Shown here in pieces: positions 1-64,000 of a stretch of 64,000 nt of DNA; the first letter of the stretch is position 1, and every line of letters begins with the position of its first letter. A program made the position numbers and the translations under genes. The stretch comes from Anthoceros angustus. Lineage: Eukaryota; Plantae; Anthocerotophyta. The stretch covers positions 124,001-188,000 of the forward strand of contig MU008207.1 in the NCBI GenBank assembly GCA_010909165.1, given 5' to 3'. Below the pieces are notes generated by a model. The model was given only the letters and a program-made list of their open reading frames with translations, was not told the DNA's origin and ran no database searches.

Positions 1-203
1 AAGAGGAGAAGAGAGGAGGAGGCAAGTGTAGCTCTCTCACATTGAGATGAGGCTTGGAGGGTATTTATACCTCCAATAGGGCTCCACAGAAGGAGCACAA
101 GAAGCTTCCTAGTGATTAGCTTGCTAAACTAATGATACTTAATCGACACCTAACTTAGACTAAGTGTATTAGTCTAAGTACATTGGGCTTTAATACCCTT
201 ACA
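1..203 (-). mobile_element. 3' LTR (partial) of Ty1/copia element A
   Basis: On the minus strand a purine tract (AAGTGGGAGGT, 215-204) is followed by TGTAAGGG at 203 and a TATA-like GGTATAAATACC. The same sequence recurs at about 5215-5449 and 6310-6533. Confidence 0.8.
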
Positions 204-248
204 ACCTCCCACTTAAAAGCCAATTTACCTTCAGGAGAATGGACTATC

Positions 249-1400
249 TCATGCCCATCGTCCGAGCTTGTGCAAATTGTCTGTAGAGAGTCCCTTGGTA
301 AGAATATCTACAGGGTTCTGGCTGGTGTGAACCTTGACAAGGTGTACCCTCTTGTCATCTAACACCTCTCGAATGAAGTGATACTTCACATCCACATGTT
401 TAGTCTTCGCATGAAACATCGGATTCTTTGCCAATTGATAGCACTGCTATCACAATGCAACACCGGCAACCAACCTTGATCCCCAAGTCTCCCACTAAAC
501 GAGCAAGCCATATGGCTTCCTTGCAAGCCCCGCTGTCGCAACATACTCTGTGGTAGATAGCGAATGCACGATCGCAAACGAGATCGCCATGAGATCGCCT
601 CCAAAGGCACATGAAGACATAACTCGATGTGGACCTCCTTTTGTCCATATCCCTGCATAATCGGCATCATGTACCCAACCACATGCATCTTCACTACCAA
701 AACATATGCACAAAGCTTTTGTACCATTCGGATACCTCATAACTCCTTTTATCGCCTCCCAATGCTTCTTGCTGTGGTTTGACATAAACTCGCTAACCAC
801 TCCCACCGCAAAGGCAATGTCGACGTAGCAATCATTGCATACATCAAACTCCCTACATGATGAGTATGGGACCTTCTCCATTTCAACTTTGTCCTCCTCG
901 TAGCTTGGGCAATCCGCTTGAAAGTTTCACATATGGAGGCAATGGAGTACCCAATGGCTTCCCCTTCTCCATGTTGAAACGTTGAAGCACCCTGTTAATG
1001 TATTCCGTCTCGAGACAAATAAAGCGACGCTATGTCTCGAATACGCATGCCAAGTATATGGCTCGCCTCTCCCAAGTCTCGCTATTTCAAAGTGAGCATT
1101 CAACTTTGACTTCAACAAATCTCATCAAGATCGCTCCCAAAGAATTAGCATATCATCCACATAGAGGATCAAAATGAGCAAGCTTTGATCCTTAGCTTGC
1201 TTCAGATAGAGGCAATGATCCTCATCGCCACGCTTGTAGCCTTGAGAAAGCATAAATGAGTGGAACTTGTGATACCACTGGTGCCTGCTTCAAACCATAA
1301 AGGCTCTTCCTCAACCTCGCACACCGATGCTCTTTGCCCTTCTCAACAAAACCTTCCGTTGTCGCAGACGCCCTCTTGAAGGTCACCATGCAAGAATATT
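249..1400 (-). pseudogene. Degenerate Ty1/copia RT and RNase H (element A)
   Basis: Frameshifted minus-strand pieces: LHGDL..EGFVEKGKE, EKVPYSS, KHWEAIKGVMRY, DKRRSTSSY, and NPMFHAKTKHVDVKYHFIRE...NPVDILTKGL. Confidence 0.9.
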
Positions 1401-1409
1401 ATTCAAGAA

Positions 1410-3220
1410 TATCTCCTTTTCATAAGTGGGGTACTTCGGCTTGAGATCGATATTGCAATTGGCGGAGTGCTCATGCAAGAAGGTAGGCCGGTGGCTTACG
1501 AATCAAGGAAGTTGCATGAACATGAAAAGGAAGTACCCACTTATGAAAAGGAGATGATCCGCCATCAATTGTCTCAAGATTTGGAGACATTATCTTCTAG
1601 GAAGATCTTTTGCCGCATACGACAATGTAAGCACGAGCTTCTTTACAAATCAGCGACTAAGCGCAAGGCAGCTAGATGGCAAGATTTCCTAGCAATGTAT
1701 GATGTGTCTATCAAGTACAAGCCGTGGAAGGAGAATCTCGTGGCGTATGCTTTGAGTCGCAAGGTAGTTTAAGTTTGATAACCGCTTATCAAGAGGCCTA
1801 AGCTAGCCGCAATACGTATGGTGATTGAGCCAAGGACACTCACACGCAGATCAAGGAAGCTTATCTGCGAGATCCATTAGCATGTGATTGGATCAATGAA
1901 GTGGAGCAACCAGGATCTAAGTTTAAGCTTAGGGATGGCTTGTTGGTGTTCAAGCAAAACAGGATTATAATTCCTGATCCTTATGTGTTGAGAAGGAAGT
2001 TGCTTACAGAGTGTTATGATGTGCCAAGTGCAGGTCAAAGAAGGATTGACCCAACTTATGAGAAGTCGAGAAAGCCGTTTTACTGGCCTGGAATGTACAA
2101 GCATACCGTTGAGTATGTTAAGTCTTGTGTAGACTGTCAGTAGGATTAGGTGGAACAGACAAATCCGCGAGGTTTGTTGCAACCCCTGCCTATTCCAAGT
2201 GGGCCTTGAAAAGTATATCAATGGATTTCATTATGCCATTGCCACCAAGAATGGACACACTATCATGATGTTGGTTGATAGATTCAAGCAAGCACACTTC
2301 ATCCCTACTGAAGCGGTGAAAGCTTGAAGTTGCTCGATTGTTCAAGAAGCATGTATATGTGTTACATGGACGCCTATGCAGTTGTGAGTGAGAGATCCCA
2401 GTTCTGCGAGTTTTGGCAACTTATGAAGAGCTTAGGAGTGCAATTATGTATGAGCAGCACACACATGTATGGATCAACAGAGGGTGAATGTAATCCAAGA
2501 AGAATACTTACGACACTATGTATGATGGACCAATAGATGGAGTAATCATCTTGAGGATGCATAATTTTGTTATAATAACACTGTACATAGCTCCACAGGC
2601 TACACACCTTTTCAGATGACAGGTAAGCAATGGACGTAGTTTCCATGTTGAATGCTAGCGTGTTTGAGACAGCAGCAAGAGAACCACGTGAATTCATTGA
2701 GCAGTTAAGGGCCAGGCATGAAGTTGCTAAGAAGATATTGGCCAAGGCTCGTGACAAAAGAAGTTTCGATGTACAGCAAGAGGCAGAGTTTCAAGTAGGA
2801 GACAAGGTGTGGGTGAAATTGAAGAATTTCCCACTGCCACAAGGGCTGACCTCAAAGTTAAGGCCTAAGTATGGAGGACCTTTCGTAGTTCAAGCGCATT
2901 GGAAATGTGGCTTACAAACTACTCGAATGGATCTTCTCTCATAATGTGTTTCATGTCTCTTTGTCAAACCATTTGTGATTTCGAAGAGAATGAAGATATG
3001 AACAGAAGGATTATGTCATCCCGGTTCAACACAATCATGGTCTCATGGGAGATTGTTGAATTCTCGGCAGAGAGAAGTGCCCATCGTCTGTGGTAATGTA
3101 CCGTAGTATCCGTAAGGCTTCGTGGTTATGCAGATCCGTCTGGTTTCACTTGAAGATGTGCAACAAGGATCATGGATGATCTCGTTAATCGGAGGTCATT
3201 GAGGACAATGACATCTTCCA
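1410..3220 (+). mobile_element. Degenerate Ty3/gypsy pol 3' half (RNase H, integrase, probable chromodomain)
   Basis: GVLMQEGRPVAYESRKL, ARWQDFLAMYDVSIKYKP, KLLTECYDVPSAG..FYWPGMY..YVKSCVDCQ, SMDFIMPLP, LRPKYGGPFVV. It ends in the purine tract GGGGAGAGAGTAA (3222-3234). Confidence 0.9.
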
Positions 3221-3234
3221 TGGGGAGAGAGTAA

Positions 3235-3822
3235 TGCAGTGAAACAAGGTAGAAAGGTGAAAAGTTGAAAAGGTAAAAGCTAAGTTAGTAGCCTCAAGAA
3301 GATGCATGTGTTGCATGCTTCATGCAATCTCTTGTTAGAGAGGAATTGCTACATGACAAATGAAGAGCTGCCTAGAGAGGACTCTTAGTGATTAGTGGTC
3401 CGTAAGAATCCCTAGATTTAACAAATGCCTAGTTAAGGTCGTGCGGGATATATAAGGGCTAGAGCAAGGGCTTTGAGGAACAAGTTACAAGTTACTCACT
3501 CTTGAGAGAGCAAAGGCCTGCAAGCCTTGTGTTGAGAGAGGCATGGAGAGCTAGCTAGTGAGCTTGTCATGGAATCAAGGGCGAGCGGCTGGGCGATAGC
3601 CGATTCCATCGTTGTATTCTTGTAATAAAGAGCAAGACCTCGAGGAGGTGGCCCGCGAGTCGCGGACGGCGGGCTACTTGGAGCCTAGTCCGTGTCGTGA
3701 GGTTGAGAGCTTGAGAATCGTGCAAGTCTCTTGTGGAGTGAATTGGCGAGGTCCTAGACCGGAAGCCAAGACTTGACGCTTCATCCGCCGCAGTGAGGGG
3801 TGTTACTTGAGTGGTATCGAGC
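3235..3822 (+). mobile_element. Ty3/gypsy LTR followed by a tRNA-Met-type PBS
   Basis: Starts TG after the PPT, contains GGGATATATAAGGG and AATAAA, and ends near GTGTTAC (3806). TGGTATCGAGC at 3812-3822 is one base short of the canonical TGGTATCAGAGC. Confidence 0.75.
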
Positions 3823-3859
3823 GTAGTCCATTCCTCCGAGTGACTAGAGAGTGCACAAG

Positions 3860-4725
3860 ATGGTCAATGAGAAGCGAAGGAGAGGTCAAGAAGCGTAAGG
3901 AGAGGTGAAGAAGCGGTCTCCGCCGATCATCCGCCTCAACCGTCAAGATTCATCATCGTCGGAACAAGAGGAAGTGAGAGCGCTACCGAGAGCACAAGAG
4001 CCCATCCGAGAGAAGTCGAGGACTGAAGAACGGATGGTGGAAGTACTTTATCAAGTTCTTCCAGGTGTCTTAGACGATGTAATGACTTCAAGGAAGAAGA
4101 AGAAGCAGAGCCCACAGCTCAACAAGGCGAAGATGCGGAAGAACAAGAAGAAATCTTCCCGGCGAATTCAGCAGGCATCTTCAAAGTGGCTCCGAAATCG
4201 AGCATGAAGCTAGCCCTACCAGATAAGTATGAGGGAGAAAGAGATGCAAGTCATTGATTCTTGGATCTATTCTATTGAGACTTATCTCGCCTCATCCGTG
4301 TTGAGCCGAGTACTAATTAGGTACTGTTGGTAATTTCTTAAAGGGCTATGCTTTGGTGCAGTGGCGAGTTATGGTGCTAATGTTGCCTGTGGTAACCGAG
4401 CACATACCATCATGCATCGGGCATCCTTCAAAGAAGCCCTCAAGAAGCGGTTCCAACTGCGAATGCTTCGCCTATAGAGCACTTGACAATATCAAGCAAA
4501 CAGTAATCGCATTATATGGGCAGTACCTTCAAAGTGAAGCTGCCATGCACCGCACTACTATGAGTGAAGATGACAAACCGCATCGCTTCATGGTGGTTTG
4601 AAGGATTGGGCTGCTAATGTAATTGAGTTGCGTAGTCCAACTACATTGCAGGCCAGCCAGCCAGATGCCATCCCAGATACTTTCCATTCTAGTACATCCA
4701 ACTCCCCCAGAAGATTTCGAGGCAG
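3860..4725 (+). pseudogene. Degenerate Ty3/gypsy gag
   Basis: Basic/acidic N-terminal ORF, a KLALPDKYEGERDA gag-like motif and LKDWAANVIELRSPTTLQ; lies directly downstream of the PBS. Confidence 0.65.
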
Positions 4726-4729
4726 TACC

Positions 4730-5449
4730 CGTGTACAAGTTCCATATCATTCCTGGCAACCAAAGCAAGAACACATCGCAAAGTTGTCATTTTGACTAAT
4801 GGTGAGAAAATCTCATCAAAGTCAATGCCTGGCTGTTGCTTGAAACCCTTAACAACCAATCGTGCCTTGTACTTTGGTTTCCCATCATGAGGTATGACCT
4901 TCATCTTGTACACCCATTTGCACGGTAGTGCCTTCTTATCCTTAGGCAACGGAACCAACTCCCAAGTTTGGTTCTTATGCAACAATTCATCATCGCATGG
5001 CCTTCTCCCACTTCTCTTTGTTGCCCATTGACATGGCCTCGTTGTAAGAAGAGGGTTCCCCACAACTGCCGCGACATAATCCGAGATGGATCATACCGCC
5101 GAGGTCGTGTAATCGCCCCGACCCACGAAGCATGTGCACTCTATAGGTGCTTGTTCGACTCTTGGTTCATCTGGTGGTAAATGGCTCGATACGGTTGAAG
5201 GATCGTGGCGGACATGATGGTGGAAAGAGGAGAAGAGAGGAGGCAAGTGTAGCTCTCTCACATTGAGATGAGGCTTGGAGGTATTTATACCTCCAATAGG
5301 GCTCCCTAGGAAGCTCCACAAGAAGCCCCTAGGAAGGAGCACAAGAAGCTTCCTAGTGATTAGCTTCAGCTAAACTAATGATACTTAACTGACATCTAAC
5401 TTAGACTAAGTGTATTAGTCTAAGTACATTGGACTTTAATACCCTTACA
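4730..5449 (-). mobile_element. Copia element A: 5' LTR joined to the start of RT
   Basis: LTR copy (TGTAAGGG at 5449 to about 5215), then EPSSYNEAM-like sequence, HKNQTWELVPLPKDKKALPCKWVYK, and YKARLVVKGFKQQPGIDFDEIFSPLVKMTTLR. Confidence 0.85.
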
Positions 5450-8400
5450 GAGGAGGGATCATCAAAAGTAGTAAGGTATCCTAGAGGTGGTTCCTTCCAC
5501 CCTGCAGGCCCAGAGACAACTGGTCTGGTTCTTAGGTTGTACCTTGGTGCAGGTTGTACATCTTCGTTGATGACTTGTTCTGAAGTGTTCTCTTCTTCTT
5601 TAGGAGTTCATGTATAGGAGGAACGGCTCATCTTCATCCGAATATTCGGGGCTTGGAAAGTTCATTGTTCGGGATATTAGGAAGATCTTCAAGGTGTTAA
5701 GGAATTTCCATATCCGGATCCGGAGTAGTGGGTCGTCTTGGAGAAGGTGGCTCCTCCTCCTCCTGCGGTATAAGTTCGAAGGAGAGGAAGGGGGTAATGT
5801 AGGGTAATAAATCCGTCATTATCAAAGCGGCGAGATGATTATCATCGAGGCGATGCAGTGTACAAGTTCCATATCATTCACGGCAACCAAAGCGAGAACA
5901 CATGTGAAAGTTGTCATTTTGACTAATGGTGAGAAAATCTCATCAAAGTCAATGCACTGGCTTGAAACCCTTAACAACCAATCGTGCCTTGTACTTTGGT
6001 TTCCCATCATGAGAGTATGACCTTCATCTTGTACACCCATTTGCGGTGGTGCCTTATCCTTAGCAGCGGAACCAACTCCCAAGTTTGGTTCTATGTGGTC
6101 GTTGACATGGCCTTCTCCACTTCTCTTTGTTGCCCATTGACATGGCCTCGTTGTAAGAAGAGGGTTCCCCACACTCGGCACATAATCCGAGATGGATCAT
6201 ACATCGAGGTCGTGTAATCACGACCTCTGCACCTCTATAGGTGCTTGTTCGACTCTTAGTTCATCTCAGGTAAATGGCTCGATACGTTGAAGGATCGTGT
6301 GGCGGACATGATGGTGGAAAGAGGAGAAGAGGAGGAGGCAAGTGTAGCTCTCACATTGAGATGAGCTTGGAGGTATTTATACCTCCAATAGCTCCCTAGG
6401 AAGCTCCACAAGAAGCCCCTAGGAAGGGCACAAGAAGCTTCCTAGTGATTAGCCGGTGAACTAATGATATGGCCGACATCTAACTTAGACTAAGTGTATT
6501 AGTCTAAGTACATTGGACTTTAATACCCTTACAGAGGAGGGATCATCAAAAGTAGTAAGGTATCCTAGAGGTGGTTCCTTCCACCTGCAGCCCGAGACAA
6601 GCAGTGGTTCTTAGGTTGTACCTTGGTGCAGGTTGTACATCTTCGTTGATGACTTGTTCTGAAGTGTTCTCTTCTTCTTTAGGAGCTGGTTCGTTGATAG
6701 GAGGGACTGGCTCATCCTCATCCAGATATTCAGGCTCGGAAAGTTCATTGTTCGGGATATTAGGAAGATCTTGAAGGTGTTGAGGAATTTCCATATCTGG
6801 ATCTGGAGTAGTGGGTCGTCTTGGAGAAGGTGGCTCCTCCTCCTCCTGCAGTATAGGTTCAACCGAGGGAGAGGAAGGGTAATGTAGGGTAATAAATTCG
6901 TCAGCATCAAAGGACGAGGGCAGATGATTGTCATCGAGAACGAAGACATGAGTGTCCACTGAAGGAGAAAGTATTGGAGACTCATGAAAGGTAACGCTCC
7001 GAGCGTATATTAGTCTCTTGGTAACGGGATCAAATAATTTGTATCCTTTAATGCCTTCAGTGTAGCCAATAAAAGTATATTTGGCAGCCTTATCATCTAA
7101 TTTATTGCGCTGTGCTTTAGGAATATAAACATAAAATGCGTGCCAGATGATCGATCTATAGAGGCTTTTGCGTGAATGCTTCATAAGGTGTCATACCTTT
7201 AACCGCTAAGGTTGGCATTCTATCAATGAGATATGTTGTTGTAAGCATTGCTTACGCCCAATATGATTTGGTTAATTTGGCTTGGGAGGCAAGCAACTGT
7301 GATCTCTTGAAGGCGTAAGTTCTTATTCTGCTACGCCATTTTTGGGCGTATATATAAGCTGAGTTGTTGAGCAATGCCTTGAGCTCGACAAAAATCTGAA
7401 GATGGTCGATGCAAGGCTTTCTGCCAGTGAATGCTTCATGAGGTGTCATACCTTTAACCGCTAAGGTTGGCATTCTATTGATGAGATACGTTGTTGTAAT
7501 CATTGCTTCGCCCAATATGATTTGGTTAATTTGGCTTGGAGGCAAGCAACACATCTCTTGAGGCGTAAGTTTTTATTCTACGCCTTTCATCATTTTTGGA
7601 GGTGTGTATACAAGCTGAGTTGTTGAGCTATGCCTTGAGCTCGACAAAAATCATTAAAAGCATGTGATGTAAACTCGCCCATTGTCGGAGCGGAGGTCTT
7701 GAGTTTCTTATGCGTAAGTCTCTCCACCCACATCAAGTCCAGTAAAAGTCTTGAAAAGCTTCACTTTTGTGTTTAAGGATATATGTTGAGGTAAGCAGGA
7801 GAAATCATCAATGAAAGTAAGGAAGTATCTACAACCACTAAAGGATGGTGCAGTGGGCGCAAATGTCTGTGAACTAACTCAAGGGGTGATATAGCCCATG
7901 TGGAGTTATTTTGGAAGGGAGCGTGATGTCTTTTGGTTACAACACAAGCTTCACACCGAGGATGATGGTTCTATCATGGAAAGGAAGGACTTCTATAGAG
8001 ATTTCCCTTAGACATTTGAATGAGTTTTGGCTGTTAGGATGACCCTAAGCGACAATGCCAAAGTATGGTGTTGGAGGATGTTGCAAAATTTTGGGAAGCT
8101 TCATGTATCTTATCATGTAAACCCACACTTGGAGCAGTTTATATAACCGTCCTCTAAAGTGCAGGCGGATGGTATATGGGACTTACTCGGAAGATAAGAG
8201 ATAAGACAACTATCTGCGTTTAAAATGACTTGCATACTATGTTCTAAACATAAGCTAGCAGCAGACACTAAGTTTTTACACATGGATGGTACATGAAGGA
8301 CATGAGAGAGAGAGAGAACTTGGCCTGAAGAACATCTGAGAATGACGGAACCTACACCAGAGATGGGGAGGTTGTGGTCATCGCCCAGTAGGACAGTCTG

Positions 8401-11400
8401 GTGTCCTGTGACTGGCGAATAGGACTCAAAAGAGTTTGTGTAGCGGATGTGTGATGTAGCTCCAGTCCAAGTACCAATATGGGTTTGTTGGCTTGATGAT
8501 GCCAAGCATACGGTGAGCGGTGGTGTTGAGGAAGATTGTTTCTTCACACGAGGATAGTGGTTCTATCATGGACAGGGAAGGACTTCTATAGAGATTTCCC
8601 TTAGACATTTGAATGAGCTTCTGGCTGTTAGGATGACCTAAATGACAATGCCAAAGTATGGTGTTGGAGGACGTTGCAAAATTTTGGGAAGCTACATGTA
8701 TCCTATCATGTAAGGGACCCACTTGGACAGACAGTTTGTATAACCCGTCCTCTAAAGTGCCTGAGCAGATGGTATGTGACTTACTCGGAAGATAAGAGAT
8801 AAGACAACTATCTGCGTTTAAAATGACTTGCATACTATGTTTCAGAACATAAGCTAGCAGCAGACACTAAGTTTTTACACATGGATGGTACATGAAGGAC
8901 ATGAGAGAGAGAGAGAACTTGGCCTGAAGAACATCTGAGAACGACGGAACCTACACCAGAGATGGGGAGGTTGTGGTCATCGCCAAGAGGGATGCTTTGG
9001 TGTCCTGTGTGATCGAATAGGACTCAAAAGAGTTTTGCTAGACAGATGTGTGATGTAGCTCCACCGTCCAAGTACCAATATGGGTTTGTTGGCTTCGATG
9101 ATGCGTGAGAGCTGATGATGTTGAGGAAGATTGTTTCACAACGACATGTGCTCCAGTGCGGCCTCCTTTCTAGGCTCGCCATTCTTCTTCTTATTTGCGT
9201 CCTTCTCCATATGATTCGGTATCGCACCAATTACAAATAACTCAATCTTCTTTTTACCTTTTGCGGTGTTGAAGAAGATGTAGATTCTCTATGAGGAGTT
9301 GATATATGGGCGAGAGGTGTTGGGTCTTACATGGCATGACCTCGGCCTCTACCTCTGCCTCTTCCGGTGAACATCACTTGCTATGCGGTGGGCAGTGTCG
9401 TGACGATGGCTGGAGTCCTCTGTATTATGGCTTCTATGAGTTCATTTGTCGATATCCAGCGTTGAGGAACCTTCAGATACCATTGCCTTCTATGCATTAC
9501 GGAGCATTTTGTGTTGTCACGATGGATATGGAAGGTGGTAGAGTGGATAAGAGATTAATGAATGCATTCTTTTGGAGATTTTCATGCTCTTTGCTTCAAG
9601 GTTATTTTAGCCAATCTAAAAGTACTAATATGGCTCTCAATGAAATCGTTTCTCTCATCTTGAAATTTGAAATTTTGGTGGTAGTCAATATGCTCATCAC
9701 ATCATTTGAAGCATATATTTGAGCAAGATATCATTTCCTTGGAGGTATTTGCTTCGAGACTTGTCGGACCATTGATTGATAAGTCCACTTATGATGATCT
9801 CTTGAGGCGTAAGTTTTTATTCTACGCCTTTCATCATTTTTGGAGGTGTGTATACAACTGTGAGTTGTTGAGCTATGCCTTGAGCTCGACAAAAATCATT
9901 AAAAGCATTTGATGTAAACTCGCCTCCATTGTCGGAACGGAGGATCTTGAGTTTCTTGTCTGCAAGTCTCTCCGCCCACATCAAGTCCGTAAAGTGCTGA
10001 AAAGCTTCACTTTTGTGTTTAAGGATGTATGTTGAGGTAAAACGGGAGAAATTATCAATGAAAGTAAGGAAGTATCTACAACCACTAAAGGATGGTGCAG
10101 AAACTGGGCCGCAAATGTCTGTGTGAACTAACTCAAGGGGTGCTTTAGCCCGCTGTGGAGGGTTATTATGAAAAGGTGCTTGGTGTCTTTTGGTTACAAC
10201 ACAAGCTTCACACCAGGATAGTGGTTCTATCGTGGACAGGGAAGGACTTCTATAGAGATTTCCCTTAGACATTTGAATGAGCTTCTGGCTGTTAGGATGA
10301 CCTAAATGACAATGCCAAAGTATGGTGTTGGAGGACGTTGCAAAATTTTGGGAAGCTACATGTATCTTATCATGTAAACCCACTTGGATGAGAGCAGTTT
10401 GTATAACCCGTCCTCTAAAGTGCCCGAGCAGATGGTATGTGACTTACTCGGAAGATAAGATAAGACAACTATCTCTGCGTTTAAAATGACTTGCATACTA
10501 TGTTCTAAACATAAGCTAGCAGACACTAAGTTTTTACACATGGATGGTACATGAAGGACATGAGAGAGAGAACTTGGCACGAAGAACATAGAAACAGCGG
10601 AACCTACACCAGAGATGGGGAGGTTGTGGTCATCGCCCAGTAGGACAGTTTGGTGTCCTGTGACTGGCGAATAGGACTCAAAAGAGTTTGTGTTGTGACA
10701 GATGTGTGATGTAGCTCCACTGTCCAAGTACCAATATGGGTTTGTTGGCTTCGATGATGCCAAGCATGCAGTGAGAGCTGATGATGTTGAGGAAGATTGT
10801 TTCTTCACAACGACATGTGCTCCAGGTGCGGCCTCCTTTCTAGGCTCGCCATTCTTCTTCTTGTTGCAGTCCTTCTCCATATGATTCGGTATTCTGCACC
10901 AATTACAAATAACTCTAATCTTCTTTTTACCTTTTGCAGGTGTTGAAGAAGATGTAGATTCTCCATGAGGAGAGTTGGTATATGGGCGAGAGGTGTTGGG
11001 TCTTCTGCCTTGGCCACGGCCTCGGTCTCTACCTCTGCCTCTTCCAGTGAACACCACTTGCTGTCTGGTGGAGCGAGTGTCGTGACGATGGCTGGAGTCC
11101 TCCTGTATTATGGCTTCTATGAGTTCATTTAAGCTGATATCCAGCGTTGAGGAACCTTCAGATACCATTGCCTTCTATGCATTACGAAGGACGGCATTTT
11201 GTGTTGTCACGAACGCCCGATAGGAAGGTGGTAGAGTGGATAAGAGATTAATGAATGCATTCTTTTCGGAGATTTTCTCGCCAGATGCTGCTTCAAGGTT
11301 ATTTTTAGCCAATCTAAAAGTACTAATATGGCTCTCAATGAAATCGTTTTCTCTCATCTTGAAATTCTGGAAATTTCGGGTGGCCGTCAATATGCTCATC

Positions 11401-11837
11401 ACATCATTTGAAGCATATATTTGAGCAAGATGGCCCCACATTTCCTTGGAGGTATTTGCTTCTGAGACTTGTCGGACCATTGATTCAATAAGTCCACTTA
11501 TGATGATATCTTGAGCCTTCTAATCCTTGATGTCCCATTTTTCTTTAGAATCCTGATTCCAGAGGTCACGATCAATATCACCGCTAACGATATCCCATAA
11601 GTCACGTTGTCGCAGTACTCCTTTGGCACGTATTTGCCAAACGTCATATCCTTTTCCATTGAATCTATCTTTCTCCTTGAAGCCTTCTCCATGAACCACA
11701 GTTGTATGTGCAAAGTCAGAAGTCTTTCTCTTCCACTCTTCTTCCCATTTGGCTCTTTCTTCACCAAGCCATTTTTTAAGTTTTTTGGCGTCTGCGTCTG
11801 AATTTGTAACTTCGTCAATTACTTGCTCCTCAGACAT
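5450..11837 (-). mobile_element. Ty1/copia element B gag-pol (gag, zinc knuckle, protease, integrase). Cleanest copy about 9790-11837; repeated noisy copies 7100-9790
   Basis: RFNGKGYDVWQIRAKGVLRQRDLWDIV (gag), CNWCRIPNHMEKDC (CCHC), WYLDSGATSHIC (protease), LWHCHLGHPN...CEAC, LELVHTDICGP, KILRSDNGGEF (integrase), and KLDDKAAKYTFIGY...GYKLFDP. Confidence 0.92.
5820..6533 (-). repeat. Indel-rich second copy of the copia A LTR+RT block
   Basis: Near-identical to 4730-5449 but with many 1-2 nt indels; the adjacent copia B segment 5450-5820 is likewise repeated at 6534-6900. Confidence 0.85.
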
Positions 11838-11873
11838 TGCAGGTGATGTTCAATATCAATGAAGATAGCTGGA

Positions 11874-12452
11874 TCATGCTTGACGCAGAGTCCTCTTAAT
11901 AACTTTGGGAGTGACGCGTGAGCACGTGCTGCATTTCTTCATTGTTCTTTTGCAAGTATATGTATTGCTCCAGACAGAAAGGTCAGAAGTATCAACTTCT
12001 TTAATAGTTAGTTTCTCAACAGCTGTAGAGATTAAATGTATCTCTTGGGTAAGATAATTCAATCTCTCATCAGTAGAAGTATATATTTAAATAGCTTCTG
12101 ATCTAATGGAGTTGAGTATTTTCTGTAGTTTGTCTGGATTTGGGAAGAAAGTTGTAGTCTTTTTGTTGATGAATTGAATAATTGCAGACTCAATACATCC
12201 TATTTGATAAAGACTATATGTTGAAAGCAAAGTTCTTTTAGCTAGGCTGATGGACTTTGCTTTGTATTCAGACTCAGAGAGAAGAGCAAATATAAGGTTA
12301 CCAACATGGACTTCAAGCATATCATGTTCAATAGGGAAGTTAGTATCAAACTTCTCTGATGATACTTCTATGAAGTTTTGTCGTTGCCTCCTCCTTCTCT
12401 GTGTCTTAACTTTCCACCTTCTTTCATGTTCGCTAGGATTTAGAGAATCCAT
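11874..12452 (-). pseudogene. Extra ORF upstream of copia B gag, interrupted by one in-frame TAA
   Basis: ORFs 12087-12452 and 11874-12062 are in the same frame, separated by a single stop at 12087-12089. They lie between the PBS and the gag start. Confidence 0.5.
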
Positions 12453-12621
12453 TGAGAGCGAACAGGAGATGGATGCACAAATTGCGCATCCTTAGAACAC
12501 TTGATGCTATACTCGATTGCTGCCCATAATGAAGTCTCCACGATGCATAATTAGCAATAGAAGGAAGCTAGAGTAGCATTGGGCAGGAGGGAGTGTAGAG
12601 CTCAAGCATAGAGAGCTAGTT

Positions 12622-12873
12622 GCTCTAATATCATGAAGAGAATCAATAGCTTTTAGGCACAAAGTGTTACAATACAATTGAATTAAGAGTAAAGAGTACA
12701 AGCCTTTATATAGGCTAGGTGGTTAGGTGGTTACAACCATAAGTTGTTGTAACCACTAGGTAGTTGCAACTAATATAACAACTAACTACCTAGAGCAACT
12801 AATTATGTAACTACTTAATGCCCTAGATGGAAACTAATGTTTAAGGAAAGGTGCACTATTTTTTGTACTTACA
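12622..12873 (-). mobile_element. 5' LTR (12634-12873) and PBS (12622-12633) of copia element B
   Basis: Minus strand reads TGTAAG...CCTATATAAAGG...CTCTTCA, then TGATATTAGAGC, a transition-decayed TGGTATCAGAGC (tRNA-Met PBS). Confidence 0.75.
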
Positions 12874-13234
12874 CCAGTGAGGGAACAAAGTTGAGCATAT
12901 ATACTCAAGCTCAGCTCTTGTCAACTCGTCCCACTTCAAGATCTTTTCATCCTCTCTCCTTTGTAAGTTCCCTATCAACGAGTTTACGTCATGAAAGTGA
13001 TGCTATGAGGTCTTGAAGCTATCCTAGAATACTCTGGCAAAATCCAACTATGTGGCATGTCGTTCAAAGAAATATATCGTAAACTATTTCACCTCTCATG
13101 CTTCCCAGTTTTACTTCAAGATTGCTCTCCTCTTTGTCCTTGGAAGTTGTAAACATGCTTTTCTCCTTGCGTATTTTCTTTGCCTTTCTCATTTTTCCTT
13201 GAAATATAGAAATATTTTTTCCTTTTTAAATACT

Positions 13235-13377
13235 AATACCGTACTCAACATCTTTTCAGCAAATATTATGGCTAGGTTTCACCTATGCGCATTATTACTA
13301 AACAAATACCGTACTCAACATCTTTTCAGCAAATATTATGGCTAGGTTTCACCTATGCGCATTATTACTAAACAAAT
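13235..13377. repeat. Perfect 70-bp tandem duplication
   Basis: TACCGTACTCAACATC...ACTAAACAAA starts at both 13237 and 13307. Confidence 0.95.
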
Positions 13378-13479
13378 GCAATATTTCATTAATAGCTGAA
13401 CATACTTCGAACAAGTCTGGGTCAGAGTCTGGGGGCCAACCTAGTGGTTTGAAATAAGAACTTAACAATTAAGTAGTTT

Positions 13480-13905
13480 GCGGGGTGATCAAGAGGATCA
13501 ATATTGGGATGAGGTGTTATCATCTTGGTGGTTCGAAATAAAGTCGCCACAATTAAGCAGCTTGTGGGCGGATCAATACCCACAGCCTGCATTAGTATCG
13601 GGGATGGGGTGAGAACGGATTAGTACCGGTGGTGCCATCCATAATGGTTTAAAAATTTTAGCCGAGCGGATCAATATCCGGATGGGGTGAGAACGGATTA
13701 GTACCAAGATGGGTGCCATCCACTTAATGGTTTAAAAAATTTGTCGGGCGGATAAGTACCAAGATGGGGTGCCATCCTTTTGGTGGTTTGAAAAATTTAT
13801 CGAGCGGATCAATATCCGGATGGGGTGCCATCCTCTTGATGGTTAGAATCATTTGTTGGACGGATCAATACTAAGACGAGGTACTATCCTCCTGGTAGTT
13901 TGAAA
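13480..13905. repeat. Degenerate minisatellite, about 60-90 bp variable units
   Basis: The recurrent cores GCGGATCAATATCCGGATGGGGTG, GGTGCCATCC and TGGTTT(G/A)AAAAATTT appear in about 6-7 rearranged units. Confidence 0.85.
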
Positions 13906-15838
13906 AGTTTTTAAATTGTCCTTTGGGTGGCGGCCTTCTTGGAGCGAGGTCTAAAGTGCAAGATTTCCTATTTGTGAGGTCTGAAGTGCAAGATTTCTAA
14001 CTTCATTATGGTTTATGATTTCCTCAAAGCAATGGATGGTACATACATTGTCCGTCTCTCAATTTTATCTGCTTTTTAAGTTCTAAAGTTTTTATTATTT
14101 TTGATTTGAGCTATCGTGATAAACATTACTAACGAGGACAATGTGAAATAAAGAACTTCAAAGACAAATCAAATCACAAATTTATATTTCAAAGATGTTA
14201 CCTTATGTAGATAGAGGTATAGGTAATAAATGATTGGAAAGTAGTTATATTATAGATAAACCTTATATTATACTGTAGATAATATATACCAGCAAAAGAA
14301 ATTTAAGACCAGCTCACAAGCTTTGCCCTCCTAATCTACTCATTGATAAACAAGCTTTGCTCTTATACTTTTTGATATTCAAAATACCTAAAAAGTTCCA
14401 AACCACATGGTCCAATTCTTGAAAACAGCTTGATATGATGTATGATTATTCATTATAAGTGCTTTCGATAATTAAGGAGAGCGGATTTTTTCCGTACAGG
14501 GACAGCCCGTATACATTGAGTAATGGCATGTCAATCACGGCGGACCTTTTTTATATTAGGGGGAGCAAATTTACATCGCTGAAGTGGTTATCACGGATCC
14601 CACGAGAGACTTTATATGCGAGCACGTCATCATCAACCCCCTGGGCTGGGCGGCGGAAGGATGCGCAACCATCAAGACTCACAAGTACTCTCCTATGCAA
14701 GACGGCCATGTTTTCATCCCCCGCCGAGACTCATGGGGCTATGGGCAAGGACTTCTCTAGGGTAATTAAGGGTGTGCAAAAAGCCTATTACTGACCCGAG
14801 GGGAATTGGAGGGCCTCCCTTTCTCTGTGGTGGCTTTCTTTAGCAGTAGCATTTCATAGCTCTGACGTTAGCTTGGCTGACTTATTTGTTTATAGAGGCA
14901 AGCTCGTGCATGGGACCTAGCGGCTTCTTGACCGGTGGTAGGTAGGCTCTTCATCATCCCTGATCACGATATCATTGGTGCAGTAGGTAGTAGGTAGTTA
15001 TGGGAAAGGCATTCGAGGGGACTAGGACTTCCCCTTTTACTGTTAGCCCTTTTTGGGTTGTTCCTCCTCGGACTTTAGGGGTAGATGGGATTTCCCATCT
15101 CGCCTATTAATAACGTCTACTCTTGATATCTTTTGATCAAAAGCAAAAATCCCTATCCGGATGGAGAAATAGGAAGAAGAAAAATTTTTATAGTCTTGGT
15201 ATATATCTCGTCTACCTATTTATTGTATATGTATATAGGTTATGTGGGTACCTTCCGGCGTCGCTATGCAAAGAAGGTTCTAGAGGTGTACATAATATAC
15301 TTCGAAGAAGTTTGGTGCCTGGCCTCTTCATTTCACACGTCGGGTGCGCCGTGTCGGAGACTCTCGCATTCGGTACGTACCAGGTGATGCGTGCTCCGTG
15401 ATGATTGGTCTCTTCTTGAAGTTTTTCGGGAGATGTTGCATGCTGAATTATGGACCGGCGCAGTAGACGTGCTTTTGCGGTTTGCTTGACGGTGCTTGCG
15501 GCTCTGGATTGGACCTGGAGGGGATCTGTTTCTGTCCTCTGATGGCCGCGTAGGAGCTGAAGCGGCGCAGCAGCTAGTAGCAACTTGAAGCTTTGTATCT
15601 GATTATCGAGCGCTGGTTTTGGTGCCGGAATGGGCTGGTTAGGGGGTTTGCCGTGACAGTTAGGCTGATTGGATGATGAGGACTTGAATGGATGCAACGG
15701 GAAGCCTTGTGTGGTGTTTTTAGGGTTTTGATGGTTGATGAAGTTGAGAGCTGATTTGTTTGCTGATTTTATTGTGCGCTCCTTGTTCTACTGTAGATTC
15801 TCTTGTTGAGTGGGATTAAGCGGACTTTGCCGGCAATC

Positions 15839-16774
15839 ATGCCTCGCCGTAATTCTGGTGAGTAGGCTTGATCTCTGTCTTGTTATCACATGTTTCGGTG
15901 TTGGAGTATACTGGTGGAGGTACTGTGAATTAGGGCAGGGCATGATGCGACGGTGTTCTGTCTTGCAGGCCGTCCGGCTCCCAGGGCCGCTCCCAGGCCT
16001 GCTGCAAAGCAGTACTCCACCGCTGCACATCCTCCGGCTCCAGGTAATTTTCATGTGTGAATTTTGTAGGTGGAGTTTTGATAAGTATGATCCCCCGGAT
16101 GTTACTGATGTGATGTTGTTTTTGCTTTTCAGCGCACCATGCACCTCCTCCTGCAGTTCATCAGGGCTCTGCCGGTGGCTCCATGCTGGGTGGCCTTGCG
16201 AGCACCATAGCCCAGGGTATATTTCTTTGCTCGGAGGTCTTTAGGGTTCCTTTTCTCTGGTGTTGGAGTGAGGGAAAGAGGGTTCTGTTTTGCCTTGTGA
16301 TGCAAGTTCCGTGTGACCTAGTAGTTGGTGCCTTGGCTGTTTGATCCAGGTATGGCATTTGGTACCGGAAGTGCTGTTGCACACAGGGCAGTCGACTCTG
16401 TCATGGGACCCCGCCAAGTTGAGCATGTGCACACTAATGCAGAACCGGCATCCCACAGTGGACCGGCAACCACAACTGCTGGAGATGCTTGCTTTAACCA
16501 GATGAAGTCGTTTCAGGATGTAAGTTCAGCTTCTTCTGTCCGAATCAGGCCCGCGTTTTGCCAATCCATAGATGACCAAGGCTTAGGACTGTTGCTTGAG
16601 CGCTCAATCTTAACTTCACACCTCATCACTCTTTTTTGTTTGCAGTGTATTGCAGCCAACGGGAACGACATTGGGAAGTGTCAGTTCTATGTCGATATGC
16701 TGAATGAGTGCCGCAGAGCCCCAACTTCAGGTCAGCTGCTGACTGACTCCTCTGGCCAGAGTGGTTCCAAGTAA
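15839..16774 (+). CDS. CHCH-domain mitochondrial intermembrane-space protein (CHCHD2/CHCHD10/Mix17-like), 5 coding exons
   Basis: Spliced with GT-AG introns: MPRRNSG-RPAPRAAPR...GSMLGGLASTIAQG-MAFGTGSAVAHRAVDSVMGPR...CFNQMKSFQD-CIAANGNDIGKCQFYVDMLNEC (twin CX9C). Confidence 0.92.
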
Positions 16775-17603
16775 CCTGTTCGGGGGAAGTGTCAAGCCGC
16801 CGCTTATGGCCGGGCGCTCTATTGCCGGCCTGCTCTTTCCTGTGGTTTGAGTGGTTTGAGTCACTTGGTATACATCAGACAACTCATTTCACCAGCTGTG
16901 CATTCTGTTTGTGCAGTGCTGTGATCCATAACATTCTGGGGAGGCGGCCTTTTGTGTCGTTTCAGCATCACCATTCGTTGGGATTAGCCACATTTGTTGG
17001 ATGACCATTGTTGTAGGTCTGGCTACGCGGAACTCATGTAGTATCACTCGGACCGTCTAAACCCAGCACCTACGTCGGGATTTTTTCCTTCGTAATCTTT
17101 GCATCGGCACTCCTACTTAGTTCCGTGATTTTGTTGTCTACATTCTACCCTCTACAAAATAGTCCTCGGAGACTCCCAGGAACAGAAGATGAGTTCTCCC
17201 GGTGCGTTGAGCTCATTATTGTTGCATTGTTGCGGGCCGGTGGAGGTTTGGATCGTCACGTCCCAGTGTCCTGTTTACTCCCATCGTCTCCAGATGTAGA
17301 AACAAGTGATAACAAGTGAGAGTAAAATCGATGACGAGCAGCGAAGACTTCCGATTCGTGTTGGTGGCGGTACCACACAGTGAGTCGGGGAGGTGGGAGT
17401 AAAGAGGGCGAACCAGGTCGCTGCATTCTGTAACGCAGTTCACTGGACTGAAAGGATCGATGTATCCGTGTTCGCCAACATCCTGTTGCGGCTTCAGCCC
17501 TACAGGCGGGGGGTCCAAGAGGGCCAGCCTCCGGAGTTAGAGACGCGTCTCGTCTCACAACACATGTTCATCAGGCATATTCAATTCGGCGTAGCGCAAA
17601 TAT

Positions 17604-17614
17604 AACCCATATTG
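17604..17614 (+). promoter_or_regulatory. Putative snRNA upstream sequence element (USE)
   Basis: AACCCATATTG about 70 nt upstream of the U1 start; resembles the angiosperm USE RTCCCACATCG in sequence and Pol II spacing. Confidence 0.45.
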
Positions 17615-17674
17615 CCCGGGTAGCAGCCGTAGCTGCTTCTGTGGTACTTAGAGTAGGCGAGCAGGCGGAATTAC

Positions 17675-17834
17675 ATACTTACCTGGGCGGGGCCTATCGG
17701 TGATCATGAAGGCCGATGACCTGGGGTCACCCTCGCCATTGCACCAAGGCCGGGGCGGCTCCACTATCTACCTACGGGTAGAATAGACGTCATAATTTGT
17801 GGCAGCGGGGGCTCGCGTTCGCGCGGCCCCTACC
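17675..17834 (+). ncRNA. U1: U1 spliceosomal snRNA
   Basis: 5' ATACTTACCTGG, loop I GATCATGAAG, loop II ATTGCAC, Sm site AATTTGTGG, and terminal stem GGGGGCTCGCGTTCGCGCGGCCCC. Confidence 0.96.
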
Positions 17835-18131
17835 CAAATCAATGTGAAAATGGATTACACTGAATACGGGACATTCCGGCATGGACGTAACTGGGTGCCG
17901 TCTCGGTGTAATAGGCGAGAAGTTCTGACAGGCCACATGAGTGAGACACTACATGCACTTTGCATGCTCCGTTCGCCTCGAGGTGACTGCAGGTGACGAA
18001 TTTGCGTGGTGATCGATCGAAAATCGGGGCGTCTTGTTTGCCCGAGCTGCTTTCCCAGAATGGTAAGGCGGCCGCTCGACGATCCTGTTGCTGAATGAAG
18101 GCTCTGCCATTTCTGCGGAGTGAAGGGAATT

Positions 18132-21100
18132 ATGGGTCCCAAGAAGAAGGCAGGAGGGAGAGCATCGTCGTCATCCTGGGACCGGGCGAAGACGGCGGCC
18201 GAGCTCCGTTTGTCAGCAGAAAACGAAGCTAAACTGCGGCGCCTGCTTCAGAACAATGCCGCACAGGCAGTTCGGCAGCAGCAGCAAGAGCTGTCGGAAG
18301 GGGAGAGGAAGGTGGCGGGTCGCCGCCTGCGGGCTGTGTACGACAGCCTTGCCAACGAGGGCTTCCCCGCTCACCACATTCAGGAGGCGCTGGCTGCCAT
18401 TCCTGTGGTATGGGTCTACTTGGCCACCTCGTTTTTTCAGCTTATCCGTGTTCGATCCTTGAGAAGGTCAGTGGGTCTTGCAGGAATCAGCCACCTTAGA
18501 GGCTGCATTGGATTGGTTGTGTCTCAATCTCGCTCCTGACCAACTGCCATTGAAATTCGCCAGCGGCAACCTTCCAGGAGCTGAAAGCCGGGGTTTGCTG
18601 CTGACCCCAAGACCTCTCATGCACTGCTTTTAGGTAATACTAAAATTTTGAACCCTGTCATTTGCTTGTGGTGGATCGATGTGTAGGAGGATCTGTTCGA
18701 GTGCTATCGACTGCCTCCTCTCACCGGGCTCCAGCCGGCAGGTCAGCTGAGGAGGTTGAGCCTCGACGAAGTTTTCAACCCCAAAAGGTCAAGCAGGCAG
18801 TGGGACTTGTTCAGTCCAATCAAGCTGAGTGGATCCGGCGATATGTGGCTCAGCAAGAAGAGGTAGAAAGGTTGGTGTTGTACTGCTTCTTGTAACTCAC
18901 CTTTTTCAAGGGCTTGAAAAATGTTATTCCATCCCACAGGAGGAGCAGGAGCAGAGTGATGCAAGTGAAGGGGATGGCCATGAGGACTCGGACTGGGAGG
19001 TATTCTTAAAACATTTCATGTCTGCGCATGTTCTTCCCGAAGGCCAGACATGGTATCTCTGAATTACCTTAGTCCAGGCAAGTCCCTGAAAATCGCCCTC
19101 TGTTCATGGTGGTAATCAGCTGTGGGCGGATCCCCGTGCAAGGCAACGGCGCGTAGAAGAATCTAAAGTGCGTTTTGTACGTTCATTCAAAGCGAAGTGT
19201 GTTGGCTATGCCCAATGATTGATTCCTTTCCTGGTGTTATGGGACAAACAGGCTGCAGGTCTCGCTCGCGCCGCTTCCATTCCTGCAGAGTTTCAGTTAG
19301 CCAAACAAGCCGCAGCTGAAGCTAAGCGCCTTGGGAATAAAGAGAAGCAGGCAACTGCTAGCAGGCTTCTCCAGCAGTTGAAGCAGGAAGCTGCTTCTCT
19401 TGGTATGTGCAGAGACCTTCTTGAGCTCAGTTGTCAACTTTTGATCTGCCGCTCATGTCTTGCTGTCCATCTGTAGGTTTGTCTGAGGATCTACTGCGGT
19501 TGGAGCTCAGAAAAGGTTGTGAAGTAGGGGCTAGTGTGAACAGTCAAACAGAGGGAAGGCAGTCTGGAGGGCCCGAGCCCACCACTTGGGATGTCAGCCC
19601 TGTAGAGCCAAATAGTACGGTTAAGGGCGATGAAAATCTAGTTGCTACTGGCCTGGTTGCTTTTGAAACGCAGCCAGGAACCACAGCCAGTGTAGAAATG
19701 ACAGGAAAGGATAAAGGAGAGGACTCACCGATTGCTGATGAAGAAGGCATGGCATTTATGTTTGACGACGAGTCTCTGTCAGAACAGGCCTTGCCAGAGA
19801 CTGTTAGGAGTATTCAATTAGAGCAAAAAGCCAGAGCACTGGTTGCAAATAGTTTGTCTAGCAAGGATGAAAGAAAAGGCAAAAGCCGCAGCACTCAGGT
19901 ACACAAACTCAGATTGACCTGGGTTCTGGACTTTGCAAATTTGAAGCTAAACCACTGTAATATTCTCACTTTGCAGTCGCATGAGGGAACGCTCAGGCAG
20001 CCCAAGGTACTCCTGCAGCAGCAGTGCCAGAAGCATGCCTGGGGGTCACCCAAGTATGAAAGACTCTCTGGCACAGGAAATGGCTTGTATTTGTATTCTG
20101 TGACGGTTACTCGACCGGCTTCTGGTCGTGGAAAGAGCAAAGTACCTGGAGGGCCTGTATTGATTACGCTGCCACAGGACCAAGCTGGTTTTCAGACACT
20201 CACAGTAACAGTGCTCCTCAACCCTGGCAGTGCAGATAGATTCGACTCATTCTATTTGAAGCTTGTGCTTCCTTCCATGATACAAAAGCTTTCTTTGGAT
20301 TCCAGGAAGCACAAAATGCTGTTGCTGCATGGGCCCTTTTCACATTCTTGCCTGACCTTCCTTTGTATCGGATACTGCCTGATCCTTATCGAGGGCTGTA
20401 CCTGCATTGGCTTGCTCAAGGTTTCCTGCTGCCCTCTTGTATCTTGTGTTTATGTTGCTTTTCATGGCGTGCAAGCACTTTTATCAGGACATACCTATCT
20501 TCATCGTGATGCTGAATTTAATGGCTGCAAACAGGTGAAAAGGCAACCAAGGAAGCAGCAGATGCTGAGAGTAATTGCAGATCCTCTTTTATTGATACAC
20601 TACTATCTTCTACTTCTTCCCAACCTTTACCCAACAAACCAGCATCAGGAGAGGTTGCTTCTAGAAATCCTTTGGGGCAATCAGGCCCCCAATATAGGCA
20701 GCGTAAGTCTTCACGCACTTCAGGAGCAGTTCGGATGTTTCATATGTTGCCTGTGGTTACTAGCGTTGTTTCTGGTGGACGAGGTTCAAAATACTTCTGT
20801 TTATGTCTTGCAGGTTCGAGACCAGCTGCGGAGGAACTTGGATGGAATTTGCTCCAGGCTTTCAAGGAAAGACAAAGTACTAATGACTACAAGGTAAAGA
20901 GAATTGTCTTTTTTCAAGGATATGAACTCGATTACTACATGTGCTGGAAACTGCATTGTATCCAATGTTGTCATTGTCTCTGTAGCAAATGATGGCAAAA
21001 CGGGATTGCCTTCCTATGGCAAAGGTTAGATCGGAGTTGCTCACAAAGATCAGTGAAAATGACGTCGTTGTGGTCAGTGGAGAAACAGGTTGTGGGAAGA

Positions 21101-24100
21101 CAACACAGGTGCTGATCAAATAATGCTCCTGGTCTTGCCAAATGCTTTACAGCTTAAATAGATAGGTTACCTCAAATTTGGCCTTTGTCTGCAGGTTCCT
21201 CAGTATATTTTAGATGACAGGATCTTGGCTGGTATGGGTGGAACTTGCAATATCATCTGCACTCAACCTCGTAGAATTGCGGTGAGTAGTGGTGACTCTG
21301 TGGCAGCAGCAGGTATTAACCGTATATTGCTTGCTTAGGGAATCTTTGTAAAACGCGCTGTGTCAGGCCATCTCCGTTGCAGAGCGTGTGGCTGTAGAAC
21401 GCTGTGAGCCTTCACCAGGAAATAGTGGATCTCTTGTGGGCTATCAAGTACGTCTTGATGCTGCTTGGTAATGCTATTCCTTATACTGAACGGAACCTCA
21501 TTCAATCTTTAGACAGCATTATATATTAGAACTTTCTGTGAGTAACTGAGTTCGTTGTCGGTGTTCCAGTACTTCAAGCACGAAAATTCTGTTCTGTACT
21601 ACTGGTATACTGCTTCGACGGTTTGCTGTAAGTACTAATTCTGTAGGTCTTCTTATGGATAATCATGTGTGTCTGGTGTTTGTGATTTATCGACTGTTGC
21701 ATGGACAGAGTGACCTCAATTTGACTGAAGTCTCACATGTGGTGGTGGATGAAGTTCATGAGCGGAATGTCCTTGTAAGTAAAATGCTGCTGGTGGCTTC
21801 CTGAACTGAAGGTTTACCTCCAAGGATGATATATGATCTGTGTTGCCAACTTGGGATGATCCGCAGGGTGATTTTCTACTGGTCATACTTAAGGATCTTC
21901 TCGAACGAAGAAGGGAGATGGGAATACCACTTAAAGTTGTCATCATGTAATGTCATTTCATTTCTTCATGCATAGCTGGCCATCCTTTTGCATTGCAACT
22001 TCATGAGGGTTTTAGAGCAGGGAACCTCCTTTCGTATGCAGATATACACTGGTATGTTGACAAGTTTGAGCTGTAACCTTGCGCAGGTCTGCCACACTGG
22101 ACACAGATCTTTTTTCACAGTACTTTGGCGGTTGTCCAATTATATCTGTTAAAGGCCGGACACATCCTGTGACCACTAAATTTTTGGAGGACATCTATGA
22201 ATGGCTTGACTATCGGCTCACATCTGACTCATCAGCAGCAGTGCATCTTTCTAATCGAAGGCAGGTACTGCTTATAGTAGTCTTGCAGTGGAAATGGATC
22301 TTTCATACTTTGATAAGGTTGCTGAATGTCATCCCTGTGAGTCATGGGACGTTATTCACACTGATGGATGTGGCGCGTCCTCTGGACATGCAGGGATTCA
22401 AGAGTGCAGTTGGGGGTAGCAGAGGACGACAGAACCTCATTCGGACAGGGTTTGGGGATGAGAGCTTATTGGAGGAAGCACCTGTTAACCCCCTGTATGA
22501 TGAACAAATCTACCAACACTACAGTTCTAGAACACGTCAAACTTTGGTTAGTCTTCCCAAAGTTGGCCCTGTTAAGAACGTGAGGCGGTCAGAAGATCTG
22601 CAAGATCAATGTATGTTTTGTGTGCGTTCTTAGGGAATGCATTTCTGAGACTTTCCCCTCCTGCTGCTTGGTTTAATTGCAGGCGAGAGTAAATGAGGAA
22701 GTGATTGATTATGATTTGCTTGAAGATCTTATTATCGCCATTGATGAGCACCTGGAACCTGGTGCACTTCTAGTGTTCCTGCCTGTGAGTCATCTTTATA
22801 GAGTTTCTGCAAGTGGATCTTTGCTACTGGCCTGGTCGACATTTCACATGCCTCCAGAATGTGACTCACTCATGGCATGGTGATGTACAGGGACAAGCAG
22901 AGATTCAGTTGATCTTAGATCGACTTAGAGTTTCCAAGCGATTTGGTGGACCATCAGCAGATTGGCTACTTCCACTTCATTCTTCAGTTTCTTCAGCAGA
23001 TCAACGGAAAGTCTTTGCTAGTCCAGAAACTGGAGTCCGGAAGGTTCTCACCTGCAATACTTGTTGGTTTCTTGGATCACATACTGTGAGGAAGGATAAA
23101 AGAGTGAGATGGTGTAGCAATTGATGTTCATCAAGCTGATGTGTATGTATTTGTGATTATTAGATCGTTCTGTCTACAAACATTGCAGAGGCAAGCATAA
23201 CAATTGACGACGTTGTGCATGTCATTGACTGTGGGAAGCATAAGGAGAATCGTTTTGATCCTCGTCGAGTAAGTAACCTTGCACTTTCATGCTTAAATTC
23301 TTTTGTTCATCATGTCGACTAATTGTCACAAAAAATCTCTAGGGTATGACGAGTCTAGTGGAAGCTTGGGTTTCTCAAGCAAATGCCAAACAGCGGAGTG
23401 GGAGAGCAGGACGAGTTCAGCCTGGAAACTGCTTTTGTCTATATACTAGGCATCGTTTTGAGAATCTGATGCGCCCATTTCAGGTATATCTTTTCTGCCA
23501 CAATTGAGACAAGTGAAAGAGTTTTTACAGATGTAACTGGTACGCCTGTAGTGGGAATCTGAACAGCTAATCTGGTGTTCCATATCTTTCCTCCAGATTC
23601 CAGAGATATTGCGAGTCCCGTTGGTCGATCTCTGTCTGCAAATCAAAGTTCTCTTGCTTGGTGATGTCGCCTCCTTTCTTCAGAAGGTGCCTGTACAGCT
23701 CCTGGCAGTAGCGTTTCTGACTAAGTTCATCCGGTTGAGACTGGTTTGAAATATGCCTAGTGGTTCTCTGTCATGGCAGGCTCCAGAAAGGCCAACAGCA
23801 GAAGCTGTACAGAGTGCACTAACAACATTACACCAGGTGAGTCGTGAATGTGTACCAAGTTGTCCTTTCTATCTGTTTGTGAGCCTCGTGTTTGCTGCGT
23901 TCAGGTTGGGGCTTTTGATGAAAACGAGGCCCTAACATCTCTTGGATATCATCTGGCTGCCCTGCCAGTGGACGTTCATATTGGGAAGGTGATAGAGAAG
24001 ATACTTGAACCCATCTTTCTTGTAGATTTCACGTTGATTCTCTGCATAGCTGAGTAAATAAACAATGAACTGATGAATACAGATTTTCTTGAACGCAGAT

Positions 24101-25778
24101 GATGTTATATGGAGCAATACTTGGCTGTTTAAGTCCAGTTCTTACTGTTGCTGCTTGTCTCAGCCACAGAAGTCCATTTGTTGTACCGCAGGATCAGGCA
24201 AGTACTCAGCACGACTCGTGCTTATTTCGACTGCCAACCATGTTACTCAAGTTTTCACTACCTTTGCATTGCCATTCAGAAAGAAGAAGCAGTCCGAGCA
24301 CTACAATCCTTGCTTGGTGAAGGTGAGGAGCGTACGGTTGAGCAGAGCATTGGGAAAGGTCAACAGTCTGATCATTTGGCCATGGTGGCTGCCTATGATG
24401 GCTGGAGGAGAATGGTAGAAAATTTCTTCCTTTCAGAAGACGGGTGCCTTCTGCTTTCACAGTCTTTTATAGATTGTTCAGCACTCCTGAATGCTGTGAT
24501 CCCATATACTTGGGACGCCGAATGGCACGATTGGATGGTTTATCTGCAGAAAAGTGGGAAAGCGGCCAGGACATACTGTACGACCTATTTCTTGAGTTCG
24601 GTAACTCTAAGCATGTTAAGGTGTGACCTTCTTCTGTGTGGATCCACAGTTGTGTTATGTTCCCTGTGGCTTCATTCAGAGACAAGGGGCTGTTGATGTT
24701 TGGCAGAGATATGCGAACCCAGCTCGCTTTCCTTCTCAAGGATATTGGATTCGTTGCTCGCCAGGAGGTTGGTTTCTCTTTACATTTGGAATATATTGAC
24801 CTGATTCTGAAGCCAGATTCAACTGTTCATATTTGTTCAGATACTGAGCAAATTATATGAACCTCCTTTCACCGCAGGTAGATGGAGGAACAAGTGGAGA
24901 TTGGATGGATGATGTGGATAAACCGTTCAATAGAAATTCCAAACATCCTGCAGTCGTGAAGGTGCGTGTCAAGTCATCGAATACAATGTCACTAGCAGCT
25001 GTTTAAATGCATGGCTAATGTTAGACACAGGCAGCTGTATGTGCGGGTCTGTATCCTCAAGTGGCTGCAATGGATGAAGACAGCATTGCCTCCGGGCATG
25101 CAAGTGCACTCAGCCTGCGCGCAGGCTTATCTTCAGGGCAAAGGCCTCGGTGGTCTGATGGCCAACGAGAAGTTTTCATACATCCTTCTTCTATCAACAG
25201 CAGTGTATCTGAGTTCCGTCACCCATTCCTCCTTTTTCACGAAAAGGTAAGGTGACAGTTTCTGCAGCTCTTAGGATGGACAGCTAGAACATTTGCAGCA
25301 CTTACAGATCACTTTTACTGACAGGTTAACACCAGTAGGGTGTACTTGCGTGACACGACAGTGGTCTCCCCATATGCTCTCCTCCTCTTCGGTGGCTTGA
25401 TCAGTGTCCAGCATCAGGTGCGTCCCATGTTTCAGCATGGGGTGCTTTTCTGTGCTAGCCTACTGCATGTGGTAACATGTAGACACCTGCAGGCTGGTCG
25501 TGTCGTCGTGGATGGATGGCTGAAGATGCGTGCTCCTGCGCAAACTGCCGTGTATTTTAAGGAACTACGACTTGCCCTTGACTCCATCATGCGCGAGAAA
25601 ATAGGGGCACCCCAGGTGTGCATTCGTCTTCCTGGTTCTTATCCCTCAGGTCATGTCTTCTCTATGCTTAATGCAAATCGTTTACCATTGGCAGGGCACT
25701 TGGTCAGAAGATGCTAATAGGTTCATCCCGATCATCACTCGGCTATTGATTGATGAAGACAAGCCAAGTGTGGTTTAG
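18132..25778 (+). CDS. DExH-box ATP-dependent RNA helicase, DExH7/DHX29-DHX57-like, many short introns
   Basis: N-terminus MGPKKK...[18 protein letters not shown]-like [12 protein letters not shown], and motifs [56 protein letters not shown]. Also HA2 ([16 protein letters not shown]) and OB-fold-region exons. Stop TAG at 25776-25778. Confidence 0.92.
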
Positions 25779-26953
25779 AAAAGACCCATGTAGTTTGGGT
25801 CTGAACATGTGGCTCCTATTTGTCGTCCATTGCATGGATCCACTTTACCCCACTGTGCCAACCTATCTGATAACCTAGCGGCGGTAATGGATTCATTGTT
25901 CCTCGTCACTCCGTACTACATATGCACGCCTCCATTTGTCCCAAGCTATCGGATTTGTATCCATTTCAACTCACCGTGTCGAACCATCTGATAATTCTCC
26001 CTCACCCTGCGGAACTATCTGAGCCCATATGGATCCACTTCACCTGACGGTGGCAAGCTACACGAGTAAGAACCCAATAACCGTACCATTGCAAAGCTAT
26101 CGAGGATAAATCAATTTTCTTTTCTTTTAACTGTCTGAGCATGATTTTCCCTCACAATTGACGTCGAAGCTATCCCGCGAACTTCACTGCCGTCTAGGAG
26201 CTGACTCAAAGCTGGAGGCTCACTATCTGTCGGTCATGCACCATGCCTCGTTCGGACAACGATCATCAGCTCAGAGCAGTAACCATTAAATCGCACGTCT
26301 TAGCACATGGTTCTCACCAGTGATCTATTGCGTCCGAGTTCAATGGTAGATACAAATCATATACTCAGATGCCTAATCTAACTGCACACACCTAATCCCT
26401 GAAGACCTGGCCTCAACAAGACAGGGAAGCCCTCCTCCCCCCCAAACTCCTTGTGTAGGGCAATGCACTGATGCGAAAGACCTGCTGCCACAGGTTCAGC
26501 GTGCACTTCCACCTTTCAATAACTGAACAGCGGATGTATTGTACAACACCTCGTTCTGTGAGCTTCACGATCCGACCATGCAACTGAGAGCGTTGTCAGC
26601 TTCAAAGCATCACGAATGGCTTGGCCCACTTGGTTCCAGCTAGGTTTCCAACATTTAGACTATTAACTTATGACCTCTGCCGTTGCTGCCGCTCAAGTAA
26701 TGCGGACACAAGAACCCTGCAAAAGGAAAACGAAGAAAATTGCTGATTCAGTGCACCGGCTGCATGGCAGGGCTCCTGATCCTACTGGACGTTTGGATCA
26801 GAATAAAGCACTGCAAACTAGTGACACAATAAGGACAAGGTTACAACAGTCCACGAGGCTCCCGACGACAATGTTACGCCAGTCGTCACTCAACAATTGC
26901 AATACCTCACCTTGAAAACCACGAAAGAGTGCCCCACTCGACAGTAGCATCCA

Positions 26954-28460
26954 CTAAACATTGTCATCATGAAACCACCAACGGGTCTCTTTAGGTGAAC
27001 GCCCATTTCGACAGTTCCTCACATATCTATCATTATCTGGAGGTCTTGCCTGAAACATTCAGAGCATGAGGAGGAGGTTAGCCCTGCGGACTGCAAGGAT
27101 ACACTGAAAGCAACCCGTCAGTAATACATGCACGTATCCAGCAACGATAGTGTCTTATTCATGCAAAGCTTCAAATAAGACACAATCTAAGCTTGATAAG
27201 AAAACCCCATCACCTTAACCGTAGAGCTTGAAAGCATGGACAGTATGCTGATGCAGATCGAACTGACAGTCATAGCTGGGGACCACGAGTCATACAAAAT
27301 ATCTGGCAACGGTGGAAAAAGTGGTCAGCACAGCTTTCTTCAGACTGCGTACCCAAATATCATGTGCAAAGTATTGCTGGGACATCCAGCAGATTGAGAG
27401 CAGGAATCAAGATGCACTGACCTAAGCAGATGTGACCATTGCTGTATATATGAGGGTGCAGAGGAGGAGACTGGACAAAAATGACCTGCCACAAACATGC
27501 ACCATGTTATTTGAAAGAGCCTGAAAGAACCCCTAACACGTCCCATGAGAACAAGTGCAGACCGCATCGGATTTAGCAAGTCTAAACAGCAGTGCCTTAC
27601 GAGATCGTCACGCTAAAGTCTGACATCAATGGATGAAAGGGCACCACACCACAGCAAACAACAGGAATTCAAAAGAAGCTGTTTCCAGGACCATTTCTGA
27701 TCACCACCTTCGCAATTCTGCCATGAAATCCAGCACTAAGTTCCCTCCTACTGCTCCGAACAGTAAGAGAGCTTCGAACATGAAAAACAGACTTCACCCG
27801 ACAGCACTTAATCCAGCACATGTAGCGCACTCCACATATCCAGCGATCCTCCAGAACTACAGCTCAACGTGAGACCCACTAAGCTAGTGGCTCAGTAGTG
27901 ACACGGGAGGATGTTTTGTCACTGTAATGTAGGATCCACTAGGCACCCTATCCCATAATCTAGGGTATCAAAAGCTCTCTTCTACCTGCTAGGCATACGC
28001 AGCTGGATGGTCCAAGTAAAGAGCTGTTTACGATATAGACCTGAGGAGCCTCCATGGGGTAATGTTCCGGGAAGTCAACTTGCAGCTGATACTGCTCATT
28101 GGCGTACAGCGTGCCTGAGGCGCCTGTCACTTCGATAAGCCACCTGGAAACCAGTATTCCAGTGAGAAACGCGAGACATAAACCGGATGCAGGCATGAAG
28201 AGACAATAATCAAGCACCTCTGCAGGTTGTCCGTAACCCGATGCTTGAATCCCGCAGGAGGATTCAACTGCCACTCAGCAAGCTCTTTCTGGAGACGATT
28301 CGCAGCAATCCTGCTGAGGGTCTGAAGAGTTGGCAGTTAGCAATCCGGATCAGAATTGCAGGCCAGATTTTACAAAATTTTAGGAACGCTATGCTGTGTG
28401 ACCCGAGCAACAGCAACAGGCAGAATAAAGGAAGACCTTCTGGGAAGTAGAGGTGCTCAT
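26954..28460 (-). CDS. Ubiquitin-conjugating enzyme E2, UBE2W / plant UBC15-18 type, 6 exons
   Basis: Spliced: MSTSTSQK-TLSRIAANRLQKELAEWQ...-WLIEVTGASGTLYANEQYQLQVDFPEHYPMEAPQ-VIFVQSPPLHPHIYSNGHICL-DILYDSWSPAMTVSSICISILSMLSS-ARPPDNDRYVRNCRNGRSPKETRWWFHDDNV*. Confidence 0.95.
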
Positions 28461-28959
28461 GGTGGCAGGCATGTGCACGCGGGAACGGGAAGTCGTGGTC
28501 AGAGAAGCCGCGGATGAAAGGTTTACGGGTCAGCACGGCACCAGCAGCAGAGGTGACATGCATCCTTCGCCCATGGCAGGCGGCTCGCTCCCCTCTACGC
28601 CTCCCTTGCCACTCGACCCTGTTTTACTGGTGGCCCAGGCACAAATCAGACGGACCCGGTGTCAAATATGTAACCTAGAATAATAAACATTATCATACAA
28701 ACAATGTAGGCATGTGCAGCGCGCTTTATGGAAAAGCGAGAGACGGGATCATTCCATGTACCTTCGGGCGCACTTACATGAACCAACCCGTTCACCCCTG
28801 TTTCGAGTAAGAAAGGGTTATCGATAATCCTGCTATTATGATCAAAGTCCACCAAAACGATCGGTGGCAAAGGAAGTGGGGTTCAAAATCTGGGTGACTT
28901 GGATTTTTTTTTTTTTCGGGTGGTGTAGAGGGTGATTTGGATTTCACAAGTGATGGAGG

Positions 28960-29900
28960 ATGACTATGAGGTTCTTGATATATTAGGGTTTGGTGAGGAG
29001 TTTGCTACCATTGAGAAGGTCTTCACAAGGTGTCTTGGCACACAAGCAGAGCAGAAGAATGTGCCTAATGCATGTGTGCACGAGACTTCACCGATGCCTC
29101 CTCCACGGCACCTTTGATCTTCGCTGATTTTGTGGACGAGGTTGATGTAGATGCATTGTGCTCGGTAACCTGTAGGCCGTAATTCCGAATGTTTCTCCCA
29201 ACACGCCGCTTCATTGTGCTTGTACCTCCCACAGCCAGGGCACGGCTTCTTATCCTTAACTCCTCCGAATGCATGCTCACACTCATGAGGGGAATGGTCC
29301 GTCCCTCGGCACCTCACGTAAGGGCTCCTCCATTCTGGCCTCCGTATTGGTCATGTCGTCCGCCACTCCTACGTGTGCTGGAGTGATCACTTGCAACAAC
29401 ATGAGAGAAAGTGTCGGCGGGCCCTATCTTGTCAGTCATCTCGTACACTTCTTGAAGGGTGTAGTGTTGCCCCTTCGTGCTATGCACTCTTTGTTGCACC
29501 TTCATGTGCTGCGTATATGGCAATGCTTGCAAATACTTCTCTGTAGCCACTCGGTCACTCAGGATCTTAGTTTCATATACCTACTGGTCGATTCTTCGGT
29601 AAGCCATGTTTGTAGTCTCGCCTGGCTTCAGCTTGAAGTGTGTCAGCTCAGAGATCTTCTCATCCGTGCTTGCAAGAAACTCTAGCTGGAAGATGTCAGA
29701 CATCTCTTCAATGGGATCTTGCCCACTTGGTGCTACTGCTCCGTCTGCACTGGTTCCTTCGGAGCTCGAATTGCTACTTGTTGGTCCTCCAGATGTGCCG
29801 CTCAACAACTTCGCCTTGTGCTCTCGATCGCACGCCAATGCTTCATGGCCTAGCATCACCTTAGCAAGCCTAGTATCTCCTTAGCATGGCCTAGCATCGT
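28960..29900 (-). mobile_element. Degenerate retrotransposon gag remnant
   Basis: Zinc knuckle CPGCGRYKHNEAAC and gag-like FKLKPGETTNMAYRR in broken ORFs; flanked by repetitive CCTAGCA-rich sequence. Confidence 0.6.
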
Positions 29901-31699
29901 CTAGCACAGTTAGCACACTAGCACACTAAGCCTTGCGTGACCTAGCATCGCCTAACTTGCCTAACAAGCTTATCAAATCCTAGCACGCCTATCTAACGTA
30001 CACAAGAGATCATAGCTTGTAACAATAAGAGAGAGTGGCTCGCATGTCGTGGCACAAACACACTTTCCCCACGAGAACAATACGCAAATTCTTCACACAT
30101 CGCTCTCGGAGTTATAGCTTTGGCCTCCTTACAACATTCTTGCATTGCATATCTAAAGGACAAGATATGATCTAAGCTTGTCCTCTGTTAAAGGGGATAT
30201 ATATATACTAGCCCTTGGCACCAACATATTCCTAAGATATCGTATTGGCATCAGCATATGCCGGAAATATCCAAAGAATACACTATAATATGCAAGGAAT
30301 ATGCTAAAGCATATTACTTGAGCATATCCACTTAGCTATTGCTAACCATGTTTAATAAACACCAATCAATGCTTAATTAACATAAGCGCTTTAGATTATT
30401 AATACTAATTACTTACTTTAAGATAAGTAATTAGATTAATTAATGTTAATTAGACACTAAACCCAAGTGCAGAGATTAGTGTCACACGGCATGACAGTTG
30501 CGAAGTGGGGGAGGATGTGGAAGGGAGATAGGGGGGGAGGGGGGAGAGGGAATTACTTCGATTTCGTCTTTCCCCTTGGAGGGGAGTGGGCAAGGGGGAG
30601 CTAAAGTTTGTTAAGTGGCCTACATAACTATGCCATGACAGTTGCTTTATGGAGTTGTGCTTGTATATGCCTTCAAATTATAAAGAAGGAGAATCAGTAT
30701 GCTCGTAGTTGAGCAAGAATAAGGCTGGCTTTCTCTAGCTATGGTAGCAAAGCCTTTCAAATGACAATAAGACTTTATCACTTTTCATGACAAGAGCTCT
30801 CACAAGCATCTTGGCCTAATCAAACATCACACCTCGTCTTTGTATATTCAATAGAGATCTCTCCAAAATTAGATGAGCCTCGAGACACCTCGTCTGCACA
30901 GCCCCTTGAAAAACTAGTTCATCCAGTCTTGGAAAGCTCCAATATAGGCACAACTGGTAAATAATTTCAAAATAATAAATTATTATCTATTAGTTCTATA
31001 AATATGAAGATAACTCACCATGGTCAAGTAGAACAGAACTTGAGAATCCATTCGGAGTGTTGAAAGTTGGAAAAGGTAGATAGAGACACAAAATTACTTG
31101 CACGGTGCGTGTAGCGACTTTTTTTTGTGACGCTCGTCCCGGGTATGCTCTGCACCAAGTCCAGGAATTTTGCTTGGAACACATCCATGGTGAGATTCGT
31201 GACCAGTAGCCCTCTGAAGTGGGCCAGGAGATCTCTCCAATGGCTCCCGGCATATAGATAAATGAACAGGCCATGTTCTAGTGCAACGGCATCAAGTTGT
31301 TGTGTAATACTAAAAAATACGTGATCCAGGCTCTTCGGCGGAAGGGGACAAATAAAGAGAAATGTGGAGGCCAGGTGGTAGAATGTGATTCACGGCGAGG
31401 AGGCGAGGAGCGTTGCGTGCCGGGGCCCGGGCCGGCAGAGGCACGTGGTTTGGCGGGTGGCCTTGGCTGTACGAAACACCTCCTGAAGCTTCCGCGTGTA
31501 AACAGTGAGGGTTTCTCTGAAAACGGCCTCCGGGTGGGGTGGGGTGGGGTGGACTGTCCTCCCGCCTTGGTTACTTCGTCCATCGGAAGCATAGGCTATA
31601 GATATAAAGGTATGACCCGCTACTGCCAATGTGTTGATCCTACAGTAGAAAGTTTAACAAAACACAGTGTGTTTGTCTAGGAGATCAAGAATCCCGAGC

Positions 31700-32867
31700 A
31701 TGGCTAGCCTCGTCCAAGGCGCAGCGGCGGCAGCAGTAGCAGCGGCCATGACTGTGGACACCGCGCGGCCGCTGCAGGAGCCTCACTTTCTGGCTAGCGT
31801 TGGCCATGCCTGCTGCAGCAGCAGCAGCAGCGGTAGCGGAGGCGTCAGGAACACGGTGCCCTTCCCCTGGCTCGCCTCCACCACGAGGTTGAAGCGGGAA
31901 GCCAAGATGGCGAGGCGCATCAGCGCCATTCTCATGGAGGAGCGGGACAGCGGCAGCAGCAGCAGCAGCCCTACCAGCAGCAGCACCACCACGGCGAGCT
32001 TGCACCTGCTGTTCCAGCAACAGCAGGAGGCCAGCAGCGGCGCGCTGGACCTCAGGCTGGAGGCGGACGAGCTCTGGCTGGAACTGCGGCGCGAGGCGCA
32101 CGCGGAGTCGGAGGTGGAGCCGGCGCTGGTGAGCTACTACTACTCCACGGTGCTGGCGCATCGTTCTTTGGAGCGAGCTTTGGCGTTTCATCTGGGGAAC
32201 AAGCTGGCCAGCTCTACGCTGCTGAGCACGCAGCTCTTCAGCCTCATTCTGGACACTTTCTCGGAGGACAGCGGGATTCGCGACGCGGTTCGCGCAGATC
32301 TGAGAGCGGTGCGGGAGAGGGATCCGGCCTGCATCTCCTACGCGCACGCAATGCTGAATTTCAAGGGGTTCTTGGCGTGCCAGTCGCACCGGGTGTCGCA
32401 CCGGCTGTGGAATCAGGGAAGGGTGTCGCTGGCTCTGGCTATTCAAAGCCGGGTGTCGGAGGTGTTTCACGTGGACATCCACCCGGCGGCTACCATCGGC
32501 AAGGGCGTCCTGTTCGACCACGCGACGGGCGTGGTGGTGGGAGAGACGGCCACCATCGGCAGCTAACGTCTCCATTCTTCACCATGTCACGTTGGGAGGC
32601 ACAGGTGCTACACGAGGGATCGGCACCCTAAAATTGCGGATGGTGTCCTCATCGGCGCCGGAGCTACCATTTTAGGGAACATTCGGGTTGGGAGTGTGCT
32701 AAGATCGGGCTGGCTCTGTGGTGCTCATTGATGTTCCTCCTCACACCACTGCAGTAGGCAATCCGGCGCGCGTTGTCGGAGGCGGGAAGCACGGCACCGC
32801 AACAAAAGCTAAAGAGCCTCCCAGTGAGACCATGGACCACACTTCCTGGTCTGACTATGTTATTTAG
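31700..32867 (+). CDS. SAT: Serine acetyltransferase, duplicated copy; apparent frameshifts are probably sequence errors
   Basis: ADLRAVRERDPAC, FKGFLACQSHRVSHRLW, FHVDIHPAATIGKGVLFDHATGVVVGETA, and HPKIADG...DVPPHTTAVGNPAR...WSDYVI. Intronless. Indels at about 32562 and in G-runs at about 32616 and 32690-32710. Confidence 0.8.
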
Positions 32868-33143
32868 GTGTCTGCTAGCTTCACACCACAAGTACTGGGA
32901 ATCGAAAGCACACCTCGTGCTCCAGGAAAGTCATGTCAGAGCACGGACGCAGACTCGTGCGACAGACGCAGGCTCGTGCGACAAATTGTGGCAAGAGACT
33001 GTTTTTGTAGTCCATACTGTACAACTTACAATATTAATACTTGTCCACCCACTCCTACCTAGTCTCATTGCACTGCCGATTTCATGCTCCTCCTCCACCC
33101 TGTTCATCTTCACAAGACAGCCCACACCTGCGAACATTTGGCA

Positions 33144-34250
33144 CCAGCAGCGGCGCGCTGGACCTCAGGCTGGAGGCGGACGAGCTCTGGCTGGAACTGC
33201 GGCGCGAGGCGCACGCGGAGTCGGAGGTGGAGCCGGCGCTGGTGAGCTACTACTACTCCACGGTGCTGGCGCATCGTTCTTTGGAGCGAGCTTTGGCGTT
33301 TCATCTGGGGAACAAGCTGGCCAGCTCTACGCTGCTGAGCACGCAGCTCTTCAGCCTCATTCTGGACACTTTCTCGGAGGACAGCGGGATTCGCGACGCG
33401 GTTCGCGCAGATCTGAGAGCGGTGCGGAGAGGGATCCGGCCTGCATCTCCTACGCGCACGCAATGCTGAATTTCAAGGGGTTCTTGGCGTGTCGCACCGG
33501 GTGTCGCACCGGCTGTGGAATCAGGGAAGGGTGTCGCTGGCTCTGGCTATTCAAAGCCGGGTGTCGGAGGTGTTTCACGTGGACATCCACCCGGCGGCTA
33601 CCATCGGCAAGGGCGTCCTGTTCGACCACGCGACGGGCGTGGTGGTGGGAGAGACGGCCACCATCGGCAATAACGTCTCCATTCTTCACCATGTCACGTT
33701 GGGAGGCACAGGTGCTACACGAGGGATCGGCACCCTAAAATTGCGGATGGTGTCCTCATCGGCGCCGGAGCTACCATTTTAGGGAACATTCGGGTTGGGG
33801 AGTGTGCTAAGATCGGGCTGGCTCTGTGGTGCTCATTGATGTTCCTCCTCACACCACTGCAGTAGGCAATCCGGCGCGCGTTGTCGGAGGCGGGAAGCAC
33901 GGCACCGCAACAAAAGCTAAAGAGCCTCCCAGTGAGACCATGGACCACACTTCCTGGTCTGACTATGTTATTTAGGTGTCTGCTAGCTTCACACCACAAG
34001 TACTGGGAATCGAAAGCACACCTCGTGCTCCAGGAAAGTCATGTCAGAGCACGGACGCTCGTGCGACAGACGCAGGCTCGTGCGACAAATTGTGGCAAGA
34101 GACTGTTTTTGTAGTCCATACTGTACAACTTACAATATTAATACTTGTCCACCCACTCCTACCTAGTCTCATTGCACTGCCGATTTCATGCTCCTCCTCC
34201 ACCCTGTTCATCTTCACAAGACAGCCCACACCTGCGAACATTTGGCACCA
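33144..34250 (+). repeat. About 1.1-kb tandem re-duplication of the SAT 3' two-thirds plus downstream sequence
   Basis: Sequence from 32031 recurs at 33144; the junction lies in a shared CCAGC. Confidence 0.9.
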
Positions 34251-35192
34251 GCGGTCAGCAACACATCGCATCGCTCTACGAACTGGATGAAGACGAGCAT
34301 AAAAGCGAAGATACAAGCACCCCAACCCTAATCTGCCCGTCCGCATGCGCAATGTATTGTCGCCATCCACGTCGAGCGCTGACAATCTACTGCTCAAGCT
34401 CGAAGTAGCCTCCTTCACAAGTTTTTCTCGCAACCACACCCGCGTGTAGTCAGGAGTTTCATCAGAAACCTTGTACTCTTCCCATCCCTTCCAGCTTGCA
34501 ATTCACAGCAAGAAAATCAAGCACATCGTATCCTTAAAAGCGTATACTTTGCTTCCACGACACTCACCTCAGTGCTTCCCGAGACGGAACTGCACCCCAA
34601 GTACACAAACTCTTCATTCACCGCAATGGCACGGACATCCGCGTTGCTAGGAATGGTTGCGGATAAACTTCTGTCTTCGCAGTTCCATACCTTCAGCAGC
34701 AAAGACGTCAACGTCAGTCGTGTTTCCAGCAAAGAGGCTAAAAATATAAGTCACCTTTTTCTTGCACTCGATATTTCACCAAAGCCTTCTTTTCGGTATG
34801 TTACATACCTTGACAGCCACACCATCAACAGGCGTGCCCGCTGTGTAAAGGAAACCATTGTACACATGCACTGCGTACACTGGTTTCTTGCCAAGCAGAG
34901 TCCGGACCCCTAATTGCATGGCCACAACCTGCCCGCTTGCGGCGTCTACCTCCTACAAAAACAAAAGCACCCGTCGCCCTCATTAGATAAAAGCGAGAGA
35001 ACCAGTCAGGACCAGCCATGTAACTCAAACAAACAGGTCCTGTGAAAAACCTGGATGCTATTGTCACTGCAACCGGTATAAATCTTGTCGCCCACAACTG
35101 TAACACTCTTGACGTGTTCCCCGCCGTAGAGTGTTTTAGCAGGCGAGTTGTTATTCAGCATTGCACCCAAATTTCAAATCGAAGTGAGAAAT
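34222..35192 (-). pseudogene. Duplicated 3' WD40 exons of the LIN-like gene
   Basis: Reverse complement of about 43498-44480 (VWNCEDRSLSATIP, VWLREKLVK, VWAVL*). It has lost an acceptor AG, carries frameshifts and has no 5' portion. Confidence 0.85.
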
Positions 35193-36329
35193 AGAGTACT
35201 TGGCCCGATTCCGGACAATTGGCCCCACGGCCTGGAACTCGGACAGAAGAGTCGAGTTTCAAGAAACTCTAGCTTCCCATAAGTATTGTTATATAAAGTT
35301 AAATATCTCTGGTCATGATAGATTTAGATCCACCACATTAAATCATCTAAGATACTATTTTTTAGTCTAATTTGGATATCTCAATTGGGAAACTCAATTT
35401 TGGCTATCTTAAGATACGGCAACAACAGCCTCACGGGTAGCATACGAGAGTGAAGACCGTGATTCAGATAATGTCTAGTCATGACCTACTCAACAAGTGG
35501 GAGTATTGATATTATGTTGATATCATGACTATAGGTTTAGGGACAGTTACGATAAATAATCCCTAGTAGATATTGAGTTAGGTAGATATCTTTTCGTTAG
35601 GGTTACGACTTTTCGTCAATAGACACATCGTTTAGATTAAGTTTAAGTTGCCTTTTCGCATAAGTACTTTAGACTCTTTTCTCGATTCTCAATGAATATG
35701 TAATTACTTAATATTGTAATTATTCTACATAATCCATATAAATTGTCAGTGGCCATACTAGCGACTAATGGAGGACGCAGATGAGTCCCTAAACGTCCAG
35801 AGGTTTCGGGCCTGTCCGGTAAAATTTGATATGGATTGTGGTAGAAATGAGTGGAAGGCGGGTGCGCAGTAGGGAGATAGTACAAATGGGTCTGAGGCTG
35901 TAACCTTAGGCCGCTGACGCTCCGTAGAGCGACTCATAAGGTGGTACAATTCAGTAGATGGGTCAAGTTGTCCCGCAGGTATTTCTTCTGGTATAAGATG
36001 TGCTTAGCCACATGGACGCAGTAGCGATGAGTCCTGACCGCTGGCCACGTCGGGTAATGGACTCAGCCGATTGGGCGCCGAACGGGGTAGCATCACGAGC
36101 GGACTTTAGGAGGATTGGGGTCCACTGGGTATCGTCGTTGGGGAGGGAGTCCAGTGGACGGGGAACGCCCGTCAATAACGGTATGAGCTAGTTAGAAGTA
36201 TCCGAAAGTGGTTAAATTAATAGGCGAACGGTGCAGCACGATACATTCCCTCGGGATCGAACCATATACTACACGATACAGGATGTAGTGGGCGCCCAGT
36301 AAGTCCGTCATCGAAAGTACGTCCACAGT

Positions 36330-37085
36330 TACCACCAACCAAAAGCTCAAGCTCGTTAGTTGCTGTGAGGAAAACCAATTGAAGAAGACTGTTAGTTATT
36401 GAGGGGATGAGAATCGGAACAGCTCTAACAGCGTTTAGAGCCAAAGTTTGCCAGTGGTCCACATGGGTTAAATTGAGTCTTTTGATCCATTTACTTTAAC
36501 ATTGTTCACAAAGTTTGTTTGACACTAGTTCATGTTGAGCTTCCTTTTTGCAGCAAATTCTGCCCTTTACATCATAGAAAATACTTGAAAACTTTTAACC
36601 AATATATTCGGTCAAAACAAAGAAGAATCTTTGAAAAGTTTCTCCAACCCCATAAGAAATGTGAACTACTTCAATTTCCTCTTTCCCCTCTGGAGGGGAG
36701 TGGGCGAGGGGGAGCTAAAGTTTGTTGAGTGGCCTTGAGCAAGGCTTCTAGATCGAGGTCCTCATAAAAGACGATGAAGGTTAAGAGCGGGTCATAAATA
36801 GGTAAGTAATCCTTGAAAATGAAAGATTTAGAAGCAAGGGTTACCTCCAACCAAAAGTCGAAGCTCATAAGTTGCTTTGAGGACAACCGATTGAAGAAGA
36901 CTGCTAGTTGTCGAGGGGATGGGAATTGGGACAGTTTTGACATCGTTTGGAGCCAAAGTTTGCCGGGGGTCCACATGGGTTAAATTGAGTCTTTTGATCC
37001 ATGTTCTTTGACATTGTTCACAAAGTTTGTTTGACACTAGTTCATGTTGAGGTTCCCTTTTACAACAAATTATGCCTTCTACATC
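36330..37085. repeat. Two diverged direct copies of an about 250-bp module (36330-36590 and 36840-37085)
   Basis: Shared CCACATGGGTTAAATTGAGTCTTTTGATCCAT and ACATTGTTCACAAAGTTTGTTTGACACTAGTTCATGTTGAG. Confidence 0.85.
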
Positions 37086-37125
37086 TTAAAAAAACGGAGC
37101 ACTCTATGGAGTCCATGTATCTTTT

Positions 37126-37262
37126 TTGCAAGTGTCTAGTCTGATCAATCCTTTCTTGCAAGTGTATGGTCTGTTCAATCCCTTTCTGCAAGTGCCTGGT
37201 CTAATCAATCCTTTCTTGCAAGTGCCTGGTTTGATCATTCATTTCTTGCAAGTGCTTGATCA
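37126..37262. repeat. 30-bp tandem repeat, about 5 units
   Basis: TGCAAGTG occurs at 37127, 37157, 37187, 37217 and 37247. Confidence 0.95.
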
Positions 37263-38537
37263 GTCACTGTTTGTGATGTAGGAATTGGAGGGATTATTTT
37301 TTACAATGGCTCCATATATACGAAACTCTATCCGGTTGCTTACTATCTCCTTATCCAGGCCTTGGACGTTGCAATACCCTATCTCATATAAGAACAAGCT
37401 GATGCTCCTAATGATTGGAGCCACGGTGGTAACGATGGGAGCTACAGTGATGATGATAGGAGTATCAATGGGCCTCCACATTGCTAATGAGTACTTGGTA
37501 TCGCAAATTCCACGTTCCCGTATGTGAATTTCGTACGCAGCAACCCTGCATATGGAAACACAACACTCCCAAGAATAGCTTGCCAATTGTCTTGGCGTAA
37601 AACAATGTCTTTGTCGCCAAAGATGTTGATGTGCTTGCATGTCATGCATATAGGGTGTCAAATTCTTGATTGTTAAACTTCATACAAGTCATTGTGTATT
37701 GAGCTTGAGTGCGTCCTGACAGGGCCCAAGGGGAAGCTACATGCTCGTCCATAGGTGCGAGAAGAAAGTAACAAAAGATGGTTGATGGGGAGAGTGTACG
37801 TGCTTAGTAAATGAAGAGGGTCCTCTTCCAAGCCTTAGAAATCGAGCGAAGTGATCATGGTCGCCAATGCACAAATTCCAATGGGAGCACCGTGATGGTG
37901 TTTATTAGAACAAAGGCGTGATGGCTGCTATAAATAATTCAACGATCATGCCTATAGTTGCAGCTGCCCTTGAAGCTTGCTCTAGTTCCAAGTGCTCATG
38001 TCTTATAAATGTGTGTCCAAATGGCTTGGGCCAAATGGACGCACATTTATAACAACACCGTGATTAAGCATCCTGAGCTACTTAGATGGGGTGCCTAAAG
38101 GGAGTGGATGCCCTTGGTGCAAGTAGCTTAGCCACACCATGGTACAAGTTGTTAAGTACCAAGTCCCATGACGGAAATCCGCCCTTAGTGGACTTCAATA
38201 AAATTCTTCTTCTTCTTCATCTTCTTCATGTTCCCCCATACAATTATGAACGGTGATCCGCAAGTCCAACTGAACAACAAGCGCTTTAAAGTATATGTTT
38301 TTGTTTCGTGTTTCGTGATGATTGGCAAGCCGGCCGGTGTGGCCGGTCGGCCGGCGTCTTCACAGAAGAGGAGCCGGTGCTGTAGCAGCCGCAGCTGATG
38401 CTGCTGCGGCGCATTCACGTGATTCCTTCCACTGAGCATGAGCATGGGCGTGCGCTGGTGCACATCGAGCTGAAGCAAAGGAAGAAAAGACGACGAGAAG
38501 ACGAGAAGACGAAGAGAAAGAGGAGGAGAAGAGGAGG

Positions 38538-41500
38538 ATGAGAGCAATGCACAGCAACAGCAGCAGCGGCAGCATGGAATCTGGCGCAGACATAGACTTG
38601 GTGTCAGCATGCGCAGGCTATGCAGCGCAGTTGATCGACCAGGAGGAGGCACGGCTGGAGGTGCGGACCCGGTGCTCGCAGAGGCTGCGGCGGGAGCCGG
38701 AGCAGGCGCAGGCCAAGGAGCAGGAGGCGGACGCGAATGTGCTGGCCAATGTGGAATGGGCCGCGGACAGGCTGGAGGCGGCTCTGCACTTGGGCAACAC
38801 GCTGAGCAGCAGGGCCGCGCGGCTGGAGCATTGCCACAAGCTCCTCAAGGGAGCTGCCAGCGCGGGCATTCGCTACCTGGCGGCCTGGTCGCACCTTTAC
38901 CTGGCTCTGCTCTGCAAGCTGCGAGCGCGGGATCGCGCGGCCGCGGCTCACCTGCTGGACATGTTTGTGCTGGACCCTAGGCACGCGCGGCTGGATTTCG
39001 GCCCGGATCTCTGGGACCTGCTCTTTCTCCCGCACCTGTCCAACGTTCACGCCTGGTACAAGGCGGAGTGCGCCAAGCTTGCCGCGCACAGCGCCAGGAA
39101 AGAGCTCCTCGACAAGCTGTACCAGGAGACCTTGGATGACAACACTCGCCAGTATGCGCAGTACTACAGGGATCGGTTGAAGGAAGATCGGGACTACAGC
39201 CGCTCCACCTCCGATTCCTCTCTCACTCGCTCGCCGCCCGCTGCCGTCGATGCTGCCGCCGGGGGCTGGAAGGTGTCCACTAACAGCGTGTAAGTGTGGA
39301 CGCGTCTGCACATTCCGCGCGCCGTGCGGTTTGTCGGAACGCTCACGCTGCTGTTTGATTGCAGGTTTAACACTTCCATATCCTTCCAGGACGAAGACAG
39401 AGACGCCTCCCGAGAAGACGCCGCGAGAGATCTCTCCTCCTCGCTTGACATGTCCTTCAAAGAGGTGGGATAGGTGCGGCGTGCAACTGGCTTCTTCCTG
39501 CAGCTGTTGGGCTACTGGAGCTTGCGGCTTGACGGGCTTTTTCAATGTGATATGCAGCCTGAGGCGGAGGACAGCACCAGTCATGAGTCGGATAAGGGCC
39601 TTGTGGTTCATCCCGGCGGTGAGCAGGCACAGCGAATGACTTGGGACTATCCGGTTGATGGACGCCCTGGGGGCGGCTTTGAATCGCCTTCCACGTTTGA
39701 GTCTATTTCGGACAAGAGGATTGCATCAGCAGGTCTCGCATCTGGGAGGCTTGCTAAGTGGTCTGCTGCAGCTCGGGCACCTCGAGAACGGGAAGTGCTC
39801 CCGCAGCTAAGTTCTTCGGAGTCCAGTGATTACAGTGAGCTGGAGGTACTTTCTTCTTCGATTATCACAAGTCTAGCGTCTTCGCTCTGTTCAATGCCTC
39901 TGGGACGTGTTTTGCGGCAGAGTTTAATAGAAGCTTTACTGGAATGGACAGGCTAGACGTCACCGTTTCGTAGAGGGGCGTGGAAGACACGGTCAGGATG
40001 AGGTCCAGTCCCTATCAACCGGCCTGTCGAATCTCAGGTCTGTTGAGCAGGCGTCGCTGTTGGACTTTGTCATAACGTTAGCAGGAGCTGATGGCTCCTC
40101 TTCCTCTGGATGATGCAGCACAGAACCGGCTGAAAGAAAGTCAGTCCGCACCCACCACCCCCACCTGCAACAGCAGCATCAACAGCAGCAGCGAAGGCCC
40201 TCCTCAGAGTTGGGCCATATCAAACCGCCTAAGCATTTTGTTTGCCCTATAACACACGAGCTTTTTGACAACCCGGTGACGCTGGAGACGGGGCAGACTT
40301 ATGAGCGATTCGCAATACAGGACTGGCTTGATCAAGGCAACAAAACTTGCCCCCTCACTCAGCAGACACTGACCAACCTCAGTCTGCCTCAAACCAACTC
40401 CGTGCTCAAGGGGCTAGTGGATGCTTGGAAAGAGCAGAATCCTGAAGTTGTTCTGGAAGACCTACCGAGAGATCCTTCCATCGAAGACTGGAATGTGACC
40501 ACTTTTCCTGATCGGAATGGGGTAATCGACCGTGGTCAGGTGCCACAGACTCGAGCCCGGTTGGAAGCGGATGCCCATCCACCTTACTCAAACATGGATA
40601 CCCTACTCACTGATCTGCAGGATGCTGTCTCCTCACTGTGCTCATTGGATGCTGAATTGTCCGAGCTGGAAGACGCTTCGCTAAGGCTTGCCCGTGTCTG
40701 GGTACGCTCTGAAGGTGACGAGGAAGTGGAAGTATCGCTGTTGAACGTGGCTTTGGTGGAGAGATTGATGCACTTGTTGTCAGTGTCAAGTTCAGACATT
40801 GTTTTGCGGACCACTGTGTGCTTGCTCTGTGAGCTACTGGAGCGGAATGACTTCATCCACAAAACGATAGTCGAATGGGATCCACATTTGAAGGTCCTGA
40901 TGCACGTCGTTACCCTAGGTTCTGTCCCGCAGGTGGCAGTTTTGCTTTACTTGCTGAAGGAGTCACCTATGCAGCAAGAATATTTTAAGGGCCTGCCCTG
41001 TTTTGTTGATACCCTGAAAGATGACATTCTTCAGGAGGAAGGGGCTTTTGATGTTTGCTGGACTCCAAGAGCTGCAGCTGCATTTTTGATTGAGGAGATG
41101 GTAACGATGTTCGACCATTCTGTGAACATGGCAGTTGCTGTGCAACTTGTCAATCTTGGGGCTATTCCAGCTCTCATATCCAGTCTCCACTCAACTGTTA
41201 TGGAGGAGAAGATAAGTGCTGCAACGATCCTTCGAAGTTGTATACAAGCAGATGGAAGCTGTCGCAATGCTGTGGCTACTGGTTGCAAAACATCATCCAT
41301 CGTTGAGTTGCTACACTGTAACAAGGGGAAAGCCATGACGACGGCTATTTCTCTCCTGTTCGAGCTTATCCAGTTGGACAGGTGTGCATGCTGTTTGTGG
41401 CCGTGTCACCTCCTCCTCCTTGTGGGACAAGTTCATAATTGTAGCACTTGACATTGGAGCTTTTCATTTGTTACTAGGAGGTCGATTGTTACCAGGATGC

Positions 41501-44478
41501 TGTCCGAAGTTCAAAAGGAGGGCTACCTGAGCAGCTTGCATGTACTCTTAGTGCATCTTCAAGTTGCCCCAATAGAGGAACGTCCCCGATTGGCAGGCTT
41601 ACTACTGCAGATTGATCTTCTGGTACACTGGCACTGTCCACACCTTAGGATCTGCAAGTTTTTAGCCCTTCATGCAAGTCTGCTTTCAATGTTCTTCTGG
41701 ATGCTTGTCCTGTGGACTTTGTTCAATCGTGAAGAGCAGAATGGTGGTATCTGAACATCTTGCACTGAACTATGTCAGGTTGGGGTACGAAGAAATAGCA
41801 TGTTTAGAGAAGAGTCTTTAGAATCGCTCATTGAGGCTTTGAGCTGCAAAGACAATGAGGAAGCACAACTGCAGGCACTGAAGGTCTTATTATCTCTTGC
41901 GGGGCGATTTACAGAGAGTGGTGTATCTCTGACTGAGGATCGGGTGCTTTCAGAGGCAGGCTATGATGGGCTGTTGGGAAAAGGCCTTGGGGAAAAGCAT
42001 GGTAACCAGGTCCGTGCTGCAGTCTTTTCAAGATTCTGGTCTTTGCTAGGACAAGGTCTCCAAGTTACTTGTGCCATGGGAATCCTGAGATTGTGTTTTC
42101 TGGCAGCAGGATCATGAGGGAAAGGCAGCGACTGTCTGGGAAAAGAGGGTCGCAACAGTTCTTTTACAGGATGGGAAGCCGTTGTTTGAAGCACTAAGGA
42201 ATGCTCTCGCAAGTGATGTTGCGGAAGTGACAACAATGGCTGTGACTCTGGCTGCACACCTGAGTTCCGCTCTGAAAACTCTTCCTGACATAGGCATGCT
42301 GCCAGTTGCAGCTCAGCAACTGCTGCCAGACATGGTTAGCATTCTCACTTCCAACCGTGAGATGGAGGAAAGAGTGATGGCAGCCTACTGTTTGGAAAGC
42401 TATGTTGCCGATGCAGGTACTTTGCATGCTTTCTTTCTTTCCAAGCAAGTATCTATGAGTCCACTGGTTTAAACCGTTATCTTTGCTGGTGGCAGTGGCC
42501 AGGGATCAGTTCTTTGGGTTTTCAAAAGAGCTGTTTGGTCCTTTGCGCCGGCTGAAGCAGCTTACGTGGTGTGCGAAAGCTCTCTTGAGGACCCTGGCGA
42601 TTAGTCCTGTAGTTGCAGTAAGTCGACCATAGGTGTCTGGCAATTGAGGTTGCTGGGTTCCACTTAAATGCTGTATAATTTTTCTTCTGTTTGGTCTCTT
42701 TATCTGATTTGGCAACGCATTGGGTGGAACTGAAGGAATGCTCATGAACATGGGTGCGACTTTGCAGCATGCGGATATGTGGGCACATGGCGAGATTGGC
42801 ACTTTGGATTCTAGAATGAATGGGGAAATCCGGGCTCTAGTGTATGGTGGGGGATTCCTATACAGTGGCCATGCAGATGGTGCAATTAAGGTGCATCTTC
42901 CTCTTTCTAGCTGTGAGCTCTTGATGCCTTGCGTAGATCTGATCTCCTTTGACTGTGCAATTTAATTTGTTTAAACACGATTGAACACCGTAGCTTAGAC
43001 TCTTGTCGCTGGCTATGATCTGTTGGACGTCCCTGTATTGGATCTCTGAAAGCTTCATGTCTCCTGACATCCATGTCTTCGTTTTTACAAGGTTTGGGAC
43101 GTAACCAGCTCATTATGGGCGCTTGCTGAGGAGGTCAAGGAACATACAAGGGCGGTATCCTGTTTAGCTCTTCAGGAGGCGAATAATCTTCTCCTCAGTG
43201 GATCAGCTGACAAGGCCATTCGGGTAAAACTTTACCTGTACGTGTTTGGAAAGCTCATGCTCTTTCTTTCTGCAGACCCAAGACTTGAGGATAACGTTGT
43301 CAAACAGATATGGTCGCTGGCCCAAGAGAAACTGAAATGCATTCAAGTCGTCGAGCTGAAAGAATGTGTACAGTCTGTAGCCTTCAACGAGAAAATCACC
43401 TGTTTTATCACTCAGGGGATGGGTTTGAAGGTGCACTCACTATCCTTGGCTTCTGCTTCCTTGGAGATAAGCCAAGCTGCCGTTGTGTAGAGTTGAACTA
43501 TTTCTCATTTCGATTTGAAATTTGGGTGCAGATGCTGAAAGACAACTCGCCTGCTAAAACACTGTACGGCGGGAAACACGTCGAGAGTGTTTCAGTTGTG
43601 GGCGACAAGATTTATTGCGGTTGCGGTGACAATAGCATCCAGGTTTTTCACATGACCTGTTTGTTTGAGTTACATGGTTAATCCTAACTGGTTCTCTCGC
43701 TTTTATCTAATGAGGGCGAGGGGTGCTTCTGTTTTTGTAGGAGGTAGACGCCGCAAGCGGGCAGGTTGTGGCTCTGCAATCAGGGGTCCGGACTCTACTT
43801 GGCAAGAAACCAGTGTACGCTGTACATGTGTACAATGGTTTCCTTTACACAGCGGGCACGCCTGTTGATGGTGTGGCTGTCAAGGTACATGCCGAAAAGA
43901 AGGCTTTGGTGAAGTATCGAGTGCAAGAAAAAGGTGACTTATATTTTTAGCCTCGTTGCTGGAAAGACGACTGACGTTAGCGTCTTTGCTGCTGAAGGTA
44001 TGGAACTGCGAAGACAGAAGTTTGTCCGCAACCATTCCTGGCAACGCGGATGTCCGTGCCATTGCTGTGAATGAAGAGTTTGTGTACTTGGGGTGCAGTT
44101 CCGTCTCGGGAAGCATTGAGGTGTGTGTCGTGGAAGCAAAGTATACGCTTTTAAGGATACAATGTGCTTGAGTTTCTTGCTGTGAATTGCAAGCTGGAAG
44201 GGATGGGAAGAGTCGAAGGTTTCTGATGAAACTCCTGACTACACGCAGGTGTGGTTGCGAGAAAAACTTGTGAAGGTGGCAACTTTGAGCTTGAGCAGTA
44301 GATTGACAGCGCTGGCCGTGGATGGCGACAGCCTATACAGTGCGCATGCGGACGGGCAGATTCGGGTTGGCGTGCTTGTCTCTTCGCTGTCATGCTCGTC
44401 TCCATTCAGTTCGTGGAGCCATGCGACGTATTGCTGACCGCTGGTGCCAAACGTTCGCAGGTGTGGGCTGTCCTGTGA
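38538..44478 (+). CDS. LIN: LIN/CERBERUS-like U-box/ARM/WD40 E3 ubiquitin ligase, multi-exon
   Basis: LIN-type N-terminal domain (YLAAWSHLYLALLCKL...LDMFVLDPRHARLDFGPDLWDLLFLPHL) and U-box (KPPKHFVCPITHELFDNPVTLETGQTYER..IQDWLDQGNKTCP). ARM-like region, then WD40 exons (LYSGHADGAIK-VWD, LLSGSADKAIR-IWS). Last exon VWAVL* at 44461-44478. Confidence 0.88.
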
Positions 44479-44697
44479 AGATGAATAGGGTGGAGAAGGA
44501 GCACGAAAGCGGCATTGCAATGGGACAGTTGGTTGGAGTGGGTGGACAAGTATTCATATTGTAAATTGTACAGTATAGATTACAAAAGCAATCTCGTGCA
44601 ACAATTTGTCGCAAGAGCGTGCGTTCGTGCTCTCATCTGACAGGAGCACGAGGTGTGCTTTCGATTCCCAGACTTGTGGTGTGAAGCTAGCAGACAC

Positions 44698-45862
44698 CTA
44701 AATAACATAGTCAGACCAGGAAGTGTGGTCCATGGTCTCACTGGGAGGCTCCTTAGCTTTTGTTGCGGTGCCGTGCTTCCCGCCTCCGACAACGCGCGCC
44801 GGATTGCCTACTGCAGTGGTGTGAGGAGGAACATCAATGAGCACCACAGAGCCAGCCCCGATCTTAGCACACTCCCCAACCCGAATGTTCCCTAAAATGG
44901 TAGCTCCGGCGCCGATGAGGACACCATCCGCAATTTTAGGGTGCCGATCCTCGTGTAGCACCTGTGCCTCCCAACGTGACATGGTGAAGAATGGAGACGT
45001 TATTGCCGATGGTGGCCGTCTCTCCCACCACCACGCCCGTCGCGTGGTCGAACAGGACGCCCTTGCCGATGGTAGCCGCCGGGTGGATGTCCACGTGAAA
45101 CACCTCCGACACCCGGCTTTGAATAGCCAGAGCCAGCGACACCCTTCCCTGGTTCCACAGCCGGTGCGACACCCGGTGCGACTGGCACGCCAAGAACCCC
45201 TTGAAATTCAGCATTGCGTGCGCGTAGGAGATGCAGGCCGGATCCCTCTCCCGCACCGCTCTCAGATCTGCACGAACCGCGTCGCGAATCCCGCTGTCCT
45301 CCGAGAAAGTGTCCAGAATGAGGCTGAAGAGCTGCGTGCTCAGCAGCGTAGAGCTGGCCAGCTTGTTCCCTAGATGGAACGCCAAAGCTCGCTCCAAAGA
45401 ACGATGCGCCAGCACCGTGGAGTAGTAGTAGCTCACCAGCGCGGGCTCTACCTCCGACTCTGCGTGCGCCTCGCGCCGCAGTTCCAGCCAGAGCTCGTCC
45501 GCCTCCAGCCTGAGGTCCAGCGCGCCGCTGCTGGCCTCCTGCTGTTGCTGGAACAGCAGATGCAAGCTCGCCGTGGTGCTGCCGCTGCTGGTAGGGCTGC
45601 TGCTGCTGCCGCTATCCCGCTCCTCCATGAGAATGGCGCTGATGCGCCTCGCCTTCTTGGCTTCCCGCTTCAACCTCGTGGTGGAGGCGAGCCAGGGGAA
45701 GGGCACCGTGTTCTTAACGCCGCCGCCTCCGCTACCGCTGCTGCTGCAGGCCGCATGGCCAGCGGTAGCCAGAAAGTGAGGCTCCTGCAGCGGCCGAGCG
45801 GTGTCCACAGTCATGGCCGCTGCTACTGCTGCCGCCGCTGCGCCTTGAATGAGGCTAGCCAT
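44698..45862 (-). CDS. SAT: Serine acetyltransferase with an Ala/Ser-rich N-terminal extension; one apparent frameshift at about 44950
   Basis: ORFs 44936-45862 and 44698-44982 join to a complete SAT (DRHPKIADGVLIGAGATILGN...WSDYVI) if the G-run in CGAGGATCGG is really four G. Confidence 0.9.
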
Positions 45863-46040
45863 GCTCGGGATTCTTAATCTGCTAGACTTTTGTTAAACTT
45901 TCTATTGTAGGATCAACATATCGGCAGTAGCAGTAGGGGTCATACATTTATATCTATAGCCTATGCCTTTGAAGGACGAAAACTTTACGCAAAGTTGAGC
46001 AGTCAGACGGCGGGGTTAGTCAGTCCGAATTTCGCACACC

Positions 46041-47625
46041 ATGCTGCGGATCGCGAAACCCAAGACCAAGCGAGGGGCTCGCGCTTTGGAGAAACGAGCT
46101 CCAAAGACCGTAAGCTTGCTAGCTCCTTGCGAGCCTCATGTTGTTGGATTCGTGAACTTAGATGAGGGTCTGGCATAATTGTGGTGTGTAAATCCGCAGG
46201 AGGAGAATGTGAAGAAGTTGATGCTTCTGCATGGTACCAAGGTTAGCAGCACAGTGAAGGCAGTGATTTCTGACCTGTATCATCTGAAGAGGAGCGATGG
46301 AAACGCCATTAAATTCTCCAAGGACAATGGCAACGTGCGGCCGTTTGAAGGAGGGGGTGAAGCCCCTCTCGAGCACATGTCTCACAAGTCCGACTGCAGC
46401 TTGTTTGTGGTAAGCTGGATTTGGGGGAACTGGTTGGTCATGTCGTGTCTCATGCCTATGCAGGTCCTGGATGATGTGCCTCCTTGTTCTCTCCGTTCAC
46501 CTACTCATCCTGTCTGTCTGCTTTCACTGCTGCAGTTTGGGTCTCACTCCAAGAAGCGGCCTGATAACCTAGTTCTGGGCCGGATGTTTGACCATCACTT
46601 GTACGACATGATTGAGCTAGGGGTTGAGGACTTCAAGTCTATTGATTCACTTGGTGGTGGCAGAAAAGCTGCTCCTCAAGAGGGGTCAAAACCTTGCTTC
46701 GTCTTTATTGGTCAAGCTTTTGAATCTCAGCCACAGTTCCGGCAGCTCAAAGAGATGCTTATCGATTTCTTCCGGGGTGAGGTACTGTTCTAATTGTTGC
46801 TGGTTGAGTTAGGTTATGCGTTAGGGCAATGAAGAGACTAGTATCACACGTTTCATTCGACCACCTGATCGTGACGGGTTTGTATTATCCGCCAGGTTGT
46901 GGAGGTCATCAATCTCAGTGGTCTGGATCGAGTGTTTGTCTGTGTAGCAACTGCTAACAAGGTATTCTTATGGGTCCTGACGCACCGGTGCTTAGTCCTG
47001 GGAGACTAACCTGTCCGGCAGTTTCTGATTACTATTTGGTGCGTTTGCCTGTCCGTTGTCGTTTGTGTGGCAGGTGCTTTTCAGACATTGTGCTATAATT
47101 CAGAAAAGCTCTAACTCTGAAGTTCCTCTCATGGAATTGATAGAAGTTGGTCCATCATTCAACATGACCCTTAGGCGGAATCGCCTAGCAAGTGATGACT
47201 TGAAGAAGGTGGCCATGAAGGCTGCTTCTAAGTCAGCCAAGAAGAAGGTAAATCGTCAGTTTGTGTTCATAGGTGGCAGAGATTTGGGACCAAGATGTAT
47301 GACCTTGAACTGCCATTTCCGATCTGTCCAGGTGAAGAACGTGAGTGCAGACCCGTTAGCTGGCAAGGTTGGCCGGATCTACATGCCAAAGCAGGAGGTA
47401 TGTTACATTGTGGACAGCTGTGTGCTTTTAAAGCTCGCCCATTAGGTTCGATCTGTTATGAATGATCACAATCTGTGTTTCCTGCAGGTGGATGGCATGG
47501 CCCTGGCAAAAATGAAGGGACTGAAAAGAGAGCGCAGGCAGGCTGCAGCCGTCAAGAATTTATCGGTGGCATCAGAGGACGTAACTATAGAGGGTGCTGC
47601 TACTAAGAAATCTCGAACTCAATAG
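46041..47625 (+). CDS. RPF2: Ribosome production factor 2 homolog (Brix domain), multi-exon
   Basis: [82 protein letters not shown], and GKVGRIYMPKQE. Confidence 0.93.
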
Positions 47626-48078
47626 TATCTCTATCCCTTCTACTGTGATGGTTTTGACCCTTCAAGAATTTTTGGAAAATTTGTGGCCAAGGTTGAGAGC
47701 ATCTAGATATTATCGTCAGTGAGATTACAATAGGACACTGCCGCGGCCACCTCAAGAATGTGAAACTACCTACCGCAGGGCTTTAGGATTTAGGAAGCTA
47801 CCCTTGAACTTTCAAGTCGGAGAAGCAGGAAGACGTCTCTAGTTCTTGCGTCTTGTGGCTCTCCTTCTGGCTGCGTGATCCAAATGAAATCAATAGCATC
47901 AACAGTACAGTTAGAATTCGTCTGTCAAATTCGTGCATGGGTCTGGATGTTGTGAAGGGATGCATGCTTCACCTCTAGCACATCTGCGATATTCCCAGTG
48001 CCAATTGAATATTGAACCGCCTTCCTTTTCATTGTCACATGGGGATTCCCCCCCGTCGTTTCCCTTGGATGTATGCCG

Positions 48079-50991
48079 TTATTTCTCAAAATGCTTGTCA
48101 TCCCCAACCAGAAAACTAAGCACCAGTCCATCCATGTCTGTCCACCAGGTCTGGCCTGGCTGCTTCCATGCCTTGTTTCCTTTTCTCCTCGCTTGCACCT
48201 CCTCTGCCTGTTCCCACATTTCGGCACCCGTGTAAATACTTGACATCAACACATATGCTGCAGCATCATTCTTGTCTTGCTTCACTGCTCCATCGAAAGC
48301 ATGGCGTCCTACCTCCACATTGCACCACTTTCGACAAGCACCCAAGAGGGTGTGCCAAACTGCAGCATTAGGCAGTACAGGCATTGTCCTAACCACAGCT
48401 TGTGCCTCGCACAGTCGACCTGCACGGCCCAGGAGATCAACCATGCATGTGTAGTGATCCACCGTGGGAGTGATGCCATATTGTCTACTCATAGCCTCAA
48501 AATACTGTCGCCCCTTGTCCACTAGTCCCGAATGACTGCACACTGTTAGTACGCAAAGAAATGTGGTGCTGGCTGGCTGTATGCCATCTCCTCTCATTCT
48601 GTGAAACAGGTCGAAGACCACTTCGCTTTCTCCTTGACGAGCGTAGCCGGAAATCAGTGCATTCCAGGCTACAACATCTCTGTGAGGCATGTCTTCAAAC
48701 ACTACCAGTGCATCAACCATGCACCCCGATTTTCCATACATGTCTATCAAACTCACGGCTATGAGCGCATCAGCTTCCAGCCCTTGGTCTTTAATCTGTG
48801 CATGAAGCTGCCTCCCCAGATGCAAAGCTGCAATATTTGCACATGCCTGCAAGAGACATACGAATGTCACAGAATCAGGTGCAACGAGGCCTTCTTCTTG
48901 CATAGCCCTGTGAAGTTCAAGGGCTTCCTGCCCCATGCCCCTCTGGGAATACCCTGCAATCATGGCATTCCAGGACACCACAGTTTTTTCAGCAAGTCTG
49001 TCAAATGCACCCTGAGCTGCCTCTAGGCTGCCACACTTAGAATACATATTTACCAAACTGTTGGCTACAAACGCATCAGTTTGGAGTCCTCTTTCTCCAA
49101 TCTGGTCATGAAGCTCCTTCCCCTTCTCCAAACCCAGGTTGCCCAGAATTGCACATGCCTGCAGCAGGCACACAAATGTCACAGAATCAGGTGCAACCAT
49201 TCCTTCTTCTTGCATAGTCCTGTAGAGACGAAGGGCTTCCTGCCCCATGCCCTTCTGGGAGTAACCGGCTATCATGGCATTCCATGTTGCCACATTCTTT
49301 TCACCAAGTCCGTTAAACATGCCCTGAGCATCCTCTAGGCTACCACACTTTGCATACATGTTTACCAAACTGTTGGCTAGAAACCCATCAGTTTGAAGCC
49401 CTAGTTCTCGAATCTGTGCATGCAGGTGCTTACCAGTCTCCAAAGCCGTGATACCGACACTTGCACATGCCTGTAGGAGGCACACAAATGTCACCGAATC
49501 CGGCGCACTCATGCCTTCTTGTTCCATAGCACTGTAAAGATGAAGGGCTTCCAGACCCATGCCCTGATGGGAATATCCTGCTATTAGAGCAGTCCATGTG
49601 ATGACATCCTTCCGGGGGAGCCCAGCAAACACTCTTTGCGCATCTTCCAAGCTACCACATTTTGCATACATGTTCACAACACTCTTGGCTACAAGCACGT
49701 CAGCCTGAAGCCCTTTTTCTCTAATCTGTGCATGGAGCTGCCTCCCATTCTCCAGAGCCTGGGTGCCAATAGTTGCACATGCGTGCAGGAGGCACACAAA
49801 TGTCACAGTATTCGGTGCTGCCAAGCCTTCTCGCTGCATAGCACTGTAAAGACGAAGGGCTTCCTCACCTATTCCTAGCTCAGAATATCCTGCTATCAGA
49901 GCAGTCCATGTCACCACATCCTTGTGAGGAAGTACGTCAAACATTCTTTGAGCATCTTCCATGCTGCCACACTTTGCGTACATGTTCACCAAACTGCTGG
50001 CTACAAACACATCAGCTTCCAGCCCTTGTTCTCTGATCTCTGCATGAAGCTGCTTCCCCTGCTCCAAAGCAAGGGTGCTGCCCACACTGGCACAAGCCTG
50101 CAGGAGGCACACAAATGTCACAGAATCGGCTGCAACCATGCCCTCTCCTAGCATAGCCTCGTAGACTTGAAGGGCTTCCTGCCCCTTGCCCTGCTGTGAA
50201 TACCCTGCCATCAACGTGTTCCAAGTTACCACATTCTTTTGCCCAAGTCCGTCAAACACCCTTTGAGCGTCTTCCAAGCTGCCACACTTCGCATACATGT
50301 CTACGAGGGAGTTACAAACAAACGAATCAGGTTGAACTCCACTAGCCAAGACATCGGCATGCAGCTGATGCCCGGTTCTTAAGTCTTTTCCCTTTGCACA
50401 AGCCTGAAGGGCTGCAACAAACACATGACCATCTGGCTTCACACTTGACATGCGCATTCGATGATACAGTTGTACGGCCTGCGTATCGTGTCCGTGTTTA
50501 ACGTGTGCAGAGATTATGGAAGACCACATGAAGGCATCTGGTGTGCAATCCTCTTCACACACATCCATGGCTTCTCGCAAGCTGGCATGATGAGAAGCAT
50601 ACATTCGCAGGATATGGTTGCACAGGAACGTGTCCGACTCATAGCCCCCTTTCAAAGCGAGAGCATGCACACGACGACCCAGAATAAGATCACTCTGAAC
50701 CGCACGGTTTCTGAGCACAGCATAGAAAAGAGACTGGGAAATTCGACTGTCTGTCTGCTCCTGCACCAAAACTCCAAGAGCCTCAACAGCCTCATGGAGC
50801 TGGCCCCGCTGACATAGTTGGCTCACGGCTTCAGCTGTCATGCCCCTTGGGTATCCTCCAGGCCTGCCCACACGTTGGGCTCGAGAAGGCGGGCCAGCAG
50901 AGGTGTTGCCGGAGCATCTCTTCTGCCACCCAAGTGCCCTGCTCTGCCCTGTCGCCCTGTGTGGATGAAGTGCAAGGCGCCAGGCGGCCAT
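48079..50991 (-). CDS. PLS-class PPR protein, E+-type with WW-variant box, no deaminase active site (970 aa)
   Basis: Repeated P-L-S motifs, E motifs (HYTCMVDLLGRAG, YVLMSSIY), and ending KQPGQTWWTDMDGLVLSFLVGDDKHFEK*. No HxE or CxxC. Confidence 0.93.
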   Translation of the reverse strand: MAAWRLALHPHRATGQSRALGWQKRCSGNTSAGPPSRAQRVGRPGGYPRGMTAEAVSQLCQRGQLHEAVEALGVLVQEQTDSRISQSLFYAVLRNRAVQSDLILGRRVHALALKGGYESDTFLCNHILRMYASHHASLREAMDVCEEDCTPDAFMWSSIISAHVKHGHDTQAVQLYHRMRMSSVKPDGHVFVAALQACAKGKDLRTGHQLHADVLASGVQPDSFVCNSLVDMYAKCGSLEDAQRVFDGLGQKNVVTWNTLMAGYSQQGKGQEALQVYEAMLGEGMVAADSVTFVCLLQACASVGSTLALEQGKQLHAEIREQGLEADVFVASSLVNMYAKCGSMEDAQRMFDVLPHKDVVTWTALIAGYSELGIGEEALRLYSAMQREGLAAPNTVTFVCLLHACATIGTQALENGRQLHAQIREKGLQADVLVAKSVVNMYAKCGSLEDAQRVFAGLPRKDVITWTALIAGYSHQGMGLEALHLYSAMEQEGMSAPDSVTFVCLLQACASVGITALETGKHLHAQIRELGLQTDGFLANSLVNMYAKCGSLEDAQGMFNGLGEKNVATWNAMIAGYSQKGMGQEALRLYRTMQEEGMVAPDSVTFVCLLQACAILGNLGLEKGKELHDQIGERGLQTDAFVANSLVNMYSKCGSLEAAQGAFDRLAEKTVVSWNAMIAGYSQRGMGQEALELHRAMQEEGLVAPDSVTFVCLLQACANIAALHLGRQLHAQIKDQGLEADALIAVSLIDMYGKSGCMVDALVVFEDMPHRDVVAWNALISGYARQGESEVVFDLFHRMRGDGIQPASTTFLCVLTVCSHSGLVDKGRQYFEAMSRQYGITPTVDHYTCMVDLLGRAGRLCEAQAVVRTMPVLPNAAVWHTLLGACRKWCNVEVGRHAFDGAVKQDKNDAAAYVLMSSIYTGAEMWEQAEEVQARRKGNKAWKQPGQTWWTDMDGLVLSFLVGDDKHFEK

Positions 50992-51359
50992 AGGCCAACG
51001 CTGGAATCCTGGAGCGTTGCAAAATCCAGCTCCAGTTCGAATGTTTCAAGCACAAATGCGCACATGGGTGTGCATCCTGCGCTGCATGATTGCGCAACCC
51101 GTTGCGGTAGCCCTCCAATGCTGGACACATATCTGGAGAACATGGAGGACACGAAAGCAGGTCGCTAGAGTTATACCTCGGGAAAGAATCAGCTACATTG
51201 CTGCAACGTCTGCTTGCAATGGGTCAAAATGTTACTGGTCGACAGACATCCTAGGGAGCCAGAAATCCGCCTTCTATCCTCCTATACGGTTATCCGTATG
51301 ACATATGAAACACTCAGGATTGCAGGCATCCAAGTGGAAATCATGTTGGCTCCGCCTAC

Positions 51360-54300
51360 CTACTTCCGGTCCCCACAGGAACAAGAGCCATCTACAAAAT
51401 GGTGCACGCAATGTGCATCTCGTACAATGATCTGCCGCTTTTCAATCCTGGACATGACCTTGGTGCCACTATGGCAGTCATCGCACATCCGCAAGTTTTT
51501 TGTGACTAACAAGGGTGTGCCGTCTGGAGTGTTGAGGAGACCGTAGGCCAAAGCGAGTTTCTCAGCATGCCCACACAAGGACAGGAAATCATCTTCCCGT
51601 CTGCCGTCGGACATGTGCCCTTCCACGCTCTTCAACTTGCAAGAGATATCATCCCCCTCTTGACCCACAACGAACTCATGGATGTCGCCTCTCTTCACCT
51701 CAATCCACGCCTTGGCAGGCTTCTTGCAAGCACCTGCACGCTTTCTTAGACTCTCTACCGTCTCTGCATCCCTCCACCTACCAAAATCTGTATACATATT
51801 TGCCGTCAGACTGTAGGCTGCCGCATGTTGAGCATCCACTCTAACCAGGTGGTCAAAGCATCGTCTCGCACGCTCTATGTCACCATGACTTTTGCAAGCA
51901 CTCAGTAATGATGTCCATCCCACTGTCTCATTCTGCAGTATTGCCCTACTGTGCAACATTTTCTCTGCTTCCTGCAGTCGCCCACATCGACCAAGAAGAT
52001 CAATCAGGCACGCATAATGCTGAGCTCTAGGCACAATCCCATGATCTTCCAACATGCTTTTGAACAGCTCTTCACCCTCATCCACCAGGCCCTCATGACT
52101 GCATGCCACCAGGAGAGAGACAAACGTGGCATCGTTGGGCTGCACCCCTTGCTTTTGCATCTCTTCCAAGCATTTGATTGCCATCCGGCTCCCATTGCAT
52201 TGGGCATAGCCATTCAAAAGAGCATTCCATGTAACCACATCTTTCCTTGGAAGCCCATCAAACACGCGGCGAGCATCCTCCAGACATCCACATTTTGCAT
52301 ACATGTCCACCAGGCTGCTCCCCACAACAACGTCAGCATCGAGCCCAAGCTTCTCTATCTGGGAATGAAGCTGCTTTCCGTGCCATATAGCTCCTATGTT
52401 GGCGCAAGCTTTGAGGAGGCAAACCAGTGTAAAATCGTCTGCAATACACATGCCCTCCTCTTGCATCCTGACATACAGCTTGAGCGCTTCCTGCCCAAGC
52501 CCATGCTGAGCATACCCTCCAATCATGGCCGTCCATGTCACCACATCTTTCATAGGCATGCGCTCAAACACTCTGCAAGCGTCCTCTGGACTCCCGCACT
52601 TTACATACATGTCCACCAGGCTGTTGCCAACCACTAGATCACCCCCCAGTCCTCTTTCTGTAATCTGGGAATGAAGTTCTTGACCTCGACATAAAGCTCC
52701 AACGCTGGCACAAGCTTTCAGAAGGCACACAAATGTTACAGCATCGGCCCTGATAATGTCATCGTGCTGCATTCTTTCATACAACAAGAGGGCTTCGTCC
52801 CCAAGCCCCTGCTGAGCATATGCTCCGATGATGACATTCCATGTCACCACATCTCGCACCGGAAAACTGTCAAACACTCTGCGAGCACTCTCTAGGCTGC
52901 TACATTTTGCGTACATGTTCACCAGGCTGCTGACCAAATCACCTTCCATACCCCTCTCCTGCACGCGGAGATGAATTTCTTTACCTTCATGTAAGGCACC
53001 AACGAGAGCACATGCTTTGAGAAGGAGCACGAACATGGCATGATTGGCCTGAGTCATGTCCTCCTCGTCCATGCTCGCATAAATCTGAAGGGCTTCTCGA
53101 CCGAGACCATGCTCAACATATCCTGAAATCATGGCTGTCCATGCCCCCGCGTGTCTTGTGGGCAACCTGTCAAACAGGCTGCGAGCATCATCCAAGCTCC
53201 CACACTTCCCATACATGTCTACCAGGCTGCTGCAAACAGCCATGTCAGCCTCCAGTCCTCTTTCTCGGATCTCAGTGTGGAGCTTCTTCCCTTCCTGCAA
53301 AGCCCTGATGCTGGCACACCCTTTGAGCAGGCATGCGTAGGTCACGTGATTGGCTTCTACTCTCCCACCGTCCTGTTGCATTAGCGCATAGAGAAGAAGA
53401 GCTTCCTGAGGCAGCCCATGCTGGACGTATGATGCAAGCATGGCATTCCAAGTGACCACACTTCTCGTGGGCAGTGCGTCAAAGACCCGACGAGCATCTC
53501 CTATGCTCCCGCACTTTCCATACATATCTAAAAGGCTGGTGCCCACAACGACATCAATATCCAGGCATCTCTTCCGAATATCAGCATGGAGCTCCTTGCC
53601 CTCCTGCAAAGCGCCAATGCTTGCACATGCTTTCAGCAGACAAACGAATGTCACGCTATCGACTGGTGTGAGGCCCTCCTGCCTCATACCTGCATACAAA
53701 TCCAGGGCTTGCTGGCCCAATCCATGCTGAGCATACCCTGCGATCATGGCAGTCCACGTGACCACATCCTTGGTGGACAGCGTCTGAAACACTCTGTGGG
53801 CATCCTGCAAGCTCTCACATTTGGCATACATGTCCACCAGGCTGCTTCCAACGAACACGTTGGGCTCGGTCCCAGCAGCGACAACATGAGCATGGACCTC
53901 CCTGCCTGATGCCAAGTCCGCTAAGCAGGCACACGCTCTGAGAACTGCCACAAACGTGTAGTTGTCGGCCTTCACATTGGACTGCAGCCTCATGCGTCGG
54001 TACAGCTGAATGACCTGAATGGGCTGTCCGTGTTCAGCATGTGCCGAGATGATGGAGGACCAGGAGGAAGTGTCGGGCGCAGGCAGACTGGTAAACACTT
54101 GCAAGGCCTCCTGCAACCTTCCATGAGCAGCGTACATGCGGATAAGGTGGTTGGCCAGGAACGTGTTGGATTCCAAACCCCTTTCAAGAGTAAGAGCGTG
54201 AACACGCCTGCCCGCAACCAGATCTCTGCTTGCTGTGCATCCTTTGAGGAGGCGAGAAAAGAGGGATGAGGGAACATAGGACTGTCGGTGCACCAGGATG

Positions 54301-54494
54301 TCCAACGTTTGCACAGCATCCCCAAGCCGTCCCGACTCACACAGTTGACCACAGGTTGCAATCTCCACAGGCCCAGGCACAGGCACAGGATGGTGAGTGG
54401 GAGCAGCTCGATTTCCGTCCACCAACGCCGACCGCACCAAGGCTTCCCAGCTTCTGCTTGCCCTACTGCTGCCCACATGCCTTTTAAGGCTCAT
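51360..54494 (-). CDS. PLS-class PPR RNA-editing factor with DYW:KP-type deaminase domain, C-terminus DRK (1044 aa)
   Basis: KKPAKAWIEV in place of the PG box, CGHAEKLALAYGLL, TKNLRMCDDCH, and HHFVDGSCSCGDRK*. Confidence 0.93.
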   Translation of the reverse strand: MSLKRHVGSSRASRSWEALVRSALVDGNRAAPTHHPVPVPGPVEIATCGQLCESGRLGDAVQTLDILVHRQSYVPSSLFSRLLKGCTASRDLVAGRRVHALTLERGLESNTFLANHLIRMYAAHGRLQEALQVFTSLPAPDTSSWSSIISAHAEHGQPIQVIQLYRRMRLQSNVKADNYTFVAVLRACACLADLASGREVHAHVVAAGTEPNVFVGSSLVDMYAKCESLQDAHRVFQTLSTKDVVTWTAMIAGYAQHGLGQQALDLYAGMRQEGLTPVDSVTFVCLLKACASIGALQEGKELHADIRKRCLDIDVVVGTSLLDMYGKCGSIGDARRVFDALPTRSVVTWNAMLASYVQHGLPQEALLLYALMQQDGGRVEANHVTYACLLKGCASIRALQEGKKLHTEIRERGLEADMAVCSSLVDMYGKCGSLDDARSLFDRLPTRHAGAWTAMISGYVEHGLGREALQIYASMDEEDMTQANHAMFVLLLKACALVGALHEGKEIHLRVQERGMEGDLVSSLVNMYAKCSSLESARRVFDSFPVRDVVTWNVIIGAYAQQGLGDEALLLYERMQHDDIIRADAVTFVCLLKACASVGALCRGQELHSQITERGLGGDLVVGNSLVDMYVKCGSPEDACRVFERMPMKDVVTWTAMIGGYAQHGLGQEALKLYVRMQEEGMCIADDFTLVCLLKACANIGAIWHGKQLHSQIEKLGLDADVVVGSSLVDMYAKCGCLEDARRVFDGLPRKDVVTWNALLNGYAQCNGSRMAIKCLEEMQKQGVQPNDATFVSLLVACSHEGLVDEGEELFKSMLEDHGIVPRAQHYACLIDLLGRCGRLQEAEKMLHSRAILQNETVGWTSLLSACKSHGDIERARRCFDHLVRVDAQHAAAYSLTANMYTDFGRWRDAETVESLRKRAGACKKPAKAWIEVKRGDIHEFVVGQEGDDISCKLKSVEGHMSDGRREDDFLSLCGHAEKLALAYGLLNTPDGTPLLVTKNLRMCDDCHSGTKVMSRIEKRQIIVRDAHCVHHFVDGSCSCGDRK

Positions 54495-54517
54495 CGGCCT
54501 CGACTTCAGCAGCCTCT

Positions 54518-56611
54518 ATGGCCGAGGTGTTGGTGTTGCCAGCGCTGGTTCTGGTCAAGCAGCAACAACAAGTAGCACAAGAGCAACATTCGAGGTTATC
54601 TGTGCACGGATATGGCAATAGCCGGCTATACACGGAAGGGAGGCGGAATCAGCAGGAGAGGTGTCGAGCCACAGGCTCATGCACTCCCTACTTGATGCAA
54701 CACGAGACATCGTCAGCATCCAGCAGCCGGCCCAAGGTAGCCACACGACTGGAGCATCATCAAGGAGCTGGGGAGGATTCCATCCTGGCAAGGCATTGTG
54801 AGCAGGGACAGCTGAAGGAGGCTGTGGAGGCCTTGGACCTTCTGGTGCAGCAGCGAGCATGTCAGATCAGCGAGCTGCTCCTGTATCGTGTCATCAAGAT
54901 GTGCATGGCAGAGCAGAATCTTGGTCTGGGGATGCGGGTGCACGCTCTTGCATCCACCGGTGGGTACGAAAACAACGCATTCTTGGCCACCCACTTGGTT
55001 GCCATGTACGCTTGTCACGGGAAGCTGCAGCAGGCGGTCCAGGTGTTTGCCAAAGTGACTGCCCCAGATGCCCATCTATGGGCCACCATGATATCGGCTC
55101 AAGCTCGACATGGGCAGCCCAAGCACGCCCTGCAGCTGTATGGTCAGATGAGGAAGTGTGGCACGAAGTCCGACAGCCATGTGTTCGTGGCAGTGCTCAC
55201 GGCTTGTGCCGCAGCACAGGATCTGGTTTTGGGCAAGGAAGTGCATGCCCACATTCTTGCCTCTGCCAAGGGCACCATGAACAGGTTCGTCGGCAGCAGC
55301 CTGGTGAACATGTATGCGAAATGCGGGAGCTTGGAGGACGCCATCCATGTGTTTGACAGCTTGGACTCCAGGGATGTGGTGACCTGGAATGCCATGCTCG
55401 CAGGGTACATGCAGCAGGGCCTCGGCCGGCAAGCTCTGGCTCTATATGCCAGGATGCGGCAGGAGCATGCCATGCCGGGGGCAGCCAACACGGTGACGTT
55501 TGTCTGCGTCCTCCGAGCTTGTGGCAGCGTGGGAGCCCTGCAGCAGGGGAAGCAGCTCCATGCACACATCCGGCAGAGAGGCCTGGAAGCTGATGCCACG
55601 ATTGGCAGCTGCCTGGTCGACATGTATGCCAAGTGTGGGAGCTTGGAGGATGCTCGCAAAGTGTTCGACAGACTGCCCTCTCGAGATGTGGTGACATGGA
55701 ACGCTCTGCTCAACGCCTATGCTGAACATGGCAAGGGAGACCTGGCTGTGCAGTGTTTTGAGCACATGCGTGGGCAGGATGGCATCGTGCCCGACCTCAC
55801 CACCTTCAGCTCTCTGCTTGTGGCATGCAGGCATGCCGGTCTGGTGCATGAAGGAAAACGCTATTTCGCCATGATGGTGGCGGAGCATGCCCTATCGCCC
55901 ACCGACTACCATTACAACTGCATGGTTCATCTTTTAGGGCAGGCAGGCAGCCTGGATGAGGCCGAAGACATGCTGCACACCATGCCATTCGAGGATCAGG
56001 TCATTGGGTGGACGTCCCTGCTGACGGCATGTAAGACCCATGATGATGCAGAACGAGCAAAGCGATGCTATGACCGTCTTGTGGAGCTGGAACCTGACAA
56101 CGCCACGCCGTATGTCCTGCTGGCCAACATCTACGCAACAGCCGGCAGGTGGGAGGATGTAGATGTGATTGAAACCCAGAGGAAGGGTGCGGGCGCTTGG
56201 AAGAAGGCTGCAAAGGCGTGCATCGAAGTGAAGCAGGAGGTGCACGAATTCTGTGTGGGGCAGCAAAGCTCTGATATCGTCGTGGCATCCAAGCTCAGGA
56301 GCGTCAATACGAGGTTGAAGGAGGAAGGAGGGCATGTGCCACGGACAGAACTGGTGCTCAAGGCTGTGTCTGAGCAGCAGAAGGAAGATGCTCTGTGTGG
56401 GCATGCTGAGAAATTGGCCCTGGCTTTTGGCCTTCTCAACACTCCGGACGGCACCCCTCTCATAGTGACCAAAAATCTTCGCATGTGCAAGGACTGTCAC
56501 AGTGGCACTATGGTGATGTCCCATCTCGAGCAGCGATCCATCATTGTGAGAGATATTCACCGAGTACACCGTTTCGTGGATGGTAGTTGCTCGTGCGGGG
56601 ATTGGCACTGA
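54518..56611 (+). CDS. PLS-class PPR RNA-editing factor with DYW:KP-like deaminase domain, C-terminus DWH (697 aa)
   Basis: KKAAKACIEV, GHVPRTELVLK, CGHAEKLALAFGLL, TKNLRMCKDCH, and HRFVDGSCSCGDWH*. Confidence 0.93.
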   Translation: MAEVLVLPALVLVKQQQQVAQEQHSRLSVHGYGNSRLYTEGRRNQQERCRATGSCTPYLMQHETSSASSSRPKVATRLEHHQGAGEDSILARHCEQGQLKEAVEALDLLVQQRACQISELLLYRVIKMCMAEQNLGLGMRVHALASTGGYENNAFLATHLVAMYACHGKLQQAVQVFAKVTAPDAHLWATMISAQARHGQPKHALQLYGQMRKCGTKSDSHVFVAVLTACAAAQDLVLGKEVHAHILASAKGTMNRFVGSSLVNMYAKCGSLEDAIHVFDSLDSRDVVTWNAMLAGYMQQGLGRQALALYARMRQEHAMPGAANTVTFVCVLRACGSVGALQQGKQLHAHIRQRGLEADATIGSCLVDMYAKCGSLEDARKVFDRLPSRDVVTWNALLNAYAEHGKGDLAVQCFEHMRGQDGIVPDLTTFSSLLVACRHAGLVHEGKRYFAMMVAEHALSPTDYHYNCMVHLLGQAGSLDEAEDMLHTMPFEDQVIGWTSLLTACKTHDDAERAKRCYDRLVELEPDNATPYVLLANIYATAGRWEDVDVIETQRKGAGAWKKAAKACIEVKQEVHEFCVGQQSSDIVVASKLRSVNTRLKEEGGHVPRTELVLKAVSEQQKEDALCGHAEKLALAFGLLNTPDGTPLIVTKNLRMCKDCHSGTMVMSHLEQRSIIVRDIHRVHRFVDGSCSCGDWH

Positions 56612-56750
56612 CATCACACAGAGACATGGATCCAGTAATATTAAGAGTTATGGACAGACGGAGTCGTCCGTCCACCAGATGGAGCAGGTCCGTCACCGGA
56701 CAACCCTGCCGCATGTATACACTGTACAGTAGGAACAATTATATACCCCT

Positions 56751-56912
56751 CGGGGGCTTTAGACTAGGAAAGACCAGCTTATCTCCGGGGGGGCTTTAGA
56801 CTAGGAAAAACTAGCTTAGGTATCTCCGGGGGGGCTTTAGACTAGAAAAAAAGGAGAAAAACCAGCTTACCTCCCTAGGGGGCTCTAGACTAGGACAACT
56901 TATCTCCCTAGG
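56751..56912. repeat. Short tandem repeat, about 35-45 bp, 4-5 units
   Basis: Recurrent GGGGGCTTTAGACTAGGAAA..CAGCTTATCTCC. Confidence 0.85.
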
Positions 56913-56989
56913 GCCAGCATACTTTTCTTCAAAGGGAAGATTATCCTTCATGAGCTTGAGAATAGAACAAATGAAAATTTTGTTAGAGG

Positions 56990-57600
56990 AAGAGGAAGGG
57001 CCAGAGAAGCTAATAGAGGCCTTGGCCTCGGCCTCTAATAACTAAAGGACAATTGGCCCTCAATATAGTGTGTGCTTCAATTGTGCGGGGCTGGGACACT
57101 TTGCAAAGGATTGATCGCACGCTGGGAATTCCTAGTTCAATGTGGCAGCGGTCAATATACCAACTCTGAGGCTTAGGATTCACGAGCTTCCTGCAGATAT
57201 CAAATGATGCCAGTGGTCACATGGTGCAAAGACAGCGTGTGGTGAGTCATCTAGTGTCAAGGATGATACTGTTTTGAGGGAAGGTGAATACCTGAAAAGA
57301 TGAATGGCTTAGAAGTAGACTTGTTGTTGGACTCTACAACCACCTACAATTTTATAACTCCTCACGAGGCAAAGGAGCTTGGACTAGTATGAGCTAGTAC
57401 TTTTGCACCTTATGGAATTAAACAAGCTAAAGGAACTCTGCAGTTCCTGGGTGAATTGTATGGAGTACTCTTGGAAGTAGAAACGTGGGAAGAACATGTG
57501 AGGTTCACAATTGTGGATATGGATGACCATGATATCATCTTAGGTTTGGAGTGAATGAAATCCAATGAAGTGCGTGTAGATGTGAAGTCTCACACCATTG
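56990..57600 (+). pseudogene. Ty3/gypsy gag zinc knuckle and protease remnant
   Basis: VCFNCAGLGHFAKD* (CCHC with a stop codon) and VDLLLDSTTTYNFI (degenerate aspartic protease site), followed by DIILGLE*M. Confidence 0.7.
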
Positions 57601-58479
57601 AGACATTGAAGGAACACGATAATTTTGAAGGGGATATATCAATTCTTCGCCGAGACAAAGACCCCTTGTCACGAAGAACACCTTACCTAGAACAAAGATA
57701 TGTGCCCTACTTTGATAATGCACACACCTTTCTCGAGGTCATATCTTTGATAAAAGATGCACTTTCAAGTCTACACCCGAGAACCGGAGCATGAGGGTGT
57801 GGGCCCGCTTATGCTTTAGTAGAATGCATAGAGGGCTGCCATTTTCATATGTTTATTACAACAAAACTTTTACTTTCAAGTGGTGGAACACAATGAAAAC
57901 AATCTGTACTAGCGGAGTCTCATTTAAGTGGTCGTGAGAACATTGCAACAAACAATCAAGGAGGAAGTGGTCATCAAGATCGACAATAGCCATTCAAGAG
58001 TGCGGCCGGCGACTCATCCATGCCTTGCGCCAAATCGAGTCAAGTACCACCGCCATATTCGGAGGCGGTCCATATCCTCCGCCTCGAAGTTGTCGTTCTC
58101 CTCCATTGCTTGCTCGCCTTCAATAGTATCATTCTTGGGCCCAGCCACGGTGTCGATCGCCACAAAGATCTAGGGTCTCACCTCATCCAAAAGGTCGCCA
58201 ATGTGGTCTTCAACCTTCCGCACTCAATGCAACCACTTGGGCTTTAAGGCAATGCCAACGTCCTTAAAATGAACAAAGTTAGTTGCCCATGCGCCCATGC
58301 AAGCATCCTTAAAATCAACAAAATTGAACTGTTGAGGAGGCACGAGGTTTGAACACGAAACCTATTCGTTACTACACTTATTTCCCAAACACTAGACCAA
58401 CAGTCCATGGTTGAGTTACTCTTGAGGCGCTAAATATTTATTTTTTGGAAGACAGCCTAGGAGGGTAGGGCAGGGTGTG

Positions 58480-58800
58480 CTAGGGGAGGGCGCCGGCCGG
58501 CATGGCGTGTTGGGGGCGCTGGCGGCCGGCGCCCATGGGCGGTGTGCTAGGGGAGGCGCCGGCCGGCCGCCCATGGGCGGTGTGCTAGGGGAGGCGCCGG
58601 CCGGCCGCCCATGGGCGGTGTTAGGGGAGGACGCCGGCCGCCCATGGGCGGTGTTAGGGGAGGCGCCGGCCGCCCATGGTAGGTTAGGGGCGCCGGCCGG
58701 CCGCCCATGGGCGGTGGTGTTAGGGGCGCGGCCGGCCGGCCGCGCCCATGGGCAGAGCATGTCAGAGGGCGCCGGCCGGCGGCGCCTCCCTTAGCACCAT
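58480..58800. repeat. GC-rich tandem array, about 35-39 bp units, with internal palindromes
   Basis: About 7-8 units of TAGGGGAGGCGCCGGCCGGCCGCCCATGGGCGGTG(TG); CCGCCCATGGGCGG is a perfect 14-bp palindrome. Confidence 0.9.
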
Positions 58801-60149
58801 CCTACGGTGCATACGGTGAAGCTAGGGGGACAAGAAGGAACCAGTATCCTATCACCGATGGAAGGTGTGGCCCATTTGCGGGAAGGGTTAAAAGATTTGC
58901 ATCCATAGGTGACCGCTGAAGAGTATAAGTGGTGGGAAGCCTTGGACCGGAAGGAGATTGCTATCGTTGTGGAGAATAACATTGGGCTAGTGCTACGTCC
59001 TTGGAAGTGGTTTTCACGTGCGAAGTGGATCATACACCGACCACTTCAAGTGCGGATGAAGCTTTGCTAGATGAGGCATTATTGAGGGACCTCCACGCGT
59101 GATATGTATTTGGGGCATATCAAAATGCGGGAAGGCAAGCTGCGGAAATGGCACGGATGAATGGGGACATAACGGAACCGAGAGGGATGTTTCGCAAAGG
59201 CTGCAATACGGACATGCATAACAGGCCATTACGGATTGGGAGGTCATTGACGTGAAGCTAAACGCACCACGACCTCACTTTCTTATCCACTAGTATCGGA
59301 CCGAGCACATAGATGCGTATGAAGGAGATATGTGCAGAACACATAGTCCGCCAGAGTGGTAACCCATCCGTCCAATGCCGAGGAAAAAGGGAATAAGATC
59401 CATTACCTAAAAACATACAGGAGGTATTTGTGAATGAAACCATCCTCAGACATGGGTTTGTGTTGAACGACTAAACATCTCGTATGTGGACAAAAAGCGA
59501 TAAGGGATAAGCTCTGCGAGTTGCGTGGCTTCATACAACCTGCGAGTGAAAGTGTCGCTGAAGATAGTGATGACAATGGAGGAGAAGCTGGACCAAGTGA
59601 TGACGATGGATTGAACTCTGGGGATGAGTGAAACTGAAATCTCGTTTTTTCCCGGGGTCCCAGAGTTAATGTTGTAAGTCCGGTTGCTGATGTTTCTGTG
59701 TTAGGGAAATACCCTGTCCGTGGCTTTTGTGGTGTCATAACAAAACCACATTTCCATCCCAAAACTGAGTTTACAATTCTGCCGAACGGCCTTCCTCACC
59801 GCTCCTACTTTGCATTATTTCCTAGGTTGGAGTTTGCACCACCATTGGCCACAAACATTGCTAGATGGAAAGTAGTAATTTTCCGGTGACACCTTTTTTC
59901 GAGTCTTTCCTAATGCCTTCAAAACGCTGTTTTAGGGCCCATCAAAAACCCCCTTCAGAGATTATTTGCGGAAAACCCCCTTCGAGATTATTAACCCCCT
60001 TCAAAAATTATCGTGTTAAGGATGGAAAGCACAAGGTGGTTTGTGCTAGTCTTAGTCAGGAGCTTGAGATAAGCTCAGTATAGTTAATTTCGAAAAGAGA
60101 GCTCAAGTAGGACATAAGAGAGAAAAACCACCTTTATTTAGTTGTGCTC

Positions 60150-63005
60150 CAGGGATTAGAGGATGGTCTTGAGGAAGAATCCTCATAGAAGACGGACATC
60201 CCGAAAGAAATACAAACTATCTTGGATGATTTTAAGGATTTGATGCTTGATGAACTGCCACCTTTACCATCTCGCAGAGTAGTGGATCATTAGATTGAAT
60301 TGAAGCCAGGGAGTATGCCTCCATTGAGAGCACCATATAGGTTGTCGCAAGATGAGCTACATGAACTCAAGCGATAACTATCTAACCTGTTAGCAAACGG
60401 ATATATTAGAGTCTCGAAATCTCCTTTTGGTGCACCGGTATTGTTTACGCACAAGAAGGATGGAGGATTAAGGTTGTGTTTGGATAACAGAGCTCTAAAT
60501 CATATTACAATTAAGAATGCATATCCCTTGCCAAGAATGGATGATATGTTTGACAGGTTGAAGGATGCCAAGTATTTCACCAAGCTAGATCTAATGGCAT
60601 GATACTATCACATCAGAATCGCAAAGAGCCATAAGTACAAAACAGCATGTAGGATGAGGTATGGATCTTTTGAATTTTTAATCATGTCATTCGAACTGAC
60701 TAATGCACCTGCCACATTCCAAACACTTATGAATATTATACTCATAGATCTGGTGGACAAGTATGTAGTAATCCATGTGAATGACATTTTGATCTTCAGC
60801 CATACTTTAGATGAACATGCTGAACACTTAAGGGAAATGTCACAAAAGTTAAGAGAGAATTCTTTGTTCTTGGTAATTAAGAAGTGTGACTTCGTCAAGT
60901 CAGAGATAGCTTTTCTAGGTTTTATTGTCTCTACATAGCTTTTCTAGGTTTTATTGTCTCTACTGATGGAGTCTGAATGGATCCTGATAAGGTTAAGGCC
61001 ATTCAAGATTGGCGACCTCTTGGGAACATTCAGGAGGTGCATACCTTTATGGATTTGACCTCTATGTACAACAGATTTGTACACATGTTTGCTAAGATAA
61101 CAGCCCCCAAAACGAATCTCTTGAAAATGACGAAAGGTTGGAAGTGGGCTGCTGAAGGTCAAGTAGCATTTGAATACTTGAAAATGACGTTGAGCACTAC
61201 TCCAATGTTAAAAATGTATGATCCCAAGAAAGATGTGGAAGTGTATAACGATGCCTCAGACGTGGCCATAGGTGGCATGTTGATGCAAGACAATCAGCCG
61301 AAAGCTTTTGAGTCTAGGAAACTGCATACTTATGAAGTGAAGTATCCAAAACATATGAGAAAAAGATGATTGCTATCATTCATTGTCTAAAGGTATGTAA
61401 AGACTATCTCTTGGGAATATCTTTTGTGTTTTATACTAATAATATGAGCATAACATACTTCTCTAATCAGTTAAAGTTGAATGCGAGACAAGCTAGATGG
61501 CAAGATTTCCTAGCTATATATGATGTGACTCTCAAGTATAAACTGACAAAAGAGGATGAGGTTCCAGATGCGCTGAGTCACAAAGAGAGCTAGGAAGCAA
61601 AAGCAATGGTAATGATGATTGAACCTGTGGACACTCACCAACAGATAAAGGAAACTTATTTGTGAGATCCAGATGTTCGGGATTGGATCAATGCAATAGA
61701 GTAGAAAGGAAGCCAATTCAAGCTGAGGGATGGTATACACACAGAAGAGAATTCTGATCCTAAATTCTTCAGAGTTGAAGAGGAAATTGTTTGCTGAATG
61801 TCATGATCTGCCAAGTGCAGGTCATCGTGAAATTGACTCTACTTACGAGAAGCTAAGGAAGTTGTTTTACTTGCCGGGAATGTATTAGGATACAGTGGAC
61901 TATGTCAAGGCATGTGCTTGACAAGGTGGAGCAAGATAATCCGAAAGGATTACTACACCCCCCACCTATTCCAAGTGGACCATGGAAGAGCATCTCCATG
62001 GATTTTATCATGCCTTTGCCACCTAGCAATGAATGTCCAACTATCATGACAGTGGTGGATAAATTCACCAAACATGCATATTTCATACCTACGAAGAAGT
62101 GAATGACAGCTTCTAAGGTAGCCAGTTTGTTAAAGAAGTATGTATATAAGTACCATGGTTTGCCTATACAAATTATGAGTGTTAGGGATCCGAGGTTCAC
62201 AGGAGAATTCTGGCAGCATTTGATGAAAATATTGAGCGTAGAACTATGTATGCGCACAATTTATCATATAGATATAGATGGCACAACAAAACGAGTCAAC
62301 TAAATCCAAGAAGAATACTTAAGACATTATATGCAGATTGATCAGAGAGATTCGACTAATCATCTAGATGATGCGGAATTTTGTTACAATAATATTGCAC
62401 ATACCTCTTTGGGTTGTAGCCCTTTTGAGATGGGAGGAAATTTAGTGTTGGATGTGGTATCCATCCTAAATGCTGAAGCTTTCGACACTACCACAAGAGA
62501 TCCACGCCAATTTACTGAGGAGTTGAAGGCTAAGCATGAGATTGCCAAAGGAATTTTAGCCAAGGCTGAAGCATGTCGGAAGAAATATGCTGACAAGCAC
62601 AGGAGAGAAACTGTCTTCAACGTTGGGGATAAGGGATGGATAAAGTTGAAAATTTTCAAACTACCACGAGGATTATGTCTGAAGCTAAGGCCGAGATATG
62701 GAGGTCCTTTTGTAGTTTTGGAGCGTATTGGGGAAGTGGTTTACAAGCAACAACTGCCTGAATGGATTTTTGCGCACAATGTGTTCTACGTTTCACTACT
62801 AAAACCATTTGTGCCAAGCAAGGAGAAAGAGGACATGGACAATAAAACGTGCCAGCATAATCAAGGATTGCGGGAAATTGAGGAATTGCTTGCAAAGAGT
62901 AGCGTGCCTACGAAACATAAAATCATGCCACATTACATGGTAAAATTGCATGGGATCTCACGTCCAGTTTGGGTGACATTCGAGTATATTCGGAAAGGAT
63001 CCTGA
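60150..63005 (+). mobile_element. Degenerate Ty3/gypsy pol (RT, RNase H, integrase, chromodomain-like tail); same family as 1410-3220
   Basis: [106 protein letters not shown], and EIEELLAK...YMVKLHG. Confidence 0.93.
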
Positions 63006-63054
63006 ATGATCGCTCGATACATGGCTATCACTGAGGACAGTGATCCTTTTTCCA

Positions 63055-63710
63055 GGTAAGGGAGAAAGTAAGGAGCCATGCATGAGAGGCATGCAACCCT
63101 AGATCTAGTTTAGTAAGTTATGTGGTTAATGGTAGTGAGGCTTAGCTTAGGGCTTAAGGAAGGCAGTCTGCTTTATGCAGTTACTTGAGGAATGAAGGAA
63201 GCCTCCATATAAACAGGGGTGAGGTGAGCTCTAGAGGTGAGATCATAACAGTGATCCTAGCAGTGATCCTAGCAATGATCCTAGCAGTGATCCTAGCAGT
63301 GATCCTAACAGTGATCCTAGCATTGAGGCCACACTCTTTTGAGGATAGGCTGTGGGAGCCTAGAGATTGTGGGAGCCTAGAGTGTGAGTGTATCTAGAGG
63401 ATGAGGTGAGCTTTAGAGGTGAGATCCTAGTAGTGATCCTAGCATTGAGGCCACACTCTTTCGAGGATAGGCTGTGGGAGCCTAGAGGTCGTGGGAGCCT
63501 AGAGGTCGTTGGAGCCTAGAGTGTGAGTATGTCTAGAGGAGAGCTCTAAGGAGGAGATCGAGGAGAGAGAGTTATATTTCTAGCTTAGGCAAATATGAGG
63601 AGCTCTCTCTCATCTCCCATGATTCTCGCTAAAGTAAAGAATAGCTGAAATAAAGAGTGCTAACTCTTCCCGACTCTAGCTGAAGTCAGCTAGAAGTAAA
63701 GAGCAGCAAC
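63055..63710 (+). mobile_element. PPT and probable 3' LTR with internal 12-bp repeats (right boundary uncertain)
   Basis: AGGTAAGGGAGAAAGTAA purine tract after a TGAGGACA motif (as at about 3200), TATA-like CATATAAA, AGTGATCCTAGC repeated about 6 times, and AATAAA at about 63649. Confidence 0.6.
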
Positions 63711-64000
63711 AAAGGTGCTAACTTCGAATCATCCTGTGGAAAGATCGGGCTACTTGGAGGCCTAGTGCTGCTGTGAAGGAAAAGGAAGACGACCCTTCGG
63801 GCCCCTCCTCTTGGGCATGTCACTGGAGCGTTTTGCTTGGGAAGATCCCACATCCGGTCTGATTGAGGATGTGTGCCACGTCCAGTCCGATCGTCATTCG
63901 CAACAGCGCACGGGTTGTGGGTCAACTGGAACCATATGCGCAGATGCATGCATTAACGTATTTCAGTGACGATCTCCACATGAACAAACGCCATCCGAAA

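Follow-up and report, generated by a model that had tools for sequence, protein, structure and literature searches.

The window analysed is a 64,000-nt stretch of contig MU008207.1 (GCA_010909165.1), and all coordinates given here are positions within it. The original prediction placed a cluster of three PPR genes at 48079-56611; an ORF check found there three intact, uninterrupted and intronless PLS-class PPR ORFs with the boundaries claimed, supported by Pfam. G1 (48079..50991, minus strand; ORF, Pfam, motif parse) encodes a PLS-class protein of 970 aa. G2 (51360..54494, minus strand; ORF and Pfam, with the frame kept in related taxa) encodes a PLS-E-DYW:KP protein of 1044 aa with the tail DRK, and G3 (54518..56611, plus strand; ORF and Pfam) a PLS-E-DYW:KP protein of 697 aa with the tail DWH. 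G2 and G3 form a head-to-head pair whose divergent ATGs are separated by a 23-bp spacer (54495..54517; sequence check), and in each related taxon one contig covers both 5' ends. The true start of G3 may be Met60, at 54695, instead of the first ATG.

The Pfam profiles PPR, PPR_2 and E_motif matched all three proteins, with E-values down to 1e-111, and PF14432 (DYW_deaminase) matched G2 (1.9e-29) and G3 (2.3e-33) and gave no match in G1. By manual motif parse the PPR repeats fall into regular units of 35-36, 35 and 31 aa, and each protein has the PLS arrangement of P-L-S triplets followed by P2-L2-S2, E1 and E2. The G1 tract comprises about 23 PPR-like motifs before E1 and E2; that of G2 (51726..54269, minus strand) reads L-S, six P-L-S triplets, P2-L2-S2, E1 and E2, and that of G3 (54872..56200, plus strand) L-S, two P-L-S triplets, P2-L2-S2, E1 and E2. 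For the PPR code, the fifth and last residues were derived for every motif of the three genes. The RNA sequences they predict, written 5' to 3' with the last letter at position -4, are aUGnGGnRYgRAnGUnUGnGYnA for G2, nGGnGYnGUrn for G3 and nUGnYUnGAnnGnYUnYUnnYnA for G1. The G1 and G2 tracts are 52.6% identical, which is not above the baseline of ~50% to unrelated PLS proteins, and the P2-E2 module of each tracks its deaminase class. A recent tandem duplication of G1 and G2, or a swap of deaminase class between them, was also considered, and the PPR tracts and P2-E2 module gave no signal either way.

Colinear copies of the G2/G3 locus were found in two related organisms, B and C, at ~93-95% identity. 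Maintenance was judged for G2 and G3 from the pattern of indels, in place of dN/dS: the coding contigs of both organisms are free of gaps except for one in-frame insert of 18 or 12 nt, and the 3' flank of G2 carries 1-nt and 7-nt indels and about twice the substitutions. Since only in-frame indels occur in the coding parts, we conclude that both genes are maintained. Similarity to B and C stops at the G3 stop codon. In the best read run, X1, the locus was matched exactly by contigs that also tile intergenic DNA at flat depth; because intergenic DNA is tiled as well, the runs holding the locus look like genomic DNA. Among relatives inspected for synteny, P0012 and P0014 have no such neighbours, being surrounded on their contigs by ordinary genes.

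Subclass of the G2 and G3 deaminase domains

The deaminase domain of G2 (51363..51725, minus strand; alignment, HMM, AF2) spans 121 aa and reads KKPAKAWIEV...HAE...TKNLRMCDDCH...CSCGDRK; that of G3 (56201..56608, plus strand; alignment, HMM, AF2) is complete, at 136 aa. The strings on which the original prediction of a DYW:KP class was built are exact: KKPAKAWIEV in G2 and KKAAKACIEV in G3 replace the PG box, both proteins carry HAE (G2, 51561..51569, minus strand; G3, 56402..56410, plus strand), which supplies the zinc-ligand His and the catalytic Glu, and they end in DRK and DWH, respectively. A sequence check further located KNLRM-CDDCH in G2 (51471..51500, minus strand) and KNLRM-CKDCH in G3 (56471..56500, plus strand), which hold the equivalent of Lys88, the KP-specific Met92 and the CxxC zinc ligands. 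Both domains carry HAE instead of HSE, lack xHP and have Met in KNLRMC, traits described, together with the roles of Lys88 and Met92, for KP proteins (PMC9478123, PMC11845758). An alignment of 60 DYW sequences has 13 invariant columns, all of which are conserved in G2 and G3, as are HxE(x)nCxxC and the second zinc site (the His of CxxCH, H..F and CxC).

Subclass HMMs and a phylogeny led to the same class. G3 scored 222.6 bits against the KP model and 153.3 against the PG model (+69), and G2 188.8 and 122.3 (+66), while held-out controls gave +35 to +82 for KP members and -39 to -65 for PG members, the KP and PG reference sets having been assigned by HxE signature, without curation. In the domain tree a PG clade with 99% SH-aLRT excludes both proteins, and their neighbours belong to the hornwort DRH subgroup; a grouping with PG or WW domains, the outcome that would speak against the predicted class, did not occur. 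G2 and G3 are therefore DYW:KP proteins by box, HAE, Met, missing xHP, relatives, HMM and tree.

The KP subclass is expected in lineages with U-to-C editing, namely hornworts, lycophytes and ferns. The nearest relatives are proteins of two types known from hornworts, DRH and GRP, and those of the form KKPAKACIEV...HAE...DRH share 60-72% identity with the G3 C-terminal domain; in the protein collection, which does not include the three proteins themselves, identity to relatives reaches at most 72% over the C-terminal domains and 54% over the PPR tracts. With the DRH subgroup, G2 and G3 share PLS-E1-E2, the KKPAKAxIEV box, the missing xHP, HAE, TKNLRMC, CxDCH and CSCGD, but their tails are DRK and DWH and not DRH; since their nearest neighbours are DRH proteins, we regard them as DRH-like variants. 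The original prediction considered these terminal tripeptides unusual; beside 34 HAE relatives, whose tails include DRH, DAH, VDH, DSP, DRY, DHH, DRP and GRP among others, they do not stand out much.

Compared with the DYW:PG structures of OTP86 (7o4e, 7o4f), DYW1 (7w86) and a PPR-DYW protein with RNA (9kfx), the fold and the two zinc sites are the same; those proteins differ in having a PG box, HSE, Val in place of Met92, a DYW tail and C-to-U activity. The AF2 model of G3 has a mean pLDDT of 94.3 and superposes on the synthetic PPR-DYW structure 9kfx with a TM score of 0.93 and an rmsd of 1.5 A. From box to HAEKLA, the G3 stretch exceeds that of its relatives by 2-3 residues.

The shortened gating region of G2

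At 121 aa, the G2 domain is shorter than both the G3 domain (136 aa) and a typical KP domain (133 aa). Alignments place the missing residues at E-G-H-M (51612..51623, minus strand), just upstream of HAE, where relatives carry HVPxTELVLKxV and G2 has a gap of 12-13 residues. The box-to-HAE distance of G2 is accordingly the shortest among 60 domains (58 aa versus 70-71), and shortened fingers were also seen in a few other HAE proteins. Loss of a core deaminase beta-strand was considered and rejected, the segment being the gating-domain beta-finger, which in OTP86 comprises residues 870-891 and of which most is gone in G2. The deletion is common to the related taxa, with no gap at the site between G2 and their copies. 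The AF2 model of G2 has a mean pLDDT of 82.8, falling below 50 at residues 61-65, near the finger site, and fits 9kfx poorly (TM 0.67).

In OTP86, where the gating domain and its beta-finger were defined, removal of the finger markedly lowered editing (PMC7611903), whereas alanine substitutions within the gating region made little difference in a PG protein. The loss of most of the finger lowers the odds that G2 is a normal enzyme. That G2 is a natural, maintained KP deaminase working without a gating beta-finger, and so a minimal and possibly non-autoinhibited U-to-C editor, is an idea that we advance only tentatively and consider rather unlikely.

Proposed function of G2 and G3

We consider it probable that G1, G2 and G3 are nuclear-encoded organellar editing factors of a hornwort-type plant, with G2 and G3 most likely acting in the U-to-C direction and G1 in RNA binding only; we infer the organelle targeting, the RNA targets, and both the existence and the direction of catalysis. 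The PPR tract of each protein would bind a defined RNA whose end lies 4 nt upstream of a single pyrimidine, the base on which the C-terminal domain would then act; G2 and G3 would serve two different sites as U-to-C (reverse) editing factors. Both keep all zinc ligands, the catalytic Glu and the active-site Lys, and it is on this ground that we take them to be most likely U-to-C factors. For G3 this predicted role is fairly likely, and for G2 doubtful.

U-to-C activity of KP domains has been shown only for synthetic proteins, namely KP2 and KP3 (hornwort GRP type) and KP6 (fern type) (PMC9478123, PMC11845758, PMC11332814), and a native KP protein with shown editing has not been reported. The hornwort DRH subgroup (Gerke et al. 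2020; Gutmann et al. 2020; both cited in PMC9478123) is the basis of the designer KP1, which is absent from the three designs active in E. coli. The activity of synthetic KP domains, invoked in the original prediction, is thus documented for the GRP and fern types, with no report of activity for the DRH-based design. G2 and G3 share the domain class, HAE, Lys88, Met92 and CxxC with KP2, KP3 and KP6, but those were designed from the consensus of other KP subgroups, whereas G2 and G3 are native and of DRH type.

An alternative is that G2, G3 or both are KP proteins by sequence that perform no U-to-C editing; DRH-type domains may act in the C-to-U direction, in both directions, or as an RNA-binding or scaffolding module; as part of it, a finger-less G2 may be catalytically dead and yet kept for RNA binding. 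The place of KP1 outside the active designs is in its favour, and KP6 catalyses both reactions, with single changes switching the direction (PMC11845758, PMC9478123). For G2, the shortest box-to-HAE distance, the weaker model and the effect of finger removal in OTP86 point the same way. On the other hand, the catalytic and zinc-binding residues are all kept in both proteins, including Lys88, without which synthetic KP enzymes do not convert U to C, and KP proteins are reported to match U-to-C sites by their PPR code (PMC9478123). The small effect of the gating-region alanine changes also weighs against it, and the G2 deletion is shared by the related taxa, in which the reading frame is unbroken and the domain otherwise intact, suggesting that the domain is still in use. 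Taking both sides together, we regard the absence of U-to-C editing as a possibility of some weight, though not a likely one.

G1 and the wider locus

The original prediction described G1 as a WW-type factor, and this was correct for the box: G1 has KQPGQTWW, and its P2-E2 module and box are nearest to WW-type proteins. Beyond the box little follows, as the WW-type DYW domain is a stub of 28 residues, KQPGQTWWTDMDGLVLSFLVGDDKHFEK (48082..48165, minus strand; identified from the sequence and the relatives' boxes), followed by the stop codon. The PGQTWW box of a WW-type DYW:PG domain is therefore present, and the HSE...CxxC...DYW remainder is absent; here the WW group is presumably defined as in the relatives found in this work. 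Neither HxE nor CxxC occurs in G1, and a tblastn search for a hidden deaminase downstream of G1 found no remnant in any frame.

Where relatives of G1 carry a WKxPGQSWWTD box, they are full HSE...DYW proteins or are cut off as G1 is. HSE is found in the full-length WW-type relatives P0229, P0256 and P0287, whose tails are DFW, NYW or DYW, and several of the closest relatives end 40-60 residues past the box, so that G1 retains even less of the DYW domain than they do. PLS-E1-E2 with a DYW domain cut after the PG box is the architecture of E+ proteins, and G1 resembles the PLS proteins of the E+ subgroup, which is reported to be enriched in hornworts (PMC13386178), in ending soon after the box. 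Because HxE and CxxC are absent and the stop codon follows 28 residues of DYW-domain sequence, G1 is, judged by its sequence, not a deaminase but a specificity protein of E+-like type. Such a protein can do no more than bind RNA, and an editing role, if any, would need a deaminase in trans. Flowering-plant E+ proteins borrow a DYW domain in this way.

It was also suggested that the locus could encode both editing directions, with the KP genes serving U-to-C and a WW-type deaminase C-to-U. The box of G1, and the grouping of its P2-E2 module with proteins whose full-length members carry HSE...DYW, would suit such a division, but a 28-residue stub with no HxE or CxxC and no remnant downstream cannot deaminate unaided. 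Without a catalytic core in G1, the locus encodes no C-to-U deaminase; an autonomous G1 enzyme is refuted on this reasoning, and a two-direction locus in any form is highly improbable. Least credible of all, and scarcely to be expected, is that any of the three genes is a decaying copy without expression, amid very many PPR paralogues, as the truncation of G1 and the deletion in G2 might suggest, since all three ORFs (970, 1044 and 697 aa) run without interruption and, for G2 and G3, coding indels in two related taxa are all in frame while those of the flank are frame-breaking.

The locus is one of very many hornwort PPR editing-factor loci and leaves the current picture unchanged; KP, WW-type and E+ proteins of hornworts are already described in the literature. 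Proof of a working native U-to-C enzyme is still to come; intact and conserved KP genes whose PPR code can be read are natural candidates for supplying it, with G3 a clean example. The natural finger deletion of G2, kept in related taxa, could show whether reverse editing needs the finger; if G2 does work without it, the finger would be dispensable for reverse editing and G2 would offer a good starting point for more compact synthetic editors.

The deaminase domains of G2 and G3

The three intronless PLS-class PPR genes of organellar RNA-editing type are each an uninterrupted ORF: G1 (48079-50991, minus strand) of 970 aa, G2 (51360-54494, minus strand) of 1044 aa and G3 (54518-56611, plus strand) of 697 aa. 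All three match the Pfam PPR families and the E motif very strongly; the DYW_deaminase family (PF14432), searched against the three genes, is matched only by G2 (E 1.9e-29) and G3 (E 2.3e-33). The strings quoted in the original prediction were exact on checking: KKPAKAWIEV, HAE and the tail DRK in G2, and KKAAKACIEV, HAE and the tail DWH in G3. In addition, G2 carries CDDCH and G3 CKDCH.

DYW:KP proteins have already been published, and are limited to hornworts, lycophytes and ferns, with DRH and GRP subgroups (PMC9478123, PMC13386178), the two hornwort subgroups named by Ichinose et al. 2022 (PMC9478123). When the last 198 residues of G3 were used in a word search, the best matches among proteins from public assemblies (60-70% identity) read KKPAKACIEV...HAE...CxDCH...CSCGDRH and the second-ranked ones end in GRP, while seed-plant HSE...DYW proteins appear only under ~50% identity. 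A maximum-likelihood tree of 82 domains leaves G2 and G3 out of the HSE (PG) clade, which has 99% SH-aLRT support, and places them in the DRH/GRP section, which is itself poorly resolved. Profile HMMs built from 34 HAE (KP) and 133 HSE (PG) domains gave 222.6 bits for KP versus 153.3 for PG with G3, and 188.8 versus 122.3 with G2; the labels of the reference sets were taken from their HxE signature rather than from a curated list, and the gap of about 67 bits is far above a one-residue effect. Held-out KP members showed a score difference of the same sign and size as G2 and G3, and held-out PG members the opposite.

Both domains keep 13 of the 13 columns that are invariant in 60 DYW domains, as well as the KNLRMC stretch, which includes the equivalents of Lys88, essential to U-to-C conversion by synthetic KP enzymes, and of Met92, which stands where PG domains have valine (PMC11845758, PMC9478123). 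Grouping with PG/WW domains was thus seen neither in the tree nor in the HMMs nor among the relatives, and the predicted membership of G2 and G3 in the KP class is near certain. The tails DRK and DWH had been considered unusual; since tail variation is common among the collected relatives, they are better described as minor variants. One transcriptome ORF, P0026, a natural variant that lacks the residue synthetic enzymes need for U-to-C, is KP-like and has HVE for HAE, Thr for the active-site Lys (TTNLRMC) and an extended C-terminus.

G1 as a truncated WW-type protein

G1 has a full PLS tract followed by E1 and E2 and then just 28 residues of DYW domain, with the C-terminus KQPGQTWWTDMDGLVLSFLVGDDKHFEK-stop. 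No HxE/CxxC was found in the G1 protein, and no deaminase-like sequence lies 3' of the gene in any frame. The nearest relatives of its P2-L2-S2-E1-E2 module (55-65% identity) are proteins with a WKxPGQSWWTD box: in P0229, P0256 and P0287 the box is followed by a full HSE...CxxC...DFW, NYW or DYW domain, and six others end 40-98 residues past it. Because the closest modules carry this box, some in full and some in truncated proteins, G1 is assigned by sequence to the C-to-U class, as a truncated, E+-like member of its WW-type lineage. In a 2026 survey of 364 genomes, the truncated E+ form was enriched in hornworts (PMC13386178). G1 cannot deaminate on its own, and the locus encodes no C-to-U deaminase; the proposal that both directions of editing might be encoded here therefore finds no support.

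Arrangement, targets and conservation of the cluster

The genes are packed very tightly: the G2 stop lies 368 bp from the G1 start, and G2 and G3 stand head to head, their divergent ATGs only 23 bp apart (spacer 54495-54517). As residues 1-59 of the G3 ORF are unlike a presequence, the true G3 start may be Met60 (54695), which would give the two genes about 200 bp for a possible shared bidirectional promoter. The neighbouring ORFs are those of common plant nuclear genes, encoding a U-box/LIN-like ligase, a serine acetyltransferase and a Brix-domain protein, with a retroelement fragment in addition. The serine acetyltransferase N-terminal domain is matched by two ORFs (32773-33738 and 44936-45862) on opposite strands, ~11 kb apart, and the U-box/LIN-like E3 ligase exon (40210-41451) and the Brix-domain ORF (46179-46793) lie between or beside them. 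An ORF at 10356-11168 that carries the PF22936 domain (retroelement Pol beta-barrel) is probably a transposon fragment.

The PPR tracts were parsed by hand and their units are regular: in G1 and G2 an L-S pair is followed by six P-L-S triplets and P2-L2-S2, and in G3 by two P-L-S triplets and P2-L2-S2. With the usual fifth/last-residue code applied to P and S motifs, and S2 set at position -4, the predicted upstream sequences are nUGnYUnGAnnGnYUnYUnnYnA for G1, aUGnGGnRYgRAnGUnUGnGYnA for G2 and nGGnGYnGUrn for G3. Since these differ, the three proteins should serve three different sites.

The locus is identical, with zero differences, in run X1, a public run of organism A, and organisms B and C have colinear copies in which ~5-7% of positions differ. 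The coding contigs of B and C are gapless apart from one insertion, 18 or 12 nt long and in frame, a repeat-length difference in the CAGGCC repeat at 54367-54373, within the proline/valine-rich N-terminal presumed presequence of G2. The 360 bases 3' of the G2 stop hold four single-base indels, one 7-base indel and ~33 substitutions in 262 bases, and similarity 3' of G3 ends no more than 5 bases from the stop codon. Short of a dN/dS estimate, this indel pattern gives good grounds for taking the G2 and G3 reading frames to be under selection. The head-to-head arrangement is common to B and C, as a single contig in each covers both 5' ends. Since contigs of the same runs also cover intergenic DNA at an even depth, the runs look like genomic DNA. 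In the stretch 3' of G3 (56612-56900), a short direct repeat, GGGGGCTTTAGACTAGGAAA, occurs twice within ~45 bp, possibly as a small inserted element.

G2 and G3 are 58% identical over their C-terminal 200 residues, and the PPR tracts of G1 and G2 are 52.6% identical, not above the ~50% to unrelated lycophyte PLS proteins. The C-terminal module of each gene is nearer to proteins elsewhere than to its cluster neighbours. Together with the baseline G1-G2 identity, this points to a cluster that is old or did not arise by simple tandem duplication; the PPR-tract and C-terminal identities gave no sign for or against domain swapping among the three genes. In the N-terminal 60-70 residues that precede their first S motif, G1, G2 and G3 share a module, C-x-x-G-x-L-x-E/D-A-V-x-x-L-x-x-L-V, which recurs in DRH, GRP and WW-type relatives at 45-55% identity and is common to the classes. 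Two close KP relatives, P0012 and P0014, come from one public sample (Logan SRR33208241, contigs L001 and L002), each single among ordinary nuclear genes, outside PPR clusters.

The shortened G2 domain and U-to-C function

The G3 deaminase domain is complete (136 aa), and its model (mean pLDDT 94.3) superposes on 9kfx, a crystal structure of an RNA-bound synthetic PPR-DYW protein (TM 0.93, rmsd 1.5 A). The G2 domain has 121 aa; its model has a mean pLDDT of 82.8, falling below 50 at residues 61-65, exactly at a gap, and fits 9kfx more poorly (TM 0.67). Between the box and HAEKLA, G2 has 58 residues, the fewest of the 60 aligned domains; typical KP domains have 70-71 and most PG domains 73-75. 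G2 lacks the counterpart of HVPxTELVLKxV together with the last part of the helix before it, a deletion common to B and C, where the alignment shows no gap at this site.

The missing part corresponds to the beta-finger of OTP86 (residues 870-891), within the gating domain H837-G891, and replacement of residues 875-890 by three glycines markedly lowered editing activity (PMC7611903). In an RNA-bound structure the gating region contacts the E2 motif, and alanine changes there had little effect (PMC13324415). The finger is also shortened in the HAE proteins P0024, P0029, P0031, P0032 and P0036 (63-67 residues from box to HAEKLA versus 70-71), so that the gating beta-finger seems to vary more among KP than among PG domains.

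Of seven consensus designs, three have shown U-to-C activity, the GRP-type KP2 and KP3 and the fern-type KP6 (PMC9478123, PMC11845758, PMC11332814); KP1, from DRH proteins, is absent from the active designs (PMC9478123). G2 and G3 fall in the same DRH-type subgroup as KP1, the one with the least-supported activity. A U-to-C function is plausible, and somewhat favoured, for G3 and doubtful for G2. The two proteins add further members to the already described KP class, and the conserved beta-finger deletion of G2 is the sole feature at the locus of some separate interest.
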